A stretch of DNA of 64,000 nucleotides from a virus, in the IMG/VR virus record IMGVR_UViG_3300009506_003033, positions 1-64,000 of that record; one strand, written 5' to 3'. Made by a program: the position numbers and the translations under genes. Every line of letters begins with the position of its first letter. Position 1 is the first letter of the stretch. The notes beneath the pieces are model-generated. The model was not told where the DNA came from, ran no database searches, and was given only the letters and a program-made list of their open reading frames with translations. Below, one piece after another: positions 1 to 64,000 of this stretch.

Positions 1-204
1 GTGGCCAGAGTGTGCTTTGAGCAGAAAACGTGGGATGAATATTGGTTCCCCAAAGTATTCAGACGGCATCTCAGGAAACGGGAAGGGTTGATTGAGGAAT
101 TCGAGGCGGGACCGATAGTTGACCAGCAACGAGAATTTGAGAAAATCAAGCAACGTCCAGATGATGAATTCTGGAGAGGCTTGATACAGGAGGAGCGAGC
201 ATGA
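1..204 (+). CDS. C-terminal part of a probable GT2 glycosyltransferase (truncated by window edge)
   Basis: ARVCF..TW..YW and ..DDEFW resemble the C-termini of the GT2 paralogs at 1093, 5077 and 7899 (HAxxFPxxY...EFW/EQDFY). Confidence 0.4.
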   Translation: MARVCFEQKTWDEYWFPKVFRRHLRKREGLIEEFEAGPIVDQQREFEKIKQRPDDEFWRGLIQEERA

Positions 205-461
205 CACAATCTACAGAAGGTCAAGGACAGCCATTGTACCGGATACACAGGGCACTGGATCATCTTGACAAATCAATCGAGCAACTGATTACGTCGATTG
301 CCAATCAGAAGATGGCAATCGATTCCATGCGGAGCCGCATGATCGAAGAAAACCTGTCATTGAAGAAAGAACTAGAGTCTACGAAACAAGTGATAAATGG
401 CCTCGTCAGCAAGATAGACGAGATGAAGTTGCAATCACTGACCACTCATATAATCGTATGA
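201..461 (+). CDS. hypothetical coiled-coil protein
   Basis: AGGAG RBS, ATGA overlaps on both sides, heptad-like Leu/Ile pattern. Confidence 0.55.
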   Translation: MTQSTEGQGQPLYRIHRALDHLDKSIEQLITSIANQKMAIDSMRSRMIEENLSLKKELESTKQVINGLVSKIDEMKLQSLTTHIIV

Positions 462-1048
462 ACCAACATCCAAACATTGTGATCCTATGCCAGGAGCACT
501 GCAACAGCAGCATCGTGGCGAATATGCTGGCAACTGCAGGATGGAAGCGAAACGATATGGACGAGCACGGCGAGAGCCTCTCTGTGCGAGAACTGAATGG
601 ATGGATTATCAGGAACTGTGGTTCTGGATTGTTAGGATTTGAGAAAAAACAGAGAGCTGTCCTGGAAGTGCTGGAACAACCTTGGGTACTGAAGGATCCG
701 CGGTTCAGAATGACATTGCAGTACTGGGATTTTATAAGGTACACGCCGATCTTGCTCTATCTCAAGAAGGATGCCGAGAAGATACAGCAAAGCTATCATC
801 GCCGCAGCAGGCCGGAGTGGGGACGTCCATATCCGATGAGTCTGGATACCATAGCTGAGTGGGAACGGCAGTGTCGAAAACAGTATGAGATGTGGCCGAT
901 GAAGAAAATACAACTGAATGCGGAAGATATAGGATTGGCCTGCGGAATGTTTTCCGCAGAGAGAAGTGCAGGCCGAACCGATGCAATTCTTGGGAAGGAT
1001 AGTAGCGGGTTCGTATGCGGCAATGAATTTGTCGTGACGTGCATGTAG
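458..1048 (+). CDS. sulfotransferase-like protein
   Basis: degenerate PAPS loop (CQEHCNSSIVA), WVLKDPRF motif shared with the sulfotransferase at 4523 (WGIKDPRI). Confidence 0.55.
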   Translation: MNQHPNIVILCQEHCNSSIVANMLATAGWKRNDMDEHGESLSVRELNGWIIRNCGSGLLGFEKKQRAVLEVLEQPWVLKDPRFRMTLQYWDFIRYTPILLYLKKDAEKIQQSYHRRSRPEWGRPYPMSLDTIAEWERQCRKQYEMWPMKKIQLNAEDIGLACGMFSAERSAGRTDAILGKDSSGFVCGNEFVVTCM

Positions 1049-1092
1049 GAGCGAAATCATCAAAACGGTAGTCGAAGGAGCGAGTTCAAGTC

Positions 1093-2628
1093 ATGCCACC
1101 GTTAGTTAGCGTCATCAGTTGTGCCCTGAACCAAGGCGAGTGGGTACGGAGAACCGTACCGCTCATACGTCAATCACTCGGCGACTGGCCGCATGAAATC
1201 ATCATCGTCGATGACCAGAGCGTGGATGGTTGCTGCACCGGACTTGACAAGGATGTATTGATACTCCGAACCGAGACGCGATTCGGTGTCAGTGCCTCTC
1301 GTCGACTGGCAGTGAAGAATGCCAAGGGAGACATCTATCTGTTCACTGATCCTCACTGTCAATATCCGGAATTGGCATTGAGAGATTTGGTTGAACTGAC
1401 CTGCAATAAGCAGGCGATATGTCTTCCGAAGACGAAGGGCAAACCAGTCGTTCGGCATTCGAGGGCGGGCGGATTTCTGACGGAGAGCGACCGCGGGCTG
1501 AAAGTCAGCTACGCACGGCCCGGCCCGGCAGAATGGCCTGCCTTGCTGGGGACGATCTATTGCGTGCAAAAACCAATCTACGAACATCTCGGAGGTTGGC
1601 CTGAACTTCCGGGGTGTTGGGGTTACAGCGAACAGGCATTGTCGCTGATGGCTTGGTTCAGCGGGGTGCCGATATTCGTCGACGAGCGGCATATCTGCAA
1701 TCACCAGCATTATCATCCTCAGAAGCCGGACGGTGGATACATGTTCTCCTATCGGGTATCGATGGTAGATCAGTCGAACAACGGGCATTGGATACATGCA
1801 GCATTTTTCCCAGCGACCTATCACTTTCACTGGGCACCTATGCTGAAGAAAAGATTCAGGGACGCGGAGAAATACTGGAATTCTGTGAGCAGCGGATGGC
1901 GAAGCAAATTGATTCCGGGTGCCCGCATCCAGTTGATCAGCAAATTCCGCGAGGAAATCGCTGGTAGGGCGGTACGGAGTGAGCAGGACTTCTACGAGAT
2001 GGTTCTCAAGAAACCGATGCCGCGCGAAATACCGGAAGTCGACGAGGAATTCTTGAAACAACAGAGGCGACGCAGCAAACCGAAAGACTATGGCAAAGTT
2101 CAACGAAGACAGTCACGAGCTGTTGATTGGTTCATGGGTCAGATACCCGGATGCATCAAGGGCAGAAAGTTTCTCGATCTTGGTTCCAGAGATGGTTTCG
2201 TCGTCGACAAACTGACTCAGATGGGCACTAAGGAAGTGCTTGGCGTGGAGTTGGTACCAGAGACAGCAAAGCATACGAAAGAAGTACTCGGTCGCAACGT
2301 GATGCAGGGCGACATGCGGCATTTGCCATTCGAGGATGGGAAATGGCATTGCGTAACTTGCATTCATACTTTGGAACACATTCCGGATCCAGAGAATGGA
2401 ATTCGAGAGATGCTGCGAGTTTTGATGCGGGGAGGATGGTTCCTGATCGTTGTTCCCGTAGAAGGCAAACCAAACAGTGGGGCAGCACACAATTGTTGCT
2501 TTCCGGATGAGGAGTCGCTCAAACAACTAGTCGGCAAGTTCGCTGTGGACAACGTGCGGACGGAGATCAAGGGCCTATCGCCCAAACCGCAGAAAGAAAT
2601 ACTGCTCGCCGGGAGAAAAAAACGATGA
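1093..2628 (+). CDS. GT2 glycosyltransferase fused to a class I SAM-dependent methyltransferase
   Basis: N-term VSVI..ALNQ, IIIVDDQSVDG, LFTDPH; C-term FLDLGSRDG, GDMRHLPF, HTLEHIPDP, LRVLMRGG. Confidence 0.8.
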   Translation: MPPLVSVISCALNQGEWVRRTVPLIRQSLGDWPHEIIIVDDQSVDGCCTGLDKDVLILRTETRFGVSASRRLAVKNAKGDIYLFTDPHCQYPELALRDLVELTCNKQAICLPKTKGKPVVRHSRAGGFLTESDRGLKVSYARPGPAEWPALLGTIYCVQKPIYEHLGGWPELPGCWGYSEQALSLMAWFSGVPIFVDERHICNHQHYHPQKPDGGYMFSYRVSMVDQSNNGHWIHAAFFPATYHFHWAPMLKKRFRDAEKYWNSVSSGWRSKLIPGARIQLISKFREEIAGRAVRSEQDFYEMVLKKPMPREIPEVDEEFLKQQRRRSKPKDYGKVQRRQSRAVDWFMGQIPGCIKGRKFLDLGSRDGFVVDKLTQMGTKEVLGVELVPETAKHTKEVLGRNVMQGDMRHLPFEDGKWHCVTCIHTLEHIPDPENGIREMLRVLMRGGWFLIVVPVEGKPNSGAAHNCCFPDEESLKQLVGKFAVDNVRTEIKGLSPKPQKEILLAGRKKR

Positions 2629-3383
2629 GTGGTATCGTTTTGGATATATGCACCACAGCCATGCCTCGACCAGAATTGCATCGCCAGACATACAGCTCAT
2701 TTTACACGAATCTGTGTGGAGTAGATTGGGACAACTCTACGCATTACGTGAACATCGATCCTTATCCTACGGATAGTCTTGCCGACAAGTTAGAGATGGA
2801 ATCAATCAGGGATGAATGTGAACTAGTATCCAAAGGGCACTTCAAGAATTCAGTGAGCAATAGAACAGAAGTCGGAAACCAGGCGAAGGCGTGCAAATGG
2901 TGCTGGGGTCAAACCACAGCGGATTACGTGCTGAACCTGGAAGATGACTGGGTGCTTTATCAGGCAGTGAACATCAACAATATGCTGGCTTGGTTCGAGC
3001 GAGAGGATACGTTGCAGGTGGTTTTTCGCTGGAGAACGCAGCGGAGGCATAGACATTATTTGCCATACTTTGTCTTGGGCCCGTCTATAGTCAGGGGCGA
3101 ATTGCTTCGCATGTTGGCCAAGGAACTCAACGAGGTCAACAATCCGGAAATACAACTACGCAGCAGAAAAGACTTTTCTATCCCGATACCAAACTTGGAA
3201 ACACATGAACGAGAGGAACTATACAAATACTTCATCGTTCACTCGCAAGGGCGGCATGGCACAGTGGCACAAGATATCGGTTTGCCGTGGATTGCAGCAA
3301 GTAGGTTTCGCAAGCCACAATGTCTCGGCCCGCTCGATCCGAAGCGACAAAGAACAAGGAATGCAGTGTCATGGGTCCTATAG
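2625..3383 (+). CDS. GT-A fold glycosyltransferase-like protein (paralog of 7198)
   Basis: TTAMPRPELH, NIDPYP, VLNLEDDW acidic motif. Confidence 0.6.
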   Translation: MSGIVLDICTTAMPRPELHRQTYSSFYTNLCGVDWDNSTHYVNIDPYPTDSLADKLEMESIRDECELVSKGHFKNSVSNRTEVGNQAKACKWCWGQTTADYVLNLEDDWVLYQAVNINNMLAWFEREDTLQVVFRWRTQRRHRHYLPYFVLGPSIVRGELLRMLAKELNEVNNPEIQLRSRKDFSIPIPNLETHEREELYKYFIVHSQGRHGTVAQDIGLPWIAASRFRKPQCLGPLDPKRQRTRNAVSWVL

Positions 3384-3949
3384 GATTAGAGAGTAGATTT
3401 AGATTGAGTCGTAGAAATCAAGATTGCAAAGATTGCAATCTATGGCACAGCCACAACGGTTCTGCGACAGAGTACGAAGTGGCAGAATTGATCGCGGGAT
3501 TCGTCAGGGCACTGCAACCAGAACTCGTGGTCGAAACCGGAGCATACCGTGGATACACGACGGAGATGATAGGAACGGCTCTAAAACGTAATGGACATGG
3601 AAGAATAGTCGCGATAGAAAAAGACCTGAAAAGTTTCCGCTTGATGAGACGGAAGTGCAGAGGACTTCCTGTGCAAATGGAGCATGGCAGTTCGTTGGAC
3701 TGGCTGCCAAAGGACGGAGAGGAAATAGAGTTTGCGTTTTTCGATACTAACTTCCCTTTTCGCCATCAAGAATTTGAACATTTCAGGCCGTACTTCAACA
3801 AGTGGACCGTCGTCTGTTGGCATGATTCGGGTTGGCATTTCGAGAATCCCATTAGAGCATCCATTGAACAACTAGCGAAAGAGGGCATCGTGCAGCCGAT
3901 TTTCCTGCCCACTCCAAGAGGCGTATGTTTTGCAAGAGTGATCGGATGA
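3371..3949 (+). CDS. class I SAM-dependent O-methyltransferase (Methyltransf_24-like)
   Basis: LVVETGAYRGYTT, GRIVAIE, FAFFDT, VVCWHD. Confidence 0.75.
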   Translation: MGPIGLESRFRLSRRNQDCKDCNLWHSHNGSATEYEVAELIAGFVRALQPELVVETGAYRGYTTEMIGTALKRNGHGRIVAIEKDLKSFRLMRRKCRGLPVQMEHGSSLDWLPKDGEEIEFAFFDTNFPFRHQEFEHFRPYFNKWTVVCWHDSGWHFENPIRASIEQLAKEGIVQPIFLPTPRGVCFARVIG

Positions 3950-3950
3950 C

Positions 3951-4526
3951 GTGAAAGCAAGACGAGAGAGTCAAAACACGCAGAGCCTGGGCAATCCAGA
4001 CTGCAAAGATTGCGGGCTGTGGCACAGTCATGATGATGCGGCGATAGAAATTGAAGTAGCTGAATTGATAAGTGCATTCGTGAGAGCTCTTCAGCCCGAT
4101 TTGGTGATTGAGACTGGTTGTTATCGAGGACACACAACGAAACTCATCGGACGGGCATTACAGCGAAACGGTCACGGTAGACTTGTGGCCATTGATAATG
4201 AACGCAAACGAGTCAGGATCACGAGACGTAGATGTGTAGGATTGCCGGTGCAAGTGCATTGGGGCAATTCACTGGACTGGTTACCGCAAAAGGAAGAAAC
4301 CATCGAGTTTGCATTGTTCGACACGCCATTTGAACATCGACGCAGAGAATTCGAGCATTTGCATCCTTACTGCAACAAATGGACTGTGGTGTGTTGGCAT
4401 GATACGGGACTACATTTTCCCGATCCTCTGAGGCCAGATATTGAAGACATGGCAAAACAAGGATACATACAGCCACTATTCTTGCCGACACCTCGCGGCA
4501 TATGTTTTGCGAGAGTCTTGAAATGA
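3951..4526 (+). CDS. class I SAM-dependent O-methyltransferase, tandem paralog of 3371
   Basis: LVIETGCYRGHTT, FALFDT, VVCWHD; near-colinear with the upstream gene. Confidence 0.75.
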   Translation: MKARRESQNTQSLGNPDCKDCGLWHSHDDAAIEIEVAELISAFVRALQPDLVIETGCYRGHTTKLIGRALQRNGHGRLVAIDNERKRVRITRRRCVGLPVQVHWGNSLDWLPQKEETIEFALFDTPFEHRRREFEHLHPYCNKWTVVCWHDTGLHFPDPLRPDIEDMAKQGYIQPLFLPTPRGICFARVLK

Positions 4527-5080
4527 ACGGCAATTCGTTCCTTTCAGGCCCATACCTCGTCATTGGAACTGGACGATCGGGAACGAGCACGGTGGCGAGA
4601 GTAATGCACACTATGCTAAGAATCGACATGGGGGAACGGTTTGTCGAACCTGACGAAAACAATCCACTTGGATATTGGGAAGACCTGGATTTCGTAGAAC
4701 TAAACAGCAGACTGTTATCAGGAGACATCCATTTGGTTAGATTCATGAGGTTGTTGGAGTTACTGATTAGAAAAAAGAGTCAGAAGGGGGCGACTTGGGG
4801 AATCAAGGATCCGAGAATCTCTGATCTGTTGGGAATCTATCTCGTTGCAATAGATAATCCAAGGATCATTGTAGCTGCGAGATCGGCACGCATGGTCATA
4901 TACAGCATAGCTAGATGTTCCAAGATAAGTCTGAACCGAGCGTATGCTCTTTACAGGCGACGGAAATTAGCACTAGATAGGATAGTGAAGTACGTGGATT
5001 ATCTCGTGATCGGTTTTGATTCGCATGTAGAAGACCAGCAAATTGCTGACCGCATCACAGCCAAGTGGAAACCACTATGA
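4523..5080 (+). CDS. sulfotransferase family protein
   Basis: PAPS-binding loop VIGTGRSGTS, NPLGYWED, WGIKDPR. Confidence 0.75.
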   Translation: MNGNSFLSGPYLVIGTGRSGTSTVARVMHTMLRIDMGERFVEPDENNPLGYWEDLDFVELNSRLLSGDIHLVRFMRLLELLIRKKSQKGATWGIKDPRISDLLGIYLVAIDNPRIIVAARSARMVIYSIARCSKISLNRAYALYRRRKLALDRIVKYVDYLVIGFDSHVEDQQIADRITAKWKPL

Positions 5081-5931
5081 AAACATCTGTGCTCATGGCA
5101 GCCTGCAACGCCGGTTATATGCTCAAGGAAACAGTCGCATCGATTCGTCAGAGCAGCGATGACAATGCCAATGTGGAGATCGTGATCGTCGACGATTGCA
5201 GCAAAGATGGATGCTGCGATGACATAGGTGACGTGAGACTCATACATGCCGAACAGAGATTGGGTTGTTCAGGGGCGAGACATCTTGCCGGACAACATGC
5301 GACTGGAGACGTATTGATCATCAGTGATCCACATTGTTCATTTCCAGATGGCAGCATAGAGATGCTCGCTGAATCATGTTCCGTGTTCAATGGTATCGTG
5401 CAACCGCCTGTCGTTTTAGAAGGTCACGGCAGGAAACGTGCGGCGACGATGGAGATAACGAAAAGGGGATTAACAACCAAGGTGGTAACGTACTTGCCGA
5501 AATATCCCATCATGCTTGGTTCGATATATGCATTCAACCGCGATGTGTGGGATAGAACTGCGCAGTATCCAGTGCTACCGGGATGGTGGGACTGCGATGA
5601 GAACTACATTTCCAGCATCGCCTATAGAGTCGGACTTAGCGTCAAGACAGACAAGAGTATTCCGCGGTGCACGCACCGAAAGTACCGCAAGACTGGCAGA
5701 TTGCCTTTCAGTTTGCCGACGCACCATCAGGACCTCAACGCTCATTGGTTCCACGCAGTTTGCTTCCCGAGGTACTATCAAAAGATGTTCAAGGCGATGC
5801 TGGATGAGTCTGCTTCACGTACAGACACTGAAATCTACATGGATGCCGATAACTTCATGGATGCATGCGAGTTCGTGGAAAGGAATGCAGTTCGCACGGA
5901 ATTCTGGTTCATGAGGAACGTCGTCCGATGA
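5077..5931 (+). CDS. GT2 glycosyltransferase
   Basis: SVLMAACNAG, IVIVDDCSKDG, LIISDPHC. Confidence 0.75.
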   Translation: MKTSVLMAACNAGYMLKETVASIRQSSDDNANVEIVIVDDCSKDGCCDDIGDVRLIHAEQRLGCSGARHLAGQHATGDVLIISDPHCSFPDGSIEMLAESCSVFNGIVQPPVVLEGHGRKRAATMEITKRGLTTKVVTYLPKYPIMLGSIYAFNRDVWDRTAQYPVLPGWWDCDENYISSIAYRVGLSVKTDKSIPRCTHRKYRKTGRLPFSLPTHHQDLNAHWFHAVCFPRYYQKMFKAMLDESASRTDTEIYMDADNFMDACEFVERNAVRTEFWFMRNVVR

Positions 5932-6578
5932 TTCCAAAGATCATCCACAAGATATGGCTTGGGGAAAGCAAACCAGACAAGGTGGTGGAATGTGATGAAG
6001 CGATAAAAAACTTGCCGCCTGGGGTCAAGGTGTGGAATTGGAACGAAGGATTGTTGTCGAGAGATGGTAATAACTATGCAAAATCATGGTACAATCGTGG
6101 TGTGATGGCTATGGTGTCAGATCAGTTGCGGTTCTATCTGTTGCACCAATATGGTGGTGTCTACATGGATGGAGACGTGGAAGTATTAGAAAATGATTTG
6201 TGGTATTCGCTGGAGGATAGAGAAGTTCTGTGCGGTTATGCCGATAGAGCGAGCACCAGAATAGAAAGTGCAGTGATAGGGATGGCGGCTGGTCATCCAT
6301 TAGCGAGTAAGGCATACGTATTTTACGAGCGGCGACGAAAACACAAGTTCGTCAGTGCTGGTAATGTGCTGAATACCATAATGCAGGATATGTCATCAGT
6401 TCTGCCACATGACTATTTGGCCCCGATGACATGGGAGGACTACCGCGAATGCAATGGCGTTGTCGACAAGAGTAGATACGTGACTGAGAACTCGATGACG
6501 TTTCATTGGTACATGGCAAGTTGGCACGGGAAGACGGCGAAGAACAAATGGCAGAAGAAGTACGATACGCTGAATTAA
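5928..6578 (+). CDS. GT32 / DXD sugar-binding glycosyltransferase (OCH1-like)
   Basis: MIPKIIHKIWLG, SDQLRFYLLHQYGGVYMDGDVE, HWYMASW. Confidence 0.85.
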   Translation: MIPKIIHKIWLGESKPDKVVECDEAIKNLPPGVKVWNWNEGLLSRDGNNYAKSWYNRGVMAMVSDQLRFYLLHQYGGVYMDGDVEVLENDLWYSLEDREVLCGYADRASTRIESAVIGMAAGHPLASKAYVFYERRRKHKFVSAGNVLNTIMQDMSSVLPHDYLAPMTWEDYRECNGVVDKSRYVTENSMTFHWYMASWHGKTAKNKWQKKYDTLN

Positions 6579-7201
6579 CACCCGAGAAACTGCACAAGCG
6601 AATAACTGAACAGCCCATCGCTTATATTCCTCTCGGCAGCCTTGAATATCACGGAGAACATTTGCCATACGGTACCGACATTATGCAGTCCGAATGGTTT
6701 CTGTGCGAATGTGCGAAGAAGTTTGGCGGAGTGGTGCTGCCTCCATTCTTCGTGGGTCCAGGACTTGATGACGAATGCAGCTGCTACCGCATCGATCCTG
6801 ATCTATTTGACTCGCTTCTGACTACTATCGTCAGAAGACTAGTTGATTTGGGTTTCAAGGCAGTTTTCGCTGACGGACACGGCCCATCAAGGATAGCGTG
6901 GCATCAGATCGCTCGCAGAATGTCGAAAGAGACCGGATACTGCTTTCCGAGAACGGATCGCAATATCAGGAAACATATTAAGTTCATGCATGATCATGCT
7001 GGAAAGAAGGAAACGTCGACGATAATGCTAATACGTTCGGACTTGGTGGATCTTTCTACGTTGCCAGATGACACATCGAAATGGCCGCCATGCGTCACCG
7101 GTCAGGATCCGCGGACAGCGACAGTGGAATACGGAAAGGCATGCGTTCAGTTGGCAATGAATTGGTTGGAGCAACAGTTCAAAAATGGTGGTATGCTATG
7201 A
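6548..7201 (+). CDS. creatininase family amidohydrolase
   Basis: IPLGSLEYHGEHLPYGTD, DGHGP, DHAGKKETS. Confidence 0.85.
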   Translation: MAEEVRYAELTPEKLHKRITEQPIAYIPLGSLEYHGEHLPYGTDIMQSEWFLCECAKKFGGVVLPPFFVGPGLDDECSCYRIDPDLFDSLLTTIVRRLVDLGFKAVFADGHGPSRIAWHQIARRMSKETGYCFPRTDRNIRKHIKFMHDHAGKKETSTIMLIRSDLVDLSTLPDDTSKWPPCVTGQDPRTATVEYGKACVQLAMNWLEQQFKNGGML

Positions 7202-7902
7202 CACTCGATATCACCATGATTGCCATGCCTCGACCGGAACTGCATAGAAATGTGTTCAGGAGCCTCAAGAGATACATGCAAAACATAGATCACAATGGCA
7301 TCACTCTATATCTGAACGTGGACCCGTATCCGCTTGCTAACAGAAATGAGAAGATGGAGATGGAGGCTCTCCGGTCAGAAGTGATCGCCATCGCCTCATC
7401 GTATTTCCGAACGATCATCACGCTACCGTCCGTCGCGGGGAAGGCGAATGCCTGCAAGAGAGTCTGGAGAGCGACAACTGCCGACATCGTTATGCACTAT
7501 GAAGATGACTGGAGATTATTCCGGCCATTAGATATGGGAAGAGTCCGTGAATTGTTCGATGCCAACGATTGGCTTCAATGGATGTATTTGGGATCCAGTA
7601 ATCATAGAAAGAATCCGATGCGACATCGATGGATATTGATGCCGCCGTCCATATTTAGAGGTCAACTCATTCGGAAGATCGCTGCACAGCTTCACGACTT
7701 CCCAAATCCAGAAGTGCAACTCAAGCAGAGAAAAGACTGGGATCTGTTCCCGGGATACGGAACAATCCCGCTCAACGAATATGCCATACCGTGCCCGAGT
7801 CCGGGATTCAGCCGACACATGGTGATTGACATCGGCAGCAAGTGGCTGGAGCAATCAAAATTCAAGCGAATCTTTCCTTCAAACGTTTGGGGCAGACGAT
7901 GA
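7198..7902 (+). CDS. GT-A fold glycosyltransferase-like protein (paralog of 2625)
   Basis: IAMPRPELHR, NVDPYP, MHYEDDW, NPEVQL. Confidence 0.6.
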   Translation: MTLDITMIAMPRPELHRNVFRSLKRYMQNIDHNGITLYLNVDPYPLANRNEKMEMEALRSEVIAIASSYFRTIITLPSVAGKANACKRVWRATTADIVMHYEDDWRLFRPLDMGRVRELFDANDWLQWMYLGSSNHRKNPMRHRWILMPPSIFRGQLIRKIAAQLHDFPNPEVQLKQRKDWDLFPGYGTIPLNEYAIPCPSPGFSRHMVIDIGSKWLEQSKFKRIFPSNVWGRR

Positions 7903-8969
7903 AGATATCGATCATTTACGCGGCGTGCAATCAAGGCAAATTACTGCAAGAGACGGTGGACAGTGCCATCGTCGGATTGTCTGGTTGCCGAGATTGGGAG
8001 ATCATAGTCGTCGATGACAAAAGCGACGATGGTTGCTGCGAATTCTTGTTAGTTGACCGCGACAAACAAAAATATCCTCTCGACAGAATCAAACTGTTTC
8101 AGCCAGAAGAGAAATTGGGAGTAAGTCATGCGAGACACTTCGCGGCCGAACAGACGACTGGCGACGTCATCGTCACTTCGGACACGCATTGTGAATACCC
8201 GAGGCGCAGTCTATGGCGCATGGCTCATTGGGCAGCTAGACTGCGAGCAATCATCGTACCGCCAGTCAATCTGTTGTCTTTGGATCGCAAGAGAAATCAT
8301 CGAACGGAAGGCGGAGGTTTTGAGATCAGCCCAAGGGGCTTGCGAGTTGTCAGGCCACCGAGAGCGAGAACCTGGCCGAGTATGTATGGTAGCATCTACC
8401 TAATGCGAAGGGATGTGTGGGATTTCTTAGGTGGTTGGCTGCGTCTGCCAGGATATTGGGGCGGGGAGGAACAGATGGTGAGCACGGTAGCGTATCTGTT
8501 TGGAGTTCCCATCAAAGTATTGTCCGGCGATGCACTCTCGCATCACACATGCACTCATAAGCAATACCGCGAGAAGGCAAAATATCCCTATCCGCTTCCT
8601 CCCCATCATCAGGCAGAGATAGCTCATTACTATCATGCCGCATGCTTTCCTCAGACGTATGCTGAAATCTGGGGCCCCATGCTTGTCAGGACCTATAACT
8701 ATGACATGCCAGACGTCACCAGAGATGGAGCAGCGGCATTGGCGACGTGGATAAGAGAGAGAGCCGTCTGGGACGAGCATCGATTCTTCAAGACTGTGTT
8801 GGGTATCGACAACATCAAAGAGCACGTGTTGATCAAACATTCATTGGAGCGCATGCATGAGTCTGGAAAACAAATTGCATCTAGCAGTGATAACGAGCCC
8901 GGCCCCGTGGCATCCGTCGACGGAGATAATCCAGAAGACGTTGAAGAGCACGTGGCAGCTGCTGGGTGA
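7899..8969 (+). CDS. GT2 glycosyltransferase
   Basis: ISIIYAACNQG, IIVVDDKSDDG, VTSDTHC, LPGYWGGEE. Confidence 0.75.
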   Translation: MKISIIYAACNQGKLLQETVDSAIVGLSGCRDWEIIVVDDKSDDGCCEFLLVDRDKQKYPLDRIKLFQPEEKLGVSHARHFAAEQTTGDVIVTSDTHCEYPRRSLWRMAHWAARLRAIIVPPVNLLSLDRKRNHRTEGGGFEISPRGLRVVRPPRARTWPSMYGSIYLMRRDVWDFLGGWLRLPGYWGGEEQMVSTVAYLFGVPIKVLSGDALSHHTCTHKQYREKAKYPYPLPPHHQAEIAHYYHAACFPQTYAEIWGPMLVRTYNYDMPDVTRDGAAALATWIRERAVWDEHRFFKTVLGIDNIKEHVLIKHSLERMHESGKQIASSSDNEPGPVASVDGDNPEDVEEHVAAAG

Positions 8970-9639
8970 ACAATTGAAGCCAACGTTCTACTGCGATTAC
9001 CCATCACCCTGGATTAGCAATAGTGACGATTATTGGACCTATGTTGAGCTATTGAGAGATATAGGGCACGTGGTTGAACAACCATTTTGGAAAGGAATCT
9101 CCGGTCAATACAAGACCTTGATAGAGTGGTGCGACAAACCGCTAATATTGAATGTGCAGCATGACTGGGAATTTGTGGATCCCGCCAGAGTTCTCATTTT
9201 GGCACTCGCGAATCTGATGATGCAAGGCAAGATCGGCATCGTGCGATTCCACAAACGAAGTCTACCGCAACCAAAGAAATATGTCGATAGGCAATATTAC
9301 GAATTGATTCCAGATCAATATCACGATGTGCCGTTGATCTCAACAGACGGATGGGGCGACAGTCCACACATCGCCACTCTCACTCATTACAAGAACAAGG
9401 TACTGCCGAACCTGTCAGATGATTACCAGAGAGATTACGGTAGATACGGAGTGGAAGGACCGGTGTGGAGACAATATCAGAAAGACATCAAGGCAAAAGG
9501 CTTCGCTGCGGCATGGTGCGATTGGCTGAGTTGCATCTATGGCCGCTTCGGAGATGGCAAATATGTACGGCACCTTGGCGGCGATGCAACGAATTGGCGA
9601 AAAGAATTAGTCGGTGGGACTGGGGGAAGAAATCCATGA
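8857..9639 (+). CDS. GT-A fold glycosyltransferase-like protein
   Basis: AVITSPAPWHPST, LNVQHDWEF, YVRHLGG; operon context. Confidence 0.5.
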   Translation: MSLENKLHLAVITSPAPWHPSTEIIQKTLKSTWQLLGEQLKPTFYCDYPSPWISNSDDYWTYVELLRDIGHVVEQPFWKGISGQYKTLIEWCDKPLILNVQHDWEFVDPARVLILALANLMMQGKIGIVRFHKRSLPQPKKYVDRQYYELIPDQYHDVPLISTDGWGDSPHIATLTHYKNKVLPNLSDDYQRDYGRYGVEGPVWRQYQKDIKAKGFAAAWCDWLSCIYGRFGDGKYVRHLGGDATNWRKELVGGTGGRNP

Positions 9640-9845
9640 AGTCTCCGAGCGATACAGATGAATCATTCACAATTGCCGCGACCGAGTACCACTGTAAAGC
9701 ATGCAAGAAAATGACTTGTTGGGATATCTTTGGAGTCGAGTCAGACATCGAAATATGTTGCGAATGCGGGGCAATGAGAGCAATCAATCCGATTCCATAC
9801 GACGATCTGCGCCGGGAGCTGGGGCTAAATGAAGCGTCCAATTGA
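9636..9845 (+). CDS. small Zn-ribbon protein
   Basis: CKAC...CCECG; start overlaps the upstream stop. Confidence 0.45.
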   Translation: MKSPSDTDESFTIAATEYHCKACKKMTCWDIFGVESDIEICCECGAMRAINPIPYDDLRRELGLNEASN

Positions 9846-10542
9846 ATGGTCATACGGAGTGACGACTACGCCCGATCGGTTCGACGAATCGCTCCCGCGA
9901 ACATTGCGAAGTCTATCTGATGCTGGTTTCGACAGTCCCCGCATTTTCGTCGATGAAACAATACCGGATCAATCAATATGTTCATGCATAGTGAACCATA
10001 ACAAGACAATCAGGCGGCCAAAAGTTGGCGCATTCGGCAATTGGGCATTGGCGTTATGGGAATTGTTTGTGAGAAATCCCGGAGGCAATTGCCGATACGT
10101 GCTGTTCCAGGACGACATACTGGCAGTCAAGAACTTGAGGCTATATCTTGAACGATGCACATACGAGAAGAAATATTACTACAATTTGTGCACTTACCCG
10201 AAGAATGAAGAATTATTGGCAGACAAGAACATCAAGGGATGGTACCAGAGCAATCAAAAGGGACAGGGTGCCCAAGCTCTCATGTTTGATAGGACTGCCG
10301 TGGTCATCTTGTTGTCATCGATGAAGTTCTGCGCTCGGCCTCGCGATAGCGGTCAACGCCGAGACAACATCGACGGAGTGGTGAGCAGGAGTTTCCTGAA
10401 GGCTGGCTGGAAGGAACTGGTGCATTATCCAAGCTTAGTCGATCATGTAGTGGAAGGACAGAAAAGTACCCTGAGGCCATATCAACAGCCGAAGATCAAT
10501 ATCTTTCCTGGAGAGGAATTTGACGCATCAACCTTAGCATAG
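9829..10542 (+). CDS. GT-A fold glycosyltransferase-like protein
   Basis: YGVTTTPDR, YVLFQDDIL, HYPSLVDH. Confidence 0.55.
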   Translation: MKRPIEWSYGVTTTPDRFDESLPRTLRSLSDAGFDSPRIFVDETIPDQSICSCIVNHNKTIRRPKVGAFGNWALALWELFVRNPGGNCRYVLFQDDILAVKNLRLYLERCTYEKKYYYNLCTYPKNEELLADKNIKGWYQSNQKGQGAQALMFDRTAVVILLSSMKFCARPRDSGQRRDNIDGVVSRSFLKAGWKELVHYPSLVDHVVEGQKSTLRPYQQPKINIFPGEEFDASTLA

Positions 10543-10550
10543 GAGGTCAT

Positions 10551-11540
10551 GTGATGAGCAAATGCCTTGTGACTGGTGCTGGTGGATTCATCGGTGGTCA
10601 TCTTGTAGCTAGACTCATAAATGATCATCACGATGTCAGGGCAGTAGATCTGAAGCCTTTCCATAAATGGTGGCAGATACATGAGCAATCATACAACTGG
10701 GAACGTGTTGACTTGAAGGACTTATGGAATTGTCAGGATGCGTGTCGGGACATCGAAATCGTGTACAACTTGGCTGCCGATATGGGTGGAATAGGATTCA
10801 TAGAGAGCCACAAATCAGAATGCATGCTTTCGGTGCTGATAAACACAAATATGCTTAGGGCCACGACATCAACCAAGGTGAAAAGATATCTCTACACGTC
10901 GTCAGCATGCGTCTACCACGCTATGAGGCAAAACGATCCATCCGCGACTGCTCTATGCGAAGACGACGCCTATTACAATGGCGGTGCAATGCCAGAGGAT
11001 GGATACGGATGGGAAAAATTGTTCAGCGAGCGCATGTGCCGCCACTTTCGAGAAGACTACGGGATACAGACACGAATTGCCAGACTCCATAACATCTATG
11101 GGCCGATGGGCACTTGGGAGGGTGGCAGAGAAAAAGCTCCGGCAGCCATCTGCAGAAAAGTCGCTGAAGCAAAATTTATCGGAAAGCAACAGATCGAAGT
11201 CTGGGGTGATGGATCATCAACTAGGTCCTTCTGTTGGGTCGAGGATTGCATTGAGGGACTTATTAGGCTGGCACATTCAGAGTGCGTAGAACCCATTAAC
11301 ATAGGATCGTCAGAATTGGTAAGCATCAATCAGTTGATAGACATAGTGGAAGACGTGGCACAATATCAAGTCGTCAGAAGATACGACTTCAACAAGCCGC
11401 AGGGAGTGAAGGGCAGAAACAGCGACAATACCAAGATATTGGCTACGCTCGATTGGCAACCGTCAACTCCACTTAGAAACGGCTTGGAGAGAACATATCA
11501 CTGGATTGAGGAGCAAATACGAGGAAGGGAGCAAACATGA
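10551..11540 (+). CDS. NAD-dependent epimerase, GDP-mannose 3',5'-epimerase-like
   Basis: VTGAGGFIG, NLAADMGGIGFI, YGWEK (YxxxK), GREKAPAAICRK, GVKGRNSDN. Confidence 0.85.
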   Translation: MMSKCLVTGAGGFIGGHLVARLINDHHDVRAVDLKPFHKWWQIHEQSYNWERVDLKDLWNCQDACRDIEIVYNLAADMGGIGFIESHKSECMLSVLINTNMLRATTSTKVKRYLYTSSACVYHAMRQNDPSATALCEDDAYYNGGAMPEDGYGWEKLFSERMCRHFREDYGIQTRIARLHNIYGPMGTWEGGREKAPAAICRKVAEAKFIGKQQIEVWGDGSSTRSFCWVEDCIEGLIRLAHSECVEPINIGSSELVSINQLIDIVEDVAQYQVVRRYDFNKPQGVKGRNSDNTKILATLDWQPSTPLRNGLERTYHWIEEQIRGREQT

Positions 11541-12811
11541 ACGCGGCTGTAATTGGATTGGGAAAACTCGGGTTACCGTGGGCTGCAGTTCTTGCATCGA
11601 AAGGTCATCACGTAATCGGTGTTGATCTGTCGACTGTGATCCAGAATCTGTTGTTGGGAGAGCTACCGGTAAGGGAACCGCAACTGTCAGATATGTTGAT
11701 ATTGCATAATGACAGAATCAGATATACCACAGAAGTTGACAATGCAGTTTCAGCGAGCGACATCGTATTCATCGTGGTTCCGACACCGAGCCTAGACAAC
11801 GGAGAGTTTTCCTCCCATTATGTTTTAGAAGTATGCCGAACCATTGGCGAAGCAATGAAAACGGCGGACCATTACATCTTGGTCGTATTGACATCCACTG
11901 TGATGCCGGGAACCACGAGCAAGGCGTTGCAAATATTGGAGGATGCATCATACAGAAAATGTGGCAAGGATTTTGGCCTGTGTTACAATCCAGAATTCAT
12001 AGCCCTTGGATCAGTCATTCGCGACATGATGCATCCAGATTTTGTGCTTGTTGGTCAATACGAAGATGACAGCGGAGAATTCTTGGAGAAATTTTATTCC
12101 AGCATACACTCTTCGCCAGTGTTGCGAATGAATCTCGTCGGTGCTGAAATAGCCAAACTGTGTATCAATAGTTATGTCACGACGAAAATCAGTTTCGCTA
12201 ACAGCGTGTCTGAACTGTGCGAAAGGTTCGGGCAAGGAGCTGATGCCGTTGAGGTGTTAGAAGCACTCGGTTATGACAGCAGGATAGGAGAAAGATACCT
12301 CGCATCCGGCACGGCCTACGGTGGCCCATGCTTTCCGCGGGACAACAAGGCATTGCAATGTGCTTATCGAAGTGTAGGATTAGCCAATCAAATATCCAAT
12401 GCTACAGAGGTGATCAACAACAATCAATCATACAGAATAGCCACCATCCTGATGCGATACCTTGAGAGGCCAGGGTTAGTGGCAGTAATCGGCATAGCTT
12501 ACAAGCCGAACACCCATATCACCGAAGAGTCGGCCACTATGCGGCTGATTCCGCATCTTGCTAATTTCGGGAATCGCATCATCTGTTGGGATCCTTTGGC
12601 GACGAGAGAGGATGTTCCAACTGACATCGACATGGCTGACAGTTTTGAATCATGTGTGGAGAATGCTGACGCCATCATTTTCATGCACGGCGAGGATGTG
12701 CTGACTATCCCCGAGACAACTGCAAAAGTAGTGCTTGATGCGTGGGGATGTCTGGTGAATGTACCTTCCGGAATTGAATACGTGCGATTAGGAAAAGGGA
12801 AAGATGCCTGA
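11537..12811 (+). CDS. UDP-glucose/GDP-mannose dehydrogenase family protein
   Basis: VIGLGKLG, VVPTP, YNPEF, AYGGPCFPRD catalytic Cys, GIAYKPN. Confidence 0.9.
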   Translation: MNAAVIGLGKLGLPWAAVLASKGHHVIGVDLSTVIQNLLLGELPVREPQLSDMLILHNDRIRYTTEVDNAVSASDIVFIVVPTPSLDNGEFSSHYVLEVCRTIGEAMKTADHYILVVLTSTVMPGTTSKALQILEDASYRKCGKDFGLCYNPEFIALGSVIRDMMHPDFVLVGQYEDDSGEFLEKFYSSIHSSPVLRMNLVGAEIAKLCINSYVTTKISFANSVSELCERFGQGADAVEVLEALGYDSRIGERYLASGTAYGGPCFPRDNKALQCAYRSVGLANQISNATEVINNNQSYRIATILMRYLERPGLVAVIGIAYKPNTHITEESATMRLIPHLANFGNRIICWDPLATREDVPTDIDMADSFESCVENADAIIFMHGEDVLTIPETTAKVVLDAWGCLVNVPSGIEYVRLGKGKDA

Positions 12812-13481
12812 AATAACAGTCAAGGAAATCCGCAATCTCGTAGGCGAGTCTCCCATCATCCTGGAAGTCGGATGCAACGACGGAACAGACACGTTGAGGA
12901 TGATCACGGAAATGCCAGGAGCAACCATTCATTGTTTCGAGTGTGATCCCAGGGCCATCGATAGGTTTAAGAAGTTGGTAGGCAACCACGACCAGATTCA
13001 TTTGCATGAAATGGCCATCGCAGACGTGGATGGGAAAGCACTGTTTCATGGTAGCAGCGGGCAACCTCCGAATGCTGGCAAAAATGCATCGCACTATTGC
13101 TTTCTTTCAGAATGGGACTTGTCCGGATCCCTCTATGAACCGAGTCGCCATCTCACGTATTCGCCTTGGTGCACTTTCCCAGAAGATAGAATCTGCGAGG
13201 TATCAGTCACTAGACTAGATACGTGGAAAGAAAGTCATCCGGAAATATCACGGATCGACTTCATTTGGTGCGATGTGCAAGGAGCGGAAGCCTCTCTGAT
13301 CCTTGGCGCACGGAAACTCTTGTCGGTAACGCAATTCTTTTACACTGAGTTCTACAATGATCCCTTATATTCAGGCCAAGTCCCGCTCCATGTGCTGCAG
13401 GTGATGATGCAGGAAAATGGATTTCTTCTGACGGGGACGTACAATGACAACGCACTATTCAGGAATACATCATGCAACTGA
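12804..13481 (+). CDS. FkbM family methyltransferase
   Basis: ILEVGCNDG, HCFECDP, IDFIWCDVQGAE, FFYTE. Confidence 0.85.
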   Translation: MPEITVKEIRNLVGESPIILEVGCNDGTDTLRMITEMPGATIHCFECDPRAIDRFKKLVGNHDQIHLHEMAIADVDGKALFHGSSGQPPNAGKNASHYCFLSEWDLSGSLYEPSRHLTYSPWCTFPEDRICEVSVTRLDTWKESHPEISRIDFIWCDVQGAEASLILGARKLLSVTQFFYTEFYNDPLYSGQVPLHVLQVMMQENGFLLTGTYNDNALFRNTSCN

Positions 13482-13651
13482 CGCCTGAACAGATATCCGA
13501 AGTTGGATCAGTTCTGTACCGGACCGGAACCTACATCCGGCGCACGATACTTGCTTCAGGTGGTGCCCGCTGCTACCATGAAACAGTGCTTTCCCATCCA
13601 CGTCTGCGATGGCCGTTTCATGCAAATGAATCTGGTCGTGGTTGCCTACCA
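12976..13651. repeat. 88-bp inverted repeat (12976-13063 and 13564-13651), 87/88 identical
   Basis: TGGTAGGCAACCACGACC...GGTAGCAGCGGGCA recurs as its reverse complement; the minus-strand ORF 13470-13733 repeats the FkbM peptide LVGNHDQIHLHE(M/T)AIADVDGKALFHGSSG. Confidence 0.95.
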
Positions 13652-13696
13652 GATGAACCACATATATATCCGTTTGTGACCAGGAGACTATCGTAA

Positions 13697-14272
13697 ATGG
13701 GAACAAATTTCCCCACTGGCGCCATTTTGCCAATACTCAACATATTTCACTCTCATTATTTCGTTGAAACCGGTACTGGCAGTGGCGCGACATTGGAAAT
13801 TGTATCACAGTATTTCAGACAATGCTTCAGTTGCGATATAAATCAAAAGGCCATAGATGCTGCGATAGCAAAGAATCTTCCAAATGTTGACATTCGGCTA
13901 TCAGATTCCCTCCAGTTTCTGGCTCAGATACTTCCCGGTCTGGAAGATCCGATCGTCTACTGGCTCGACGCTCATTGGTGTGGTGGTATTTGCAACTGCA
14001 AAGAATGTCCGCTCTTAGCTGAGCTTTCAATTATCGGATCGCTTCGTGGCAAGGATGTAATCTTCATCGACGATGTTAACTTCTTTCTAGCTCCGCCACC
14101 AAAACCACACAAAACAAGCGAATGGCCAACTATCTATGATATCATCTCAGCGATATCGTCTTGGGGAGCCGTCGGATACAGTTACGTGGGTACAACGATA
14201 GTTCTGGCAATCTGTCCGCGCGAAGTTCCTGAACTTCTCGAATTCGCAAATCGTTTTCCGTTACAGATATGA
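13697..14272 (+). CDS. putative SAM-dependent methyltransferase
   Basis: FVETGTGSG, SCDI, YWLDAH, VIFIDD. Confidence 0.6.
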   Translation: MGTNFPTGAILPILNIFHSHYFVETGTGSGATLEIVSQYFRQCFSCDINQKAIDAAIAKNLPNVDIRLSDSLQFLAQILPGLEDPIVYWLDAHWCGGICNCKECPLLAELSIIGSLRGKDVIFIDDVNFFLAPPPKPHKTSEWPTIYDIISAISSWGAVGYSYVGTTIVLAICPREVPELLEFANRFPLQI

Positions 14273-14324
14273 CTCTCTACGAACTGCGAGATACTGATGA
14301 CTCTCTACGAACTGCGAGATACTG
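14269..14324 (+). repeat. perfect 28-bp tandem duplication containing a start codon
   Basis: ATGACTCTCTACGAACTGCGAGATACTG twice. Confidence 0.95.
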
Positions 14325-14986
14325 ATACCTATTCGGAAATCGTGCAGTGCGATGTTTACGGACTTCGCACTCTTTCCGTACGTCCAACGTTCATTCTTGA
14401 CGTTGGTGCCAACATCGGATGTTTCAGCCTTTATGCGGCGACTCTTTTCCCAGAAGCCACACTGCTTGCAATTGAACCCGATCCAGAAAACTACAAGAGT
14501 CTGTGTGCCAATCTCGACGGGAAGTCACATTTATCGTGCCTCAATGTTGCCCTTGGCACGGGACCGGTCTATTATCGTCACAATGATAAGTCAGTTCTCC
14601 GCGGTTACAATTCTCCATCATCGCCCGGATTTGATACGATTCAGGATGACGTCAACTGGATTGGAACGGAGATTCAATCAGTCACTATTGATCAACTAAT
14701 TCCAAGAGACTGTGGCGAATATCTCATCAAAATCGACTGCGAGGGTGCCGAGGCATGCATTATCGGCCACAAACCATCTATGGACATTTTGCAACGGAGC
14801 TGTATGGTTACTGCGGAACTGCATTTCTACCAAGAACATGCGGTTCCCGCTCCCTTGTGGGACAATAGAGAGTTGGCGATCAGTAATCGCATGTGTTTAG
14901 CGTATAACTTGTCGCTGACGCACGATGTACAACTTAAATTATGGTCAAATGGAGCAATATTGTGGGCCATGAAACGGTCACTGTGA
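14297..14986 (+). CDS. FkbM family methyltransferase
   Basis: ILDVGANIG, AIEPDPEN, LIKIDCEGAE. Confidence 0.85.
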   Translation: MTLYELRDTDTYSEIVQCDVYGLRTLSVRPTFILDVGANIGCFSLYAATLFPEATLLAIEPDPENYKSLCANLDGKSHLSCLNVALGTGPVYYRHNDKSVLRGYNSPSSPGFDTIQDDVNWIGTEIQSVTIDQLIPRDCGEYLIKIDCEGAEACIIGHKPSMDILQRSCMVTAELHFYQEHAVPAPLWDNRELAISNRMCLAYNLSLTHDVQLKLWSNGAILWAMKRSL

Positions 14987-15879
14987 AATCGCCCCTGAGG
15001 TTGACGCTCGGAGGTGGAGGCACGGATCTAGCGTCCTACTATGGCATGTATGGCGGTTGCATCGTCAGTGCCGCCATTGATTGCTGGATCACCATCTCTG
15101 TTACTAGGTCGTCGTCTTCCAGTATCAACGGTGCCCCCAATGATTTGGTTGAAGCTGCGATGCATTATCTGCGCATCCCGAACCAGTTGGCTATCTCATG
15201 CAACAGTCCAGTTGGCTACGGCACCGGTCTCGGATGGTCCGGAGCATTTCTCGTCGGATTAGTCCATGGTCTAAATCACATCCATGGGAAAGCAGTTGAT
15301 CCTTACACTGTCGCTCATACAGCGTTCCAGATTGAATCGTCGATTCTTAACAGGCCGGCAGGAATCCAGGATCCATATGTTGCTGCTTTCGGATCTGTGA
15401 GGCGGTATCAAATTGAACGTAGCGGTAACGTCATCGTGTCTCGGCCGGCATCCTTGTACGGATATTTGAGCATCGAAAATGCCTTGCAGCTATTCTTCAC
15501 TGGTATCGTCAGGCGGTCATCTAAACCACTGATCGAGATGTTGCAATTCACCGATAGACTTCACCAAATACACCAATTGGGCCGTGAAACGTGGCGTCTA
15601 GTCAATGTTGGTAATGTTCATACCCTGTCGGCATTGACAAACTATCATTGGCAGATCAAACGCATATACGGCGGAGAATCGCATCTTGATCACATCGTGG
15701 AATCAGGTATAGCAGCTGGGGCAAGCGCCGGCAAAATATCTGGTGCCGGGAAAGGTGGTTACGCTTGTTTCATTTGTGATGATGACTATAAGCAACAGCT
15801 TTCCGATAAGATGACGTCTATGGGATTAGTTGAACTTCCAGTTCGGTTTACTGAAGAGGGTTGTCATGTCGTTCGTTAG
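14983..15879 (+). CDS. hddA: GHMP kinase, D-glycero-D-manno-heptose 7-phosphate kinase-like
   Basis: KSPLRLTLGGGGTD, PVGYGTGLGWSG, GIQDPY, GKISGAGKGG. Confidence 0.75.
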   Translation: MKSPLRLTLGGGGTDLASYYGMYGGCIVSAAIDCWITISVTRSSSSSINGAPNDLVEAAMHYLRIPNQLAISCNSPVGYGTGLGWSGAFLVGLVHGLNHIHGKAVDPYTVAHTAFQIESSILNRPAGIQDPYVAAFGSVRRYQIERSGNVIVSRPASLYGYLSIENALQLFFTGIVRRSSKPLIEMLQFTDRLHQIHQLGRETWRLVNVGNVHTLSALTNYHWQIKRIYGGESHLDHIVESGIAAGASAGKISGAGKGGYACFICDDDYKQQLSDKMTSMGLVELPVRFTEEGCHVVR

Positions 15880-16426
15880 CGATTACTTGTCGCAGACAGT
15901 ATCGATTATCCATGCTTTGGATTGTGATGAGATTGAGCATGTCGTGTCAGCCTTGCACTCCGTTAAGACATCTGAAGGTCGTTTATTCCTCGCCGGTTCT
16001 GGGGGAAATGCAGCATCTGCACAGCATGCCGCAGCTGACTTCCGTAAATTCTGCGGTATTGAGGCATATTCAGTGAGCGACAACATATGTTCTCTGACAG
16101 CTGATACGAATGATATTAGCTGGGCAGAATCCTATTCAACATGGCTCTCGTTCAGTAGATTCTCCCAGGACGACTGCCTGATGGTTCTTTCTGTTGGAGG
16201 CGGTTCACAGTCCATCTCACAGAATCTCGTTCAGGCCATGATGCTTGCGAAACGACGTGATGGAACAATACTCTCAATCGTCGGAAGAAACGGAGGGGAG
16301 GCGGCACGATTGTCAACGCATTTAATATTGATTCCTCCGCTTTACGATCTGATTACTCCGCACACGGAAGAAATTCAGACGGTACTATTGCATCTACTTG
16401 CCTTTCACCCGAGTTTGCAATTGTGA
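15866..16426 (+). CDS. gmhA: SIS-domain phosphoheptose isomerase
   Basis: LFLAGSGGNAASAQHAAADF, LTADTND, SVGGGS, TPHTEE...LH. Confidence 0.75.
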   Translation: MSFVSDYLSQTVSIIHALDCDEIEHVVSALHSVKTSEGRLFLAGSGGNAASAQHAAADFRKFCGIEAYSVSDNICSLTADTNDISWAESYSTWLSFSRFSQDDCLMVLSVGGGSQSISQNLVQAMMLAKRRDGTILSIVGRNGGEAARLSTHLILIPPLYDLITPHTEEIQTVLLHLLAFHPSLQL

Positions 16427-16734
16427 TATTCTATGTCGATATCGATGGAACGATTTGCTACACACAGGCAGGCAACTACCTTGACGCTAAACCACTCCTG
16501 GAAGCAATTCTGGCGATCAACAGACTTCATAATGACGGCCATAAAATCATCTATTGGACTTCGAGGGGAACATCCTCGGGAATCAACCACTATGATCTCA
16601 CGATGTCCCAGCTTCAACAGTGGGGTTGTCGCTTCGAGTGTTTGCTAATGGGGAAACCATCCTATGATGTCATTATCGATGACAAGTCAATCCAGATAAA
16701 GGAAATCATCCGTGGCAATCACAATTTTCGCTGA
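16423..16734 (+). CDS. small HAD-superfamily phosphatase
   Basis: YVDIDGTI, YWTSRG, MGKPSYDVIIDDK. Confidence 0.75.
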   Translation: MIFYVDIDGTICYTQAGNYLDAKPLLEAILAINRLHNDGHKIIYWTSRGTSSGINHYDLTMSQLQQWGCRFECLLMGKPSYDVIIDDKSIQIKEIIRGNHNFR

Positions 16735-17407
16735 CTGTGCGTCAGTTGCCACAATACTAACTCTCCGTAAGGACCCGACGATCAAGGGTTTTACTACGAA
16801 CCCAAGTCTTGCTAAACGAGCCGGTGTCACTGATTATGCAGAGTTCGTTGCGACTGCATCTGAGGCTGCTGACGGTCTACCAATTTCGTTTGAGGTCCTC
16901 TCTGACGATCGAGAGGATATCGTACGGCAAGCCCGATTATTACAAGATGCTGGAGATCACATCTATGTCAAGATACCGATCTGTCATCGTTCCGGAGCAT
17001 TGTGCCTTTGGGAAATCCAGCAAGCCATAGACATCGGAATCCATGTCAACATCACATCCATATTTACCCAAGACCAAGCAGAGGCAGTATTCCCAATAGT
17101 GGAACGCAGCGATGCAATACTATCCGTATTCGCCGGAAGAATTGCCGATACTGGACGGGAACCAGGCTCAATCGTCTCGCAGATTTCACAGATGTGCAGA
17201 CATTTGCCAGACGTCCGCGTTCTCTGGGCAAGTCCCCGCCAACTACTTGACATGATGACCGCCGACCGCTGCGGCGCTGATATTATCACCCTGTTTCCGG
17301 AGATGCTCGCCAAACGACACCTCATCGGCAAGGACCTGTCAGAGTTTTCCCGTGAGACAGTCGCAATGTTTTTGGATGATGCCAACAGTAGCGGGTTCTG
17401 GATCTAA
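16712..17407 (+). CDS. transaldolase (TalC/FSA-type)
   Basis: IFAD, GFTTNPSL, ISFEV, IYVKIP, SVFAGRIADTG, LWASPR. Confidence 0.85.
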   Translation: MAITIFADCASVATILTLRKDPTIKGFTTNPSLAKRAGVTDYAEFVATASEAADGLPISFEVLSDDREDIVRQARLLQDAGDHIYVKIPICHRSGALCLWEIQQAIDIGIHVNITSIFTQDQAEAVFPIVERSDAILSVFAGRIADTGREPGSIVSQISQMCRHLPDVRVLWASPRQLLDMMTADRCGADIITLFPEMLAKRHLIGKDLSEFSRETVAMFLDDANSSGFWI

Positions 17408-18141
17408 TGGCCACGATTGCAGCTCTCTGCCCGACCTATAGGCGACCTCAGCTGCTGGGACAGCTCATCAAACTATTCCAGATGCAAACATGCATGGATA
17501 GCGAACTCATCATACTTGATGATGCGGGGCAGTACGGCAACGTCGCCGGAGACCGGTGGCGCATAATTTCCATGTCGGATAGATTTCCGAGCGTCGAGGC
17601 AAAGAGAAACTACCTTATCCGGAATACATCCGCTGAAATGATTGCCATGTGGGACGACGACGATATCTATCTGCCATGGGCCTTGGATGCGTGTGCATAT
17701 GCACTCAGCAACAGCACCTTCGCACAGCCACGTCAAATCCTCGAATGGACTGGGCCTGGAGAACACCGGTGGAAGAGGTGCCTGACATATGGACATCGCC
17801 ACGACTACTGCTATGGCGGCTGCTGGTCGTATCGGCGCGACTGGTTCCTTTCGACAGGAGGTTATCCGGAACATGAGGACAATGGTGGTGATTGGTACTG
17901 GTTTAGACGAATTGCCCATTCGCCGGCCTCTGTAGATACAATTTGTGATCGGTATCCCGACCCGTTCTATGTCTACAATCGCGGACATTTCCAGTCATGG
18001 AGTGCTGGAAACATCGGATATAACTCCGTTCCAGATGCTTCCATAGATCATGCTGGCAAAGTCGATGTGCTTGACATCAAGCTGCTCGTGGATGTTTTGG
18101 CGATACCGATGCCTATCAATGTGGAGCCGCGCCCATGGTGA
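17407..18141 (+). CDS. GT2 glycosyltransferase
   Basis: LCPTYRRP, ELIILDD, KRN, AMWDDDDIYLP. Confidence 0.8.
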   Translation: MATIAALCPTYRRPQLLGQLIKLFQMQTCMDSELIILDDAGQYGNVAGDRWRIISMSDRFPSVEAKRNYLIRNTSAEMIAMWDDDDIYLPWALDACAYALSNSTFAQPRQILEWTGPGEHRWKRCLTYGHRHDYCYGGCWSYRRDWFLSTGGYPEHEDNGGDWYWFRRIAHSPASVDTICDRYPDPFYVYNRGHFQSWSAGNIGYNSVPDASIDHAGKVDVLDIKLLVDVLAIPMPINVEPRPW

Positions 18142-18959
18142 TGAAATCCAAAGCATTCATCGCCTGTGCGGGGCATGCACGACGACTAGGCCCATTCTGC
18201 TATCAGATCCCGAAATGTATGCTTAACGTCAACGGTCGGCCATGTCTTCAGCACATCATCGAGGACTACCGTGATTCCGATATAGTACCGATGACAATTG
18301 GCTTATCGAAGAATCAGGCCCCATCCGTTATCGCTCGTTTCGGAGATGGAACTAGACTGAGAACTCGGATATTCTACAGCATCGAGACGTCTGCGAACGG
18401 ATCAGCCATAAGCTTACGCCATGCATGGCATCTTCTTGACGACCGATGCCATCTAGCCTTCTGTGATGTGTTGACACGCTTTAATATTCGTTCACTCGAA
18501 CAGTGGCCAATTTCCATTCTGATCTGCCGCTCATCGGAACCAGAACGATGCGGTAATGTGATTATTGATGGCGACCGAGTAGTAGCATTCAAAGAAAAAC
18601 CCCAGCATCCAGATGGGAGTCTTGTTTTCGCCGGTAGAATGTGGTTCATTAAATCAGCAATATTCACGGCGATGTCAGAACCCGGAGCAATTGATTTGTC
18701 GCGAGACGTTCTTGCACGTGTTACTCTTCACGCTGTCACAACTGAAAATATAATCGACGTAGGTACAACGAGAGGATTTCTCAATGCTGCACAATGGTCT
18801 GATCACTATGTCATGCCTTGGCCGAAAGGGTCGTTGGGGAAACCAAGTCTTCCAGTACATGTTCCTCAGAACGTACGCAAAGAGATGCAGGCTGCAGTAC
18901 CAGTGCCCCAAGTGGATCGGGCAGATACTTCTAGGCCATGCCGATCCGTCTATCACTGA
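18135..18959 (+). CDS. sugar-phosphate nucleotidyltransferase (HddC/GmhD-like); C-terminus overlaps the next gene
   Basis: AFIACAGHARRLGP, IPKCML.VNGRP, AFKEKP, IDVGT. Confidence 0.75.
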   Translation: MVMKSKAFIACAGHARRLGPFCYQIPKCMLNVNGRPCLQHIIEDYRDSDIVPMTIGLSKNQAPSVIARFGDGTRLRTRIFYSIETSANGSAISLRHAWHLLDDRCHLAFCDVLTRFNIRSLEQWPISILICRSSEPERCGNVIIDGDRVVAFKEKPQHPDGSLVFAGRMWFIKSAIFTAMSEPGAIDLSRDVLARVTLHAVTTENIIDVGTTRGFLNAAQWSDHYVMPWPKGSLGKPSLPVHVPQNVRKEMQAAVPVPQVDRADTSRPCRSVYH

Positions 18960-19743
18960 ATCTTGCGAGAGTGTCCGAGAGACACGTAATCGAGCACCGG
19001 AAGGTTGTGAACAGGATGAACTCGGATTGACATTTCCACCATCGGGGAACGAGATAGACGGACATGATTTCGATGGCTATTGCCAATATCACACGAGTTA
19101 CTACGCACCAGATTGGGAGTTCATTCGTGGATTGTTCATTCCAACCGCAGAACATAGAGATCGGATGCAGCCGGCACTCGACGAATTGCGATCCCGAGGG
19201 AAGACACTGATAGGACTCCATCTGCGGCGAGGAGACACTGGGCGTCTGATCTACTATTTGACTCCAAACGCATGGTACCTCGTTTGGCTGAAAGAGAATT
19301 GGCAACGATTGAAAAAGCCAGTCTTGTTCATTGCCTCTGAGAGACCCGCCGACAAGGAAGCATTTGCCGAATATGATCCTATGGCATCAAGTGATTTGTT
19401 GAAGTTGCACCCGCAACCATACAGGATCTACAACTACCTCAAGTACGATTTGAATCATCCGACGCCAGTGTCAATGGACTGGTTTCCAGATTGGTACATC
19501 CTCACGCAATGTGACATCTTGTTATTCGGTAATTCGACGTTCAGCTATACCGCAGCGATGATGGGAAACAATCTCTCGGAGGCATGGAGATCGAAATTAT
19601 CCCTTCAGGGATTCCAGCAGATCAATCCCTGGAACGACTGGCCACTTGTCAGAGAAGACTTGAGAAACTATCCGGGCATCGCCGACACATGGTACGACAG
19701 GAATCCGGCCTGGAAGGGAGGAGAGGTCCACGGAAGAGACTAG
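18784..19743 (+). CDS. GT11 alpha-1,2-fucosyltransferase-like protein
   Basis: GRWGNQVFQY, GYCQ, GLHLRRGD, GNSTFSY. Confidence 0.8.
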   Translation: MLHNGLITMSCLGRKGRWGNQVFQYMFLRTYAKRCRLQYQCPKWIGQILLGHADPSITESCESVRETRNRAPEGCEQDELGLTFPPSGNEIDGHDFDGYCQYHTSYYAPDWEFIRGLFIPTAEHRDRMQPALDELRSRGKTLIGLHLRRGDTGRLIYYLTPNAWYLVWLKENWQRLKKPVLFIASERPADKEAFAEYDPMASSDLLKLHPQPYRIYNYLKYDLNHPTPVSMDWFPDWYILTQCDILLFGNSTFSYTAAMMGNNLSEAWRSKLSLQGFQQINPWNDWPLVREDLRNYPGIADTWYDRNPAWKGGEVHGRD

Positions 19744-19783
19744 CCCCTATCCCAGTGGGAATGCTCCCTCCCGGAGTTCGCTC

Positions 19784-19972
19784 CTATCCGGGTGCCTGCT
19801 GGGTGGGGGCGTCTTCCGCGCGTTCGTAGTCTCCGCACCAGTGGCCGGATACTACCGTCGGATGCTTGGGATGTGGCGCATAGCGAACGCACTCGCCATA
19901 ATCCGTGCCGTAATCCAAGTCGTTGCGAATCGCTATGTAGAATCGGCACGTCTCACAGGTTTCTTCAGTCAT
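19784..19972 (-). CDS. small Cys-rich phage protein
   Basis: CETCRFY...GECVRYAP...WCGDY. Confidence 0.5.
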   Translation of the reverse strand: MTEETCETCRFYIAIRNDLDYGTDYGECVRYAPHPKHPTVVSGHWCGDYERAEDAPTQQAPG

Positions 19973-20232
19973 TCTATGCCTTTCACGTATCTGACCCGAT
20001 CCTTAGTCACGGCCGTCGGCGGAATCTGTCTGGCCCGGATCTTGGAGCATTCAACCTGCCATCTCCAATTGAGTGGCACGCCTTTCGGCAACCGTAACGT
20101 GTGAACGCTGTTGCTGGCTGCGAGAATCATCTGGCCTCGTTCTGGCCCCATCCATCGCCATACTTGGCCGTCGCCACCTACTCGCAAATCATCAAGATTG
20201 ATTGCCATATCATCTAGTCTCCTTCTTTGCAT
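19969..20232 (-). CDS. hypothetical phage protein
   Basis: AAGGAG RBS, overlapping stop/start chain. Confidence 0.45.
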   Translation of the reverse strand: MQRRRLDDMAINLDDLRVGGDGQVWRWMGPERGQMILAASNSVHTLRLPKGVPLNWRWQVECSKIRARQIPPTAVTKDRVRYVKGIE

Positions 20233-20438
20233 TGAAGGGCTACAATCTCATTGTGCGGATTGATGCCTGGATTCGGTACATCGGCGTTGTTGCGAATGTC
20301 TGCCCACGACCATGATTCTGCTCCTTCGACGTGCAAGAGAAACTTGATCTCGCCCTTTGGCAGTTCTGGATGATTGGTGTTGCGTAAGATTCGCTGTACC
20401 TTTTCGGCGATGGTTCGTTTCTGTTGAACTGAGAACAT
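20214..20438 (-). CDS. hypothetical phage protein
   Basis: TTGAAAGG RBS; HPELPKGEI.F.LHV.GAE.WSWADI. Confidence 0.55.
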   Translation of the reverse strand: MFSVQQKRTIAEKVQRILRNTNHPELPKGEIKFLLHVEGAESWSWADIRNNADVPNPGINPHNEIVALQCKEGD

Positions 20439-20439
20439 G

Positions 20440-20527
20440 CTCTTGGCCTTTCAAGGAAAGAGCCCCGTCCCGGTTGAAAGGGTGTCCGCCGAGCTGCCGG
20501 GACGGGGCATTTCCCAGCCGGCGGTGA
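20440..20527 (-). promoter_or_regulatory. attenuator-like structured leader
   Basis: 12-bp stem GCCCCGTCCCGG/CCGGGACGGGGC; loop can pair with upstream CCGCCGGCTG and with the downstream RBS TTGAAAGG. Confidence 0.5.
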
Positions 20528-20528
20528 T

Positions 20529-20837
20529 TCATTCAACAACTGCTTTCCACAGCACGCATCCGAAAGATTCCGTGCATCGCAGTGCCGCGAAGTAGCCACT
20601 CCTGTCTTCCACTGCTGCCAGCCATTCCTCCTCTTCATCGTAGGGTTCCCGTGTCGCGTGCTGCGGGCCATGTATCGCGTTGCATCTTCCCACATCCGGC
20701 CAAATCGTCTCGGTCAACGGGCCGGACCAGTGAGCACATGTGCCACATGTTCTATTGACCATTTCGGATGCCTTTTTGCGTTTTTCTCGGGATTTTTCCC
20801 AAGCGGTAAAATTTACCGCTTGGGAGAGTTGCCCCAA
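20529..20837 (-). CDS. Cys-rich hypothetical phage protein
   Basis: CGTCAHW...GRC...FGCVLW. Confidence 0.5.
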   Translation of the reverse strand: MGQLSQAVNFTAWEKSREKRKKASEMVNRTCGTCAHWSGPLTETIWPDVGRCNAIHGPQHATREPYDEEEEWLAAVEDRSGYFAALRCTESFGCVLWKAVVE

Positions 20838-20861
20838 AGTGGGGATGCCTTATGTCATGCT

Positions 20862-21245
20862 TCAGCGAATATCCAGCACGCCAGGATATCGCTTGTTGAA
20901 GAGCACGAGCCAGGACTGCACTAGTGCTTTTTGTCTCTCAGTGACATCGCTGTCGTCGTACAGCCACTTTGGAGTGTTTGTGTGAATCCAATCCTGAACT
21001 TGTTCACAAGTCTGATCTGGTGTTATCAGTTTTCCATTTTTCCAGATGTCATAGAGACCATTACTGCTGGCGGCAACGATTTCGTAGCCTGCGAGCCGCG
21101 GGACTGGGGATGCTGCGAAAACCACGTCGCCTCGACGAAATACGATCGCAAGCATGCCGAATCCCTTGCGATTCTTCAAGGCTAGTAACCGCATTAACTG
21201 TGCGTCGCCGCCAGGAATACCAGGTACAATGTTGACATTCTGCAT
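20862..21245 (-). CDS. hypothetical phage protein
   Basis: TTGAAAGGGT RBS; 127-aa ORF. Confidence 0.5.
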   Translation of the reverse strand: MQNVNIVPGIPGGDAQLMRLLALKNRKGFGMLAIVFRRGDVVFAASPVPRLAGYEIVAASSNGLYDIWKNGKLITPDQTCEQVQDWIHTNTPKWLYDDSDVTERQKALVQSWLVLFNKRYPGVLDIR

Positions 21246-21288
21246 TTTGTTTACCCTTTCAATGGAACTTGTTAGCTGACATTGGATT

Positions 21289-21501
21289 TCAGCTGATTCG
21301 CAACACCTGCACTAGCCAATCCCGGATCGCATCGTGCATCGGGTGCCCTTCGCCCAAGATGATCGCCGCCAGCAACACGCCAGACAATCCGCCGACGACA
21401 ACCTCGAAGCCGATGAACAGCCGGATCACCCACCGTTGTATCGCTCTCCGGCGCCGTGTCTTGCGTAGCTGGTGTTGTCTACGGTTCATTGAATCCATCA
21501 T
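21289..21501 (-). CDS. small membrane protein
   Basis: basic N-terminus followed by one hydrophobic helix. Confidence 0.45.
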   Translation of the reverse strand: MMDSMNRRQHQLRKTRRRRAIQRWVIRLFIGFEVVVGGLSGVLLAAIILGEGHPMHDAIRDWLVQVLRIS

Positions 21502-22058
21502 CGAATATTAAATTGACTCATTTTGTTTCGTGGCCAGAGCCAGCCACCTTTCCCTCGTCTGCCACGATCTGCTTTGAATTTGCCTCCAGGCCAATCTTTG
21601 CGGTGATCACCGTATGTGAAAACATCAGCCAGCGAAATAAATAGCCACTTAGGAGGGCCATCGATTGGGCTTTCTTCATTGTCATCAAGCGGCGATTTCT
21701 CTTCGTGAATTACCAATATTACCGGAGATTCACTTTTCTTCGCGACTGTTTGATATTCCTCTAGCAGCGAGAAATCAATCCCATGTTCCCATCGTGGCCC
21801 TGGAGGATATCGTCTCCAAGTGGCAACTGCCTTTGCCTTGACTTCGTGCCATTGCACCATGCGAGCCATCAGGAGCATATCAGGGGCAACGAGTGCCGTC
21901 GTATCGACAAATATAAGCGGTGCTTTGCATTTTGCGTCTTGTTCAACCATTCCATATGTCGGTAAAACGACGTGACCACGTTTTGCCATCATCCTGGCCC
22001 ATTTCTTTTGGGCACTGTCGCCTATTTTCCATTCCCGTGTTTCATGAAACTCGCTCAT
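21498..22058 (-). CDS. PD-(D/E)xK nuclease-fold protein (putative endonuclease)
   Basis: APDMLL...WHEVKAK; overlaps the methylase gene. Confidence 0.6.
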   Translation of the reverse strand: MSEFHETREWKIGDSAQKKWARMMAKRGHVVLPTYGMVEQDAKCKAPLIFVDTTALVAPDMLLMARMVQWHEVKAKAVATWRRYPPGPRWEHGIDFSLLEEYQTVAKKSESPVILVIHEEKSPLDDNEESPIDGPPKWLFISLADVFTYGDHRKDWPGGKFKADRGRRGKGGWLWPRNKMSQFNIR

Positions 22059-23019
22059 AGATCATTCCAAACTTGGCGAAATGTTTCGCAAACTTCTTCG
22101 GTGCTTTTCCGAGGTATAATACGGCCTGCCCCTGTAGTGGACAGCTCTCGGTACCCTCGTCATCCCACCACTTCAGCCGTCCCTTGGGAAAGCAGATTGA
22201 CGCGGCCAACGTGCCTACCGACTGGAACCACGATGTCTCCGTGGCGTTGTTCACAAGCACGCACGCCGCCGTAACATCGCCAGACTGATATGATTCTGCC
22301 AGTTTCGTCATGAATGAATCAATGAGGCCAGAAGCGTACGGCGGATTCAACCAGACTCGTCCAGTCCATTTTTTGTCGCGGCCGTCGGTTTCCGCCGTGT
22401 AGAACTTCTTGGCCTTGATGACTTCCTGTGCCGCTTCGGACGTCGCGGGATCCAAGTCGATGTCCCCCATCGTTGCCCGGGCCGCTTCGATGTATTCAGG
22501 AGGTGTGTACCATTCCGGCTGGCCGGTGTTCTGCGAGACGTGGGCCGCCTCGTTGGACGTACCCAAGTGCGGCACCGTTTTCTTGGCTTCGTTGTAGAAC
22601 TTCTGGATGTATGCTTGTAGTTTTTTCTCCGTCGAGTACTTCAGTCGCATCCGTTGACATGTGGCCGATAGATGTTCGTCAATGGCCAAATCCTCCAATC
22701 TGCAAATCTGCACTTTTGCAGATTTGCATCGTAAGTGCTGATTTGACGGCCGTTTAGCTTTACCCCTTCCAAACACCCCGGCATCCTTCAGCCCGATGAT
22801 CTGCCCACCTAGATGCCAGCCGTTAATGACGACTTGGCTTCCGAGCTCGAATGCCTTCGGGTAGTCTGTGTTCATAGCCAGCAGGTGATCCCGTGCCGCC
22901 GATAGCACTCTTCCCCATGCCGCACGTTGTTCTGCTGGCATCGTTTTGGTGATTGCATGCAACTCTTCCTTTGTCATTTGCTCCAGCGGTTTCCCTGGAA
23001 TCTCGGCAAGTTCGCCCAT
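22042..23019 (-). CDS. phage DNA N6-adenine methyltransferase (Dam-type)
   Basis: EWYTPP, IDLDPA, VWLNPPY, NNATETSWF. Confidence 0.85.
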   Translation of the reverse strand: MGELAEIPGKPLEQMTKEELHAITKTMPAEQRAAWGRVLSAARDHLLAMNTDYPKAFELGSQVVINGWHLGGQIIGLKDAGVFGRGKAKRPSNQHLRCKSAKVQICRLEDLAIDEHLSATCQRMRLKYSTEKKLQAYIQKFYNEAKKTVPHLGTSNEAAHVSQNTGQPEWYTPPEYIEAARATMGDIDLDPATSEAAQEVIKAKKFYTAETDGRDKKWTGRVWLNPPYASGLIDSFMTKLAESYQSGDVTAACVLVNNATETSWFQSVGTLAASICFPKGRLKWWDDEGTESCPLQGQAVLYLGKAPKKFAKHFAKFGMIYERVS

Positions 23020-23059
23020 TCATCAGCCTCCCTGAAGATATTCGCATGAAAAAACGTCC

Positions 23060-23416
23060 CTAGTCGCGACGGGCCACCGAGGCACGTTCGCGTTCCAAAA
23101 TCCGGTAAGCCTCTTCGATCATACCGTCGACGGCTTCTTTTGAAATGTCGACGTTATGTTTCCGAGCCAATGCGGGCCATTCTGTTTTCCAGACATCCAA
23201 GGCATGACATTCGCAACCGATCGCTACGTAGCGCCACGGAATCAGCAAAAAAGCATCTTCGCCATCTATCGTTCCTATGTTAGTATTGTAGCCGTAGCCG
23301 GAGCCGTAGCCGGAGCCGTAGCCGGAGCCGTCGCCGTCGCCGTAGCCGTAGCCGGAGCCGGAGCCGGAGCCGTAGCCGTAGCCGGAGCCGGAGCCGAGAT
23401 GAATATCTATGGCCAT
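23060..23416 (-). CDS. Gly/Ser/Tyr-repeat phage protein
   Basis: GSGSGYGYG repeats (hexamer DNA repeat about 23290-23398) followed by VAIGCECH domain. Confidence 0.6.
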   Translation of the reverse strand: MAIDIHLGSGSGYGYGSGSGSGYGYGDGDGSGYGSGYGSGYGYNTNIGTIDGEDAFLLIPWRYVAIGCECHALDVWKTEWPALARKHNVDISKEAVDGMIEEAYRILERERASVARRD

Positions 23417-23697
23417 GCTTCAATCTCTTTCGCTGCAGTCTGTGATACAGACAGATATTGACAGACATGTTCTGTGGCAGTTACCTCCACAGTATCTGTC
23501 AATTGCGTGTCACCACGCGGACCATTTTGTGCCAAGCCAAATAATCCTTTGCAGGCGGCATCCCAATACAAAACCATTCGTGCGCGATGCAATGTGATCG
23601 GTGATCCGACGATTGGTTCCGCATCAGTCCAACCGTAGACAACACATTTACCAGTTTTGCCACAGCATATTATCCACGATCGTTGATTTGCTGACAT
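23407..23697 (-). CDS. hypothetical phage protein (DUF6948-like)
   Basis: VVYGW...ITLHRARMVLYW..KGLFGLAQNGP; a type often adjacent to Gly-rich genes. Confidence 0.5.
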   Translation of the reverse strand: MSANQRSWIICCGKTGKCVVYGWTDAEPIVGSPITLHRARMVLYWDAACKGLFGLAQNGPRGDTQLTDTVEVTATEHVCQYLSVSQTAAKEIEAWP

Positions 23698-23714
23698 GAT
23701 TGTTCTCCAGCAAA

Positions 23715-23850
23715 GAAAAACGCTCCTAGTCACGTCGGGCCAAACAGGCCAGGGACTAGCCCACCGTCGCGACCAAGAGCGTTGATTTCCTGTCCCTGTT
23801 CATGCGGGTTTGGCTCCGCGTTTCCCGAATTCTACCACATTATACCCGCG
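23715..23850 (-). promoter_or_regulatory. promoter (-10 TATAAT) plus attenuator-like leader
   Basis: 20-bp stem AACGCTCTTGGTCGCGACGG/CCGACGTGACTAGGAGCGTT plus T-run; shares CGGAGCCNAACCCGCA and GCGACGGTGGGCT with 34920-35032. Confidence 0.6.
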
Positions 23851-23980
23851 TCTCAAAATCCATATTAATCTTTAAAAGTCGAGCACGGATATCCGATTCC
23901 TTGTAACCCAGACAATATCGCCGAATTGCCTCTTCGCGTTCTTGGCGATGACGGGATATCATAGTTAGGCCTCCGTCTGT

Positions 23981-24379
23981 CTAATAGCTCAATACGGCCA
24001 GGCAATACAATGCAGGCATCATGCCACGAACTCCTTTGGAATGCAACAAGTCGTCAGTTCTAGCAATGACGCTTTCCGTTAGCGCAGGAACCTCCATGTG
24101 CGGTAAACCGAATCGATGCGAACAAGTTTCCGCAACCAACAACCCGAGATACCATCCATCCCTGTTTTCATAGTCGACATGATGTATAATCGTGCCGTCC
24201 CATAGCTCGGTATCATCTATGGCAATTGCGACGCCACTTTTTGTTGCATATCCTTTTGTTTTGACTATGGCTCCATAGGGTTCTCCGGTAGTCTCGTTGT
24301 ATTTGACTACTTGTTCATTTACATCAATGATCTCTATCGGTATGCCGTATACGATTTTGCATCTAATATCTAAACCCAT
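23981..24379 (-). CDS. hypothetical phage protein
   Basis: AAGGAG RBS; KYNETTGEPY. Confidence 0.55.
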   Translation of the reverse strand: MGLDIRCKIVYGIPIEIIDVNEQVVKYNETTGEPYGAIVKTKGYATKSGVAIAIDDTELWDGTIIHHVDYENRDGWYLGLLVAETCSHRFGLPHMEVPALTESVIARTDDLLHSKGVRGMMPALYCLAVLSY

Positions 24380-24391
24380 TGTATTGCTCCT

Positions 24392-25417
24392 TTAAGCCAC
24401 CGTCTGCAAAGCCAGCTCAAAGGCGTTTCGGCAGTGCAAGTCATAACTGCCGAGCAGGCATCTGGCTGCTTTGGCCTCCGAGGTCCTCGCTTGATTCTGG
24501 ACGGTCTCGGTGAAGGCGTTGAGCATCGTCCAGGCCGAGCCGCCGAACAGGCTGGATTCGATCTCCATGTTCGACAGACACTTTCCGATGAACTTAGCGG
24601 CCCGCTCCCGTTTCGCGTTGTCTTCTTCCGTCTTACCGCCAGACGGTACGGGGCCTCGCATCTTCGAATAGGCCGACAAAAAGAACAATTCGACCGCTGC
24701 CGTGTCAACGCTCGTGCTGGCCAAGCAATTCATGAGGCTGCGAGTTTCATCGATGGCGCGGCCGTAGAGCCCAAGTGCTGCCTTGGCATCGGCCACTCTC
24801 TTGCGAACGTCTCCTACGTGGCAAGCGACGAATGCCTGCGGAGTGAGTCGCTTCAGTCGGCCAGTCTCATGCTCCCGATCCGGGATGACAGCGTGCATTG
24901 TGTTTGAGCATACAACCCTGATCGTCGTCGGCGTGCAGCGAATCGCTGTGCCGCCATCGTGGCCGTTGGAGACTAATATATAAGGACAAATGCCATCCTC
25001 GCTTTTGGCCGTCCGAACGCTGAACGAGCGGCCTTGAATCAGAAACCAGACTTTCTTTCCGCTGCGGATCGAACCGGCCGATTCGATGTGCACCGTGTCG
25101 TTCTGTTCGGCAAGCAGTTCGCAGAATTCGGCCAGTTCTGCGTTTTGAATGACATGATAACCCTTGGAGACGATCCCCAGCACTTCGCTAATGTCAGCCC
25201 GAACGTTGGCTACGACATCTGGTACTCGCTGTCCCAGCGGATCCTCGTGCTCGTCACGATGTGCTGAGAGCCACCACTGTTCAACTTCCCAGTCGAGCCC
25301 GAGTCGCTCCAAGGCCTCCCGCGGCGTAGGAGCATCTGGCCACACTTGGCCGAGTCCGTGCCAGGCACCTTGGCCTGCGAATCCTACGCTGTCAGTTACT
25401 TCGATTTCATGCGCCAT
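24392..25417 (-). CDS. DUF932/DUF945 family phage protein
   Basis: MAHEI, AWHGLG, LGLDWEV, YHVIQN, ESAGSIRSGKKVW, NGHDGG, TTIRVVCSNT, SAWTMLNAFTE. Confidence 0.85.
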   Translation of the reverse strand: MAHEIEVTDSVGFAGQGAWHGLGQVWPDAPTPREALERLGLDWEVEQWWLSAHRDEHEDPLGQRVPDVVANVRADISEVLGIVSKGYHVIQNAELAEFCELLAEQNDTVHIESAGSIRSGKKVWFLIQGRSFSVRTAKSEDGICPYILVSNGHDGGTAIRCTPTTIRVVCSNTMHAVIPDREHETGRLKRLTPQAFVACHVGDVRKRVADAKAALGLYGRAIDETRSLMNCLASTSVDTAAVELFFLSAYSKMRGPVPSGGKTEEDNAKRERAAKFIGKCLSNMEIESSLFGGSAWTMLNAFTETVQNQARTSEAKAARCLLGSYDLHCRNAFELALQTVA

Positions 25418-25452
25418 CTCTTCACCCTTTCATAAGTTTCCGTCCTAAAAAA

Positions 25453-25722
25453 TCAATCGATACTCGGGACGGGTCGATGAATCGATTGTTCATTTACGTT
25501 GTTGAGTTCGCGGCATAATATCGCGGCACACAGTGCAGCAAATTCTTTCGTGTTCGGCCGCTGATTCCCTCCCATGCCAGTTGTAAACAGTATGATTTTA
25601 TCCTGGCAGCCCCAGCCATAAGTGCTACGCAAAAATTCGTACTCTGTAGCTTTTCGATTGATGACGGAAAGTTCCCAGTGTGTTTCTCCGTATTTTCCTT
25701 TTTCAAAGATTTCCCAAGCCAT
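25453..25722 (-). CDS. hypothetical phage protein
   Basis: GAAAAGAGGG RBS. Confidence 0.5.
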   Translation of the reverse strand: MAWEIFEKGKYGETHWELSVINRKATEYEFLRSTYGWGCQDKIILFTTGMGGNQRPNTKEFAALCAAILCRELNNVNEQSIHRPVPSID

Positions 25723-25769
25723 TATATCCCTCTTTTCAATCGCGGCGAAAACAGATTGGCTTCACACTT

Positions 25770-26147
25770 TCAATTGTCCGCTCTAATGGAATTAGTCGAT
25801 GCCTGGAGCGGTTCAGCGCTTCGACATTCTAACATCGCGACTAGTCGTTTGAGCTTCTCGACAGAGAGCGAGGATAGATCGCGTTGACACAAGACGCGAA
25901 TATGACGGATCAGTTCTCGCCGCAACTGATCCTCTCTAATTTGGTCCAGTTCTCCGTTTTCAGGTAGTCTGATGAATGTCGAATCCCACTGATTATGACG
26001 GCCTATTTCGCGGCCATCGCGTTTTCGGAACGCTCTGTTGCACACAATGATGCGTGTTGGCGTCACGCGCTCAATACGGCAAATGTGATTCTTGTGAAGC
26101 GAGCACAAGATCAATTCGTCGCCGACTTGAACATTGTCGAGGCTCAC
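25770..26147 (-). CDS. hypothetical phage protein (SH3-like N-terminus)
   Basis: VQVGDEL...RIERVTPTRIIV...FRKRDGREIG. Confidence 0.55.
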   Translation of the reverse strand: MSLDNVQVGDELILCSLHKNHICRIERVTPTRIIVCNRAFRKRDGREIGRHNQWDSTFIRLPENGELDQIREDQLRRELIRHIRVLCQRDLSSLSVEKLKRLVAMLECRSAEPLQASTNSIRADN

Positions 26148-26304
26148 AGCAGACCCCTTCGATTCGTGTTGGTGTTTCTTTCAGCCGCCAGTTGCCGCGA
26201 AATTGGACCACCGAGCCACATCTGCTACACTCGCTGATGGGTCGAGCAGATATCATTTCGTGGCGGCAAGTACGACAAAACCATTTCATTTTTTGCTCCC
26301 CGTC

Positions 26305-26338
26305 TTGACAATTATAGCAGATGGGCTAGACTAGTCAA
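26305..26338. promoter_or_regulatory. overlapping divergent sigma70-type promoters
   Basis: rightward TTGACA-16-TAGACT (26305-26332); leftward TTGACT-16-TATAAT (26338-26311). Confidence 0.7.
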
Positions 26339-26349
26339 TAGAGGTTTCG

Positions 26350-26571
26350 ATGAGAAATTTGACGACGCGACAGGTGGCTGAAATTCTGCAGGTGACTCGC
26401 GGCCGAGTACGACAGTATGTATGCAGAGGGCAGCTCCAGGCCGGCAGGTTCAACCACGATCTGGAGTTTTCCCCGGAGGATGTGGAAAAATTCCGGCAAA
26501 AACTGGCCCAGCACCCGCTCGCAAACTGTCATGTGGCAACAATTTACGGTGATTCCGATGATCCCGGCTGA
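26350..26571 (+). CDS. excisionase/Cro-like HTH DNA-binding protein (HTH_17)
   Basis: LTTRQVAEILQVTRGRVRQYVCRGQLQA; GAGG RBS. Confidence 0.8.
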   Translation: MRNLTTRQVAEILQVTRGRVRQYVCRGQLQAGRFNHDLEFSPEDVEKFRQKLAQHPLANCHVATIYGDSDDPG

Positions 26572-26611
26572 AAAATTCCGGGAAAAATTCGCCCGAGGGC
26601 CGTTTCCTGGG

Positions 26612-26639
26612 TTGACAGCTGTAGCAGTTGAGCTATAAT
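26612..26639 (+). promoter_or_regulatory. consensus sigma70-type promoter
   Basis: TTGACA-16-TATAAT. Confidence 0.8.
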
Positions 26640-26689
26640 TGGAGCAGGATGAGGAAACGAACGGTACTCAAATTTGAAAGGGCGAAACG

Positions 26690-26881
26690 ATGAAGACGAC
26701 GATCAAACGGTTCAAAGTCAAATCAGAGGCGGAGGCCATTCAGTACGTCCAAAACCTGCGGCGCAATCATGACCGGATGGCCACCGTCGAGAAAGACGGA
26801 GATCAATATTATCTATGTGTCCCAATGGAGGTGCGAACCGTCCGGTACGACCAAATCATTGCGGCTTACCGGTTCAACTAG
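26690..26881 (+). CDS. small early phage protein
   Basis: conserved start motif, strong promoter upstream. Confidence 0.65.
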   Translation: MKTTIKRFKVKSEAEAIQYVQNLRRNHDRMATVEKDGDQYYLCVPMEVRTVRYDQIIAAYRFN

Positions 26882-26953
26882 ATAATCATTTCGCCGGGGC
26901 GGTTCGCGTGTTGCGGCCGCCCGTGGCGAGACAATACTTGAAGGGGCGAAACG

Positions 26954-27187
26954 ATGACAAAAATTTGGTTTGACTGGCGAGATAAGCGAATTGCCATTTC
27001 AGCCGATGAAGTTGGATGGTATGGCGAAACACGACCGGTGCTGAGCGGCGTTGATCCTAGTGTTACATTGACTGCCGATGAATTGCGTGATCTGGCATTA
27101 GCCCTAGATCAGCAGGATTATTCCGATTTCACGGTCAAACAGATGCCTTTTTCGGAATATCTGGATCTCGTCTATTTATCCGCATAG
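26954..27187 (+). CDS. small early phage protein
   Basis: conserved start motif. Confidence 0.65.
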   Translation: MTKIWFDWRDKRIAISADEVGWYGETRPVLSGVDPSVTLTADELRDLALALDQQDYSDFTVKQMPFSEYLDLVYLSA

Positions 27188-27220
27188 TGCGGTTCTCTCG
27201 TAACTTGAAAGGGTGAAACG

Positions 27221-27553
27221 ATGACAACAACGGATCCCTGGGTGCAAAATCAGATATCCCGTGCTCATCAGCAAATCGCGGGATCGACTGGCGATGAAAC
27301 CGATCGGCTTCATCCAACTATGTCATTTCAGTGGTGCTGCGGACCGGCTAACGGAGGTGAGTTGCCACCGGAAGAATGTCGATTACTCATAATCGATGGA
27401 ACTGGTGGCAGCCGAGATGTCGACCTCATTCAGAAATCAGACGACGGAGATGAGGAATATTACATCCTGGATAATTACGGCGACGAATGGATTGGGCGAC
27501 TCGAACTCATTCTTTACTGGACTCGTGCTGATGCGTTGATTCCGGAGAAATGA
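27221..27553 (+). CDS. small acidic early phage protein
   Basis: conserved start motif. Confidence 0.6.
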   Translation: MTTTDPWVQNQISRAHQQIAGSTGDETDRLHPTMSFQWCCGPANGGELPPEECRLLIIDGTGGSRDVDLIQKSDDGDEEYYILDNYGDEWIGRLELILYWTRADALIPEK

Positions 27554-28263
27554 TCATGAAAACCGACATCGCAATCGGAAACCGCGGAATACAATTATCG
27601 AGCATTGTGGATTTGGGACGATTTGCTGAAATGGTAGCCCGCAGTCAATTGGCGCCGCTGGGTTTTCAACGGCCCGAACAGATTATGGTTGCCATACAAT
27701 ACGGTGCCGAACTCGGCCTGACGCCGATGCAGTCCCTTCAGGGCTTGTGTGTCATCAATGGTCGCGTGGGGATGTCCGGTGACATGGCGAGGGCACTTGT
27801 AGAATCACATCCGGCCTGCAAATACGTCAAAGACAATGCGGCCGAGTTGGCTACAATGCCGCTCGAAAACGATAGCACTGCTGCTTGGGTGGAAGTCTGC
27901 CGTGCTGACAAGCAGCAGAAACCAACTCGTCGATACTTCAGCGTCGGAGACGCTAAGCTCGCCGGCCTCTGGGGCAAACGTGGCCACAATGGCCAACCGA
28001 CGCCTTGGGTGACTTACCCGCGGCGCATGCTCTATTACCGCGCCCTCGGATTCGCACTACGGGATGGTATGCCCGACGTTCTTAAGGGAATCACCATCGC
28101 TGAGGAATTGGAGGATTATCCAAAACCTGGACTGCAATCTGGTGGCACACCTCCGTCGAGTACGCTGGACGAGCTGGCCGCAGAAATTGACGGAATACAT
28201 TCACTCGGGACCAACGGCGTGGTTGGTCCCAATTCATTGGAGCACGAAAATGACGATGAATAG
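27550..28263 (+). CDS. RecT-like single-strand annealing protein
   Basis: VAIQYGAELGLTPMQSLQGLCVINGR, AKLAGLWGK, PWVTYPRRML..RAL.FALRD..PDVLKG. Confidence 0.85.
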   Translation: MIMKTDIAIGNRGIQLSSIVDLGRFAEMVARSQLAPLGFQRPEQIMVAIQYGAELGLTPMQSLQGLCVINGRVGMSGDMARALVESHPACKYVKDNAAELATMPLENDSTAAWVEVCRADKQQKPTRRYFSVGDAKLAGLWGKRGHNGQPTPWVTYPRRMLYYRALGFALRDGMPDVLKGITIAEELEDYPKPGLQSGGTPPSSTLDELAAEIDGIHSLGTNGVVGPNSLEHENDDE

Positions 28264-29698
28264 CAAATTTGAATTGACGAACGTGGGACCGATTAAGGGG
28301 CAATTTTCAATCGATCTTTCTGCCGGGCCGGGATTGTACGAACTTCGCGGCGGGAAGGGCACCGGCAAGTCAACGATCCTCTCGGCATTGTCATTGATCA
28401 GCGGCCACAAAGTCTCGCTGACGGTCTATGACGGAGAATTGTCTGGCCAAATCAAAGGATTTGGAGTCGTTGCCCCAGTCGGGAGTCGGAAGCGAAAGAA
28501 AGGTGAGCTGGAACTAGAGACGATCGACACGACGCGATGTGATCTTGGGGACTTAATCGACCCTGACGGCAAGACCGCGGAAACACGCGACGCGGCACGA
28601 ATCAAAGCGCTTGCAGCACTATCCAATCTCCGCATGGTGCCGTCCGATTTCTATGAACTAGTAGGCGGTCAACAGTCCTTTGATGAGTTGGGTGTCCAAG
28701 ACTCAGATGATGCCGTGACAATGTGCGGACGAGTGAAGTCGGCAATAGAGGAACAAGCCCGCAGACATGAGTCACTTGCGGAACGAGAACAAGGTTACGC
28801 GAAAGCCAACTCTGAACGTTGCGATGGAATCGATGTAAACAGTGAATACGATCCGAACATACTGGCTATGGCAGCAGAGACGGCCGCACGGGATCTAGTG
28901 CGATTGAAAGACGGGAGAGAACGACGGTTGACTGCAGAGAAACAACGCGCATCTGCCACCGAGGCACTAGCCAAGGCTACAGCCGACTACACGGGTCCGT
29001 CGGTGGAAGAAGCCGCAGCCAACGTAGAAAAGGCTACGGAGAAACGCGACAAATTGCGGGATCAATTGGTAAAAGCCGTAGCCAATCTGAGGATTGCCGA
29101 GGAAAAAGCAACCGCTGCCGAGCAGCATCACAGAACGACAGTTGCATGGCGTGTTACCCTCGCCGAAGAATTGCCGCCTGAAGTAATAGAGCAGCAGATT
29201 GCGGAGGCACAGATTAAACTGGAAACAGCACGTGCCGATCAAGAAATGGGCGTGCGGATCCGAGACGCACTGCAAGCATCCGAACAAGCCGCGAAGCACA
29301 AAAGAGCTGCGGAACAGGCCATTACTATCGCGAAAAGGTACCGCGCGATCGCTGGCAATGTCTGGGACGTGCTGACGTCTAAGTTGGCGACACACGAACT
29401 GAAAATCGAATCGGTGGATGGATATCCCCGACTCGTGGTACAGCATCCCAAACGCGGTAAGACTGTGTACGATTGCGACAATGGACTTTCGGATGGCGAG
29501 CGAGTACGAGTGGCAATCGACGAAATGCTACCGCGGCTGAAATCTCCCGGACTGCTGCCGTTGCCTCAGAGAATCTGGCAAGATTTACCTCCGAAGGACA
29601 GATCAGAAATCGCCAGATACGCCATGGAAAAGGGACTCTACGTATTCGCGGCGCAGGTGACGGATGATGACCTTGGAGTCTATCGTTATGAATCGTGA
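28250..29698 (+). CDS. SMC/SbcC-like P-loop ATPase with coiled coil
   Basis: LTNVGPI, Walker A GGKGTGKST, long coiled coil, signature LSDGER. Confidence 0.7.
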   Translation: MTMNSKFELTNVGPIKGQFSIDLSAGPGLYELRGGKGTGKSTILSALSLISGHKVSLTVYDGELSGQIKGFGVVAPVGSRKRKKGELELETIDTTRCDLGDLIDPDGKTAETRDAARIKALAALSNLRMVPSDFYELVGGQQSFDELGVQDSDDAVTMCGRVKSAIEEQARRHESLAEREQGYAKANSERCDGIDVNSEYDPNILAMAAETAARDLVRLKDGRERRLTAEKQRASATEALAKATADYTGPSVEEAAANVEKATEKRDKLRDQLVKAVANLRIAEEKATAAEQHHRTTVAWRVTLAEELPPEVIEQQIAEAQIKLETARADQEMGVRIRDALQASEQAAKHKRAAEQAITIAKRYRAIAGNVWDVLTSKLATHELKIESVDGYPRLVVQHPKRGKTVYDCDNGLSDGERVRVAIDEMLPRLKSPGLLPLPQRIWQDLPPKDRSEIARYAMEKGLYVFAAQVTDDDLGVYRYES

Positions 29699-30554
29699 AC
29701 AATGGCTGACTGAACGTTTGGGTGGTATCGGAGCCAGCGAATCGGCCGCAATTCTCGGCTATGATCCATATCAATCTCCGTGGTCAATCTGGCAGAAGAA
29801 AGTTGATCAGGTCATCGAAGACGTTGACAGCGGTCCGATGGCCGAGTGGGGTCATCGTCACGAATCAGCGATTGCCCAGAAATTCTCCGAAGAGCATCCC
29901 GAATTCGAGATTCAGGATCCCGGAGATTATTACATCGAATGGGCAACCGGATTGTCTGTGCCGATGTTCTGCACGCCCGATCGTATTCTTTATCACGGCT
30001 CTGAGAAATCGGTGCTGGAATTGAAGTGTGCATGGTATGATCGGGCGAAAGAATTCGAGGATGATCTCCCGATTCATTATCGAATCCAGGTGACTCATCA
30101 GATGCTTTGTCTCGGGATTGAACATGCCTACTACGCGGTACTTCTGAATGGCTATGATTTCCGCTGGTATCGCGAAGAACTGAATGAGAAATTCGCCCAA
30201 GCATTGGTGAAGAAGCTGACAGAATTCTGGGAATTGGTCCAATCGAAGACGGCCCCGGCGACAGACTGGCGGAACGGAACGAAGCAAGCCATCGTCGCCC
30301 ATTATGGAGTCGCTGACGTCACCATCGAACTGCCAGAACGAATGGCAACAGTCGACTCAGAGCGAGAGCGACTCAAGTCGCAGAGAGCTGATATCGATCG
30401 AAAAATCAAAGCCTACGACAACGAAATCAGGGCAGCACTCGGTGAGGCGACAACCGGCGTGCTTCCAGACGGACAGACGGCGTTGACATGGGCACCGAGG
30501 AAAGACGGCGTTAGGATACTCGGACGCAAGACACTCCAAAGAGAGGCATGCTGA
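29688..30554 (+). CDS. YqaJ-like viral recombination exonuclease
   Basis: WLTERLGGIGASE, WGHRHE, CTPDR, LELK, YRIQVTHQM. Confidence 0.85.
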   Translation: MNREQWLTERLGGIGASESAAILGYDPYQSPWSIWQKKVDQVIEDVDSGPMAEWGHRHESAIAQKFSEEHPEFEIQDPGDYYIEWATGLSVPMFCTPDRILYHGSEKSVLELKCAWYDRAKEFEDDLPIHYRIQVTHQMLCLGIEHAYYAVLLNGYDFRWYREELNEKFAQALVKKLTEFWELVQSKTAPATDWRNGTKQAIVAHYGVADVTIELPERMATVDSERERLKSQRADIDRKIKAYDNEIRAALGEATTGVLPDGQTALTWAPRKDGVRILGRKTLQREAC

Positions 30555-31108
30555 TGCAAAAGCGTACCACTCGTTGCACGGCATGCGGAAGAATATTTGC
30601 CGTGGATGCACGTCGAAACAACGAGGGAATCCCCATCCGTGAGAGGCGAGAAGCCGTTCCGGGTACGTCCTATGCTGTCCTGTGGTGCCCTTGGTGCCAT
30701 GAGGCGAGTGGCTGGAATGGGAAGCATCAGACGATTGCAGCACTGAAACGATACGCATCGATGCTCGTGAACGCAACTGTGAAGAATGCGGCTGTTCGGC
30801 CTGATGGCAGAGTCGAATGCGTGACCTGCGGATTGCTGCTAGACCGAGACGACAACCGCGTAAACGCCGGCCACTGCGCCCCACAACTCCAGTCCACCAG
30901 TTATTACTACGACCAAAGGTGTATCAGGGTCCAGTGCGCAGCGTGCAACTGTGCCCGCGGTGGAATGCAATATGAATTCTCACAAGTGATCATTGCCGAG
31001 GAAGGTGAGGAATTCTGGAATGAGGTGCTGGACGCAAAAAACCGCAAAGATGTTCCATCCGTGACAGTTGGAGAACTTAGGGAAGTGATCAATCAGTACG
31101 ACAGGTGA
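30548..31108 (+). CDS. NinG/Rap-like recombination endonuclease
   Basis: CVTCG...NAGH...IRVQCAACN. Confidence 0.7.
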   Translation: MLMQKRTTRCTACGRIFAVDARRNNEGIPIRERREAVPGTSYAVLWCPWCHEASGWNGKHQTIAALKRYASMLVNATVKNAAVRPDGRVECVTCGLLLDRDDNRVNAGHCAPQLQSTSYYYDQRCIRVQCAACNCARGGMQYEFSQVIIAEEGEEFWNEVLDAKNRKDVPSVTVGELREVINQYDR

Positions 31109-31199
31109 ATCCGTGCTTCCCCATCGCTGTAAACACGTTGCGACGCATCGCACTTATGTCGTTGGTCGCGAGTATGTCTGCTTTTTCAAGGAATGTAAA

Positions 31200-31421
31200 A
31201 TGACGATGGTACAAGAGATTATTCGACGCCTGGAACATTACGGATATACATCACCAGGTGGGTTCAACCTCGCCGCAGACATCCTCGAATTGGCTGCGCA
31301 TGAATCCGATAACCGGACGAATCGCGCAGACGATGCGATGCGAATACCTGACATGATCGGCGACACAGCGCGGATGCTGCGAGAAATGGCGCAGGCACAT
31401 ATCGATCGAATTTTAGGATAG
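31200..31421 (+). CDS. hypothetical protein
   Basis: AAGGA RBS upstream of ATG. Confidence 0.4.
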   Translation: MTMVQEIIRRLEHYGYTSPGGFNLAADILELAAHESDNRTNRADDAMRIPDMIGDTARMLREMAQAHIDRILG

Positions 31422-31458
31422 GGCCAGTCCGGTTGCCGCTGGGCCCGTTTTGTTGTTG
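31417..31458 (+). terminator. terminator-like hairpin, copy 1
   Basis: GATAGGGCC...GGGCCCGTTTTGTTGTTG. Confidence 0.55.
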
Positions 31459-31488
31459 CCCGGTTGTTGCCCGGATGGGAGCTGAACG

Positions 31489-31800
31489 ATGGAAACGATC
31501 GAAACCTACACGTTTGAATCTAGAATGGCAGACGAACGTAGCAGGCAAATTCGGAAGTGGGGCGAGCAAACGCACTCCGGACATGCATGGATAGCGATAC
31601 TTGTCGAGGAAGTCGGCGAATTTGCGAAAGCTGTCAACGAGGAAAAACTATCTGGTGCTTTGGATGAACTAGTCCAGATAGCTGCGGTGGCCAAGGCCGC
31701 GTGGGAAATGGCAACAGAGAAGCGAGGAATTCTTGAGCCAATCTGGGGCGAATGCTTGCAGACGCCAGCTGATGCAGACTTGACAACGACGCCGGATTGA
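31489..31800 (+). CDS. MazG-like nucleotide pyrophosphohydrolase
   Basis: RQIRKWGEQ, ILVEEVGEFAKA, DELVQIAAVA. Confidence 0.75.
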   Translation: METIETYTFESRMADERSRQIRKWGEQTHSGHAWIAILVEEVGEFAKAVNEEKLSGALDELVQIAAVAKAAWEMATEKRGILEPIWGECLQTPADADLTTTPD

Positions 31801-31849
31801 GCAAAAATCATGGCTTCGTCAACACAGACCAAAACGCCAGATGCGTTTA

Positions 31850-31899
31850 GATAGGGCCGCTGTCCGGGTTCGCCCGGCACGCGGCCCGCTTTGTTGTTG
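31850..31899 (+). terminator. terminator-like hairpin, copy 2
   Basis: GATAGGGCC...GCGGCCCGCTTTGTTGTTG. Confidence 0.55.
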
Positions 31900-31971
31900 T
31901 TCGGAGGGAGGTGATAATCTTGAACCCCACCGCTATACCAGGTGGCTTGTGATCGCGGGGCAGTGCCCCGC

Positions 31972-32000
31972 TTTACAGACTGATCGACTGTGTGTATAAT
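31972..32000 (+). promoter_or_regulatory. sigma70-type promoter
   Basis: TTTACA-17-TATAAT. Confidence 0.6.
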
Positions 32001-32273
32001 TCAGGTGCCAAAAGTCACATGGAAGACAAAGCAATGTCACAAGACCCTCAAACCCGCAGCGGCCAGATGGATGAACCATCGGGTCGCATTGCTTCGGCCC
32101 TGGCAGGCCGCCGCGGGTCTGGGGGTCTTTCTTTGTCTTCTCTAGACGAGGCCCCGCAAGTGATGATCGATGTCGCCGATCTGGTGGACTGCTTGCCGCT
32201 AGAGCATGCTACTGAAATGTCCATCTGGTTGCGAAATGCGGCCGAATATGTCGCTGGATTGTCACGAAGGTGA

Positions 32274-32600
32274 AGCACAGCCCGGCCCAGATCCCAGCCG
32301 GTTAAGGCCACGACTCAGCGAGCCAAAATGGGACGGCAGCCCCGCAGGTAACTTCGGGTGCGATAAAATCCAGGCCATAGCCACGCAAATACTCGGCCAC
32401 CATCGAGGGCTTGCGGTAGCGTTGGCCGTTAGCTGGAAGGCTATTAAGGTTTCTACCATGACTTCCTAAAAGATCATGCCCGAGGCGATCTATGATTTCT
32501 GGCGGGACAGTTATAGCCTTCCAGTCAACGGCCACGTCGGATTCGTGGAAGGACCCTTTGTTGGGCGGTTGGATACCACGTTAAAAACACGGAGCGGGCT
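32274..32600 (+). ncRNA. candidate structured non-coding RNA or origin element
   Basis: 22-nt long-range stem 32423-32444/32513-32534 plus nested hairpins; no convincing ORF. Confidence 0.35.
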
Positions 32601-32651
32601 AGGGGATTTTGCGCAAAGATTTACCGAATCTGATTTCTGAGGACGTTATCC

Positions 32652-33035
32652 GTGTCACGCCATAGACGTCAAACAAAGAACCAACATCGCAACAGTGATA
32701 ACGAATCGTATCGCAAAGCACTCGGTCATACACAACGTTCTGGTATTTCTCGCAACGAAAACTTCCACGTCGCCACAACGCATGTCGCAATTTTTCCGAC
32801 TCTTGTGAGACGTAATCGGCAGACACAGGAAACCGTTTCGGAATCTGACAACGGTTTGATTTCTTTGAAAGAAAACCAGAAACCGAACCGCAACTTCGAG
32901 ATTCGGGATCTGGCCAACAAAACGGTTGAATACTGTATTCAACGGCTGAAGACCATGGATATGGACGCCATGTCAGTACGCCGATTTTTCCAGTACTTGG
33001 CCGAGGTTTGTGACGACGTAACCAACGACAGGTGA
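32652..33035 (+). CDS. hypothetical protein
   Basis: GAGG RBS; ends in the boundary repeat (DDVTNDR). Confidence 0.45.
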   Translation: MSRHRRQTKNQHRNSDNESYRKALGHTQRSGISRNENFHVATTHVAIFPTLVRRNRQTQETVSESDNGLISLKENQKPNRNFEIRDLANKTVEYCIQRLKTMDMDAMSVRRFFQYLAEVCDDVTNDR

Positions 33036-33039
33036 GACA

Positions 33040-33240
33040 GTGACTACAGAATCCGCTAAATCTGAAACTCAGCAGGCTGAGCATGTTCTCGATGGTGCTG
33101 ACATGAATCAGGATCTCCACCAGCTGATTGGCTACGTGTGGTCTTGTGGTGCGGAATCGCCGGACTTTCCAGTATCACAACTGTTGGAGCTTGCACGATG
33201 TTTTCTTTGCAAAATACCGACCATTAACCGAGGTTTGTGA
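33040..33240 (+). CDS. hypothetical protein
   Basis: between boundary repeats, AGGTGA RBS. Confidence 0.45.
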   Translation: MTTESAKSETQQAEHVLDGADMNQDLHQLIGYVWSCGAESPDFPVSQLLELARCFLCKIPTINRGL

Positions 33241-33266
33241 CGACGTAACCAACGACGGATGCCCCG

Positions 33267-33452
33267 ATGGACGAATGTGAACTCTGCGGAGATACAGATT
33301 TTGATCATCATAAGTGTGTTCAATGTGGCAGGGTTATTTGTACTGAATGTTGTGAATGGTGTCATGATGAAGATGACGAACCGAGTGGTGAATGGTTTTG
33401 TACTGAATGTATTGAAGCAGCAATTGTTGACGACTTAACCAACGACAGGTGA
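33267..33452 (+). CDS. Cys-rich zinc-finger protein
   Basis: CELCG, CVQCGRVICTECC, WFCTEC. Confidence 0.6.
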   Translation: MDECELCGDTDFDHHKCVQCGRVICTECCEWCHDEDDEPSGEWFCTECIEAAIVDDLTNDR

Positions 33453-33456
33453 GACG

Positions 33457-33744
33457 ATGATTCAACCACTGACACTGGAAGAGGAGATTAACTTGCTTCC
33501 ACCGCTGACACCGGAGGAACAAGCGGTATGTGACTCGATTGACTTCAATGCGATCATTGCCAAAATGCACGCAATGATGCCACCGGAAGAACGTCCGAAA
33601 TGGCAAGTAATAGATGATCGTGGTGGCTCAATTAAACTGTTCTTCAAGGAAAGTGATGCGTACGACGATGCCACAGAACGCAACTACCGCGCAGGCAACT
33701 ATGGAGTCTATGCTAGATACCATGTAATCCGATACGTAACATAA
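33457..33744 (+). CDS. hypothetical protein
   Basis: AGGTGA RBS from the boundary repeat. Confidence 0.5.
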   Translation: MIQPLTLEEEINLLPPLTPEEQAVCDSIDFNAIIAKMHAMMPPEERPKWQVIDDRGGSIKLFFKESDAYDDATERNYRAGNYGVYARYHVIRYVT

Positions 33745-33759
33745 TCGACGATAGGTGAG

Positions 33760-33960
33760 ATGATGGAATCGTATACACATGGTACTTGGGAATCAGCCAT
33801 ACAATTTGTAATGGAACACATTGACGATTTTCGGAACGGCCGGACAGATGTATATGTTGCTGGACGAAAGAGACGGCTGAGACTTACTTCAAGTCAATTG
33901 GCTGAACTTATCTGCCTGGCGGAATGGAGACTGGAACAATGCCAAAAGTCAGTGACATGA
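33760..33960 (+). CDS. hypothetical protein
   Basis: AGGTGA RBS. Confidence 0.45.
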   Translation: MMESYTHGTWESAIQFVMEHIDDFRNGRTDVYVAGRKRRLRLTSSQLAELICLAEWRLEQCQKSVT

Positions 33961-34232
33961 CCAGCGAAGAATTGGCGCGGCTGATTGATGAGCGATTTAA
34001 GATTGCCGTAGATGATTTGGTGAAGCACGGAGAATCTGTGGGCCGAGCGTTTTTATTGCAGCAAGTGAATCAGTTGCGAGAAGAGATTCGCACTACGAAC
34101 GAGCGGCTGGACAAAGCGGCCAAGGTATTCGATCACCTGAAAAACGCAGTCAGCGAGCACGATCAGTGGTTGCATTCGATGAGACATCAGGCGGCGCCGG
34201 CCGAGATATCCAAAGATTTGGGCTCGGGATGA
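33924..34232 (+). CDS. coiled-coil hypothetical protein
   Basis: KVSDMTSEELARLI..., followed by a terminator-like stem and T-run (34192-34251). Confidence 0.5.
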   Translation: METGTMPKVSDMTSEELARLIDERFKIAVDDLVKHGESVGRAFLLQQVNQLREEIRTTNERLDKAAKVFDHLKNAVSEHDQWLHSMRHQAAPAEISKDLGSG

Positions 34233-34841
34233 ACACCGGCGCCGTTTTTTTCAAAGAGAGCGTGTCATGAAAGAACAGTCAGATCGACGAATCCAACGAC
34301 ATCCAATCGCGCCGAAGCGAGACAGGCAGGCAATTGCCACAAAGGCCATTCGACGCCGGGCGATCGAAGAAGGTTGGAACGTGCGGCCAGTCGACTTGGG
34401 CACCGAAGGTGTGATATTGGCTGCATGGGGGACGATCGAACGAGGACTCAAGAAATGACGAACGAGTGCAGTAACCCGATTGATGATCGTAGGGATGATT
34501 GGTGGACTTGGACGGGTGAATCGACTTGCGGATGTGAATGCAAATGGGTGCCACTGATAGGAATAGATTTTCCACCGATCGTGAGCCAGGTTCCACCGAA
34601 AGAAATCTGCGTGAAGCCGGGAGAGACAAGTCTGTGGCAGATTACAAAGACGAGACGTCGCAGAAGAAGCCGCTGATACCAATTCAAAATCTGGCAGCAA
34701 TGATACTGTTATCATGTTGTATGTGGGGTTTTGTTGGTTTGATCATAGCATCGATATTATTGATGCTGTAGAAGACACCTTGTAGGTGTATCCGTGGTCA
34801 AGCGGTTTTAGGGAGGCTGCTTGGCCAGGGTAGACGAAGCC

Positions 34842-34875
34842 GTGGCGGCGGAGTGGTGTCCGCCGCCACATTTTT
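34842..34875 (+). terminator. intrinsic terminator
   Basis: GTGGCGGCGGA/TCCGCCGCCAC stem plus ATTTTT. Confidence 0.75.
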
Positions 34876-34886
34876 CGTTTTGAATA

Positions 34887-35034
34887 TTGACACACCCGAT
34901 CCGGTGATTATGATGGGTGGTAGCGGAGCCCAACCCGCAGATGAAACCTACGAAGTGACTAACGCCTTTCATTGCGACGGTGGGCTCCGTAGGTGCCCGT
35001 TGGGAACCGTCGCAGTGAGAGGCGTTGTTTTGTT
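34887..35034 (+). promoter_or_regulatory. promoter plus attenuator-like leader of the helicase operon
   Basis: TTGACA-16-TATGAT; 20-bp stem AACGCCTTTCATTGCGACGG/CCGTCGCAGTGAGAGGCGTT plus GTTTTGTT; loop pairs with upstream CGGAGCCCA and ACCTACG. Confidence 0.7.
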
Positions 35035-35046
35035 AATCACACCCCA

Positions 35047-37569
35047 ATGAATGTTCATTTTGACACTCGTGATATCGATAGCTATCGGCTGTTTTGCAAG
35101 ATCAAACGGCTGCCAACTTATCAACTGACTGGCCATGTCGCGACGTTTCCAGACGAGTACGCAGCCAAACTGGGATTGCAAGGCATCACGAACGAAGAGA
35201 TTGGTTATGAGCCACATCCTGACGTATTTGATTACCAACGGGATATAGTGCGAATATGTCTGAGGAAGCGAAAGTTCGCTATTTTTGCTGATTGCGGACT
35301 TGGCAAGACAATTATGTTTCTGGAATGGATTAAGGCTCTGGGAACGGTACTCAATGGCAAATCAGCACTGATTATATCTCCATTGATGGTGATTCCGCAG
35401 ACGATTGCCGAGAGCCGAAAATGGTTCTACGAGGACTTGCCAATTCAACAAGTGCGAGCAGCGGAACTTGTACGGTGGCTCAAATCTCCGACGTCTCAGA
35501 TTGGTATCACCAACTATGATGCATTGACACAAGATGGACTCACTAATCGCAATCTCGGAGCATTGGTACTAGATGAAAGTTCAATGCTTAAGAGTCATTA
35601 TGGCAAATGGGCCAGCCAATGTCTCGCACTCGGCCAGGGATTGGAATGGAAATTAGCTTGTACCGGTACGCCAGCACCGAATGACAGAATCGAATATGCA
35701 AATCATGCGGTGTATTGTGATGCGTTTTCATCTATCAATGGTTTCTTGGCAACATTTTTTGTCAATCGTGGCCAGACACAGGAACGATGGGTGCTAAAAG
35801 ATCATGCATTGGAATCATTCTATCGTGCATTGTCGCATTGGTGCATCTTCCTGACTCGACCGGAAATCTATGGCTGGAAGGACAACACTCAACCTTTGCC
35901 GCCGATCGTGATTCACGAGCACGACATAGCGTTAACAAAAGAACAGCAATCGATATTCACATCAGAAACGGGAGAACTGTTTGCAAACCGCATGGGTGGA
36001 ATTCGCACTAGAGGTAAGCTCGGGCAGTTGGCAAAGGGCCATCACAATGGCAAGGAAGTATCGACGAACAAGCCAGCAGCTATTCGCCGATTGATACAGC
36101 AGTGGCCGGATGAATCGACGATTGTGTGGTGTATCTACAACCGAGAACAAGATCAGCTCGCGAAAGAAATACCAGAGGCGGCAAGCATCTCAGGAGCAAC
36201 TCCCATTGGACAACGATTAGAATTAATCGAGGAATTTAAAGCTGGTATCCGTAGGATACTGATAACCAAGCCAAAGATACTTGGATTTGGTTTGAATCTG
36301 CAAATTGCCACGAGGCAAGTATTTGCTGGGCTACAAGACTGTTATGACGACATGACGGAAGTGTTGACTCGCAATGGCTGGAAAACATTTGGCGATTGCG
36401 ACATGGATGATCAGCTGGCCACGTGCAATCCGACGACGCTCCAGTTTGAATGGCAATGGCCAACAGAAATCATTTGGTCCGAATATATGGGGCCAATGAT
36501 TCAGTTTGGCGGCCAGCGAGGCTTCGACTTACTCGTAACACCCAATCATCGGATGTTTGTTTGCAGGTGTCCGATCAGGTATCGGTTGGCAAATAGAGCG
36601 TGGCATTTCCGGTATGCCAACGAACTATGCGAGAATTACAGACGACAGGAATATCGCATGTTGTCATGCTCGCAACTCTGGCGTGGCGATTCGCCAGAGG
36701 TAATTGTAAACACATGCGAATCCGGCCGATCGCGATGGGCTACTGTCAAAACGGTGCACGAAATGGCAACAGAGGACGCGGTACGACTGGCGGGATGGTA
36801 TGTGACTGAAGGGCATTGCAGATTGCCAACGACAGCTGAATTTGGTCGCATTGTAATATGTCAGAGTGATGGTAATCCATCAAATCGGGCGGAGATCATC
36901 GACCTGCTGTCTAGGTTGTTCGGTTCCGTAAACACAAACACTAAGGATTTGACGAGCTATTGCCGGCACGTGGCACACTGGCTGCTGTCTGAGTTCGGGC
37001 ATGGATCACATAACAAGCGTCTCCCCCGCTGGATTAAGGATCTTGATGCTCGTTATCTTTGTATATTGCGAGATGTCATGATGAAAGGCGACGGTGGGGC
37101 TACTGGCCGATATTATCGAACAGCGAGCCGACAATTGGCCGACGACTTCCAGGAAGTGGCAATCAAAACTGGCATTCGGGCATCCGTTAAACCCCGCATT
37201 TGCAAGGGCTCGACTTTATACGATGTCGTTCTGGAATACGAGCATACGCAACCATCAATATCGAGTACTCCGTCTGTCGTCAGCTACGAAGGCATGATAG
37301 GGTGTGCTCGGGTGATGAATGGGACACTGATTGTGCGTCGCAACGGTATCCCAGTCGTGAGCGGCAACAGCTACGAATCATTCTATCAGGCGGTGAAACG
37401 TAGCAACCGCTATGGTGCTGTTAAATCACTGAATGTCCATATCCCTATGACAGATTTAGAGCGACCTATGGTTGAAAATGTGCTTAGGAAAGCAAAACGG
37501 ATTGATGAGGATACTCGGGCACAGGAGAGATACTTCCGACGAGCATCAAAGGAACTTGCGTCGTGGTAG
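35047..37569 (+). CDS. SF2 (SNF2-like) helicase containing an intein
   Basis: FADCGLGKT, LVLDESS, CTGTPAPND, GFGLNLQ, QAVKRSNRYG. Confidence 0.85.
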   Translation: MNVHFDTRDIDSYRLFCKIKRLPTYQLTGHVATFPDEYAAKLGLQGITNEEIGYEPHPDVFDYQRDIVRICLRKRKFAIFADCGLGKTIMFLEWIKALGTVLNGKSALIISPLMVIPQTIAESRKWFYEDLPIQQVRAAELVRWLKSPTSQIGITNYDALTQDGLTNRNLGALVLDESSMLKSHYGKWASQCLALGQGLEWKLACTGTPAPNDRIEYANHAVYCDAFSSINGFLATFFVNRGQTQERWVLKDHALESFYRALSHWCIFLTRPEIYGWKDNTQPLPPIVIHEHDIALTKEQQSIFTSETGELFANRMGGIRTRGKLGQLAKGHHNGKEVSTNKPAAIRRLIQQWPDESTIVWCIYNREQDQLAKEIPEAASISGATPIGQRLELIEEFKAGIRRILITKPKILGFGLNLQIATRQVFAGLQDCYDDMTEVLTRNGWKTFGDCDMDDQLATCNPTTLQFEWQWPTEIIWSEYMGPMIQFGGQRGFDLLVTPNHRMFVCRCPIRYRLANRAWHFRYANELCENYRRQEYRMLSCSQLWRGDSPEVIVNTCESGRSRWATVKTVHEMATEDAVRLAGWYVTEGHCRLPTTAEFGRIVICQSDGNPSNRAEIIDLLSRLFGSVNTNTKDLTSYCRHVAHWLLSEFGHGSHNKRLPRWIKDLDARYLCILRDVMMKGDGGATGRYYRTASRQLADDFQEVAIKTGIRASVKPRICKGSTLYDVVLEYEHTQPSISSTPSVVSYEGMIGCARVMNGTLIVRRNGIPVVSGNSYESFYQAVKRSNRYGAVKSLNVHIPMTDLERPMVENVLRKAKRIDEDTRAQERYFRRASKELASW
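36340..37368 (+). mobile_element. intein (343 aa) with LAGLIDADG homing endonuclease
   Basis: QD|CYDDMTEVLTRNGWK, VTPNHRM, LAGWYVTEG and MMKGDGG, RRNGIPVVSGN|S. Confidence 0.9.
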
Positions 37570-38423
37570 ATCTCCCACACGATATCATTCGCGTATTTCC
37601 CAGAAAAGCTGGATGGGTCCCGGATGATGGCATGGCATATGTTGGTGCACCTCTATTATTCCGAGAACCAGCAAGAGAAGTACATGTCTCTTGTACCTTT
37701 TCTTGGGACATGAACGAATGCGAACGATTAGCAAGAGAATGGCGGCAATTCTATAGTAATGTGAAAATTGGTGGGCCAGCATATGACACAAGACCAGATG
37801 ATTTTGTTCCCGGGATGTATTTGAAACATGGATATACTATAACATCGAGAGGCTACCATCATCGTTGTGCATTTTGCAAGGTGCATGAGAGAGAAGGACC
37901 ATTACGCGAATTGCCAATCAAAGATGGATGGATTGTGGAGGATTCAAATCTGCTTGCATGTTCGCGGAGGCATATCGAAGCTGTTTTGGAAATGTTATCG
38001 AAGCAGCCGGAACCAGCGAGGTTTACCGGTGGATTTGAGAATCAGCTCGTCACACCATGGTTGTGCAAAGCATTGAAAGAACAGATACGGACAAGAGTTG
38101 TGTACTTGGCATATGATCGGCAAGCCCAAGCGAAATCATTGTCTAGGGCAGCTGCAATGCTATTGGAGCATGGGATACCTCGCGGTGCAATTCGCTGTTA
38201 TTGTTTAGTTGGCTTCGGGGACGATACGGTTGAAGAAGCTGAAAAGCGAATGCGATGGGCATTTACACAAGGGGTTACACCATTTGCTATGTACTATCGT
38301 CCAGTGGAGACCCGACAATGGCGAGTGCCTCCTGGAGACTGGAAAGACCTCGTTCAGAATTGGATATGGGACAAAGTGATCTTTGCACGAATGGCAAAAT
38401 TAGGTATAGAGACAAAAAAATGA
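37563..38423 (+). CDS. radical SAM-like protein with degenerate CxxxCxxC
   Basis: VHVSCTFSW, KIGGPA, TSRGYHHRCAFC, EDSNLLA, CYCLVGF. Confidence 0.7.
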   Translation: MVDLPHDIIRVFPRKAGWVPDDGMAYVGAPLLFREPAREVHVSCTFSWDMNECERLAREWRQFYSNVKIGGPAYDTRPDDFVPGMYLKHGYTITSRGYHHRCAFCKVHEREGPLRELPIKDGWIVEDSNLLACSRRHIEAVLEMLSKQPEPARFTGGFENQLVTPWLCKALKEQIRTRVVYLAYDRQAQAKSLSRAAAMLLEHGIPRGAIRCYCLVGFGDDTVEEAEKRMRWAFTQGVTPFAMYYRPVETRQWRVPPGDWKDLVQNWIWDKVIFARMAKLGIETKK

Positions 38424-39301
38424 TTGAGCCGTTAGCAGATGGATCCAGATGGCATTTATACCGTGGAGATTGCATTGAACACATGGCAGAGCTGCCACAA
38501 GCGTGCTTTGATTTTGCTGTGTTTTCACCACCATTTCCGAGCCTCTTTGCTTACACGGATCTTGCTGAAGATATCGGCAACACGGATGATGTAGAAGGCG
38601 AAGGAAGACTGCATTTGTCCTGGTTTTATCGGCAGCTGGTGCGAGTGATGAAGCCAGGTCGTGTAGTGATGGTTCACGTGATGCAGATACCGTGTCTGGA
38701 ACGTAGCGGTAAAGAAGGGTTGATTGATTTCCGGGGACTGAATATTCGTATCGGACAGCGAAGCGGATTGATTTATGACTACGATTGGTTGATCGGAAAA
38801 AACCCACAGGCTCAAGCGATACGTACTCGATCTCATTCGCTGATGTTTGTAACGATGGAACGTGATCGAGCCAAGATTCGCGGTACTCTTGGGGATTACT
38901 TAATCAAATATCGCATTCCTGGAGAAAACGCGGTTCCTATTGATTCTGAAGGACAGGTAACGCGGAACGATTGGATTTCTTGGGCGGAGGCATGTTGGCC
39001 GTGGACGGACATACGCGAGACAGACACATTGAATGTTGCCGCAGGTCGCGATCAGAAAGACACGAAGCATATTTGCCCATTGCAATTGCCGGTCATACGC
39101 AGATTAGTGAAGATGTACAGCAATCCAGACGAAATCGTTTTTTCGCCATTTGCTGGAATCGGAAGTGAGGGAGTTGAAGCATTGAAGGCAGGCCGGAGAT
39201 TCTACGGATGCGAGATCAAAGACAGTTACGTCAAGGCAGCACGAGCGAATCTAACGAAGACTGTGGCGAAGGAAGAGGATCAAATGGTTCTGTTCCGATG
39301 A
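38420..39301 (+). CDS. DNA methyltransferase (N4C/N6A, beta-type order)
   Basis: GDCIE, FSPPF, HICPLQL, FSPFAGIGSEG, YGCEIK. Confidence 0.85.
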   Translation: MIEPLADGSRWHLYRGDCIEHMAELPQACFDFAVFSPPFPSLFAYTDLAEDIGNTDDVEGEGRLHLSWFYRQLVRVMKPGRVVMVHVMQIPCLERSGKEGLIDFRGLNIRIGQRSGLIYDYDWLIGKNPQAQAIRTRSHSLMFVTMERDRAKIRGTLGDYLIKYRIPGENAVPIDSEGQVTRNDWISWAEACWPWTDIRETDTLNVAAGRDQKDTKHICPLQLPVIRRLVKMYSNPDEIVFSPFAGIGSEGVEALKAGRRFYGCEIKDSYVKAARANLTKTVAKEEDQMVLFR

Positions 39302-39464
39302 GCAATTATGTCGATGGTCAAAAGAGCAGTGATGAATCATCGGCTATTGATTCGCATTCTGTCATGAGGTCATTATACCAAGTCTTCACTTTCGATGAAT
39401 TGCGACAGATGCGGAGGGACGTGCAATATTGTCGCTGTTCTTGGGTTCTCGTGGCTGAATTCAA

Positions 39465-39680
39465 ATGAGGTATACGATGTTGTGGCAGCTGCACTGGCAA
39501 GACGTCGATACTGGAAAGCTAGAATTTCGAGAACAGCGAGATTTTCCAGACGGCGAGACGCATTTTGATTTTGCCTTATGGTGGAAAGGAGTGAACGAAC
39601 GTCATCCATTGCCAGCAAACAAGAGGTGGTTTGTTTGTAACGAATTAGCTCCAGAATTTATAAAGGAGTGTGAAAGATGA
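39465..39680 (+). CDS. hypothetical protein
   Basis: coupled to the downstream gene by ATGA overlap. Confidence 0.45.
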   Translation: MRYTMLWQLHWQDVDTGKLEFREQRDFPDGETHFDFALWWKGVNERHPLPANKRWFVCNELAPEFIKECER

Positions 39681-40666
39681 GCGATGATTTACCAAAAGCA
39701 CACGCACGGTTCAGGGCATTTCACGAGAGGTTCCCGCTGCCGGAGGATAAATTCACGGCACTCAAGGAAGACATCGTGCGAACGAAACAGGTGCGCGATC
39801 CGTTGGTGACGTGGAAAGGCTGTCTCGTCGACGGGTACACCAGGGCCGAGATCATCGAGTCGGAGGGCATCAATATCTGGTCGAGCGAAGCGTTGGATCC
39901 GGACTGGTCGGAGGATCGGGTCTACGAATGGGTGATCGTGAATCAGTGTGCTCGACGGAACCTCACGGAGCAGCAGATGGAGCTGGTTTGGGGGGAGCGA
40001 TACAACCTCGAGAAGGCGAAAGATCACACCGAAAACTTGCCAGTCACTACGGGGGATGTCGAACCAAGCGGTAAAAATTACCGCTTGGGAGAAACTCCGG
40101 GGAAAACGCAAAAAACGACAAACGGAACCGGAAAGAAGAGGGGGAGACCGAAAACGTCGGAACGGATCGCGAAAGAGGCAGGCAAATCCGAAAAAACGGT
40201 GCGGACATGGGGGAAGCATCAGCAGATATTCGAGAGTCTCCCATCGCTCGTTCAGCGGGCGGTCACGAAGAGTCCGAAAAAACTCACCGATAGCCAGTGG
40301 AAGGCCCTGGATAGATGCGAGGGCATCGAAGGTGTGGAGCGGGCATTGCGGGTAGGCCAAGCGGACAATTTGGCGACTGCATACAAGGTTGCCACGGGAA
40401 AAGAATTTGCGGGCATGAAATCGAAACCGAAACAGAAAGGGGAATCGGAACAAACGCAGGATGATGGGCCCCTCACGGAGATTCAGATTGTCAAGCAGAT
40501 CGACGGGATCCGCAAATCTATCGTAAAGCATCGAGCAGCCATGGGATTGTGGACGGAGGCCGGATTGAAGCTGCCAGAAGTCAAACAAATCAGGCTAATC
40601 ATGGCGGCCCTGGATATCCACGTGTATCAACCATTAGGACAACTGGAAGAGGCATTGAAGAAATGA
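39677..40666 (+). CDS. ParB-like N-terminal domain DNA-binding protein
   Basis: DPLVTW..CLVDGYTRAEI, NQCARRNLT, HTH TSERIAKEAGKSEKTVR. Confidence 0.7.
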   Translation: MSDDLPKAHARFRAFHERFPLPEDKFTALKEDIVRTKQVRDPLVTWKGCLVDGYTRAEIIESEGINIWSSEALDPDWSEDRVYEWVIVNQCARRNLTEQQMELVWGERYNLEKAKDHTENLPVTTGDVEPSGKNYRLGETPGKTQKTTNGTGKKRGRPKTSERIAKEAGKSEKTVRTWGKHQQIFESLPSLVQRAVTKSPKKLTDSQWKALDRCEGIEGVERALRVGQADNLATAYKVATGKEFAGMKSKPKQKGESEQTQDDGPLTEIQIVKQIDGIRKSIVKHRAAMGLWTEAGLKLPEVKQIRLIMAALDIHVYQPLGQLEEALKK

Positions 40667-40875
40667 TTGAATTCCGGGACTACAAACAGAAGGCAGCAGC
40701 AATATCACTCAGCGAAATTCGTAATCTAGAGATTCAGTGTCCGGGAGGACAGTGGTGCATGTGTTGTGGTTCTGGTTGTACTTGCGGCTGTCGCGATGAA
40801 TGTCCCGTGTTTTTGGCGGCTGGACGTCGTTTCATCTTCGAACAGTCAGCCAACCAATTGCAGAAAGATAATTGA
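40663..40875 (+). CDS. small Cys-rich protein whose N-terminus duplicates the helicase start
   Basis: MIEFRDYKQKA versus helicase MSIELRDYQQRA; CPGGQWCMCC..CTCGC. Confidence 0.45.
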   Translation: MIEFRDYKQKAAAISLSEIRNLEIQCPGGQWCMCCGSGCTCGCRDECPVFLAAGRRFIFEQSANQLQKDN

Positions 40876-42383
40876 TGTCGATTGAACTCCGAGACTACCA
40901 GCAGCGAGCGATACAAGCCACGCATGAGGCACTGAGACGTGTCAATCGCGTGGTGCTTGTAGCTCCCACGGGCAGTGGCAAGAATTTTTTGTGTAGGTGG
41001 TGGTGCGATGCAATTCCAAAGCGAAATCGAAGACTGGCTATCATTACCCACAGACGAGTTCTCGTATTCCAAATGTCACGACACTGTCAAAATTCTGGCA
41101 TTGATCATGGCATTCGCATGGGTGACGATACGACCAATATCGAGGCCCCAGTCCAAATCTGTTCAATCGATACACTCCATTCGCGAGGCAAAGAATTCTA
41201 TCCATCAGCAGACTGGGTGATCATTGACGAAATCCACTGTAACGAACAACGGTACGCCAAACTGCTAGAGCATTATCCGAGGGCCAAAATTGTCGGCTTG
41301 ACGGCTACACCGGCCAACGAACGTGGAGAGCGTCTGAGCATACCGGAAGAGATAGTTGAACCAGTCTGCAACAGCGATTTGATACCGAAATGGTTGTTGC
41401 CAACTCGGGTTTATCAGATTTGTGACGTTGAAACGAAAGGAATAGGTACGTCAAATGGTGAGTGGAACCAAGAAGAACTCGGCAAGCGACTCGAAAAAGG
41501 ATTCTCTGCAATCGATCTATGGAAACACTGGAAGCCATTTTCCGATCGACAAACTATTGTCTGGGTTCCAAGAGTTGCGTTTGCCAGAGGACTTGCCGAT
41601 CAGTTCGTCGAACGAGGATATTCTGCGGAGGTATTGGTTGCTTCCACAGACAACTCGGAACGCGATTCGATGTTTTCACGGTTTCAATCTGGAACACTTA
41701 GAGTGATTATTGGCGTTCAGATCCCGACAATCGGCCTGGACCTACCGATAGCCAGCTGCGGCATCGATTTACAGCCGAGTAGACAGTTGCGCAATTGGTG
41801 GCAAAAGCTAGGCAGAACGCGACGGCAGCACGGCGACCAGCAGGACGCAGTGCTTCTGGATTGCGGTGGCAACTACTGGAGGCATCAGATTCATCCCGAC
41901 GAGGATCCACCCTGGCCAACTGACGGTAAGACGACGGCCGAATTGCTGAAAGAACGTCGAGAGCGCACAGAGACGGCCGGTAAAGAGCCCTGGGAGTGTC
42001 CCATCTGCAAATACTCACTCGCTCCGTGGGAACGCCTGCACGACAATAAGTGCCCAAATTGCGGCCACGAGCTGGCTCGGGCGAAGCGGCGGATCATCAT
42101 GGGCGATGGAACCATGAGAGAAGTCACGGCGAAATCTCAGCGAGTCAAGAAACAATCTGAACACGTCAAAGTGTGGTTGTCGTGTCTGTACATCGCCGCC
42201 AATACTCACAAAACAGTTGGATTCGCATCTTGGCTATTCAAAAAACGCACGAACAAGTGGCCGCAGAGTACGGACGTAGCGTCAGCGATGAAGGGCTCTA
42301 TGGCACTTCCACCGCCGAATAGTGCAGACTGGAAATTGCCGGTGGCCATGCTATATCCACAGCTACGAAGGAAACCACGATGA
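40872..42383 (+). CDS. DEAD/DEAH-box SF2 helicase with zinc finger (RadD/YejH-like)
   Basis: LRDYQ, APTGSGK, IIDEIH, GLTATP, QKLGRTRR, CPIC...CPNCG. Confidence 0.85.
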   Translation: MMSIELRDYQQRAIQATHEALRRVNRVVLVAPTGSGKNFLCRWWCDAIPKRNRRLAIITHRRVLVFQMSRHCQNSGIDHGIRMGDDTTNIEAPVQICSIDTLHSRGKEFYPSADWVIIDEIHCNEQRYAKLLEHYPRAKIVGLTATPANERGERLSIPEEIVEPVCNSDLIPKWLLPTRVYQICDVETKGIGTSNGEWNQEELGKRLEKGFSAIDLWKHWKPFSDRQTIVWVPRVAFARGLADQFVERGYSAEVLVASTDNSERDSMFSRFQSGTLRVIIGVQIPTIGLDLPIASCGIDLQPSRQLRNWWQKLGRTRRQHGDQQDAVLLDCGGNYWRHQIHPDEDPPWPTDGKTTAELLKERRERTETAGKEPWECPICKYSLAPWERLHDNKCPNCGHELARAKRRIIMGDGTMREVTAKSQRVKKQSEHVKVWLSCLYIAANTHKTVGFASWLFKKRTNKWPQSTDVASAMKGSMALPPPNSADWKLPVAMLYPQLRRKPR

Positions 42384-42568
42384 ATCAAGACGACACCGAT
42401 GCAAATGTCGTGCAGTGTTGGCGATGTTTAACACGGATCTTAGTCCGAGAAGGCGTGATTATCGAACATGAATACGTTGAAGGCGAGTTTCGTCCAGTGC
42501 ATGAGATGTGTGCTGAACAACGGGTCATGAATGGCCACATGCCAGATGTAACTGATTGATTGTTTTTC

Positions 42569-42820
42569 CTAAGGATTGTGGCTAACTTCTCCCATTGTGG
42601 TCGGATTCTTGGATGAAGATCGACAGAGAAGTTCATCGGTCGTACATTTCAGGCAGTCTGCCAAGAGCACGAGTTGAAGAGTCGTCGGAAGTCGTTTGTC
42701 TCGTTCAAAGTCCGACAAAGTACCCTGGCTAATTCCCGTCTGTCTTGCGATCTCCAGTTGTGTCAGTCCCCGGAGCACACGCAGATTTTTGAGAATTTCA
42801 CCAGTGGTTTGCTCTTCCAT
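42569..42820 (-). CDS. XRE-family HTH transcriptional regulator
   Basis: LKNLRVLRGLTQLEIARQTGISQGTLSDFERDKRLP. Confidence 0.85.
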   Translation of the reverse strand: MEEQTTGEILKNLRVLRGLTQLEIARQTGISQGTLSDFERDKRLPTTLQLVLLADCLKCTTDELLCRSSSKNPTTMGEVSHNP

Positions 42821-42887
42821 GGCTTGACGCCTATCGAACGATGTGATAACGTGCATTGCTATACTAGACATGCAGTTTAGCAAATTC

Positions 42888-43931
42888 ATGGTCGGATTCA
42901 AAGTACAAATCGTAGCCGTCGTTCTGGTACTGGCCTCGTGGACATCTACCAGTGCCGAGCGGTGCATCGTTTTCGCCCAAGGTGCAGGCGGATGGTTCCG
43001 TGGAATGGGTGTGCTGGTAGCCAAGGAAGGCACTCGTGGCCTCGTGATGTCGGCGAAGCACGTTGTCCGAAATGCACGCGGTTCTGTGATTTGCCGATTT
43101 GTTGGCGGTGATGTGCGAGTGAGTCAAGTGTTGCGTGTCCCGAATGCAGATATTTGCGGCATGTTGATTGACAATGTACCCGCAAGGGCAGAGCCGACAT
43201 CGTTTGCCGAAGAAGCGCCAAGTGGCAGCGTTGGCACATTTCGAGGTCAGGCTCCGATCACTGTGCAAAATGTGTCGAGCCTGAACGGTTTGCCTCAAAT
43301 CGGATGGCTTGCATCTAGTCCACAAGGGGATTCAGGTGGACCGGTATACAACAGCAATCACGAAGTCGTCGGCATTCTTTGGGGATCCGATGGAAGAACA
43401 TCGATGTCGGAGAGCTATGCGACGGCGCGATGGGCATATGTGCAATTTTGTCAGGCATGGAATTTTCCATGTCCGAGTTGCCAACCGTTACCTTCTGGGA
43501 GGATGGTTGTAGTCCGGCCGACGCAACCGGCTGCTCCTGCTGGTAGTTCAACTCAAGTCGGTCCCTCACAGGCGACGCTGTCGCAGGAGCAGCTTCTAAA
43601 CACTCTGTTGGAAAGGATGGCCAAGGATGAAAGGTTCCGGGGAGTTGCCGGACCCAGTGGGCCTCCTGGCCCGATCGGTCCTGCTGGTGGCGATGGCAGA
43701 GATGGATCTGTGGGTGCTCAGGGACCTCGCGGACCTGTTGGAGAACCTGGCCCGCCAGGACAAGATATCGACGCGAGCGGTGCTATGGCAGCGATTGCAG
43801 CAATCGGCAATCGAATTGATGATCTGACGTTTACCGTCGAGGTTGTTCAACCCGACGGAACTGTTGACACCGGTGTTGTTGTGCACGTCGACGGAGGCGT
43901 GCTCCGTATTAACCTTTCTGGAAAGGAGTAA
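42888..43931 (+). CDS. secreted trypsin-like serine protease with collagen-like repeats
   Basis: signal peptide; SAKHVV, ADIC, GDSGGP catalytic triad; Gly-X-Y repeats GPSGPPGPIGPAG. Confidence 0.8.
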   Translation: MVGFKVQIVAVVLVLASWTSTSAERCIVFAQGAGGWFRGMGVLVAKEGTRGLVMSAKHVVRNARGSVICRFVGGDVRVSQVLRVPNADICGMLIDNVPARAEPTSFAEEAPSGSVGTFRGQAPITVQNVSSLNGLPQIGWLASSPQGDSGGPVYNSNHEVVGILWGSDGRTSMSESYATARWAYVQFCQAWNFPCPSCQPLPSGRMVVVRPTQPAAPAGSSTQVGPSQATLSQEQLLNTLLERMAKDERFRGVAGPSGPPGPIGPAGGDGRDGSVGAQGPRGPVGEPGPPGQDIDASGAMAAIAAIGNRIDDLTFTVEVVQPDGTVDTGVVVHVDGGVLRINLSGKE

Positions 43932-43936
43932 TTCCA

Positions 43937-44263
43937 ATGGCTATTCCGGCCCCGACATCAGACGCTGATGCCATGTGGACCATGAACCTCAAGGCAATCG
44001 CCGATAGCGGAGCATCACTTATTATGGGTGCTGCTCAAGACGTGAAGCTGAGTCAGGCTAGGCTTGCGATCCTTGGCGAGAACCTGCTGGCCCGCGCTGG
44101 CACGACTTTGGTTCAGCCCGATCCTATCGAGGCGGCTGCGACCAAGCAGATTTTGACGGGTAACGCGATGGGCGACAATGCACTTGTGACGGCTCTCGCA
44201 GCGATTCTATCGAAGGTCAGCTACGGGTTCCCAAATCCGATTCCGGCCGGCGGTACGAGCTAA
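43937..44263 (+). CDS. Ala-rich small protein, possibly RebB/R-body-like
   Basis: AAGGAG RBS; DPIEAAATKQILTGN; followed by a terminator. Confidence 0.35.
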   Translation: MAIPAPTSDADAMWTMNLKAIADSGASLIMGAAQDVKLSQARLAILGENLLARAGTTLVQPDPIEAAATKQILTGNAMGDNALVTALAAILSKVSYGFPNPIPAGGTS

Positions 44264-44297
44264 TCGCGTGCCGTAGAGGCACGTCTACGGCTGCGAT

Positions 44298-44337
44298 AAA
44301 CCTTCACCGGTGGCGTGCCACGCCGCTGGAGGTTTTT
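44298..44337 (+). terminator. intrinsic terminator-like hairpin
   Basis: AAACCTTCACCGG...CCGCTGGAGGTTTTT. Confidence 0.5.
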
Positions 44338-44338
44338 A

Positions 44339-44671
44339 ATGACTGCCAAATTCAATATCGAAGTTCCGGTGACGCTGATCTTTCAGCCTGGTCTCGTTCT
44401 GTTGAAAGCTGGATCTCAGACTTTCAATCTCGCAGCGATTGACACCATTGATGAATTTCGTGTATTGCTGTACGGACTCGCATCTGGGGCCATACAATCA
44501 ATAGCTGGCGATTCTGCGACCAGAGTTGTTGCTCCATCCGACGCCAAGCAAACTGCGGAGGCTGCCGATATAATGGCGGATGCCTTTCGCCGACAGGCCC
44601 AGCGGTCACATCAAAATCTCAAGGAAGCTCAAGAGACTTATGAGGCTGCCGTTGCTGGACTCACCAAGTGA
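44339..44671 (+). CDS. hypothetical protein
   Basis: GGAGG RBS, helical C-terminus. Confidence 0.5.
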   Translation: MTAKFNIEVPVTLIFQPGLVLLKAGSQTFNLAAIDTIDEFRVLLYGLASGAIQSIAGDSATRVVAPSDAKQTAEAADIMADAFRRQAQRSHQNLKEAQETYEAAVAGLTK

Positions 44672-44826
44672 ACCAACAGTAACCGCTACTGAAAAGGTTG
44701 CCGAACTACTGAAGTTTCGCCAGGACAAAAGCGAAGCTCTGAAGGAAATTCTCCGCGAATTGACAGAATACGAAGGTCGGCAAGATGCGAGGATGAAAGA
44801 TTTTCTCGATTATTCGCAGCAATGGA

Positions 44827-45057
44827 TTGCAAAGCAGAAGGAATTGGCAAATGGATGACTTTGGTAGAGAAGAAATTATTGGCATACTTGAAAGAATTGT
44901 GTCGATACAAGTAAGCATGAAAAATCTTCTGGACTCAGATTACACACAACCGATAAATGAACAACTCGCATGTGTAACGAATGACATCGATCTCGTTTTG
45001 GCTGATTTACGAGATGCCAGACGTATAGTTCATAAAAAGGAGTTGGCAAGTGAATGA
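44827..45057 (+). CDS. hypothetical protein
   Basis: coupled small-gene chain. Confidence 0.4.
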   Translation: MQSRRNWQMDDFGREEIIGILERIVSIQVSMKNLLDSDYTQPINEQLACVTNDIDLVLADLRDARRIVHKKELASE

Positions 45058-45268
45058 TTTCGACATCGCAGTCGATGATGATATTGCTGAACTTGTTGAA
45101 TCAGGTAAACTGGACCCGTGGAAAGCCGGTCAGTGTCAGCTCCGACGCGATGTCGCAGAACTCAAAACACAATTGCGAGATGACATCGCAGTCCTTCAAA
45201 AAAAAATGGAAGATCGAATCACAAAGGACAGTTGGCTCAAAATCCGAAGAAGAAATCCTACTGGCTGA
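45050..45268 (+). CDS. hypothetical protein
   Basis: AAGGAG RBS. Confidence 0.45.
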   Translation: MNDFDIAVDDDIAELVESGKLDPWKAGQCQLRRDVAELKTQLRDDIAVLQKKMEDRITKDSWLKIRRRNPTG

Positions 45269-45864
45269 TCGCGGTCTTGATCTTGGCATTCATCGCCGAG
45301 GCCATCATCGGATACTTAATACTGGATCAAGGATTTCTACCGACAATGAATCAACAACAGCCAATTCACATCAAACTGGAGACGCGATGAATCCAAACGA
45401 AAATCATCAATTGATCATAGGCGGGATCACTTTGATTTCAGACGGACGTTTGGCCACTGTGACGAGTCCAGTGTGTGTTTATGAGAATCTGACGCCGGAA
45501 AACGTGCAGGAATTTTGGAATCTGGCCCGATCGAGAGGAGACATCGTAAACGCGATGGATGAATTCCGCGACAAGATGTCTTCGATCTTGATTGATATAG
45601 GCAACGTTCGACAAGCAAAGGCTAAAGGAAATCCAGATGTCAGCATCGATCAATCCACGAAGTAATTTGCTCCGAACAGCACTTCCAAACGAACACGTGG
45701 CGAATTTTCTTCAAGGTCGCAAAGACATGCCAACGCTGCTTGGCACCATCGAATACATGGATGCTGAGATGGCACGTCTAGAAAGCGAGCTGCGAGCAGT
45801 GGAACATCAGAGACCGGGATGCCCGAAGAAATCTGATAATAACGACTGAAAGGAACAGAATCCA

Positions 45865-46206
45865 ATGAAACTGGCTGTTATCGCATCGTTTGTGGCAATA
45901 CTCTTCCTTGTCAGCGCATGTAGTGCTGACGTCATTTATCGTCCCGGATTGCTTCCGGGCGTTTGGTGGGGAATTCAGCCGGCGGGGCCACCGATCACAG
46001 TGCAACCGATGCAACGAGTTCGCATTCGTGTTTTTCGGCCATGGTTCTTGGCTGTGCCGCCGGTCATTCAGTACCCACGAGGACCATATTCACCGGTTCA
46101 GGTAATGCCAGGATCATCGGCGCCAACGTGGGGCGAATATCAGGGTCGATGGGGATGGGGAGTCATTCCACAGCAGAATTCAACCGTAACCAAAGAGGAG
46201 CAATGA
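45865..46206 (+). CDS. putative exported or lipoprotein, Pro-rich
   Basis: signal MKLAVIASFVAILFLVSAC (lipobox-like VSAC). Confidence 0.5.
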   Translation: MKLAVIASFVAILFLVSACSADVIYRPGLLPGVWWGIQPAGPPITVQPMQRVRIRVFRPWFLAVPPVIQYPRGPYSPVQVMPGSSAPTWGEYQGRWGWGVIPQQNSTVTKEEQ

Positions 46207-46496
46207 TGGCAGGACGAGGAAAGAAAGTGTGCCCAGAATGCAGTTCAGAATGCGGCACGAGAAGCAAAGAGTGTCCGAGTTGCAGTCATGTGTTCGCGGC
46301 CAGACGCGAATCGAAGAGGCCGCGAGTGCCAACTGATGCCGAACTAAAGGCACAAGATGTTTCCAGCAACGGAGCCATGATCCAGGCATCGAATGCCTTG
46401 GCGGCAATTGAGGCCGCTCGAAAATTGGTAGACTGTTGCAGCGGAGACGCGGCAGCCGCGAACGAGTTGATTCTATCTATGATCGGCCAAGATTAA
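46203..46496 (+). CDS. zinc-ribbon protein
   Basis: GKKVCPECSSECGTRSKECPSCSHVF; GAGGAG RBS. Confidence 0.6.
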   Translation: MMAGRGKKVCPECSSECGTRSKECPSCSHVFAARRESKRPRVPTDAELKAQDVSSNGAMIQASNALAAIEAARKLVDCCSGDAAAANELILSMIGQD

Positions 46497-46508
46497 AGAG
46501 TCGATGGT

Positions 46509-46575
46509 CGCGAGGCACGATGGACTGCCCCGTCTCGGCTTGGAGCGATGTCGGGACGGGGTTGCCTCGCTTTTT
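46509..46575 (+). terminator. hairpin plus T-tract
   Basis: GCGAGGCA...CCCCGTCTCGGC/GTCGGGACGGGG...TGCCTCGCTTTTT. Confidence 0.55.
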
Positions 46576-46586
46576 GAAAGCAACTC

Positions 46587-47261
46587 ATGCCTGTTTTCTG
46601 TCTTTGCACCGGCCGCTGCGGATCGCAATCTATAGTTGATCTGCTGAAGCGAAACGGCGTCGAAGGCTGTCATCACGAGAAATATCCGGCACTCTTTCGT
46701 GAAGCAATCGGTTATTATTACGGGCTCTACAGTCGGGATCGAATCGTAGCGAAGTTGCGAGAGACGCGGCAGGGCGTGTTCTTCGAGGCCAACAACAAAC
46801 TCTTTCCGTTGGCCAAGCCTCTTTTTCAGGCGTTTCCCGACGCCAAGTTCATGGTTCTGCATCGCGACGGCAGAGAAGTAGTGCGGTCGGCTCTTCAGAG
46901 CAATTGGTATCATCCCAAAGATCCCTATGGCATGTTGAGGCTCGGTGCGAGGATGAGAATCTCGCAGTTCAAGAAGGTGTGTCGATATTGGTCTGAAGTT
47001 TACCGGCGCATCTACGATGATCTGGCATCGCTGGATTGTGAATTCATTGAAGTACGATTCGATGAATTGATCAAAGGCAAATTGGCGGATCAGCTCGGCA
47101 AGTTCATCGGCAGGAGGCTAAGACTTCGCGTGCCGCGGAGACTGCACCGCACGAAGCGATGGACGGTGAAACCATACGCGCAGTGGAAGCCCGAGCGGCA
47201 GCGAGAATTTCGGAGCATCTGCGGCCCGATGATGGAACGGCTGGGATATTCTTTCGATTGA
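46587..47261 (+). CDS. sulfotransferase family protein
   Basis: LCTGRCGSQS, HHE, FPDAKFMVLHRDGREVVRS, VRFDEL, MMERLGY. Confidence 0.8.
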   Translation: MPVFCLCTGRCGSQSIVDLLKRNGVEGCHHEKYPALFREAIGYYYGLYSRDRIVAKLRETRQGVFFEANNKLFPLAKPLFQAFPDAKFMVLHRDGREVVRSALQSNWYHPKDPYGMLRLGARMRISQFKKVCRYWSEVYRRIYDDLASLDCEFIEVRFDELIKGKLADQLGKFIGRRLRLRVPRRLHRTKRWTVKPYAQWKPERQREFRSICGPMMERLGYSFD

Positions 47262-47266
47262 CGGTA

Positions 47267-47294
47267 TTGACAGAATATCGCAGTCGTTTATAAT
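47267..47294 (+). promoter_or_regulatory. consensus sigma70-type promoter for the repeat/Cas7-like locus
   Basis: TTGACA-16-TATAAT. Confidence 0.85.
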
Positions 47295-47308
47295 CTGGTT
47301 TATACGGT

Positions 47309-47408
47309 GTGGCAGCCGAAGAGTCCGGAGAGCCAAAACCCTTCGGTGTTCGCAACGAGCGCTTCTCCGGTGCTCACTGCCACGCGGTCACCGAAGGGTT
47401 TTTGTTTT
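47309..47408 (+). promoter_or_regulatory. attenuator-like leader (C4/CI antisense-type architecture)
   Basis: terminator AAAACCCTTCGGTG/CACCGAAGGGTTTT; loop CTTCTCCGGTGCTC and CTGCCAC complementary to upstream GAGTCCGGAGAG and GTGGCAG. Confidence 0.65.
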
Positions 47409-47419
47409 GATGGAGACGG

Positions 47420-47603
47420 GGCGCGGCGTGGCGCGGCGAGGCATGGCAGGGCGGGGCGGGGCCAGGCAAGGCGAGGCAGGCGTGGCATGGCAGGCGAGGC
47501 AGGCAGGGCTTGGCATGGCAGGCGAGGCGAGGCGCGGCGAGGCGAGGCAGGCAGGGCACGGCAGGGCATGGCAGGGCCAGGCAGGGCGAGGCAGGCATGG
47601 TTT
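47420..47603 (+). repeat. GGY-NN pentamer array 1 (candidate guide-RNA array)
   Basis: GGCGC GGCGT GGCGC GGCGA GGCAT GGCAG ... punctuated by GGCA. Confidence 0.9.
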
Positions 47604-47605
47604 TC

Positions 47606-47635
47606 GTCCGATGTGAGTGCATCGGACACTTTTTT
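47606..47635 (+). terminator. intrinsic terminator after array 1
   Basis: GTCCGATG-TGAGTG-CATCGGAC plus ACTTTTTT. Confidence 0.8.
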
Positions 47636-47673
47636 CCTTTACTGCTGGCACAGGCCAGCAAGGAGTTATTGTC

Positions 47674-48363
47674 ATGGCAAAGGCCAAGAAACCAGAAGGT
47701 ACGATCGAACTTCAGCGGCTCGAAGAGGCCATTCTTGAGGTGCCCATCATCGGCAAGACACCGTTGATCCCGCACAAATGGTCGGAGAAGGCCAAAGGCA
47801 TGATGCCAGGGCATCCTGATCGAGACAAAGTGAAAGCCGATAAGGGTACTCGCGATCCAGCAAAGGAAGCCGAGTCCTGCCAGTACAAACTCGGCGAACA
47901 GTACGCAGTTCCCGCTACTGCGTTCAAAGCGGCTATGATTGGTGCTTGTCGATTCTTCGAGAAGCCTACGATGGTCGAAGCCAAATCGCTGGTGTACGTC
48001 GAAGGTTCTGGCGCTGATCAGCTTGTCGAATTCGACTACAAGGACAAAGAGTTGCACGAGGATACTCCTCGCAACTCAAATGGCAGCGCCGATCTGCGGT
48101 ATCGATACTATTTCACGAACTGGTCAGCTGTTCTGCGAATCTTGTACGTGCCGAAGATCATCTCCCGAGAGTCCATCATTGCTCTTGTTGATGCTGCGGG
48201 CCGCGGAGGCATCGGCGATTGGCGGCCGAGTGCCCCAAAGTCGATGACGGGAACGTACGGCACGTGGCGAGTCGATGATCGCGGCACGATCAGAGACATC
48301 GATCCGAAAGATGTTGACAAGACATCGCCTAAACCAAAGCGGAAAGCATCAAAAGCAATCTGA
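47674..48363 (+). CDS. solo Cas7/RAMP-like RNA-binding protein
   Basis: beta1 LEVPIIGKTPLIPH, YAVPATAFKAAM helix, LRYRYYFTNWSAVLRI, C-terminal Gly-rich loop AAGRGGIGDWRP...GTYGTWRV; AAGGAG RBS. Confidence 0.75.
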   Translation: MAKAKKPEGTIELQRLEEAILEVPIIGKTPLIPHKWSEKAKGMMPGHPDRDKVKADKGTRDPAKEAESCQYKLGEQYAVPATAFKAAMIGACRFFEKPTMVEAKSLVYVEGSGADQLVEFDYKDKELHEDTPRNSNGSADLRYRYYFTNWSAVLRILYVPKIISRESIIALVDAAGRGGIGDWRPSAPKSMTGTYGTWRVDDRGTIRDIDPKDVDKTSPKPKRKASKAI

Positions 48364-48383
48364 TGTTTTGCGGTTGAAGACAT

Positions 48384-49253
48384 GGCAAGGTAAGGCTAGG
48401 CCGGGCATGGCGCGGCAAGGCAAGGCCAGGCGTGGCAGGTTGGGTTCGGCTTGGCAAGGCTGGGCAGGCCAGGCTTGGCATGGCATGACTGGGTCTGGCA
48501 GGGCTCGGCGGGGCTTGGCGAGGCAGGCGAGGCGCGGCCAGGCTTGGCACGGCTTGGCTGGGCCAGGTGAGGCAAGGCAAGGCGTGGCAGGCTAGTCGCG
48601 GCCAGGCATGGCTGGATTAGGTAGGGCTTAGCGAGGCGAGGCACGGCAGGCGTGGCGTGGCGTGGCTAGGCAAGGCATGGCGTGGCAGGCGAGCCAAGGC
48701 TAGGCAAGGCGGGGCAAGGCTGGGCGCGGCAGGGCGAGGCTTGGCTTGGCTCGGCAAGGCGCGGCAGGCGCGGCAGGGCTCGGCGCGGCAAGGCAGGCAA
48801 GGTGTGGCGCGGCATGCGCGGCAAGGCAGGCGAGGCGTGACGAGGCGAGGCCAGGCCCGGCGAGGCGAGGCCAGGCCCGGCGAGGCGAGGCGAGGCGCGG
48901 CGAGGCGAGGCAGGCAGGGCACGGCAGGGCATGGCAGGGCGGGGCAAGGCCGGGCTTGGTTTGGCATGGCAAGGCTGGCGAGGCAGGCAAGGCGAGGCAG
49001 TCGTGGCTTGGCGGGGCATGGCATGGCCTGGCAGGGCAAGGCGCGGTGGGGCTGGGCAAGGCGTGGCAGGCATGGCCCGGCATGGCGCGGCGAGGCGGGA
49101 CAGGGCGGGGCACGGCTGGGCATGGCAAGGCTGGCGAGGCAGGCAAGGCGAGGCAGTCGGGGCTCGGCATGGCGGGGCTGGGCTAGGCCAGGCGTGGCAG
49201 GTTGGGTTCGGCTTGGCAAGGCTGGGCTTGGCCCGGTAAGGCAAGGCGCGGCA
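48384..49253 (+). repeat. GGY-NN pentamer array 2 (about 870 bp)
   Basis: strict 5-nt register of GGC/GGT plus variable dinucleotide, reset roughly 17 times by GGCA tetramers. Confidence 0.95.
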
Positions 49254-49260
49254 GACATGA

Positions 49261-49298
49261 TGCTGGCGGTAAGTGCCGCCAGCAATATTTTCTTTCTC
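49261..49298 (+). terminator. intrinsic terminator after array 2
   Basis: TGCTGGCGG-TAAGTG-CCGCCAGCA plus ATATTTTCTTTCTC. Confidence 0.75.
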
Positions 49299-49331
49299 TA
49301 ACGTTCGCATAGGCGGACAAGGAGTTGTGTT

Positions 49332-50045
49332 ATGGCTAAGGCCAAATCTAGTGTAATCACGATGTCACTGTCTGAACTTGTGGAGGACATGGAATTGTAC
49401 CCGCGGCATGCTGTTGACAATGCACATGTCGCTTCTCTCGTGTTGGCGATGGAATCCGGCAGTCAATTGCCGCCGATCGTCGCTGACAAGAAATCCAAAC
49501 GGATCACTGATGGATGGCATCGGGCCAGGGCCTATGCGCGAATACATGGCCCAACGGCGACTGTAGAGGTCGAACTAATCGACTATGCATCAGAAGCAGA
49601 TATGATTTTTGATGCAGTGCGACGTAATTCTGCTCACGGTCGCAAGCTCGATTCAATGGATCAAACGCGGTCCATCCACATGATGGAAAAACGAGGCTTG
49701 CAATCGATTCAAATCGCGGCTGCCTTGAATGTGCCAGAGAAACGGATCGAGAAGCTGCGGATCAAAGTCGCGAGCAGCCGATCATCCGGGATTGCTACGG
49801 TTCCAGGCACGAAGTCGATCACGTTGAAGCGATCGTGTTCTCACATGGCCGGCAAATCATTGACAGCCGATCAAGTAAAAGTGCACGATTCGGCGCCTGG
49901 AACCAGCTATCTATTGGTTTCACGACAATTGCGAGAGGCACTGCGAGTTGAACTAGTGAATCTCGACGATGAGCGACTGGTGGAAGAACTTTGTGCTCTG
50001 CGTGACGCACTGAATGAGTACTTGGAGCAGCTTTGTGCTGCTTGA
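49332..50045 (+). CDS. ParB/Srx-like N-terminal domain protein
   Basis: LYPR, LPPIVAD..RITDGWHRARAY, RRNSAHGRKL, HTH IQIAAALNVP. Confidence 0.75.
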   Translation: MAKAKSSVITMSLSELVEDMELYPRHAVDNAHVASLVLAMESGSQLPPIVADKKSKRITDGWHRARAYARIHGPTATVEVELIDYASEADMIFDAVRRNSAHGRKLDSMDQTRSIHMMEKRGLQSIQIAAALNVPEKRIEKLRIKVASSRSSGIATVPGTKSITLKRSCSHMAGKSLTADQVKVHDSAPGTSYLLVSRQLREALRVELVNLDDERLVEELCALRDALNEYLEQLCAA

Positions 50046-50051
50046 GGTTTA

Positions 50052-50214
50052 GGTCTGGGCAAGGCGTGGCAAGGCCAGGATGGGCTCGGCGGGGCGTGGC
50101 AGGCAGGGCACGGCAAGGCAGGGCGAGGCCGGGCCAGGCGCGGCATGGCCTGGCATGGCGCGGCGCGGCGAGGCAGGCGAGGCAAGGCGCGGCTTGGTGT
50201 GGCAGGCGAGGCAA
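50052..50214 (+). repeat. GGY-NN pentamer array 3
   Basis: GGCAA GGCGT GGCAA GGCCA ... GGCA punctuation. Confidence 0.9.
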
Positions 50215-50233
50215 GACATCGCGGATATGAAAC

Positions 50234-50458
50234 ATGAAAGGTGTGGCGAATGAAATGAAAACCTACACGAAAACAAAGCTACTGGCATATTACAAAGAGC
50301 TCGGAAAAACGCCGCCTAAGTGGGTGTTGGAGGCGCCGGAGAATGCGTTATTCAATCAAGGCTTGACACCATACGGTCACGTTCCGCTGTATATCAAGGG
50401 GATGCCTGCACCGAAAGCACAACCTGATGTTGTATCAATCGACTTTCCGGACGCTTAG
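50234..50458 (+). CDS. small hypothetical protein between arrays 3 and 4
   Basis: AT-richer ORF MKTYTKTKLLAYYKELGKTPPKW. Confidence 0.5.
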   Translation: MKGVANEMKTYTKTKLLAYYKELGKTPPKWVLEAPENALFNQGLTPYGHVPLYIKGMPAPKAQPDVVSIDFPDA

Positions 50459-50475
50459 AGAAGGCTGGCATTGTA

Positions 50476-50708
50476 GGCGTGGCACGGCCGGGCATGGCTC
50501 GGCAGGGCGCGGCCAGGCGCGGCCAGGCGTGGCAGGCGTGGCAGGCGTGGCTTGGCGCGGCAAGGATAGGCAAGGCAAGGCTAGGTTTGGCGAGGCGCGG
50601 CGAGGCCGAGCTCGGCGCGGCTGGCTTGGCATGGCTTGGCGAGGGCCGGTTTGGCCAGGCGCGGCATGGCTTGGCATGGCGCGGCGCGGCGAGGCAGGCG
50701 AGGTGCGG
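50476..50708 (+). repeat. GGY-NN pentamer array 4
   Basis: GGCGT GGCAC GGCCG GGCAT GGCTC ...; shares 50/51 nt with array 3. Confidence 0.9.
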
Positions 50709-50769
50709 ACAAACAACTCTCCCAAAACCCAACCCACTTGTTACACTATGGATAGCAAAGGAGGTGCCA

Positions 50770-51939
50770 GTGACATTGCAGGTAGAGACAGTGCCGATTG
50801 ACAGCGTGAGTCCTGATCCGGCGAACACGATGAACCATCCACCGCGGAACATCTCTGCCATTGAGGGATCGCTGAAGCGGTTCGGACTTCGTAAGCCGAT
50901 CGTCGTCGATAGCAACGGGGTCATCAGGGCCGGCAATGGGACATGGCAGGCAGCCAAGAATCTCGGCTGGCAAACAATTGATGTTGCACGGACTAATCTC
51001 GCTGGTTCCGAGGCAACGGCCTATTCCATCGCTGACAATCGCACGGCTGAACTGGCGGAATGGAACGAGGAGTTACTGGCTAGACTCTTGCCGGAGATGG
51101 ATTACGAGTTGCAACTCGCTACCGGATTTGATGAGGACGATCTGAAAGAGTTGTTCGCTGAACAATTGAACAACACGGACAGCGAGATAGATCGTGAACC
51201 ACTTATCGATAAGGCCGGAGAACTTCAGAGGAAATGGAAGGTTGAGTTGGGCCAATTCTGGCAAATTGATCGGCACCTTGTATATTGCGGGGATGCTCTT
51301 GACTGGTCTTACGAAGCAGATGGAGTTTGCACCGATCCACCGTATGACATGAGTTGCGAAACGATTCGAACGGTCGTCCGTCAATATGCAAAAGTAGCAG
51401 CTGTTATCTGTACGGGACGCCAGGCATTCAATTTAGCGAGGGATGGATGGGAATATGCAATGGACTTATGTTGGAGTCATAAATCTCCACGATCAATCAA
51501 CACGAAGCGTACGCCATTGTTCTACCACGCGAATGTTGTCGTGATGAATCTGGGCGGAAACAAGACCGACTGGACGCGACCGAGGCCAAATTACGGCAGT
51601 CTATTACATCACGAATACGAGGACTGGGGAGGCCACGGCCAAGGCAAGTCGCCGAACTTATTCGCAGAAATTATGGAAGGATTTCCCTGGGAAACGATGG
51701 CTGATCCTTTCGCCGGAACGCTTGCGACACTTATTGCGGCTCACAAACAAGGCAGAACATTCATTGGATGCGAAAAAGAGCCAAAAATGCTGGCGGTAGG
51801 GCTTGAACGTTGCAGCCTATTGTGTCCTAAGGTGTTGACAGACAAGCAGTTGAGTCGGTATAATGCGGGAAAGCTTGCTGGTGGTCAGCAAGCGATCCCG
51901 AAACATGCTCGAACTGTGAAGGAGTCCGAGAATGTCTGA
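50770..51939 (+). CDS. ParB-like domain fused to a DNA methylase
   Basis: AAGGAGG RBS plus GTG; SLKRFGLRKPIVVD..IRAGNGT, IADNRTAELAEW, TDPPY, ADPFAGT. Confidence 0.8.
   Translation: MTLQVETVPIDSVSPDPANTMNHPPRNISAIEGSLKRFGLRKPIVVDSNGVIRAGNGTWQAAKNLGWQTIDVARTNLAGSEATAYSIADNRTAELAEWNEELLARLLPEMDYELQLATGFDEDDLKELFAEQLNNTDSEIDREPLIDKAGELQRKWKVELGQFWQIDRHLVYCGDALDWSYEADGVCTDPPYDMSCETIRTVVRQYAKVAAVICTGRQAFNLARDGWEYAMDLCWSHKSPRSINTKRTPLFYHANVVVMNLGGNKTDWTRPRPNYGSLLHHEYEDWGGHGQGKSPNLFAEIMEGFPWETMADPFAGTLATLIAAHKQGRTFIGCEKEPKMLAVGLERCSLLCPKVLTDKQLSRYNAGKLAGGQQAIPKHARTVKESENV
51835..51864 (+). promoter_or_regulatory. internal sigma70-type promoter
   Basis: TTGACA-18-TATAAT; spacer contains AGCAGTTGAG, also in the 26612 promoter. 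Confidence 0.6.
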
Positions 51940-52720
51940 AGCTATTTTAGCGGAATCGTTGCCGAAAGGAATTAAGTCAACCAAGATAGCGTGGACGGAC
52001 ACCACGCTCAATTTTTGGATCGGCTGCCAGAAGATCAGTCCTGGCTGTAAGAACTGCTACGCCGAGCGGATTGTCAGAGATCGGATGGGTCGCGAGCACT
52101 GGGCCACATCGCCACGATGGCGGACGAAAGCGGCATGGGATGATGCCTATCGCTACAACCGAATCGCCAAGAATGCTGGGCGTCGAATCATGGTATTCGC
52201 CAACGACATGTCTGATTGGGCTGAAGATCATCCCGATGTCAATCGTTGGCGATGGGACATGTGGCGGGTGATCAAGGAATGCCGCTGGCTTGACTGGCAG
52301 CTACTGACAAAAAGAGCCGATCGCATCGCAAGATGCTTGCCAGCGGACTGGAATGATGGATACCCGAACGTCTGGCTTGGTGTTTCGATCGAATCGGATG
52401 ATTATTGCTGGCGAGCTGATAGGCTCCGGGAAGTAAATTCTGGAATCAGATTCATCAGTTATGAACCGGCATTAGGTCCGCTCGATAGCCTCGATCTAGC
52501 TGGTATTGACTGGCTGATCATCGGCGGAGAATCAGGACCGCATTATCGGCCGTTCGATCACAATTGGGCTCGGGAGCTACGAGTACGATGCGCCCTGTCG
52601 AACACAGCATTTTTCTTCAAGCAATCAGCTGCCATCAGGACAGAGATGGGGATAGAACTTGATGGGGCAATCGTCAGGGAATACCCAAAAGTGATGTCAG
52701 ATCTAGTAGGTGTGGGATAG
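51932..52720 (+). CDS. phage Gp37/Gp68 (DUF5131) radical-SAM-like protein
   Basis: TKIAWTD.TLN, GCQKISPGCKNCYAE, QLLTKR, WLGVSIE, FISYEP, DWLIIGGESG, FFFKQ. Confidence 0.9.
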   Translation: MSEAILAESLPKGIKSTKIAWTDTTLNFWIGCQKISPGCKNCYAERIVRDRMGREHWATSPRWRTKAAWDDAYRYNRIAKNAGRRIMVFANDMSDWAEDHPDVNRWRWDMWRVIKECRWLDWQLLTKRADRIARCLPADWNDGYPNVWLGVSIESDDYCWRADRLREVNSGIRFISYEPALGPLDSLDLAGIDWLIIGGESGPHYRPFDHNWARELRVRCALSNTAFFFKQSAAIRTEMGIELDGAIVREYPKVMSDLVGVG

Positions 52721-52722
52721 TA

Positions 52723-53355
52723 ATGGCTGCCACCATAGAGAACAGGACGAACGGCGCCGACATCGCGAAGATGTCTGCGATGCAGCAGAAATTCTGCCTG
52801 GAGATGTTGGCGGACGAGAAATACAACGCCACGGAGGCTGCCAGAAAGGCAGGATATTCTCAGCCGAATACGGCCGCTTTCAAACTCTTAGCCAATCCCG
52901 CTATCAAGCGGTATCTAGGCAAGGCCAAGCGACTCAGGGAAGAGCGGACACAGCTTACAAGCGACGACATTTGGCGGCAGTTGCATCGTGCGATATTCTT
53001 CGATCCGGCAGAAGTTTTCGAGAGTGCCGGCAGGGGATGGTGGATACTGAAGGCACTGAATGACATCCCGGTCGAAATTCGCCAGCTCATTGAAGAGATT
53101 CACATCACTACGCGGCAAGTGACGGTTCCGATTCGGGATGCGACCAGCGGGCACGTCACGGGGACGAAAGTCATCGACATGCCGTTGCCACGGCTGAAGT
53201 TCATCAGCAAGAGCGGTGCACTTGCAACAGCGGCCAAGCACAGCATACCTCAGCAGGTCGAGGTGAGCATCGACTACGAAAAGCTGTACCGATCCAACCG
53301 CGACGAACCCAACGAGATCGAAGGGGAGATTCTCAAGATTGAAAGGGGTGAATGA
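52723..53355 (+). CDS. terminase small subunit
   Basis: QQKFCLE...NATEAARKAGYS...AAFKLLANPAI. Confidence 0.85.
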   Translation: MAATIENRTNGADIAKMSAMQQKFCLEMLADEKYNATEAARKAGYSQPNTAAFKLLANPAIKRYLGKAKRLREERTQLTSDDIWRQLHRAIFFDPAEVFESAGRGWWILKALNDIPVEIRQLIEEIHITTRQVTVPIRDATSGHVTGTKVIDMPLPRLKFISKSGALATAAKHSIPQQVEVSIDYEKLYRSNRDEPNEIEGEILKIERGE

Positions 53356-53358
53356 AGC

Positions 53359-53577
53359 ATGAGGATTAGTACATCCGAGGACATGGCGGCATTCATCCAG
53401 GAAACGCTGTATCCAGATGCTGATAGGATGTTGGCGATAGTGAAGGAACATGGCTGGTGGAAAAGGGATCGGCTGGCCCACATGAGTGCACGATGGATGC
53501 TGATTCATCTAATCCGAATGGAGACTTCCGACCAAGAATGTCATGCCCGCATTGTTCAGAAGTGTCGCAAGCGGTGA
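53359..53577 (+). CDS. hypothetical protein
   Basis: coupled ORF between the terminase subunits. Confidence 0.4.
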   Translation: MRISTSEDMAAFIQETLYPDADRMLAIVKEHGWWKRDRLAHMSARWMLIHLIRMETSDQECHARIVQKCRKR

Positions 53578-53822
53578 TGTGTCTCAAATATGGTGGCGAT
53601 ATCTACAAATGTGCGGCATGCGGTTCTACTTGGTCCAAGAGGTATCGTCATCGGGACATGGGTGTAGGAACTAAGAAAAAGGTGTGTGCCCGATGTGGCG
53701 AAGTGCGAGAGCACGAGGATCTCACCTATCATAGCTTGTGGTGTCATTGCGATTTGGATGAGGATTGTGATCACGGTCTGTGCGATGATTGCCTGTGCGA
53801 AGTGTTAGATGGCGATGGATAA
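53574..53822 (+). CDS. Cys-rich zinc-finger protein
   Basis: CAACG, CARCG, CHC, LCDDC. Confidence 0.45.
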   Translation: MMCLKYGGDIYKCAACGSTWSKRYRHRDMGVGTKKKVCARCGEVREHEDLTYHSLWCHCDLDEDCDHGLCDDCLCEVLDGDG

Positions 53823-55296
53823 CATCGTAGTCGATCCGATTGAATTTGCTCGGGTTCACTGGCCGGACATACGCTTTTACAAGCAGCAGCAGGACATCAT
53901 CTATTCTGTAGTAGAGAACGATGAGACGGTGGTGCCAGCTGGTAATGAACTGGGCAAAGACTTTGTAGCGGCATTCATCATTCTCTGGTTCTTCTGCAGC
54001 CGCCTTCCCGCCCGAATCGTAGCTACCGGTCCAAGTGAAAGACAAGTCGAGGACGTGCTATGGGGGGAAATCAAGCGATTCGTCGACACGTCAAAGTACA
54101 AACTTCCCGTAGTCTATTCTCATATGCTCTTGAGGCGAACGAGAAGAGACGGATCCATCGTGCCAGCCTGTGAAGTACGGGGACAGGTGGCACAAAAGGG
54201 CGAATCATTACTTGGTAGACATACGCCGCGGGGACTGGGTGGATTGCCGATGACCATGGCAGTATTCGATGAAGGTTCTGGAATCGACGATATGCCGTAT
54301 CAGTCGAGTGACACCTGGGCACATCGCAAGCTCATAATTGGTAACCCGCGGCCCTGCACGAATTTCTTTTTCCATGCAGTGCAAAGTGGTGACAAGCGAT
54401 CTCCGGCGAACAATCATTATTGGCGCAAAGTAATCAGGATACGAGCAGATGACAGTCCGAACGTTAGGGCGGGGCGGGCCGGACTGCAAAAGATACTTGT
54501 GCCTGGGTTAGTCACTTGGGAAGATTATCAGAAGCGGCGTGCCCAGTGGGGACGAGAACAACAGGCATGGGGGCTCGATGCAGAATTCTACGAAGGTCCC
54601 GAACTCAAGCTTTTCCCGGCCGAATGGCTCAATCGGGCCGAGGCGGCAGCTGACGGCGGTGTGAAGCCGAAGGGACGAATTACTATAGGTAGCGATCCAG
54701 CGGAGGGCGGCGACAGCACGGTGTGGGCAGTCGTCTGCGAGAACGGACTGCTTGAACTGGTGAGCATGAAGACTCCGAATACGGCGGTCATCAGCAACTG
54801 GACGCTCGGACTGATGCGAAAATGGCATGTGCAGCCCGAGGATGTCTATCTGGATCAAGGTGGTGGCGGGAAGGAACATGCTGACTATCTTCGGGAAAAG
54901 GGATATCCTGTACAGACGGTGGCCTTCGGCAAGCCGGTGAACGCGGACGGCGGAATGGTGACGTTTTGGGAGAAGCGGGACATGCGGGAACAAGGCTACG
55001 GCTACAAGAATCGTCGGGCCCAGATGTACGATCTCATCAGTCAGAGATTGAATCCCGACAACGGTTCCCCGTTCGCTATAGGCAGGGAACACGCGGAACT
55101 GCGGCGGCAACTCAGCCCCATTCCCCGCTTGTACGATGGAGAGGGTAGAATGTATTTGCCTCCGAAGAGGAAAGTGCCTCACAGCAACGTGCAGACGATG
55201 ATCGACTTATGTGGTCATAGTCCGGACGAGGCGGATGCATTGGCCTTGGCGGTATACGGGTTGTCACAGGAGCGATTCGAGATAGGGCCGATTTAG
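53809..55296 (+). CDS. terminase large subunit
   Basis: Walker A AGNELGKD, Walker B VFDEG, IIGNP, nuclease GSDPAEGGDST, SPDEADALAL. Confidence 0.9.
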   Translation: MAMDNIVVDPIEFARVHWPDIRFYKQQQDIIYSVVENDETVVPAGNELGKDFVAAFIILWFFCSRLPARIVATGPSERQVEDVLWGEIKRFVDTSKYKLPVVYSHMLLRRTRRDGSIVPACEVRGQVAQKGESLLGRHTPRGLGGLPMTMAVFDEGSGIDDMPYQSSDTWAHRKLIIGNPRPCTNFFFHAVQSGDKRSPANNHYWRKVIRIRADDSPNVRAGRAGLQKILVPGLVTWEDYQKRRAQWGREQQAWGLDAEFYEGPELKLFPAEWLNRAEAAADGGVKPKGRITIGSDPAEGGDSTVWAVVCENGLLELVSMKTPNTAVISNWTLGLMRKWHVQPEDVYLDQGGGGKEHADYLREKGYPVQTVAFGKPVNADGGMVTFWEKRDMREQGYGYKNRRAQMYDLISQRLNPDNGSPFAIGREHAELRRQLSPIPRLYDGEGRMYLPPKRKVPHSNVQTMIDLCGHSPDEADALALAVYGLSQERFEIGPI

Positions 55297-55307
55297 GAGC
55301 AAATATC

Positions 55308-55649
55308 ATGAAGAAAGAGATACTGACTGATAAGGACATAGGACGCACATATTATAGGGCACCACATCTGTATCGATCTTCTCCAAGTGAATTGATGATA
55401 GCAACGCGGGCTATGGTAGTAGTTAAGGGTTCGGAGGGGCGTTTGTTTCTTGTACCACTTTATTGTCCCACCAGGAGCGACGAGCATGGCGATCCTATAG
55501 TTGATCTGTATGAATTAGAGGAGATAGATCTATATGATACCATTGAAGAGGCGATGGAAAATGGAATTGACTCAACAAGAAACCGAATAGCATCGATGAT
55601 GACGGCGATACGAGAAGTGGAGACGTGGCTGGAGCAGCGGCCGAAATGA
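55308..55649 (+). CDS. hypothetical protein
   Basis: AGGAG RBS. Confidence 0.5.
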   Translation: MKKEILTDKDIGRTYYRAPHLYRSSPSELMIATRAMVVVKGSEGRLFLVPLYCPTRSDEHGDPIVDLYELEEIDLYDTIEEAMENGIDSTRNRIASMMTAIREVETWLEQRPK

Positions 55650-55848
55650 ACGACGGAGAAGACGAAAATCTGAACGATCGAAGCGAAGCCTATCAGTTGG
55701 CTCTAGAGGAATACTACGAGCGACAGCGCGAGATGCGGGAGGACTGGGAATACGAGGAGGAACTGCGGAAGAAGCGGCCTGATGGGCCTTGGGCGGATTT
55801 GATGCGGCGAGTGGGGAGGTTGATATAGCAATAAAAGGGAGCGAAAAG

Positions 55849-56397
55849 ATGACTGAACAGAAAATATCGAAGGTAGAACTAGATGTACTAGCGATCAAGG
55901 CCGATATCGCAGCATTGCGAGATTTCGTTGAGAATTTGGAGGGATACAAGGAATGGAATAAGCGCACGGCTCATCTATCATCAGTAATTGAGAAATTGAC
56001 GGTACAACTTAACAAAGATACGGCCCTCAAGTCGTTATCTACCGCTGTGTTAATGATGAACGATGAACTTTCGACGTTTCGTACCAGCTATCAGTCTGCA
56101 TTCAAAGAATTCAGAAAGACATACAAAGATATGTCGGAAGAAGACAGATTACCGTCCGCAAAGCAATTGCGGCACATGGTGAGCAATGGTGGAATAGAAG
56201 AGATTGAAGAAACGATGACTAGACTGCGAAAGGAATTGATTAGCCTAGAAACAATCTATGTACTGGCAAAAATGCCTTGGTTGGTAAACGGGAGCGAGAA
56301 AGAAGAAAGCGAAAATGCCACGGAAAACAAAACAAGCCGATCCCGTACTAAACATCAATCGCGAAAGCATGCCGGAATCACAGCGCACGGCGACTGA
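55849..56397 (+). CDS. coiled-coil hypothetical protein
   Basis: AAGGGAG RBS, helical composition. Confidence 0.5.
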   Translation: MTEQKISKVELDVLAIKADIAALRDFVENLEGYKEWNKRTAHLSSVIEKLTVQLNKDTALKSLSTAVLMMNDELSTFRTSYQSAFKEFRKTYKDMSEEDRLPSAKQLRHMVSNGGIEEIEETMTRLRKELISLETIYVLAKMPWLVNGSEKEESENATENKTSRSRTKHQSRKHAGITAHGD

Positions 56398-58339
56398 ATC
56401 CAACAACGGTAACGGATTCAGTCGCAGTTTGTTGAGAGACATGGTGGATAATGCCATGCTCGCACGCAGCGAATTGATGGAGCGGTATTTTGATCCTCGC
56501 CGCAACCTCAACGACGAATGCGGATATCCCGAGACGAGGAAGATACAGGGGGACGACTACAGGGATCTTTACGATCGGGATCCGATAGCCGCCCGTGTGG
56601 TCGAGATATTGCCCTATGAGAGCTGGATGCTAGATCCATCTGTCATTGAAGATGAAGACGTGGAAACAATCACCAAGTTCGAGGGAGCCTTCTACGAACT
56701 GCCCAAGAGTCTTGAGGGCGAAGAAAGTTGGTACGAGGATGAACAAGAGAACAGCATTTGGAGCTATCTGCTACGGGCGGACATTCTGAGTCGAATCGGG
56801 TGGTACGGGACGCTGCTGCTGGGAATTGACGACGGGAAGCCTCTTTCGGAGCCGGCAGAATCAAAGAAAGATCAACGACTCATCTATCTGCGTCCGTTTG
56901 ACTCCACGATGTCCGTAGTCAGTCGCTGGGAGACTGATTCTGACAGTTCGCGGTTCGGCTGGCCTGCGGAATACAGCATTACTTTCGTCGACACGAACAA
57001 TGCGGCACCGTACGGACTTGGAGTCAAGAACATCACCGAGCAAGTTCACTGGAGCAGAGTCATTCACATCTGCAATAAGAGTGCGTCGAGTAACGTCGTG
57101 CACACACCGCCATTGCAGCACGTGCTCAACAGGGTACTCGATCTCCGGAAGTTGTACGCTGGCAGTGCGGAGATGTACTGGAGAGGTGCATTTCCGGGCA
57201 TCAGCTTTGAAGTCGCGCCGCAACTCTTGGAAAAAGGTGTCGGCATAGGAAGCACGCGCAGGGCCGCCATACGATCCGAGATTGAGAACTACATGAACGG
57301 GCTACAACGGTATCTGACGGCCACTGGACTGACTGCGAAGAGTCTGCCCACACAGGTTGTTGATCCGTCGCCGCAAATCGAAGTGCAACTGACGGCCATC
57401 TGTATCCTACTGGACATCCCCAAGCGAATATTCATGGGGAGCGAGCGTGGCGAACTGTCATCGAGCCAGGACGCGGTGGACTGGCTGCGAAACCTGAATA
57501 GTCGACAGCGGAGGCATAACACGCCAAACTTAATAGTGCCATTTGTGAACCGATGTATAAGTCTTGGCATTTTACCGAAGCCGAAAAGCTACAAGGTGAC
57601 ATGGCCGGACATGTTGAACCTGAGCCCAGAGCAAAGGGCAACCATTGCCGAGAAACGCATCAAAACGATGGCGGCGTATGTTGGTGGCAACGTCGAAGCG
57701 ATCATGTCTCCAATAGATTTGTACACGCGGGAACTGGATTACGACAGCAGTGAAGCCGAGCAGATACTTGATTCTGTCGAAGGGCAAGAATTTAATGAGT
57801 CAATGCCACCGCAAGCTGAAGAAGTGATACTCGAGGAGATGTTGCAGCAAGCCGACGAGGCACTGAATCAAATCGGTAGTGGACCTATCAGCGGGCAACC
57901 AATAGGTGGTGAAGGTGAGGGAGCGTCTACGTCTTCTGATCTTGATATTGATCTATTAAGGCAGATATTAGGAGAATTGAGACGCAGAGTGGGACTGGCG
58001 ACGATTGGATACATTGACAATCAGTTACTTTTCAATATTTCTACTAGAGATTTATTGATGGGAATCCTTGGAGAACTGAGGAAACTGAGGGGGGAGAAGA
58101 CGCTGGGATACCGCGAAGAAGATTTCGGCGGATCGTTGTTGGATGAGACTGTTTCTGATTTTCGTGAATGGCTGGATACTGCCAAACGCATCAACGTACG
58201 AACTGGTGAAACTATTGTATCGAAGGGCGCGAAATCGGTAGATACAATGTCCAGTTTGGCGACTATTTCAACGGCTGCCAGCATAAAAGATAAAAATCCG
58301 ACTGCGGGCTTGAATATAAGAGAGAAGCAAGAATGGTGA
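56315..58339 (+). CDS. phage portal protein (DUF1073-type) with acidic C-terminal extension
   Basis: ECGYP, YDRDPIAARVV, RFGWPAEYSI, VHWSRVIH, GSAEMYWRGA, IPKRIFMGSERGELSSSQD; follows terL. Confidence 0.85.
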   Translation: MPRKTKQADPVLNINRESMPESQRTATESNNGNGFSRSLLRDMVDNAMLARSELMERYFDPRRNLNDECGYPETRKIQGDDYRDLYDRDPIAARVVEILPYESWMLDPSVIEDEDVETITKFEGAFYELPKSLEGEESWYEDEQENSIWSYLLRADILSRIGWYGTLLLGIDDGKPLSEPAESKKDQRLIYLRPFDSTMSVVSRWETDSDSSRFGWPAEYSITFVDTNNAAPYGLGVKNITEQVHWSRVIHICNKSASSNVVHTPPLQHVLNRVLDLRKLYAGSAEMYWRGAFPGISFEVAPQLLEKGVGIGSTRRAAIRSEIENYMNGLQRYLTATGLTAKSLPTQVVDPSPQIEVQLTAICILLDIPKRIFMGSERGELSSSQDAVDWLRNLNSRQRRHNTPNLIVPFVNRCISLGILPKPKSYKVTWPDMLNLSPEQRATIAEKRIKTMAAYVGGNVEAIMSPIDLYTRELDYDSSEAEQILDSVEGQEFNESMPPQAEEVILEEMLQQADEALNQIGSGPISGQPIGGEGEGASTSSDLDIDLLRQILGELRRRVGLATIGYIDNQLLFNISTRDLLMGILGELRKLRGEKTLGYREEDFGGSLLDETVSDFREWLDTAKRINVRTGETIVSKGAKSVDTMSSLATISTAASIKDKNPTAGLNIREKQEW

Positions 58340-59832
58340 AATATCTGACTGCGGTTCTATTGATGGTGCTGTTTTTGACATCGGCAGCTGCACAAGTGTA
58401 TGTCGATCGAGTGATGCAGAGTACGGCAATCACTGGCACTGGCACTTATAGCTTGTCCGGTACCAATGTCGGATATAAGACATTCGTCGATGGTGTCGGG
58501 AGCGGCAATCAATGTCCCTATTGTGCCGTCATGGGGAATGATTGGGAAGTCGGTATTGGAACAGTGATAGATGCAGCTACTGATACGTTATCGAGGGATA
58601 CTATTCTGGCATCAACGAATGGCGGAGCTGCTGTGGATTGGACTGGTGGAACGAAAACGATCTTTGTGACGATGCCGGCTGCGTTTGGTAATGTTGGATT
58701 TGTGACAACATCTCTTTCAAGTGCCATCAGTAACGAAAGATTATTAACCGGAAGCGCCAATGAGATCACCGTCACCGACGGCGGGGCAGGCAATAACGTT
58801 ACGCTGTCGCTTCCCAGTGGAGTCAACCTCGGAGACGCTTCTTATCTCGCAACGGACGAGGTGCGGGCGTATGATAATGCGGGTCTCAAACTGTACGAAG
58901 ATGAAGGAAGCGGTATCTTTGTACAGGATTCAACAGGCTTCATTGGCATCGGGACGACGGCGCCGAACACTTTATTAGATGTTAATACTAGTTCACAGGG
59001 TCAAGGGGTAATCGCCGGAAATATGTTTATAGGAGTTTGGAATGCGAACTCTGATTATGCTGTAGTATCTCACAAGAATTTTAGAACTACAAATGCAAGC
59101 ACGAAATATGCTTTCATCCAAAGAGATAACGGAGAGACTTATTTTAATTCTCCAACGGTTTTGCACTTTAATGGTAATGGAAACGGAAAGATGAATCTTT
59201 ACGTCTCTGGTGGTTTAGCTATTGGAGATATTTTTGATGATACTGACCCTGGAGCAGACAATGTAATAATAGAAGGCACCGTTGGCATCGGGACGACGGC
59301 GTCGAATAGTACAATGGAAATCAACGCCGCCACCGGAGGTACCCTGCGCCTGACGTACAACGACTCGAACGGCAGCGCCACGGATCACGCTGACTTGGCA
59401 ACGGATTCAAACGGCGGGCTGACTGTGACGACCACCGATGGCGACGGGGCGGCGGGGAATATTACGCTAACCCCAGACGGTAACACAGTTATTAGTATTG
59501 GTAATGTCACGCTGACCGATGGTGCGGTAGCAGCTGCACCGGAGACGGTGGCCACGCTCGGCGTTGGTGTAACAACGTTCGCGGTAGACTCGAATCTGTG
59601 TGTGATTACTGGGGACGGTGGCGGAAACACGGTGGCGACGATTACTGGTGGTGTGACCGGACAGATGCTCGTGCTATTGTTTACGGATGCCAATATCACG
59701 ATCACGGATACCGACGCACATACAGCCAACACAGTGGACTTGTCGGCGGCGTTCACGAGTGCGGACGATACAACGTTGACACTGGTATTTGATGGTACTT
59801 CGTGGTATGAGACATCGCGAAGTGCAAATTAG
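58333..59832 (+). CDS. tail-fibre-like Thr/Gly-rich protein with N-terminal Sec signal peptide
   Basis: MVKYLTAVLLMVLFLTSAAA|Q; DRV..TGTGT.SL.G...WEVGIGT...TLSRDTILAS; IGIGTTAP and VGIGTTAS repeats. Confidence 0.65.
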   Translation: MVKYLTAVLLMVLFLTSAAAQVYVDRVMQSTAITGTGTYSLSGTNVGYKTFVDGVGSGNQCPYCAVMGNDWEVGIGTVIDAATDTLSRDTILASTNGGAAVDWTGGTKTIFVTMPAAFGNVGFVTTSLSSAISNERLLTGSANEITVTDGGAGNNVTLSLPSGVNLGDASYLATDEVRAYDNAGLKLYEDEGSGIFVQDSTGFIGIGTTAPNTLLDVNTSSQGQGVIAGNMFIGVWNANSDYAVVSHKNFRTTNASTKYAFIQRDNGETYFNSPTVLHFNGNGNGKMNLYVSGGLAIGDIFDDTDPGADNVIIEGTVGIGTTASNSTMEINAATGGTLRLTYNDSNGSATDHADLATDSNGGLTVTTTDGDGAAGNITLTPDGNTVISIGNVTLTDGAVAAAPETVATLGVGVTTFAVDSNLCVITGDGGGNTVATITGGVTGQMLVLLFTDANITITDTDAHTANTVDLSAAFTSADDTTLTLVFDGTSWYETSRSAN

Positions 59833-59841
59833 GAGATAGAA

Positions 59842-60315
59842 ATGAAACGACGTGAATTATTGACATCTTTGACCGCCGCCCCCTTGGCAGTATTGGTAGC
59901 CGGAGAGGCTTCATCTTCTGTAAACATTGGACCGCTCTTGGCCAGTCAAGCGGTCGGTGCACTCGAACTTGCCCGCCTGCGCATCGTTCTTGATCTGGTA
60001 AGAGATGGAATCGTAACTACGCCAGCAAACTACACGCAAGACAAGGTAGACTACCTCGACTTGGCAACGGTAAACAAGTACGTACTGCCGTTCTTGCGCG
60101 TCTGGAGCAAGTTCACGCAGGAACAGCTCGATGCGATGACCGTCGAGCAGCAGGCACTTGCCGTGATGGACCGGCTAAAGTGGTTCTTCCGATACGCCTA
60201 CGTCAGCGAGCAGTCTGACATGAAGACATCGCAGCAGACGGCGATTGATACGTCTACGGCGACGGCGAGGACAGATCTTGGCGAAGACGAGTTCTCTTTA
60301 CCAGAGCCAGAGTAG
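59842..60315 (+). CDS. protein with twin-arginine-like signal peptide
   Basis: MKRRELLTSLTAAPLAVLVAGEA; AGGAG RBS. Confidence 0.5.
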   Translation: MKRRELLTSLTAAPLAVLVAGEASSSVNIGPLLASQAVGALELARLRIVLDLVRDGIVTTPANYTQDKVDYLDLATVNKYVLPFLRVWSKFTQEQLDAMTVEQQALAVMDRLKWFFRYAYVSEQSDMKTSQQTAIDTSTATARTDLGEDEFSLPEPE

Positions 60316-60446
60316 CCGTGTGCAGTTCCTCTGTTGACGCTTTTTGATTAGTGCAACGATTGCCGAAGGAGGGCCGCAGATGGGCACGATGCGCAGATGG
60401 ATGGTCGCCGTCTGTGGCTTTGAATTTACTATCAGAAAGAGAAACC

Positions 60447-60857
60447 ATGAAAGATAAAATGCAATGTAATTTCGATACGATGACGATAGAAAGACTTCGT
60501 ATGGTATTAGAGCAGCAAGTGTCATTCAAGACGAACAGAATTTTAAATCTCCGCCCGATTGAACTGTTCAAACGCGAAGGCGATATACTCGTGATGCGAG
60601 TTGAAGCTGGGATTGCAGCACTTCCGGAGAAGACAGTATCCATACATAAACGATGGCCATCTAATTGGTTACAATCCCTCAAGGAACGATGGGCTCCTCG
60701 ATGGTGGAGAAATCGGTGGCCAGTACAGTATGAACGAATCGATGTTGAACAGAAAATATATAAGGCAGTTTGTCCGCATATTAGATTTGATGATGACTGC
60801 TATAAGTTTCTAGTCGAAAGAGAATGTTGCGGAATACTGGAAGAACAGTCTGGATGA
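60447..60857 (+). CDS. hypothetical protein
   Basis: WPSNWLQSLKERWAPRWWRNRWPV. Confidence 0.5.
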   Translation: MKDKMQCNFDTMTIERLRMVLEQQVSFKTNRILNLRPIELFKREGDILVMRVEAGIAALPEKTVSIHKRWPSNWLQSLKERWAPRWWRNRWPVQYERIDVEQKIYKAVCPHIRFDDDCYKFLVERECCGILEEQSG

Positions 60858-60982
60858 AAACAAGAAGCCTGCTAAAGCGGGCCGTGCGATGGCTAATCTT
60901 GGTCCACTGGAGAATCGCACGGGTATATCCCCATGCATCTCCGGGCATTGTATCACACTAGCAGCGATAAAAAAGGGAAATT

Positions 60983-61735
60983 ATGATTACGTGGAAAATC
61001 ATCGGAGACACGCCGCAAGCTCCGGCCGTCATTGAAGGATATACGCTCGGCAATGTCATAGCAGAACGTTTCGCGATAGATTGGCAATTACCGCCAGCAC
61101 CAGAGCATCCGACATGGCAAGTGAAAATCGGAAATGTAGCTGTGAAAGCTGAAGGAAAGTCTTCAGACGGCATCGATGAACTGTTGAAGATAGAAGGCGT
61201 GGCGCATACAGATGTTACCGTGCTGTTTGACGGCACGCTCTATTCGTTTGCGAGGCGTATTCAGTTGCAGGCTAATTGTTCGGCTGTGATGATGGCTCCG
61301 AATGGAGTAGCACAGCCACTATCTCCGATTTCTTATTTCACTGTGCCATTAATATTGGAAGTCGTGCCTGGACCTGCTCGATCGAATCCGATCTGGTCAA
61401 GAGCAGTGGGTACTGAATTGCGAGAAGCTTTTCGCGGCATCAGAGCGCAGACTTTCGCCAATGCGCCACTTATTTTACGCTTTGGATCAGCTGAATGGAT
61501 TGCACCGATGACAGAAGCAGATATCAAATCAGTCAAAATAGAAGCGACGGACAAATGTGCCATCTGCAACCATTCACACGCCACGACTGATTTGTTGCCG
61601 GATGTCACTTGGATCCTTTTAGAGGACGGAAGCGGAATTGAGATGTGGCCGTCGAACTGTCAACCATACGAACGGTATCGTATAATCGTAGACAGGGGCA
61701 CCGCCAAAACCATCGTACACTTGCGGACGCAATGA
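60983..61735 (+). CDS. hypothetical protein
   Basis: AAGGGA RBS; 250-aa ORF. Confidence 0.5.
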   Translation: MITWKIIGDTPQAPAVIEGYTLGNVIAERFAIDWQLPPAPEHPTWQVKIGNVAVKAEGKSSDGIDELLKIEGVAHTDVTVLFDGTLYSFARRIQLQANCSAVMMAPNGVAQPLSPISYFTVPLILEVVPGPARSNPIWSRAVGTELREAFRGIRAQTFANAPLILRFGSAEWIAPMTEADIKSVKIEATDKCAICNHSHATTDLLPDVTWILLEDGSGIEMWPSNCQPYERYRIIVDRGTAKTIVHLRTQ

Positions 61736-61758
61736 AAAGATTGAAGGTATTAGCAACC

Positions 61759-64000
61759 ATGCCTGTGCAGCCATGCAAACGCAACGGAAAGAGAGGATGG
61801 CGATGGGGCCAGCACGGCAAATGTTATCTCGGTTCAGGAGCAAAGGCGTTAGCTGACAAGCAGGGGCGTGCCATACGAGCCAGCGGATGGACCGGAAATG
61901 AAGCTAAGCAACAAGCAGGTGATGATTCTGACAAGACGTTGCTGGAAGAGATTGTACATAGTTGCCTATGTACTTCTGCGCAGAAAGCGAAAGGGCAACC
62001 GAACCCGCTGAGACGCGATCCAACTCGCATGGCGACGCTAAAACGACGTTTCGTTGCCGAGTTGAACCGCAAGCTGAATAAAATCAAAAAGGCAATCTAT
62101 GATCTGATCATCACCGAAGATGCTTTCGGATTGTCTGTCAAGGAACCGTCCATTCGGGATTTTCTGGCTAACGCGAGTACGGCGCTCGCCGCACGGCTCC
62201 CCGAGCTTTCATCTCTTTCATTCGGGGAGCCACTTTCTGAACCACCGAGAGAGCTCCCTGGGGCACTTCAAGGCGATCCTTGTCCTGGGGAGCTTATTTC
62301 ACAAGAGGGATTGGATGATGATAGATGTGGACATCGAAAAATTGAGAAAGGCATTCAAAAAGGAATACGAGATACACAGGACAGCCTTCGACGAAATTCT
62401 GAAAATCAGTCGATTGCGAACGGAACAATGGATAGTGCCAGATCACAATTTGATGGAGACGCTGGAGAATTTGGGCTACGACGGGACACAGAACGTGCAG
62501 ATATTCTTCTCCGCAACCAACGATTCCGATTCGGAAGCACTCAAGAGAAAGTAAACCAATTCGAGGAATGGCTGAAGACAGTTCTACAACTGCATCTGTC
62601 ATCGTCCGAAGCAGTGAAGGATACCTACTGGTACAAGTTTATTGAAGAAGGCTACCAAAAGGGAGCTGGCCGGGCGTTCGATGACACGAAGCAGGCGCAA
62701 CGAGTAGCGGCTGAAGAAAACCCAGAGAAGTGGTCGTTTTATCAGGGAGGAAAGGAACAGTTTCTGCGGTCATCGTTTGCTAGGCCAGAATCTATCGACA
62801 AAGTGAAGCTGTTGGCTGGGCGGACGTTCGACGAGCTGAAGGGCATGTCAGACGACATGCGGAACAGAATGCGGCGAACGCTGCTGGATGGACTAGTGCA
62901 GGGCAAAGGGGTGATGCCCATCGTCAGGGATTTGTCGAAGGCCATCGACATCAGCCGCGACAGAGCGAAGACGATAGTCAGGACGGAACTGACGCGGACA
63001 CACTCGGAAGGCGCTCTTGATTCAATGGAACAGCTCGGTGTTGAGAAAGTCGGAGCCATGGTGGAATGGTCCACGGCAGGCTATAACGTGTGTCCCCTCT
63101 GTGCGCCTATGGAAGGCGTGGTGATGACGCTGAAAGAGATGCGAGGGTTGATCCCGCGCCATCCGAACTGCTTTGTAAATCCGAAGACATACGTTAGGAC
63201 AGACAAAGGATGGAGATCGATCGATAGTATCGGAGTTGGCGATTGGGTTCTAACGCACAGGGCGAGATATAAGCAAGTCACTCAGGTACATAGAAATGAA
63301 CTGGAGTGCATTGTTGTTGATATTGTCATAGGTGATCAGCGGCTAGAAGTGACAGCCGATCATCCAATTCGCACGCTGCATGGACCATGGACACCAGCGA
63401 AGCAGATTCACATTAGGGATGTGCTAGAGGTGATTTGTTGGACGGACGATCGTACATATTATAACGCACATTCGGATGTCGATAAGATACATATCAATGC
63501 CGCGCAGATGCACAAAACGTATAATCTTTCCGTCGAAGCAGACGAGTCATATATAGTATTTGGAGGAACACAGAATCACGCACAAACAATGGGATTCATC
63601 GTGCATAATTGTGCATGCACACCGATCCCAGCCAATGTAGGCGAACCCGTCGATCGCAGTCGTACCATCACCGTGAAGAAAGGAAGTGGCGAAGCGAAAT
63701 CGGAAACCGTCGAGGGCCAGACTCGCGGGAAAGAGGGCGTACAGCGGGCGATAGACAAGAGCATCGCGGCAGAGATTCCGAAGACCAAGCCGCGAAGTCT
63801 GGATGAACAGAAAGAATTGACGCGATGGCCAGGTGCAGATGTGCGGATAGCGAAAGAGAGGCCGGTGAGTCCGCTGGAAATTAAGCCAGGGGAGAAGCCA
63901 TCGGTGCCTCTAGAAAGGATACCATCTAGAGTACCAGGCGAAGCAAAACCGGGAGCGAAAGAGATGACATTCCCTTATCACAAAGATGTAGAAAACATAC
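61759..64000 (+). CDS. MuF/SPP1-gp7-like minor head protein with intein (open at window end; absent from the ORF track)
   Basis: manually translated open frame MPVQPCKRNG...DPTRMATL...RAKTIVRTELTR...VEWSTAGYNVCPLC...IPRHPN|intein|CACTPIP. Confidence 0.85.
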   Translation, partial: MPVQPCKRNGKRGWRWGQHGKCYLGSGAKALADKQGRAIRASGWTGNEAKQQAGDDSDKTLLEEIVHSCLCTSAQKAKGQPNPLRRDPTRMATLKRRFVAELNRKLNKIKKAIYDLIITEDAFGLSVKEPSIRDFLANASTALAARLPELSSLSFGEPLSEPPRELPGALQGDPCPGELISQEGLDDDRCGHRKIEKGIQKGIRDTQDSLRRNSENQSIANGTMDSARSQFDGDAGEFGLRRDTERADILLRNQRFRFGSTQEKVNQFEEWLKTVLQLHLSSSEAVKDTYWYKFIEEGYQKGAGRAFDDTKQAQRVAAEENPEKWSFYQGGKEQFLRSSFARPESIDKVKLLAGRTFDELKGMSDDMRNRMRRTLLDGLVQGKGVMPIVRDLSKAIDISRDRAKTIVRTELTRTHSEGALDSMEQLGVEKVGAMVEWSTAGYNVCPLCAPMEGVVMTLKEMRGLIPRHPNCFVNPKTYVRTDKGWRSIDSIGVGDWVLTHRARYKQVTQVHRNELECIVVDIVIGDQRLEVTADHPIRTLHGPWTPAKQIHIRDVLEVICWTDDRTYYNAHSDVDKIHINAAQMHKTYNLSVEADESYIVFGGTQNHAQTMGFIVHNCACTPIPANVGEPVDRSRTITVKKGSGEAKSETVEGQTRGKEGVQRAIDKSIAAEIPKTKPRSLDEQKELTRWPGADVRIAKERPVSPLEIKPGEKPSVPLERIPSRVPGEAKPGAKEMTFPYHKDVENI
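62315..62554 (+). CDS. nested ORF in an alternative frame inside the MuF gene
   Basis: GAGGGA RBS; MMIDVDIEKLRKAFKKEYEIHRTAFDEILKI; preceded by three hairpins. Confidence 0.45.
   Translation: MMIDVDIEKLRKAFKKEYEIHRTAFDEILKISRLRTEQWIVPDHNLMETLENLGYDGTQNVQIFFSATNDSDSEALKRK
63169..63609 (+). mobile_element. mini-intein (147 aa, no endonuclease)
   Basis: HPN|CFVNPKTYVRTDKGW, VGDWVLTH, LEVTADHPI, TYNLSVEADESY, FIVHN|C. Confidence 0.9.

What the first reader, a model, noticed from the sequence alone, without database searches (positions are those of the whole stretch)
49319..50458. ParB-like and small genes interleaved with the arrays as candidate accessory or effector proteins
Seen: the ParB/Srx-domain gene (DGWHR, NSAHG) has a translation start almost identical to the Cas7-like gene (AAGGAGTTGTGTTATGGCTAAGGCCAAA vs AAGGAGTTATTGTCATGGCAAAGGCCAAG, both MAKAK). 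Both starts are preceded by a TGCTGGC...GCCAGCA hairpin. A 74-aa gene sits between arrays 3 and 4. Established: ParB/Srx domains bind nucleotides and can act as clamps or nucleases. Inference: co-regulated partners that could silence, spread on or cut guide-selected DNA.
Basis: partly seen in the sequence, partly recalled or inferred. Interest (0 to 1): 0.7.

Follow-up and report, generated by a model that had tools for sequence, protein, structure and literature searches.

The report
ParB-like accessory gene of phage VIPR
The ParB-like gene is the regular partner of a Vipr guide-RNA protein in a phage VIPR system, a recently described RNA-guided gene silencer, whereas the 74-residue gene is a rare passenger found at no related locus.

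Summary
The "arrays" are GGC-NN pentamer tracts and the "Cas7-like" gene is a Vipr RAMP. Its family profile has one PDB match, "SUSP1 Vipr protein" (E 1e-5). So this is a VIPR locus, a kind described in 2026 preprints, in a marine-sediment provirus.

The 237-aa ParB/Srx-like protein is a conserved partner of vipr. Of 42 full-length relatives on metagenome contigs, 34 have vipr beside them. Seven of the other eight have under 300 bp of upstream sequence. On viral contigs the count is 26 of 40, or 32 of 38 assessable with a looser test. In 61 non-redundant loci the order is vipr then parB in 58, with a median gap of 27 nt. Vipr and ParB distances correlate (Mantel r 0.63). In sister Vipr lineages an unrelated protein, phrog_15946, holds the same slot.

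The shared "MAKAK" start is part of a duplicated module of about 100 nt. The 74-aa ORF has two small homologues in 1.84 billion representatives and none in about 140 related loci.

"ParB" occurs in the main text of none of four VIPR papers.

The parts
47267..47294 (+). Consensus sigma-70-type promoter (TTGACA-16-TATAAT, 12 of 12) upstream of array 1. It is the likely start of the VIPR transcript.
47420..47600 (+). Array 1: GGC-NN pentamer tract of 37 GGC units (vrRNA-type repeats).
47606..47627 (+). Module 1, hairpin 1 (loop TGAGTG) followed by a T tract. It is terminator-like and is the candidate vrRNA tail.
47643..47660 (+). Module 1, hairpin 2 (TGCTGGC-ACAG-GCCAGCA). It abuts the AAGGAG ribosome-binding site of vipr.
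47674..48363 (+). vipr: 229-aa RAMP-type guide-RNA protein (phrog_4652).
48380..49255 (+). Array 2: about 875 bp of GGC-NN pentamers, lying between vipr and the ParB-like gene.
49261..49284 (+). Module 2, hairpin 1 (TGCTGGCGG-TAAGTG-CCGCCAGCA) followed by a T tract. Terminator-like.
49303..49318 (+). Module 2, hairpin 2 (GTTCGC-ATAG-GCGGAC, with one G-U pair). It abuts AAGGAG at 49319.
49332..50045 (+). ParB/Srx-like accessory gene, 237 aa: ParB N-terminal-type domain, probable helix-turn-helix, conserved C-terminal part. It is the Vipr partner (vap-type gene).
50055..50215 (+). Array 3: GGC-NN pentamer tract with no stable tail hairpin after it.
50234..50458 (+). 74-aa ORF of a very rare small-protein family. 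It is not conserved at related VIPR loci.
50470..50710 (+). Array 4: GGC-NN pentamer tract with no stable tail hairpin after it.

Best explanation
The region 47.27-50.71 kb is one VIPR (Viral Interference Programmable Repeat) locus of a provirus. It comprises a promoter, GGC-NN guide-RNA arrays, the Vipr RAMP protein and an accessory gene.

Shown: the 237-aa ParB/Srx-like protein fills the accessory ('vap') slot. It is encoded directly after vipr, or after an intervening array, on the same strand in nearly every place where its family occurs, and it has co-diverged with Vipr.

Inferred: it acts on the DNA that the Vipr-vrRNA filament has selected. It would bind DNA through its helix-turn-helix region and use its ParB-type N domain to self-associate or hold a nucleotide. 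This would stabilise or widen the transcriptional silencing of a competing mobile element. The analogy is Vap1 of phage SUSP1, which is required together with Vipr.

In this phage an 875-bp array separates vipr from parB. The parB gene has acquired a copy of the vipr leader: terminator-like hairpin, second hairpin next to the ribosome-binding site, and the first five codons. The two proteins are therefore probably made under the same control.

The 74-aa ORF is a real but rare small gene lodged between two array pieces. It is not a regular component of the system.
For: Identity of the system:
- A profile of 24 relatives of the 229-aa protein (24 of the 120 listed, 788 found) has one PDB match at E<=10. 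That match is 36pp 'SUSP1 Vipr protein', E 1e-5, over the GVGDWRP block.
- GGY-NN tracts on the vipr strand flank vipr in nearly all 48 Vipr-anchored loci.
- The preprint's Results describe a Vipr RAMP, GGY/NN vrRNAs and vap1-6 genes.

Linkage, starting from ParB:
- Of 50 metagenome loci, 42 hold a full-length family member. Of these, 34 have Vipr by HMM at E<1e-3. Seven of the other eight have under 300 bp upstream, and one (L119) is a true negative.
- Of 40 viral loci, 26 have Vipr. Six more have an upstream ORF of about 200 aa that weakly matches the Vipr HMM. Two lie at a contig edge and six have none.

Arrangement: in 61 non-redundant loci the order is vipr then parB in 58. The median gap is 27 nt. 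An array lies between the genes in 19. An array starts within 200 bp after parB in 32 of 43 assessable loci.

Co-divergence: Mantel r 0.63 over 44 loci, with 0 of 2000 permutations as high.

Phylogeny: the window's Vipr lies in a well-supported clade of 22 rows, of which 18 have ParB, 2 none, 1 both and 1 is at a contig edge.

Specificity: the family HMM hits only 49332-50036 in the window. It does not hit the two other ParB-like genes.

Fold class:
- phrog_1033, E 2e-13.
- A profile of 8 members matches ParB 7o0n/7bnk/7bnr at E 0.02-0.03. YPR aligns with QPR, LPPIV with LQPIL, and DGWHRaRA with AGERRWRA.
- Pfam ParB_N in 7 of 24 members and HTH_23 in 4 of 24.
- The nearest Atlas clusters carry ParB_N (feature score 0.98, TM 0.65).

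No partition system: no ParA-type ATPase (PF13614) in the 84.5-kb provirus, while the control search rings in 14 of 14 genomes.

Leader duplication.

Published role of Vap1: SUSP1 lacking vap1 loses about 10^4 in plaquing on satellite lysogens, as does SUSP1 lacking vipr (passages seen). vap1 co-expression enhances protection.
Against: - No structure, complex or biochemical result was obtained, so DNA binding, nucleotide binding and contact with Vipr are inferred only.
- The window protein itself has no Pfam ParB_N hit. Relatives score below the curated cut-off, with a best E of 7e-4. The PDB profile matches are marginal (E 0.02-0.2) and cover only the first 70 or so residues.
- The motif is DGWHR rather than GERR, so canonical CTP chemistry cannot be assumed.
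- Most ParB-labelled loci were fetched through ParB, so the counts measure how specific ParB is for vipr. They do not measure how often vipr has ParB. Among 48 Vipr-anchored loci only 4 carry ParB, against 24 with phrog_15946.
- Six viral loci and L119 carry a family member with no Vipr nearby.
- Some loci are redundant because the same contig sits in two collections.
- Vap1 of SUSP1 is not shown to be related to this protein.
Confidence: 0.6

Rival explanations
1. The ParB/Srx-like protein is an enzyme, either a nuclease or a nucleotide-dependent DNA-modifying enzyme. It destroys or marks the DNA that Vipr-vrRNA has bound, so this VIPR cuts rather than only silences.
For: - Polar residues are invariant across 24 diverse members, which looks like an active site: D19, R25, D60, H63, R64, N99, H102, D110.
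- The motif is DGxHR-like rather than GERR.
- The preprint states that some VIPR types carry predicted nuclease or helicase vap genes.
- From my own recall, not from any call: ParB/Srx-fold proteins include nucleases and kinases.
Against: - According to the preprint, nuclease-type vaps belong to types enriched in host defence islands. Phage-borne types carry DNA-binding vaps. This locus is in a provirus.
- No nuclease family was matched in Pfam, PHROGs or NCBIfam.
- A helix-turn-helix and a ParB-like architecture fit a DNA-binding adaptor equally well.
Confidence: 0.15
2. The protein serves the locus itself. It would be an autoregulator that binds the two TGCTGGC...GCCAGCA palindromes as DNA operators, or a factor for vrRNA maturation or loading. 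It would not act at the target.
For: - The palindrome occurs only twice in 84.5 kb, both times just upstream of vipr and parB.
- The protein has a probable helix-turn-helix.
- The long staggered arrays need processing by something.
Against: - Related loci keep the hairpins through compensatory changes, with different stem sequences. They include G-U pairs, which fits RNA structure rather than a DNA palindrome. Five of 6 pairs show double changes in 9 hand-picked leaders.
- Most loci have parB directly after vipr with no such palindrome between them.
- In sister Vipr lineages the same slot is filled by an unrelated protein.
Confidence: 0.12
3. The adjacency is incidental. The gene would be an ordinary phage ParB-like protein, for partition, packaging or host takeover, that happens to lie among repeats.
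For: - Phage genomes often carry several ParB-like genes. This window has two others, at 39677-40666 and at 50770-51939, the latter fused to a methylase.
- Seven loci hold a family member without Vipr.
Against: - 34 of 35 assessable metagenome loci and 26-32 of 38 assessable viral loci pair it with vipr, in a fixed order and on the same strand.
- The two proteins co-diverge.
- There is no ParA in the provirus.
- The element is an integrated provirus.
Confidence: 0.03
4. The 74-aa ORF is a second accessory or an anti-VIPR factor tied to arrays.
For: - It sits between two array pieces.
- It has two small homologues at 42-49% identity, so it is probably a real gene.
- One homologue, P0215, has an N-terminal extension (MWHGRQGE) that reads like a translated GGY-NN tract. 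This hints that it also follows an array (inference only).
Against: - There is no tblastn hit in any of the loci fetched through Vipr or ParB and none on viral contigs.
- Only 3 family members exist among 5.8 billion clustered proteins.
- It matches no family in Pfam, PHROGs or NCBIfam.
- It has no clear ribosome-binding site.
Confidence: 0.1

Closest known systems
VIPR systems with vap accessory genes (bioRxiv 10.64898/2026.04.26.720920, with 10.64898/2026.04.26.720927 and 10.64898/2026.10.15.759431)
   Same: - Phage- or provirus-borne.
- A small RAMP protein of about 200 aa, with a sequence-profile link to SUSP1 Vipr.
- GGY-NN pentamer arrays on the same strand.
- One accessory gene directly after vipr.
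- Accessory genes predicted to interact with DNA.
   Different: - The accessory gene here has a ParB/Srx-type N domain. The word 'ParB' occurs 0 times in the main texts of the three VIPR preprints and of a fourth paper that recovers VIPR arrays, and no paper in the library holds both 'ParB' and 'vrRNA'.
- Whether it equals one of vap1-6 cannot be told. Figures and supplements were not visible.
- The arrays are long (up to 875 bp) and split into four tracts interleaved with genes.
- The vipr leader is duplicated in front of the accessory gene.
Chromosomal and plasmid ParB of ParABS partition systems (Pfam ParB_N, PF02195; solved examples 7bnk/7bnr/7o0n)
   Same: - The N-terminal blocks align: xPR, (L/Q)PI(V/L), and G-x-(R/H)-R-x-R-A.
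- A probable helix-turn-helix follows.
- The overall length and order of domains are similar.
   Different: - No ParA partner in the provirus.
- No parS identified.
- The motif is DGWHR instead of GERR.
- Scores lie below Pfam's cut-off.
- The constant neighbour is an RNA-guided RAMP, not an ATPase.
phrog_15946 proteins (for example gp49 of Mycobacterium phage Pippy), the alternative gene in the same slot
   Same: It lies directly after vipr, on the same strand, in sister Vipr lineages: 24 of 48 Vipr-anchored loci.
   Different: - Not detectably homologous to the ParB-like protein (hhalign probability 0.14%).
- About 150 aa.
- No Pfam family and no significant PDB relative (best E 0.38).
- Absent from the window.
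CRISPR class 1 Cas7 backbone with accessory effectors
   Same: A RAMP-fold protein that polymerises on a guide RNA, with separate effector or accessory proteins encoded beside it (preprint Results).
   Different: - No CRISPR repeats or spacers, and no cas1/cas2.
- Guide information lies in the NN of 5-nt repeats.
- The only PDB match of the RAMP family profile is Vipr, not Cas7.

Membership tests
VIPR system (Vipr + vrRNA array + vap) | A Vipr-family RAMP protein is present. | tested here: met
   The family profile has one PDB match at E<=10: 36pp 'SUSP1 Vipr protein', E 1e-5. phrog_4652, E 4e-29.
VIPR system (Vipr + vrRNA array + vap) | Tandem GGY-NN pentamer repeats flank vipr on the same strand. 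| tested here: met
   Four tracts show GGC spacing of 5 nt, with some of 4 nt. The same holds in related loci.
VIPR system (Vipr + vrRNA array + vap) | The arrays are transcribed into vrRNAs that Vipr binds. | not testable with these tools
   No RNA run is listed for this sequence. A consensus promoter and terminator-like tails are present.
vap (Vipr accessory protein) as a class | The gene is conserved next to vipr across independent loci. | tested here: met
   34 of 42 metagenome loci (34 of 35 assessable), 26 of 40 viral loci, fixed order in 58 of 61 loci, Mantel r 0.63.
vap (Vipr accessory protein) as a class | Identity with one of the published vap1-6 families. | not testable with these tools
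   The main texts give no sequences or domain names beyond WH-like, HTH-like, HNH and helicase. Supplements are closed.
vap (Vipr accessory protein) as a class | The gene is required for, or enhances, VIPR function. | not testable with these tools
   Shown only for SUSP1 vap1 in the preprints.
ParB/Srx superfamily (Pfam ParB_N, PF02195) | Profile match to ParB_N above the curated cut-off. | tested here: not met
   The window protein has no hit at E<=0.01. Seven of 24 relatives hit at E<=1, the best at 7e-4, below the 26.3-bit cut-off. The genome scan with PF02195 finds only the methylase fusion.
ParB/Srx superfamily (Pfam ParB_N, PF02195) | Remote homology to ParB N domains by other profiles. 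| tested here: met
   phrog_1033, E 2e-13. PDB ParB, E 0.02, with the motif blocks aligned. Atlas ParB_N clusters, feature score 0.98 and TM 0.65.
ParB/Srx superfamily (Pfam ParB_N, PF02195) | Arginine-rich GERR box and CTP binding or hydrolysis. | tested here: inconclusive
   DGWHR aligns with GERR, and only the last Arg is kept. The alignments stop before the next box. No structure or assay was available.
ParABS partition system | A ParA ATPase partner and a parS centromere. | tested here: not met
   PF13614 is absent from the provirus, while the control rings in 14 of 14 genomes. No parS was identified.
   The repeats have 5-nt period. No Rfam family matches in 46.5-52 kb. The neighbours are phage genes.

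The most novel reading that the evidence does not exclude
The Vipr-vrRNA filament acts as a programmable, RNA-defined loading site, a movable 'parS', for a ParB-type nucleotide-gated clamp. Once loaded at the guide-selected site, the ParB-like protein would slide or spread along the rival element's DNA. A short sequence-specific footprint would become long-range silencing. ParB-like proteins and phrog_15946 proteins would be interchangeable downstream modules of the same RNA-guided targeting core.
Probability: 0.2. Interest if true: 0.85.

Novelty: new member of a known kind. Interest (0 to 1): 0.55.

Why it matters
VIPR is a newly described RNA-guided DNA-silencing system. Its accessory genes are needed in vivo, but how they work is not known.

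This report identifies one accessory family as ParB/Srx-like. It also shows that the family is tightly and anciently tied to Vipr, and that an unrelated protein replaces it in sister lineages. That gives a concrete hypothesis to test, namely guide-directed loading of a ParB-type DNA clamp or enzyme. It also supplies a set of natural loci to test it in.

If the hypothesis holds, it would join two well-studied mechanisms, RNA-guided targeting and ParB spreading. It would also suggest a compact programmable silencer with adjustable reach. If it fails, the result still assigns a clear role to a phage 'ParB-like partition protein' annotation that is misleading here.

Tried and rejected
Rejected readings:
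- CRISPR array. The repeats have a 5-nt period.
- Partition ParB. There is no ParA.
- Homology between the ParB-like protein and phrog_15946. hhalign probability is 0.14%.
- The ParB_N-methylase fusion (50770-51939) and the 329-aa ParB-like ORF (39677-40666) as VIPR parts. The family HMM does not hit them, and tblastn found no relative of either in the Vipr- or ParB-anchored loci.

Searches that gave nothing:
- Single-protein scans of viral contigs gave 1 locus for Vipr and 0 for ParB.
- An alignment-based scan for the 74-aa ORF on viral contigs gave 0 loci.
- Rfam on 46.5-52 kb gave 0 matches at E<=1.
- The PDB profile search for phrog_15946 gave no significant match (best E 0.38).
- The Atlas search with the C-terminal part (residues 148-237) gave only scores of 0.82 or less. 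HTH_ParB, RepB and KorB labels appeared on 11-21% of cluster members. This is chance level, a lead only.
- Sequencing runs: two DNA holders from one marine-sediment study, and no RNA holder listed.

Large repetitive proteins hit by the 74-aa ORF (P0210, P0211, P0213, P0214, P0216) match only a short stretch and carry unrelated repeat families. I treated them as spurious.

Choices that affect the counts:
- A1 used 24 of the 120 listed Vipr homologues (788 found).
- A2 used the window protein plus 23 of 88 ParB homologues.
- A3 used the window protein plus 12 close homologues.
- A5 used the 8 members that carried a precomputed PF02195 mark.
- A8 used 10 phrog_15946-type proteins.
- The leader alignment A6 used 9 leaders picked by eye from those printed: Vipr relatives at 59% identity or more, plus the two parB leaders that follow arrays. 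L098 was dropped because coding sequence, not an array, precedes its vipr. This set leans towards the hairpin.
- The tree used 70 unique full-length Vipr rows. Partial matches and exact duplicates were left out.
- Loci L052-L140 were fetched through ParB, so they cannot show how often vipr has ParB.
Full report
WHAT IS THERE

The window is part of an 84,498-bp IMG/VR provirus record, estimated 96% complete. The sequence is held by two DNA runs of one marine-sediment metagenome study.

Between 47.4 and 50.7 kb lie four tracts on the + strand in which GGC recurs every 5 nt, now and then every 4 nt. They are at 47420-47600, about 48380-49255, 50055-50215 and 50470-50710.

The genes interleaved with the tracts, all on the + strand, are:
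- 47674-48363: 229 aa, phrog_4652, no Pfam family.
- 49332-50045: 237 aa, phrog_1033 'ParB-like partition protein' at E 2e-13, no Pfam family.
- 50234-50458: 74 aa, no family.
- 50770-51939, after the last tract: a ParB_N-DNA methylase fusion.

DUF5131, terminase and portal genes follow.

THE OBSERVATION

- DGWHR is at residues 60-64 and NSAHG at residues 99-103.
- The start region AAGGAGTT-N4-6-ATGGCNAAGGCCAA occurs exactly twice in 64 kb, in front of the 229-aa and 237-aa genes. No match occurred in 100 shuffles.
- TGCTGGC...GCCAGCA occurs exactly twice in the window and in the whole provirus.
- The 74-aa ORF lies between tracts 3 and 4.

WHAT KIND OF SYSTEM

I read the Results, the Discussion and the type-classification method of bioRxiv 10.64898/2026.04.26.720920. 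They describe:
- phage-borne loci with a small RAMP protein (Vipr);
- guide RNAs made of alternating GGY/NN pentamers;
- recognition of double-stranded DNA through the NN positions;
- transcriptional silencing of rival mobile elements;
- usually one accessory gene (vap), with six vap families spread over seven types.

The link to this window rests on my own calls. A profile of 24 relatives of the 229-aa protein has a single PDB match at E<=10, namely 36pp 'SUSP1 Vipr protein' at E 1e-5, over the conserved GVGDWRP block. In loci fetched through this protein, GGY-NN tracts lie beside the gene on its strand almost everywhere.

So 'Cas7-like' was a reasonable reading of a RAMP, and the 'arrays' are vrRNA arrays, not CRISPR arrays.

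IS THE ParB-LIKE GENE A REAL PARTNER?

Starting from the ParB-like protein, there are 88 homologues at E<=1e-5 in the 5.8-billion-protein collection. I fetched 40 viral loci and 50 metagenome loci.

Metagenome set:
- 42 loci hold a full-length family member.
- 34 of them have Vipr by HMM at E<1e-3.
- 7 of the other 8 have less than 300 bp of upstream sequence, and 6 of those 7 still show an adjacent array.
- One locus, L119, is a true negative.
- Of the 8 remaining loci, which hold only partial or distant ParB matches, one has Vipr.

Viral set:
- 26 of 40 loci have Vipr.
- 6 more have an ORF of about 200 aa directly upstream that weakly matches the Vipr HMM (E 3e-7 to 2e-3 on a small ORF set).
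- 2 loci are cut at the contig edge.
- 6 have no Vipr.

Arrangement over 61 non-redundant loci, the window included:
- The order is vipr then parB in 58 and the reverse in 3.
- The median gap is 27 nt.
- An array of at least 9 units lies between the two genes in 19 loci.
- An array starts within 200 bp after parB in 32 of 43 loci with enough downstream sequence.

Pairwise distances of Vipr and of ParB across 44 loci correlate, with Mantel r 0.63 and 0 of 2000 permutations as high. The two genes have travelled together. This shows co-inheritance, not contact.

In the two homologue lists many Vipr and ParB hits also share the same longest-contig length.

HOW OFTEN DOES vipr HAVE THIS PARTNER?

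Less often than the reverse. The 48 Vipr-anchored loci (L004-L051) split as follows:
- 24 carry a phrog_15946 protein in the slot after vipr.
- 4 carry the ParB-like protein.
- 17 carry neither. These are mostly a distant Vipr clade with a third kind of neighbour.
- 3 are cut at the contig edge.

phrog_15946 includes gp49 of Mycobacterium phage Pippy (E 3.5e-88). Vipr homologues at about 50% identity occur in 27 Mycobacterium phage records, 5 Gordonia phage records and 1 cyanophage record.

The two accessory proteins are not detectably related (hhalign probability 0.14%). One locus of those examined has both. The window has no phrog_15946 homologue.

On a Vipr tree of 70 unique rows:
- The window sits in a well-supported clade of 22 rows: ParB 18, none 2, both 1, contig edge 1.
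- Its sister is a clade of 10 rows (phrog_15946 9, ParB 1) that holds the mycobacteriophages.
- ParB-linked Viprs also form several deep, long-branched clades.
- The ParB label needs 11 changes on the tree. Starred branches force at least 7. The shuffled mean is 21.3.

Most ParB rows were fetched through ParB, so these figures show that the association is old and recurrent, not how frequent it is.

WHAT IS THE PROTEIN?

Evidence for a ParB/Srx-type N domain:
- phrog_1033 at E 2e-13.
- A profile of the 8 members that carry a precomputed PF02195 mark hits ParB structures 7o0n/7bnk/7bnr at E 0.02-0.03. YPR aligns with QPR, LPPIV with LQPIL, and RIVDGWHRaRA with RIIAGERRWRA. The 24-member profile gives E 0.2-0.4.
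- Pfam ParB_N is matched by 7 of 24 members, always below the curated cut-off.
- The nearest ESM Atlas clusters by features (0.98) and by structure (TM 0.65) carry ParB_N on 12-38% of their members. So do the N-terminal parts of phage ParB-methylase fusions.

A helix-turn-helix after the N domain is suggested by HTH_23 in 4 of 24 members and by a weak match to a viral HTH protein, 2x48, at E 0.31.

Invariant residues across 24 diverse members include D19, Y23-P24-R25, P47-P48, D60-G61, H63-R64, N99, H102-G103, D110 and K166. So many fixed polar residues point to a ligand or catalytic site.

It is my recollection, not a tool result, that canonical ParB uses GERR and a following E-N box to bind and hydrolyse CTP, and that GxHR-type motifs occur in sulfiredoxin and other ParB-fold enzymes. 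The alignments obtained here stop before the second box. Whether this protein binds CTP is therefore open.

A partition role is unlikely. No ParA-type ATPase (PF13614) is present in the provirus, while the control search finds it in 14 of 14 genomes. The element is also integrated.

THE START

Gene callers and the Atlas start the protein at M11. The MAKAK start is better supported, for two reasons. It has AAGGAG 7 nt upstream. Homologues also have about ten residues aligned N-terminal to the LVEDM block.

THE SHARED START AND THE HAIRPINS

Aligning the end of array 1 through the vipr start with the end of array 2 through the parB start shows one homologous module of about 100 nt. In order it contains:
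- the array end, GGCAG(G/A)CATG;
- hairpin 1, with different stems and loops TGAGTG / TAAGTG;
- a T-rich tract;
- hairpin 2, with loops ACAG / ATAG;
- AAGGAGTT;
- ATG GCN AAG GCC AAR.

Both stretches fold far better than shuffles, with z -4.3 and -3.6. The stretches after arrays 3 and 4 do not, with z -0.2 and +1.5.

Hairpin 1 plus its T tract gives the two best terminator-like sites of the region. A 12-of-12 consensus promoter lies at 47267-47294, upstream of array 1. In the predicted folds the pyrimidine tract also pairs with the AAGGAG, so the ribosome-binding site may be masked.

The TGCTGGC stem is hairpin 2 in the first module and hairpin 1 in the second. I have no explanation for the reuse of the same stem.

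In close relatives the vipr leader has the same second hairpin next to the ribosome-binding site, with other stem sequences (TCTCGC/GCGAGA, TGCTGC/GCGGCA, GGCCC/GGGCC). In L096 the parB gene, which also follows a short array, has it too. In 9 hand-picked leaders, 5 of 6 predicted pairs show changes on both sides. The set is small and selected.

Vipr relatives begin MAKK. ParB relatives begin variously (MSTVK, MSAKA, MSNKI and others). The MAKAK start of parB in this phage was therefore most likely copied from vipr, together with the leader, when an array came to lie between the two genes. Equal translation signals and a shared position behind a terminator-like tail make coordinated expression plausible. 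That is inference.

THE 74-aa ORF

- It matches no family in Pfam, PHROGs or NCBIfam.
- An exhaustive search of 1.84 billion representatives finds itself, two small proteins (P0212, 65 aa, 49% identity; P0215, 88 aa, 42% identity) and five large repeat proteins. The repeat proteins match only a short stretch, and I regard them as spurious.
- A profile search of the 5.8-billion collection finds the same three small proteins and no more.
- tblastn finds no relative in any locus fetched through Vipr or ParB or on viral contigs.

It is probably a real gene, given conservation at 42-49% identity. It is not a regular part of VIPR loci.

One hint remains. P0215 begins MWHGRQGE, which reads like a translated GGY-NN tract, as if that gene also followed an array. 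I could not fetch its contig.

MECHANISM

Shown:
- This is a VIPR locus.
- The ParB-like protein fills the conserved accessory slot and co-diverges with Vipr.

From the preprints:
- SUSP1 lacking vap1 loses about 10^4 in plaquing on satellite lysogens, as does SUSP1 lacking vipr (passages).
- vap1 co-expression enhances protection.
- Phage-borne types carry DNA-binding vaps, while defence-island types carry nucleases or helicases.

Inferred: the ParB-like protein works at the guide-selected DNA as a DNA-binding co-factor that strengthens or widens silencing, possibly gated by a nucleotide. I put this at about 0.6 overall. The accessory role is near certain. The mode of action is about even odds.

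Rivals are an enzyme that cuts or marks the target (0.15), a factor that serves the locus itself (0.12), an incidental neighbour (0.03), and, separately, the 74-aa ORF as a further accessory (0.1).

NOVELTY

The system and the existence of accessory genes are already described. 'ParB' has 0 occurrences in the main text of the three VIPR preprints and of a fourth paper that recovers VIPR arrays. No paper in the searched library holds both 'ParB' and 'vrRNA'.

Figures and supplementary data, which list the vap families, were not visible to me. This family may be one of vap1-6 under another name. I therefore file the locus as a new member of a known kind.

The boldest reading that the evidence allows is that Vipr filaments load a ParB-type clamp at an RNA-chosen site.

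Noticed in passing
L001:4617-6319 (Mycobacterium phage Pippy, KY965064.1) and 26 other Mycobacterium phage records: Cheoctovirus mycobacteriophages carry a VIPR locus between the antirepressor and WhiB genes. In the six records examined in detail (Pippy and relatives, L001, L007, L008, L010-L012) it comprises a GGY-NN array of 45-68 units, a Vipr homologue (gp48, 50% identity) and a phrog_15946 gene (gp49). All are annotated 'hypothetical protein'. The array overlaps the annotated small CDS gp47 and the start of gp48, so these calls are probably wrong.
   Followed up: partly
L006, L018, L025, L027, L045, L046 and others (24 of 48 Vipr-anchored loci): phrog_15946, about 150 aa with a conserved H-x4-W block ('HPLH..FEWDD'), is the commonest gene directly after vipr in this Vipr clade. 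It has no Pfam family and no significant PDB relative (best E 0.38). It is unrelated to the ParB-like protein.
   Followed up: partly
window 47643-47660 and 49261-49284: The same 7-nt stem (TGCTGGC/GCCAGCA) is used by two hairpins that occupy different positions in the duplicated leader module. These are the only two copies in the 84.5-kb provirus. The reuse is unexplained.
   Followed up: partly
window 51835-51864: A second perfect consensus promoter (TTGACA-18-TATAAT) lies inside the 3' end of the ParB_N-methylase gene, just upstream of the DUF5131 gene.
   Followed up: no
window 46587-47261: A sulfotransferase-family gene (Sulfotransfer_3, E 2e-10) lies directly upstream of the VIPR promoter. 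This is unusual cargo for a phage.
   Followed up: no
window 23288-23396: A hexamer tandem repeat (GTAGCC, 18 copies, 89% matches) of unknown meaning.
   Followed up: no
L119 (SDBV01004417.1), L065, L075, L080, L086, L089/L090: Members of the ParB-like family occur here with no Vipr or array within 5 kb. L065 and L086 have a zinc-finger protein of about 400 aa upstream instead. These may be a free-standing or differently partnered branch of the family.
   Followed up: no
L057, L062, L066, L072, L087/L088: The ParB-like gene is preceded by an ORF of about 200 aa that only weakly matches the Vipr HMM, and no GGY-NN tract was detected. These may be divergent VIPR loci with a non-canonical repeat.
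   Followed up: partly
P0215 (88 aa, homologue of the 74-aa ORF): Its called N-terminus, MWHGRQGE, reads like a translated GGY-NN tract. The gene may therefore also lie just after an array.
   Followed up: no
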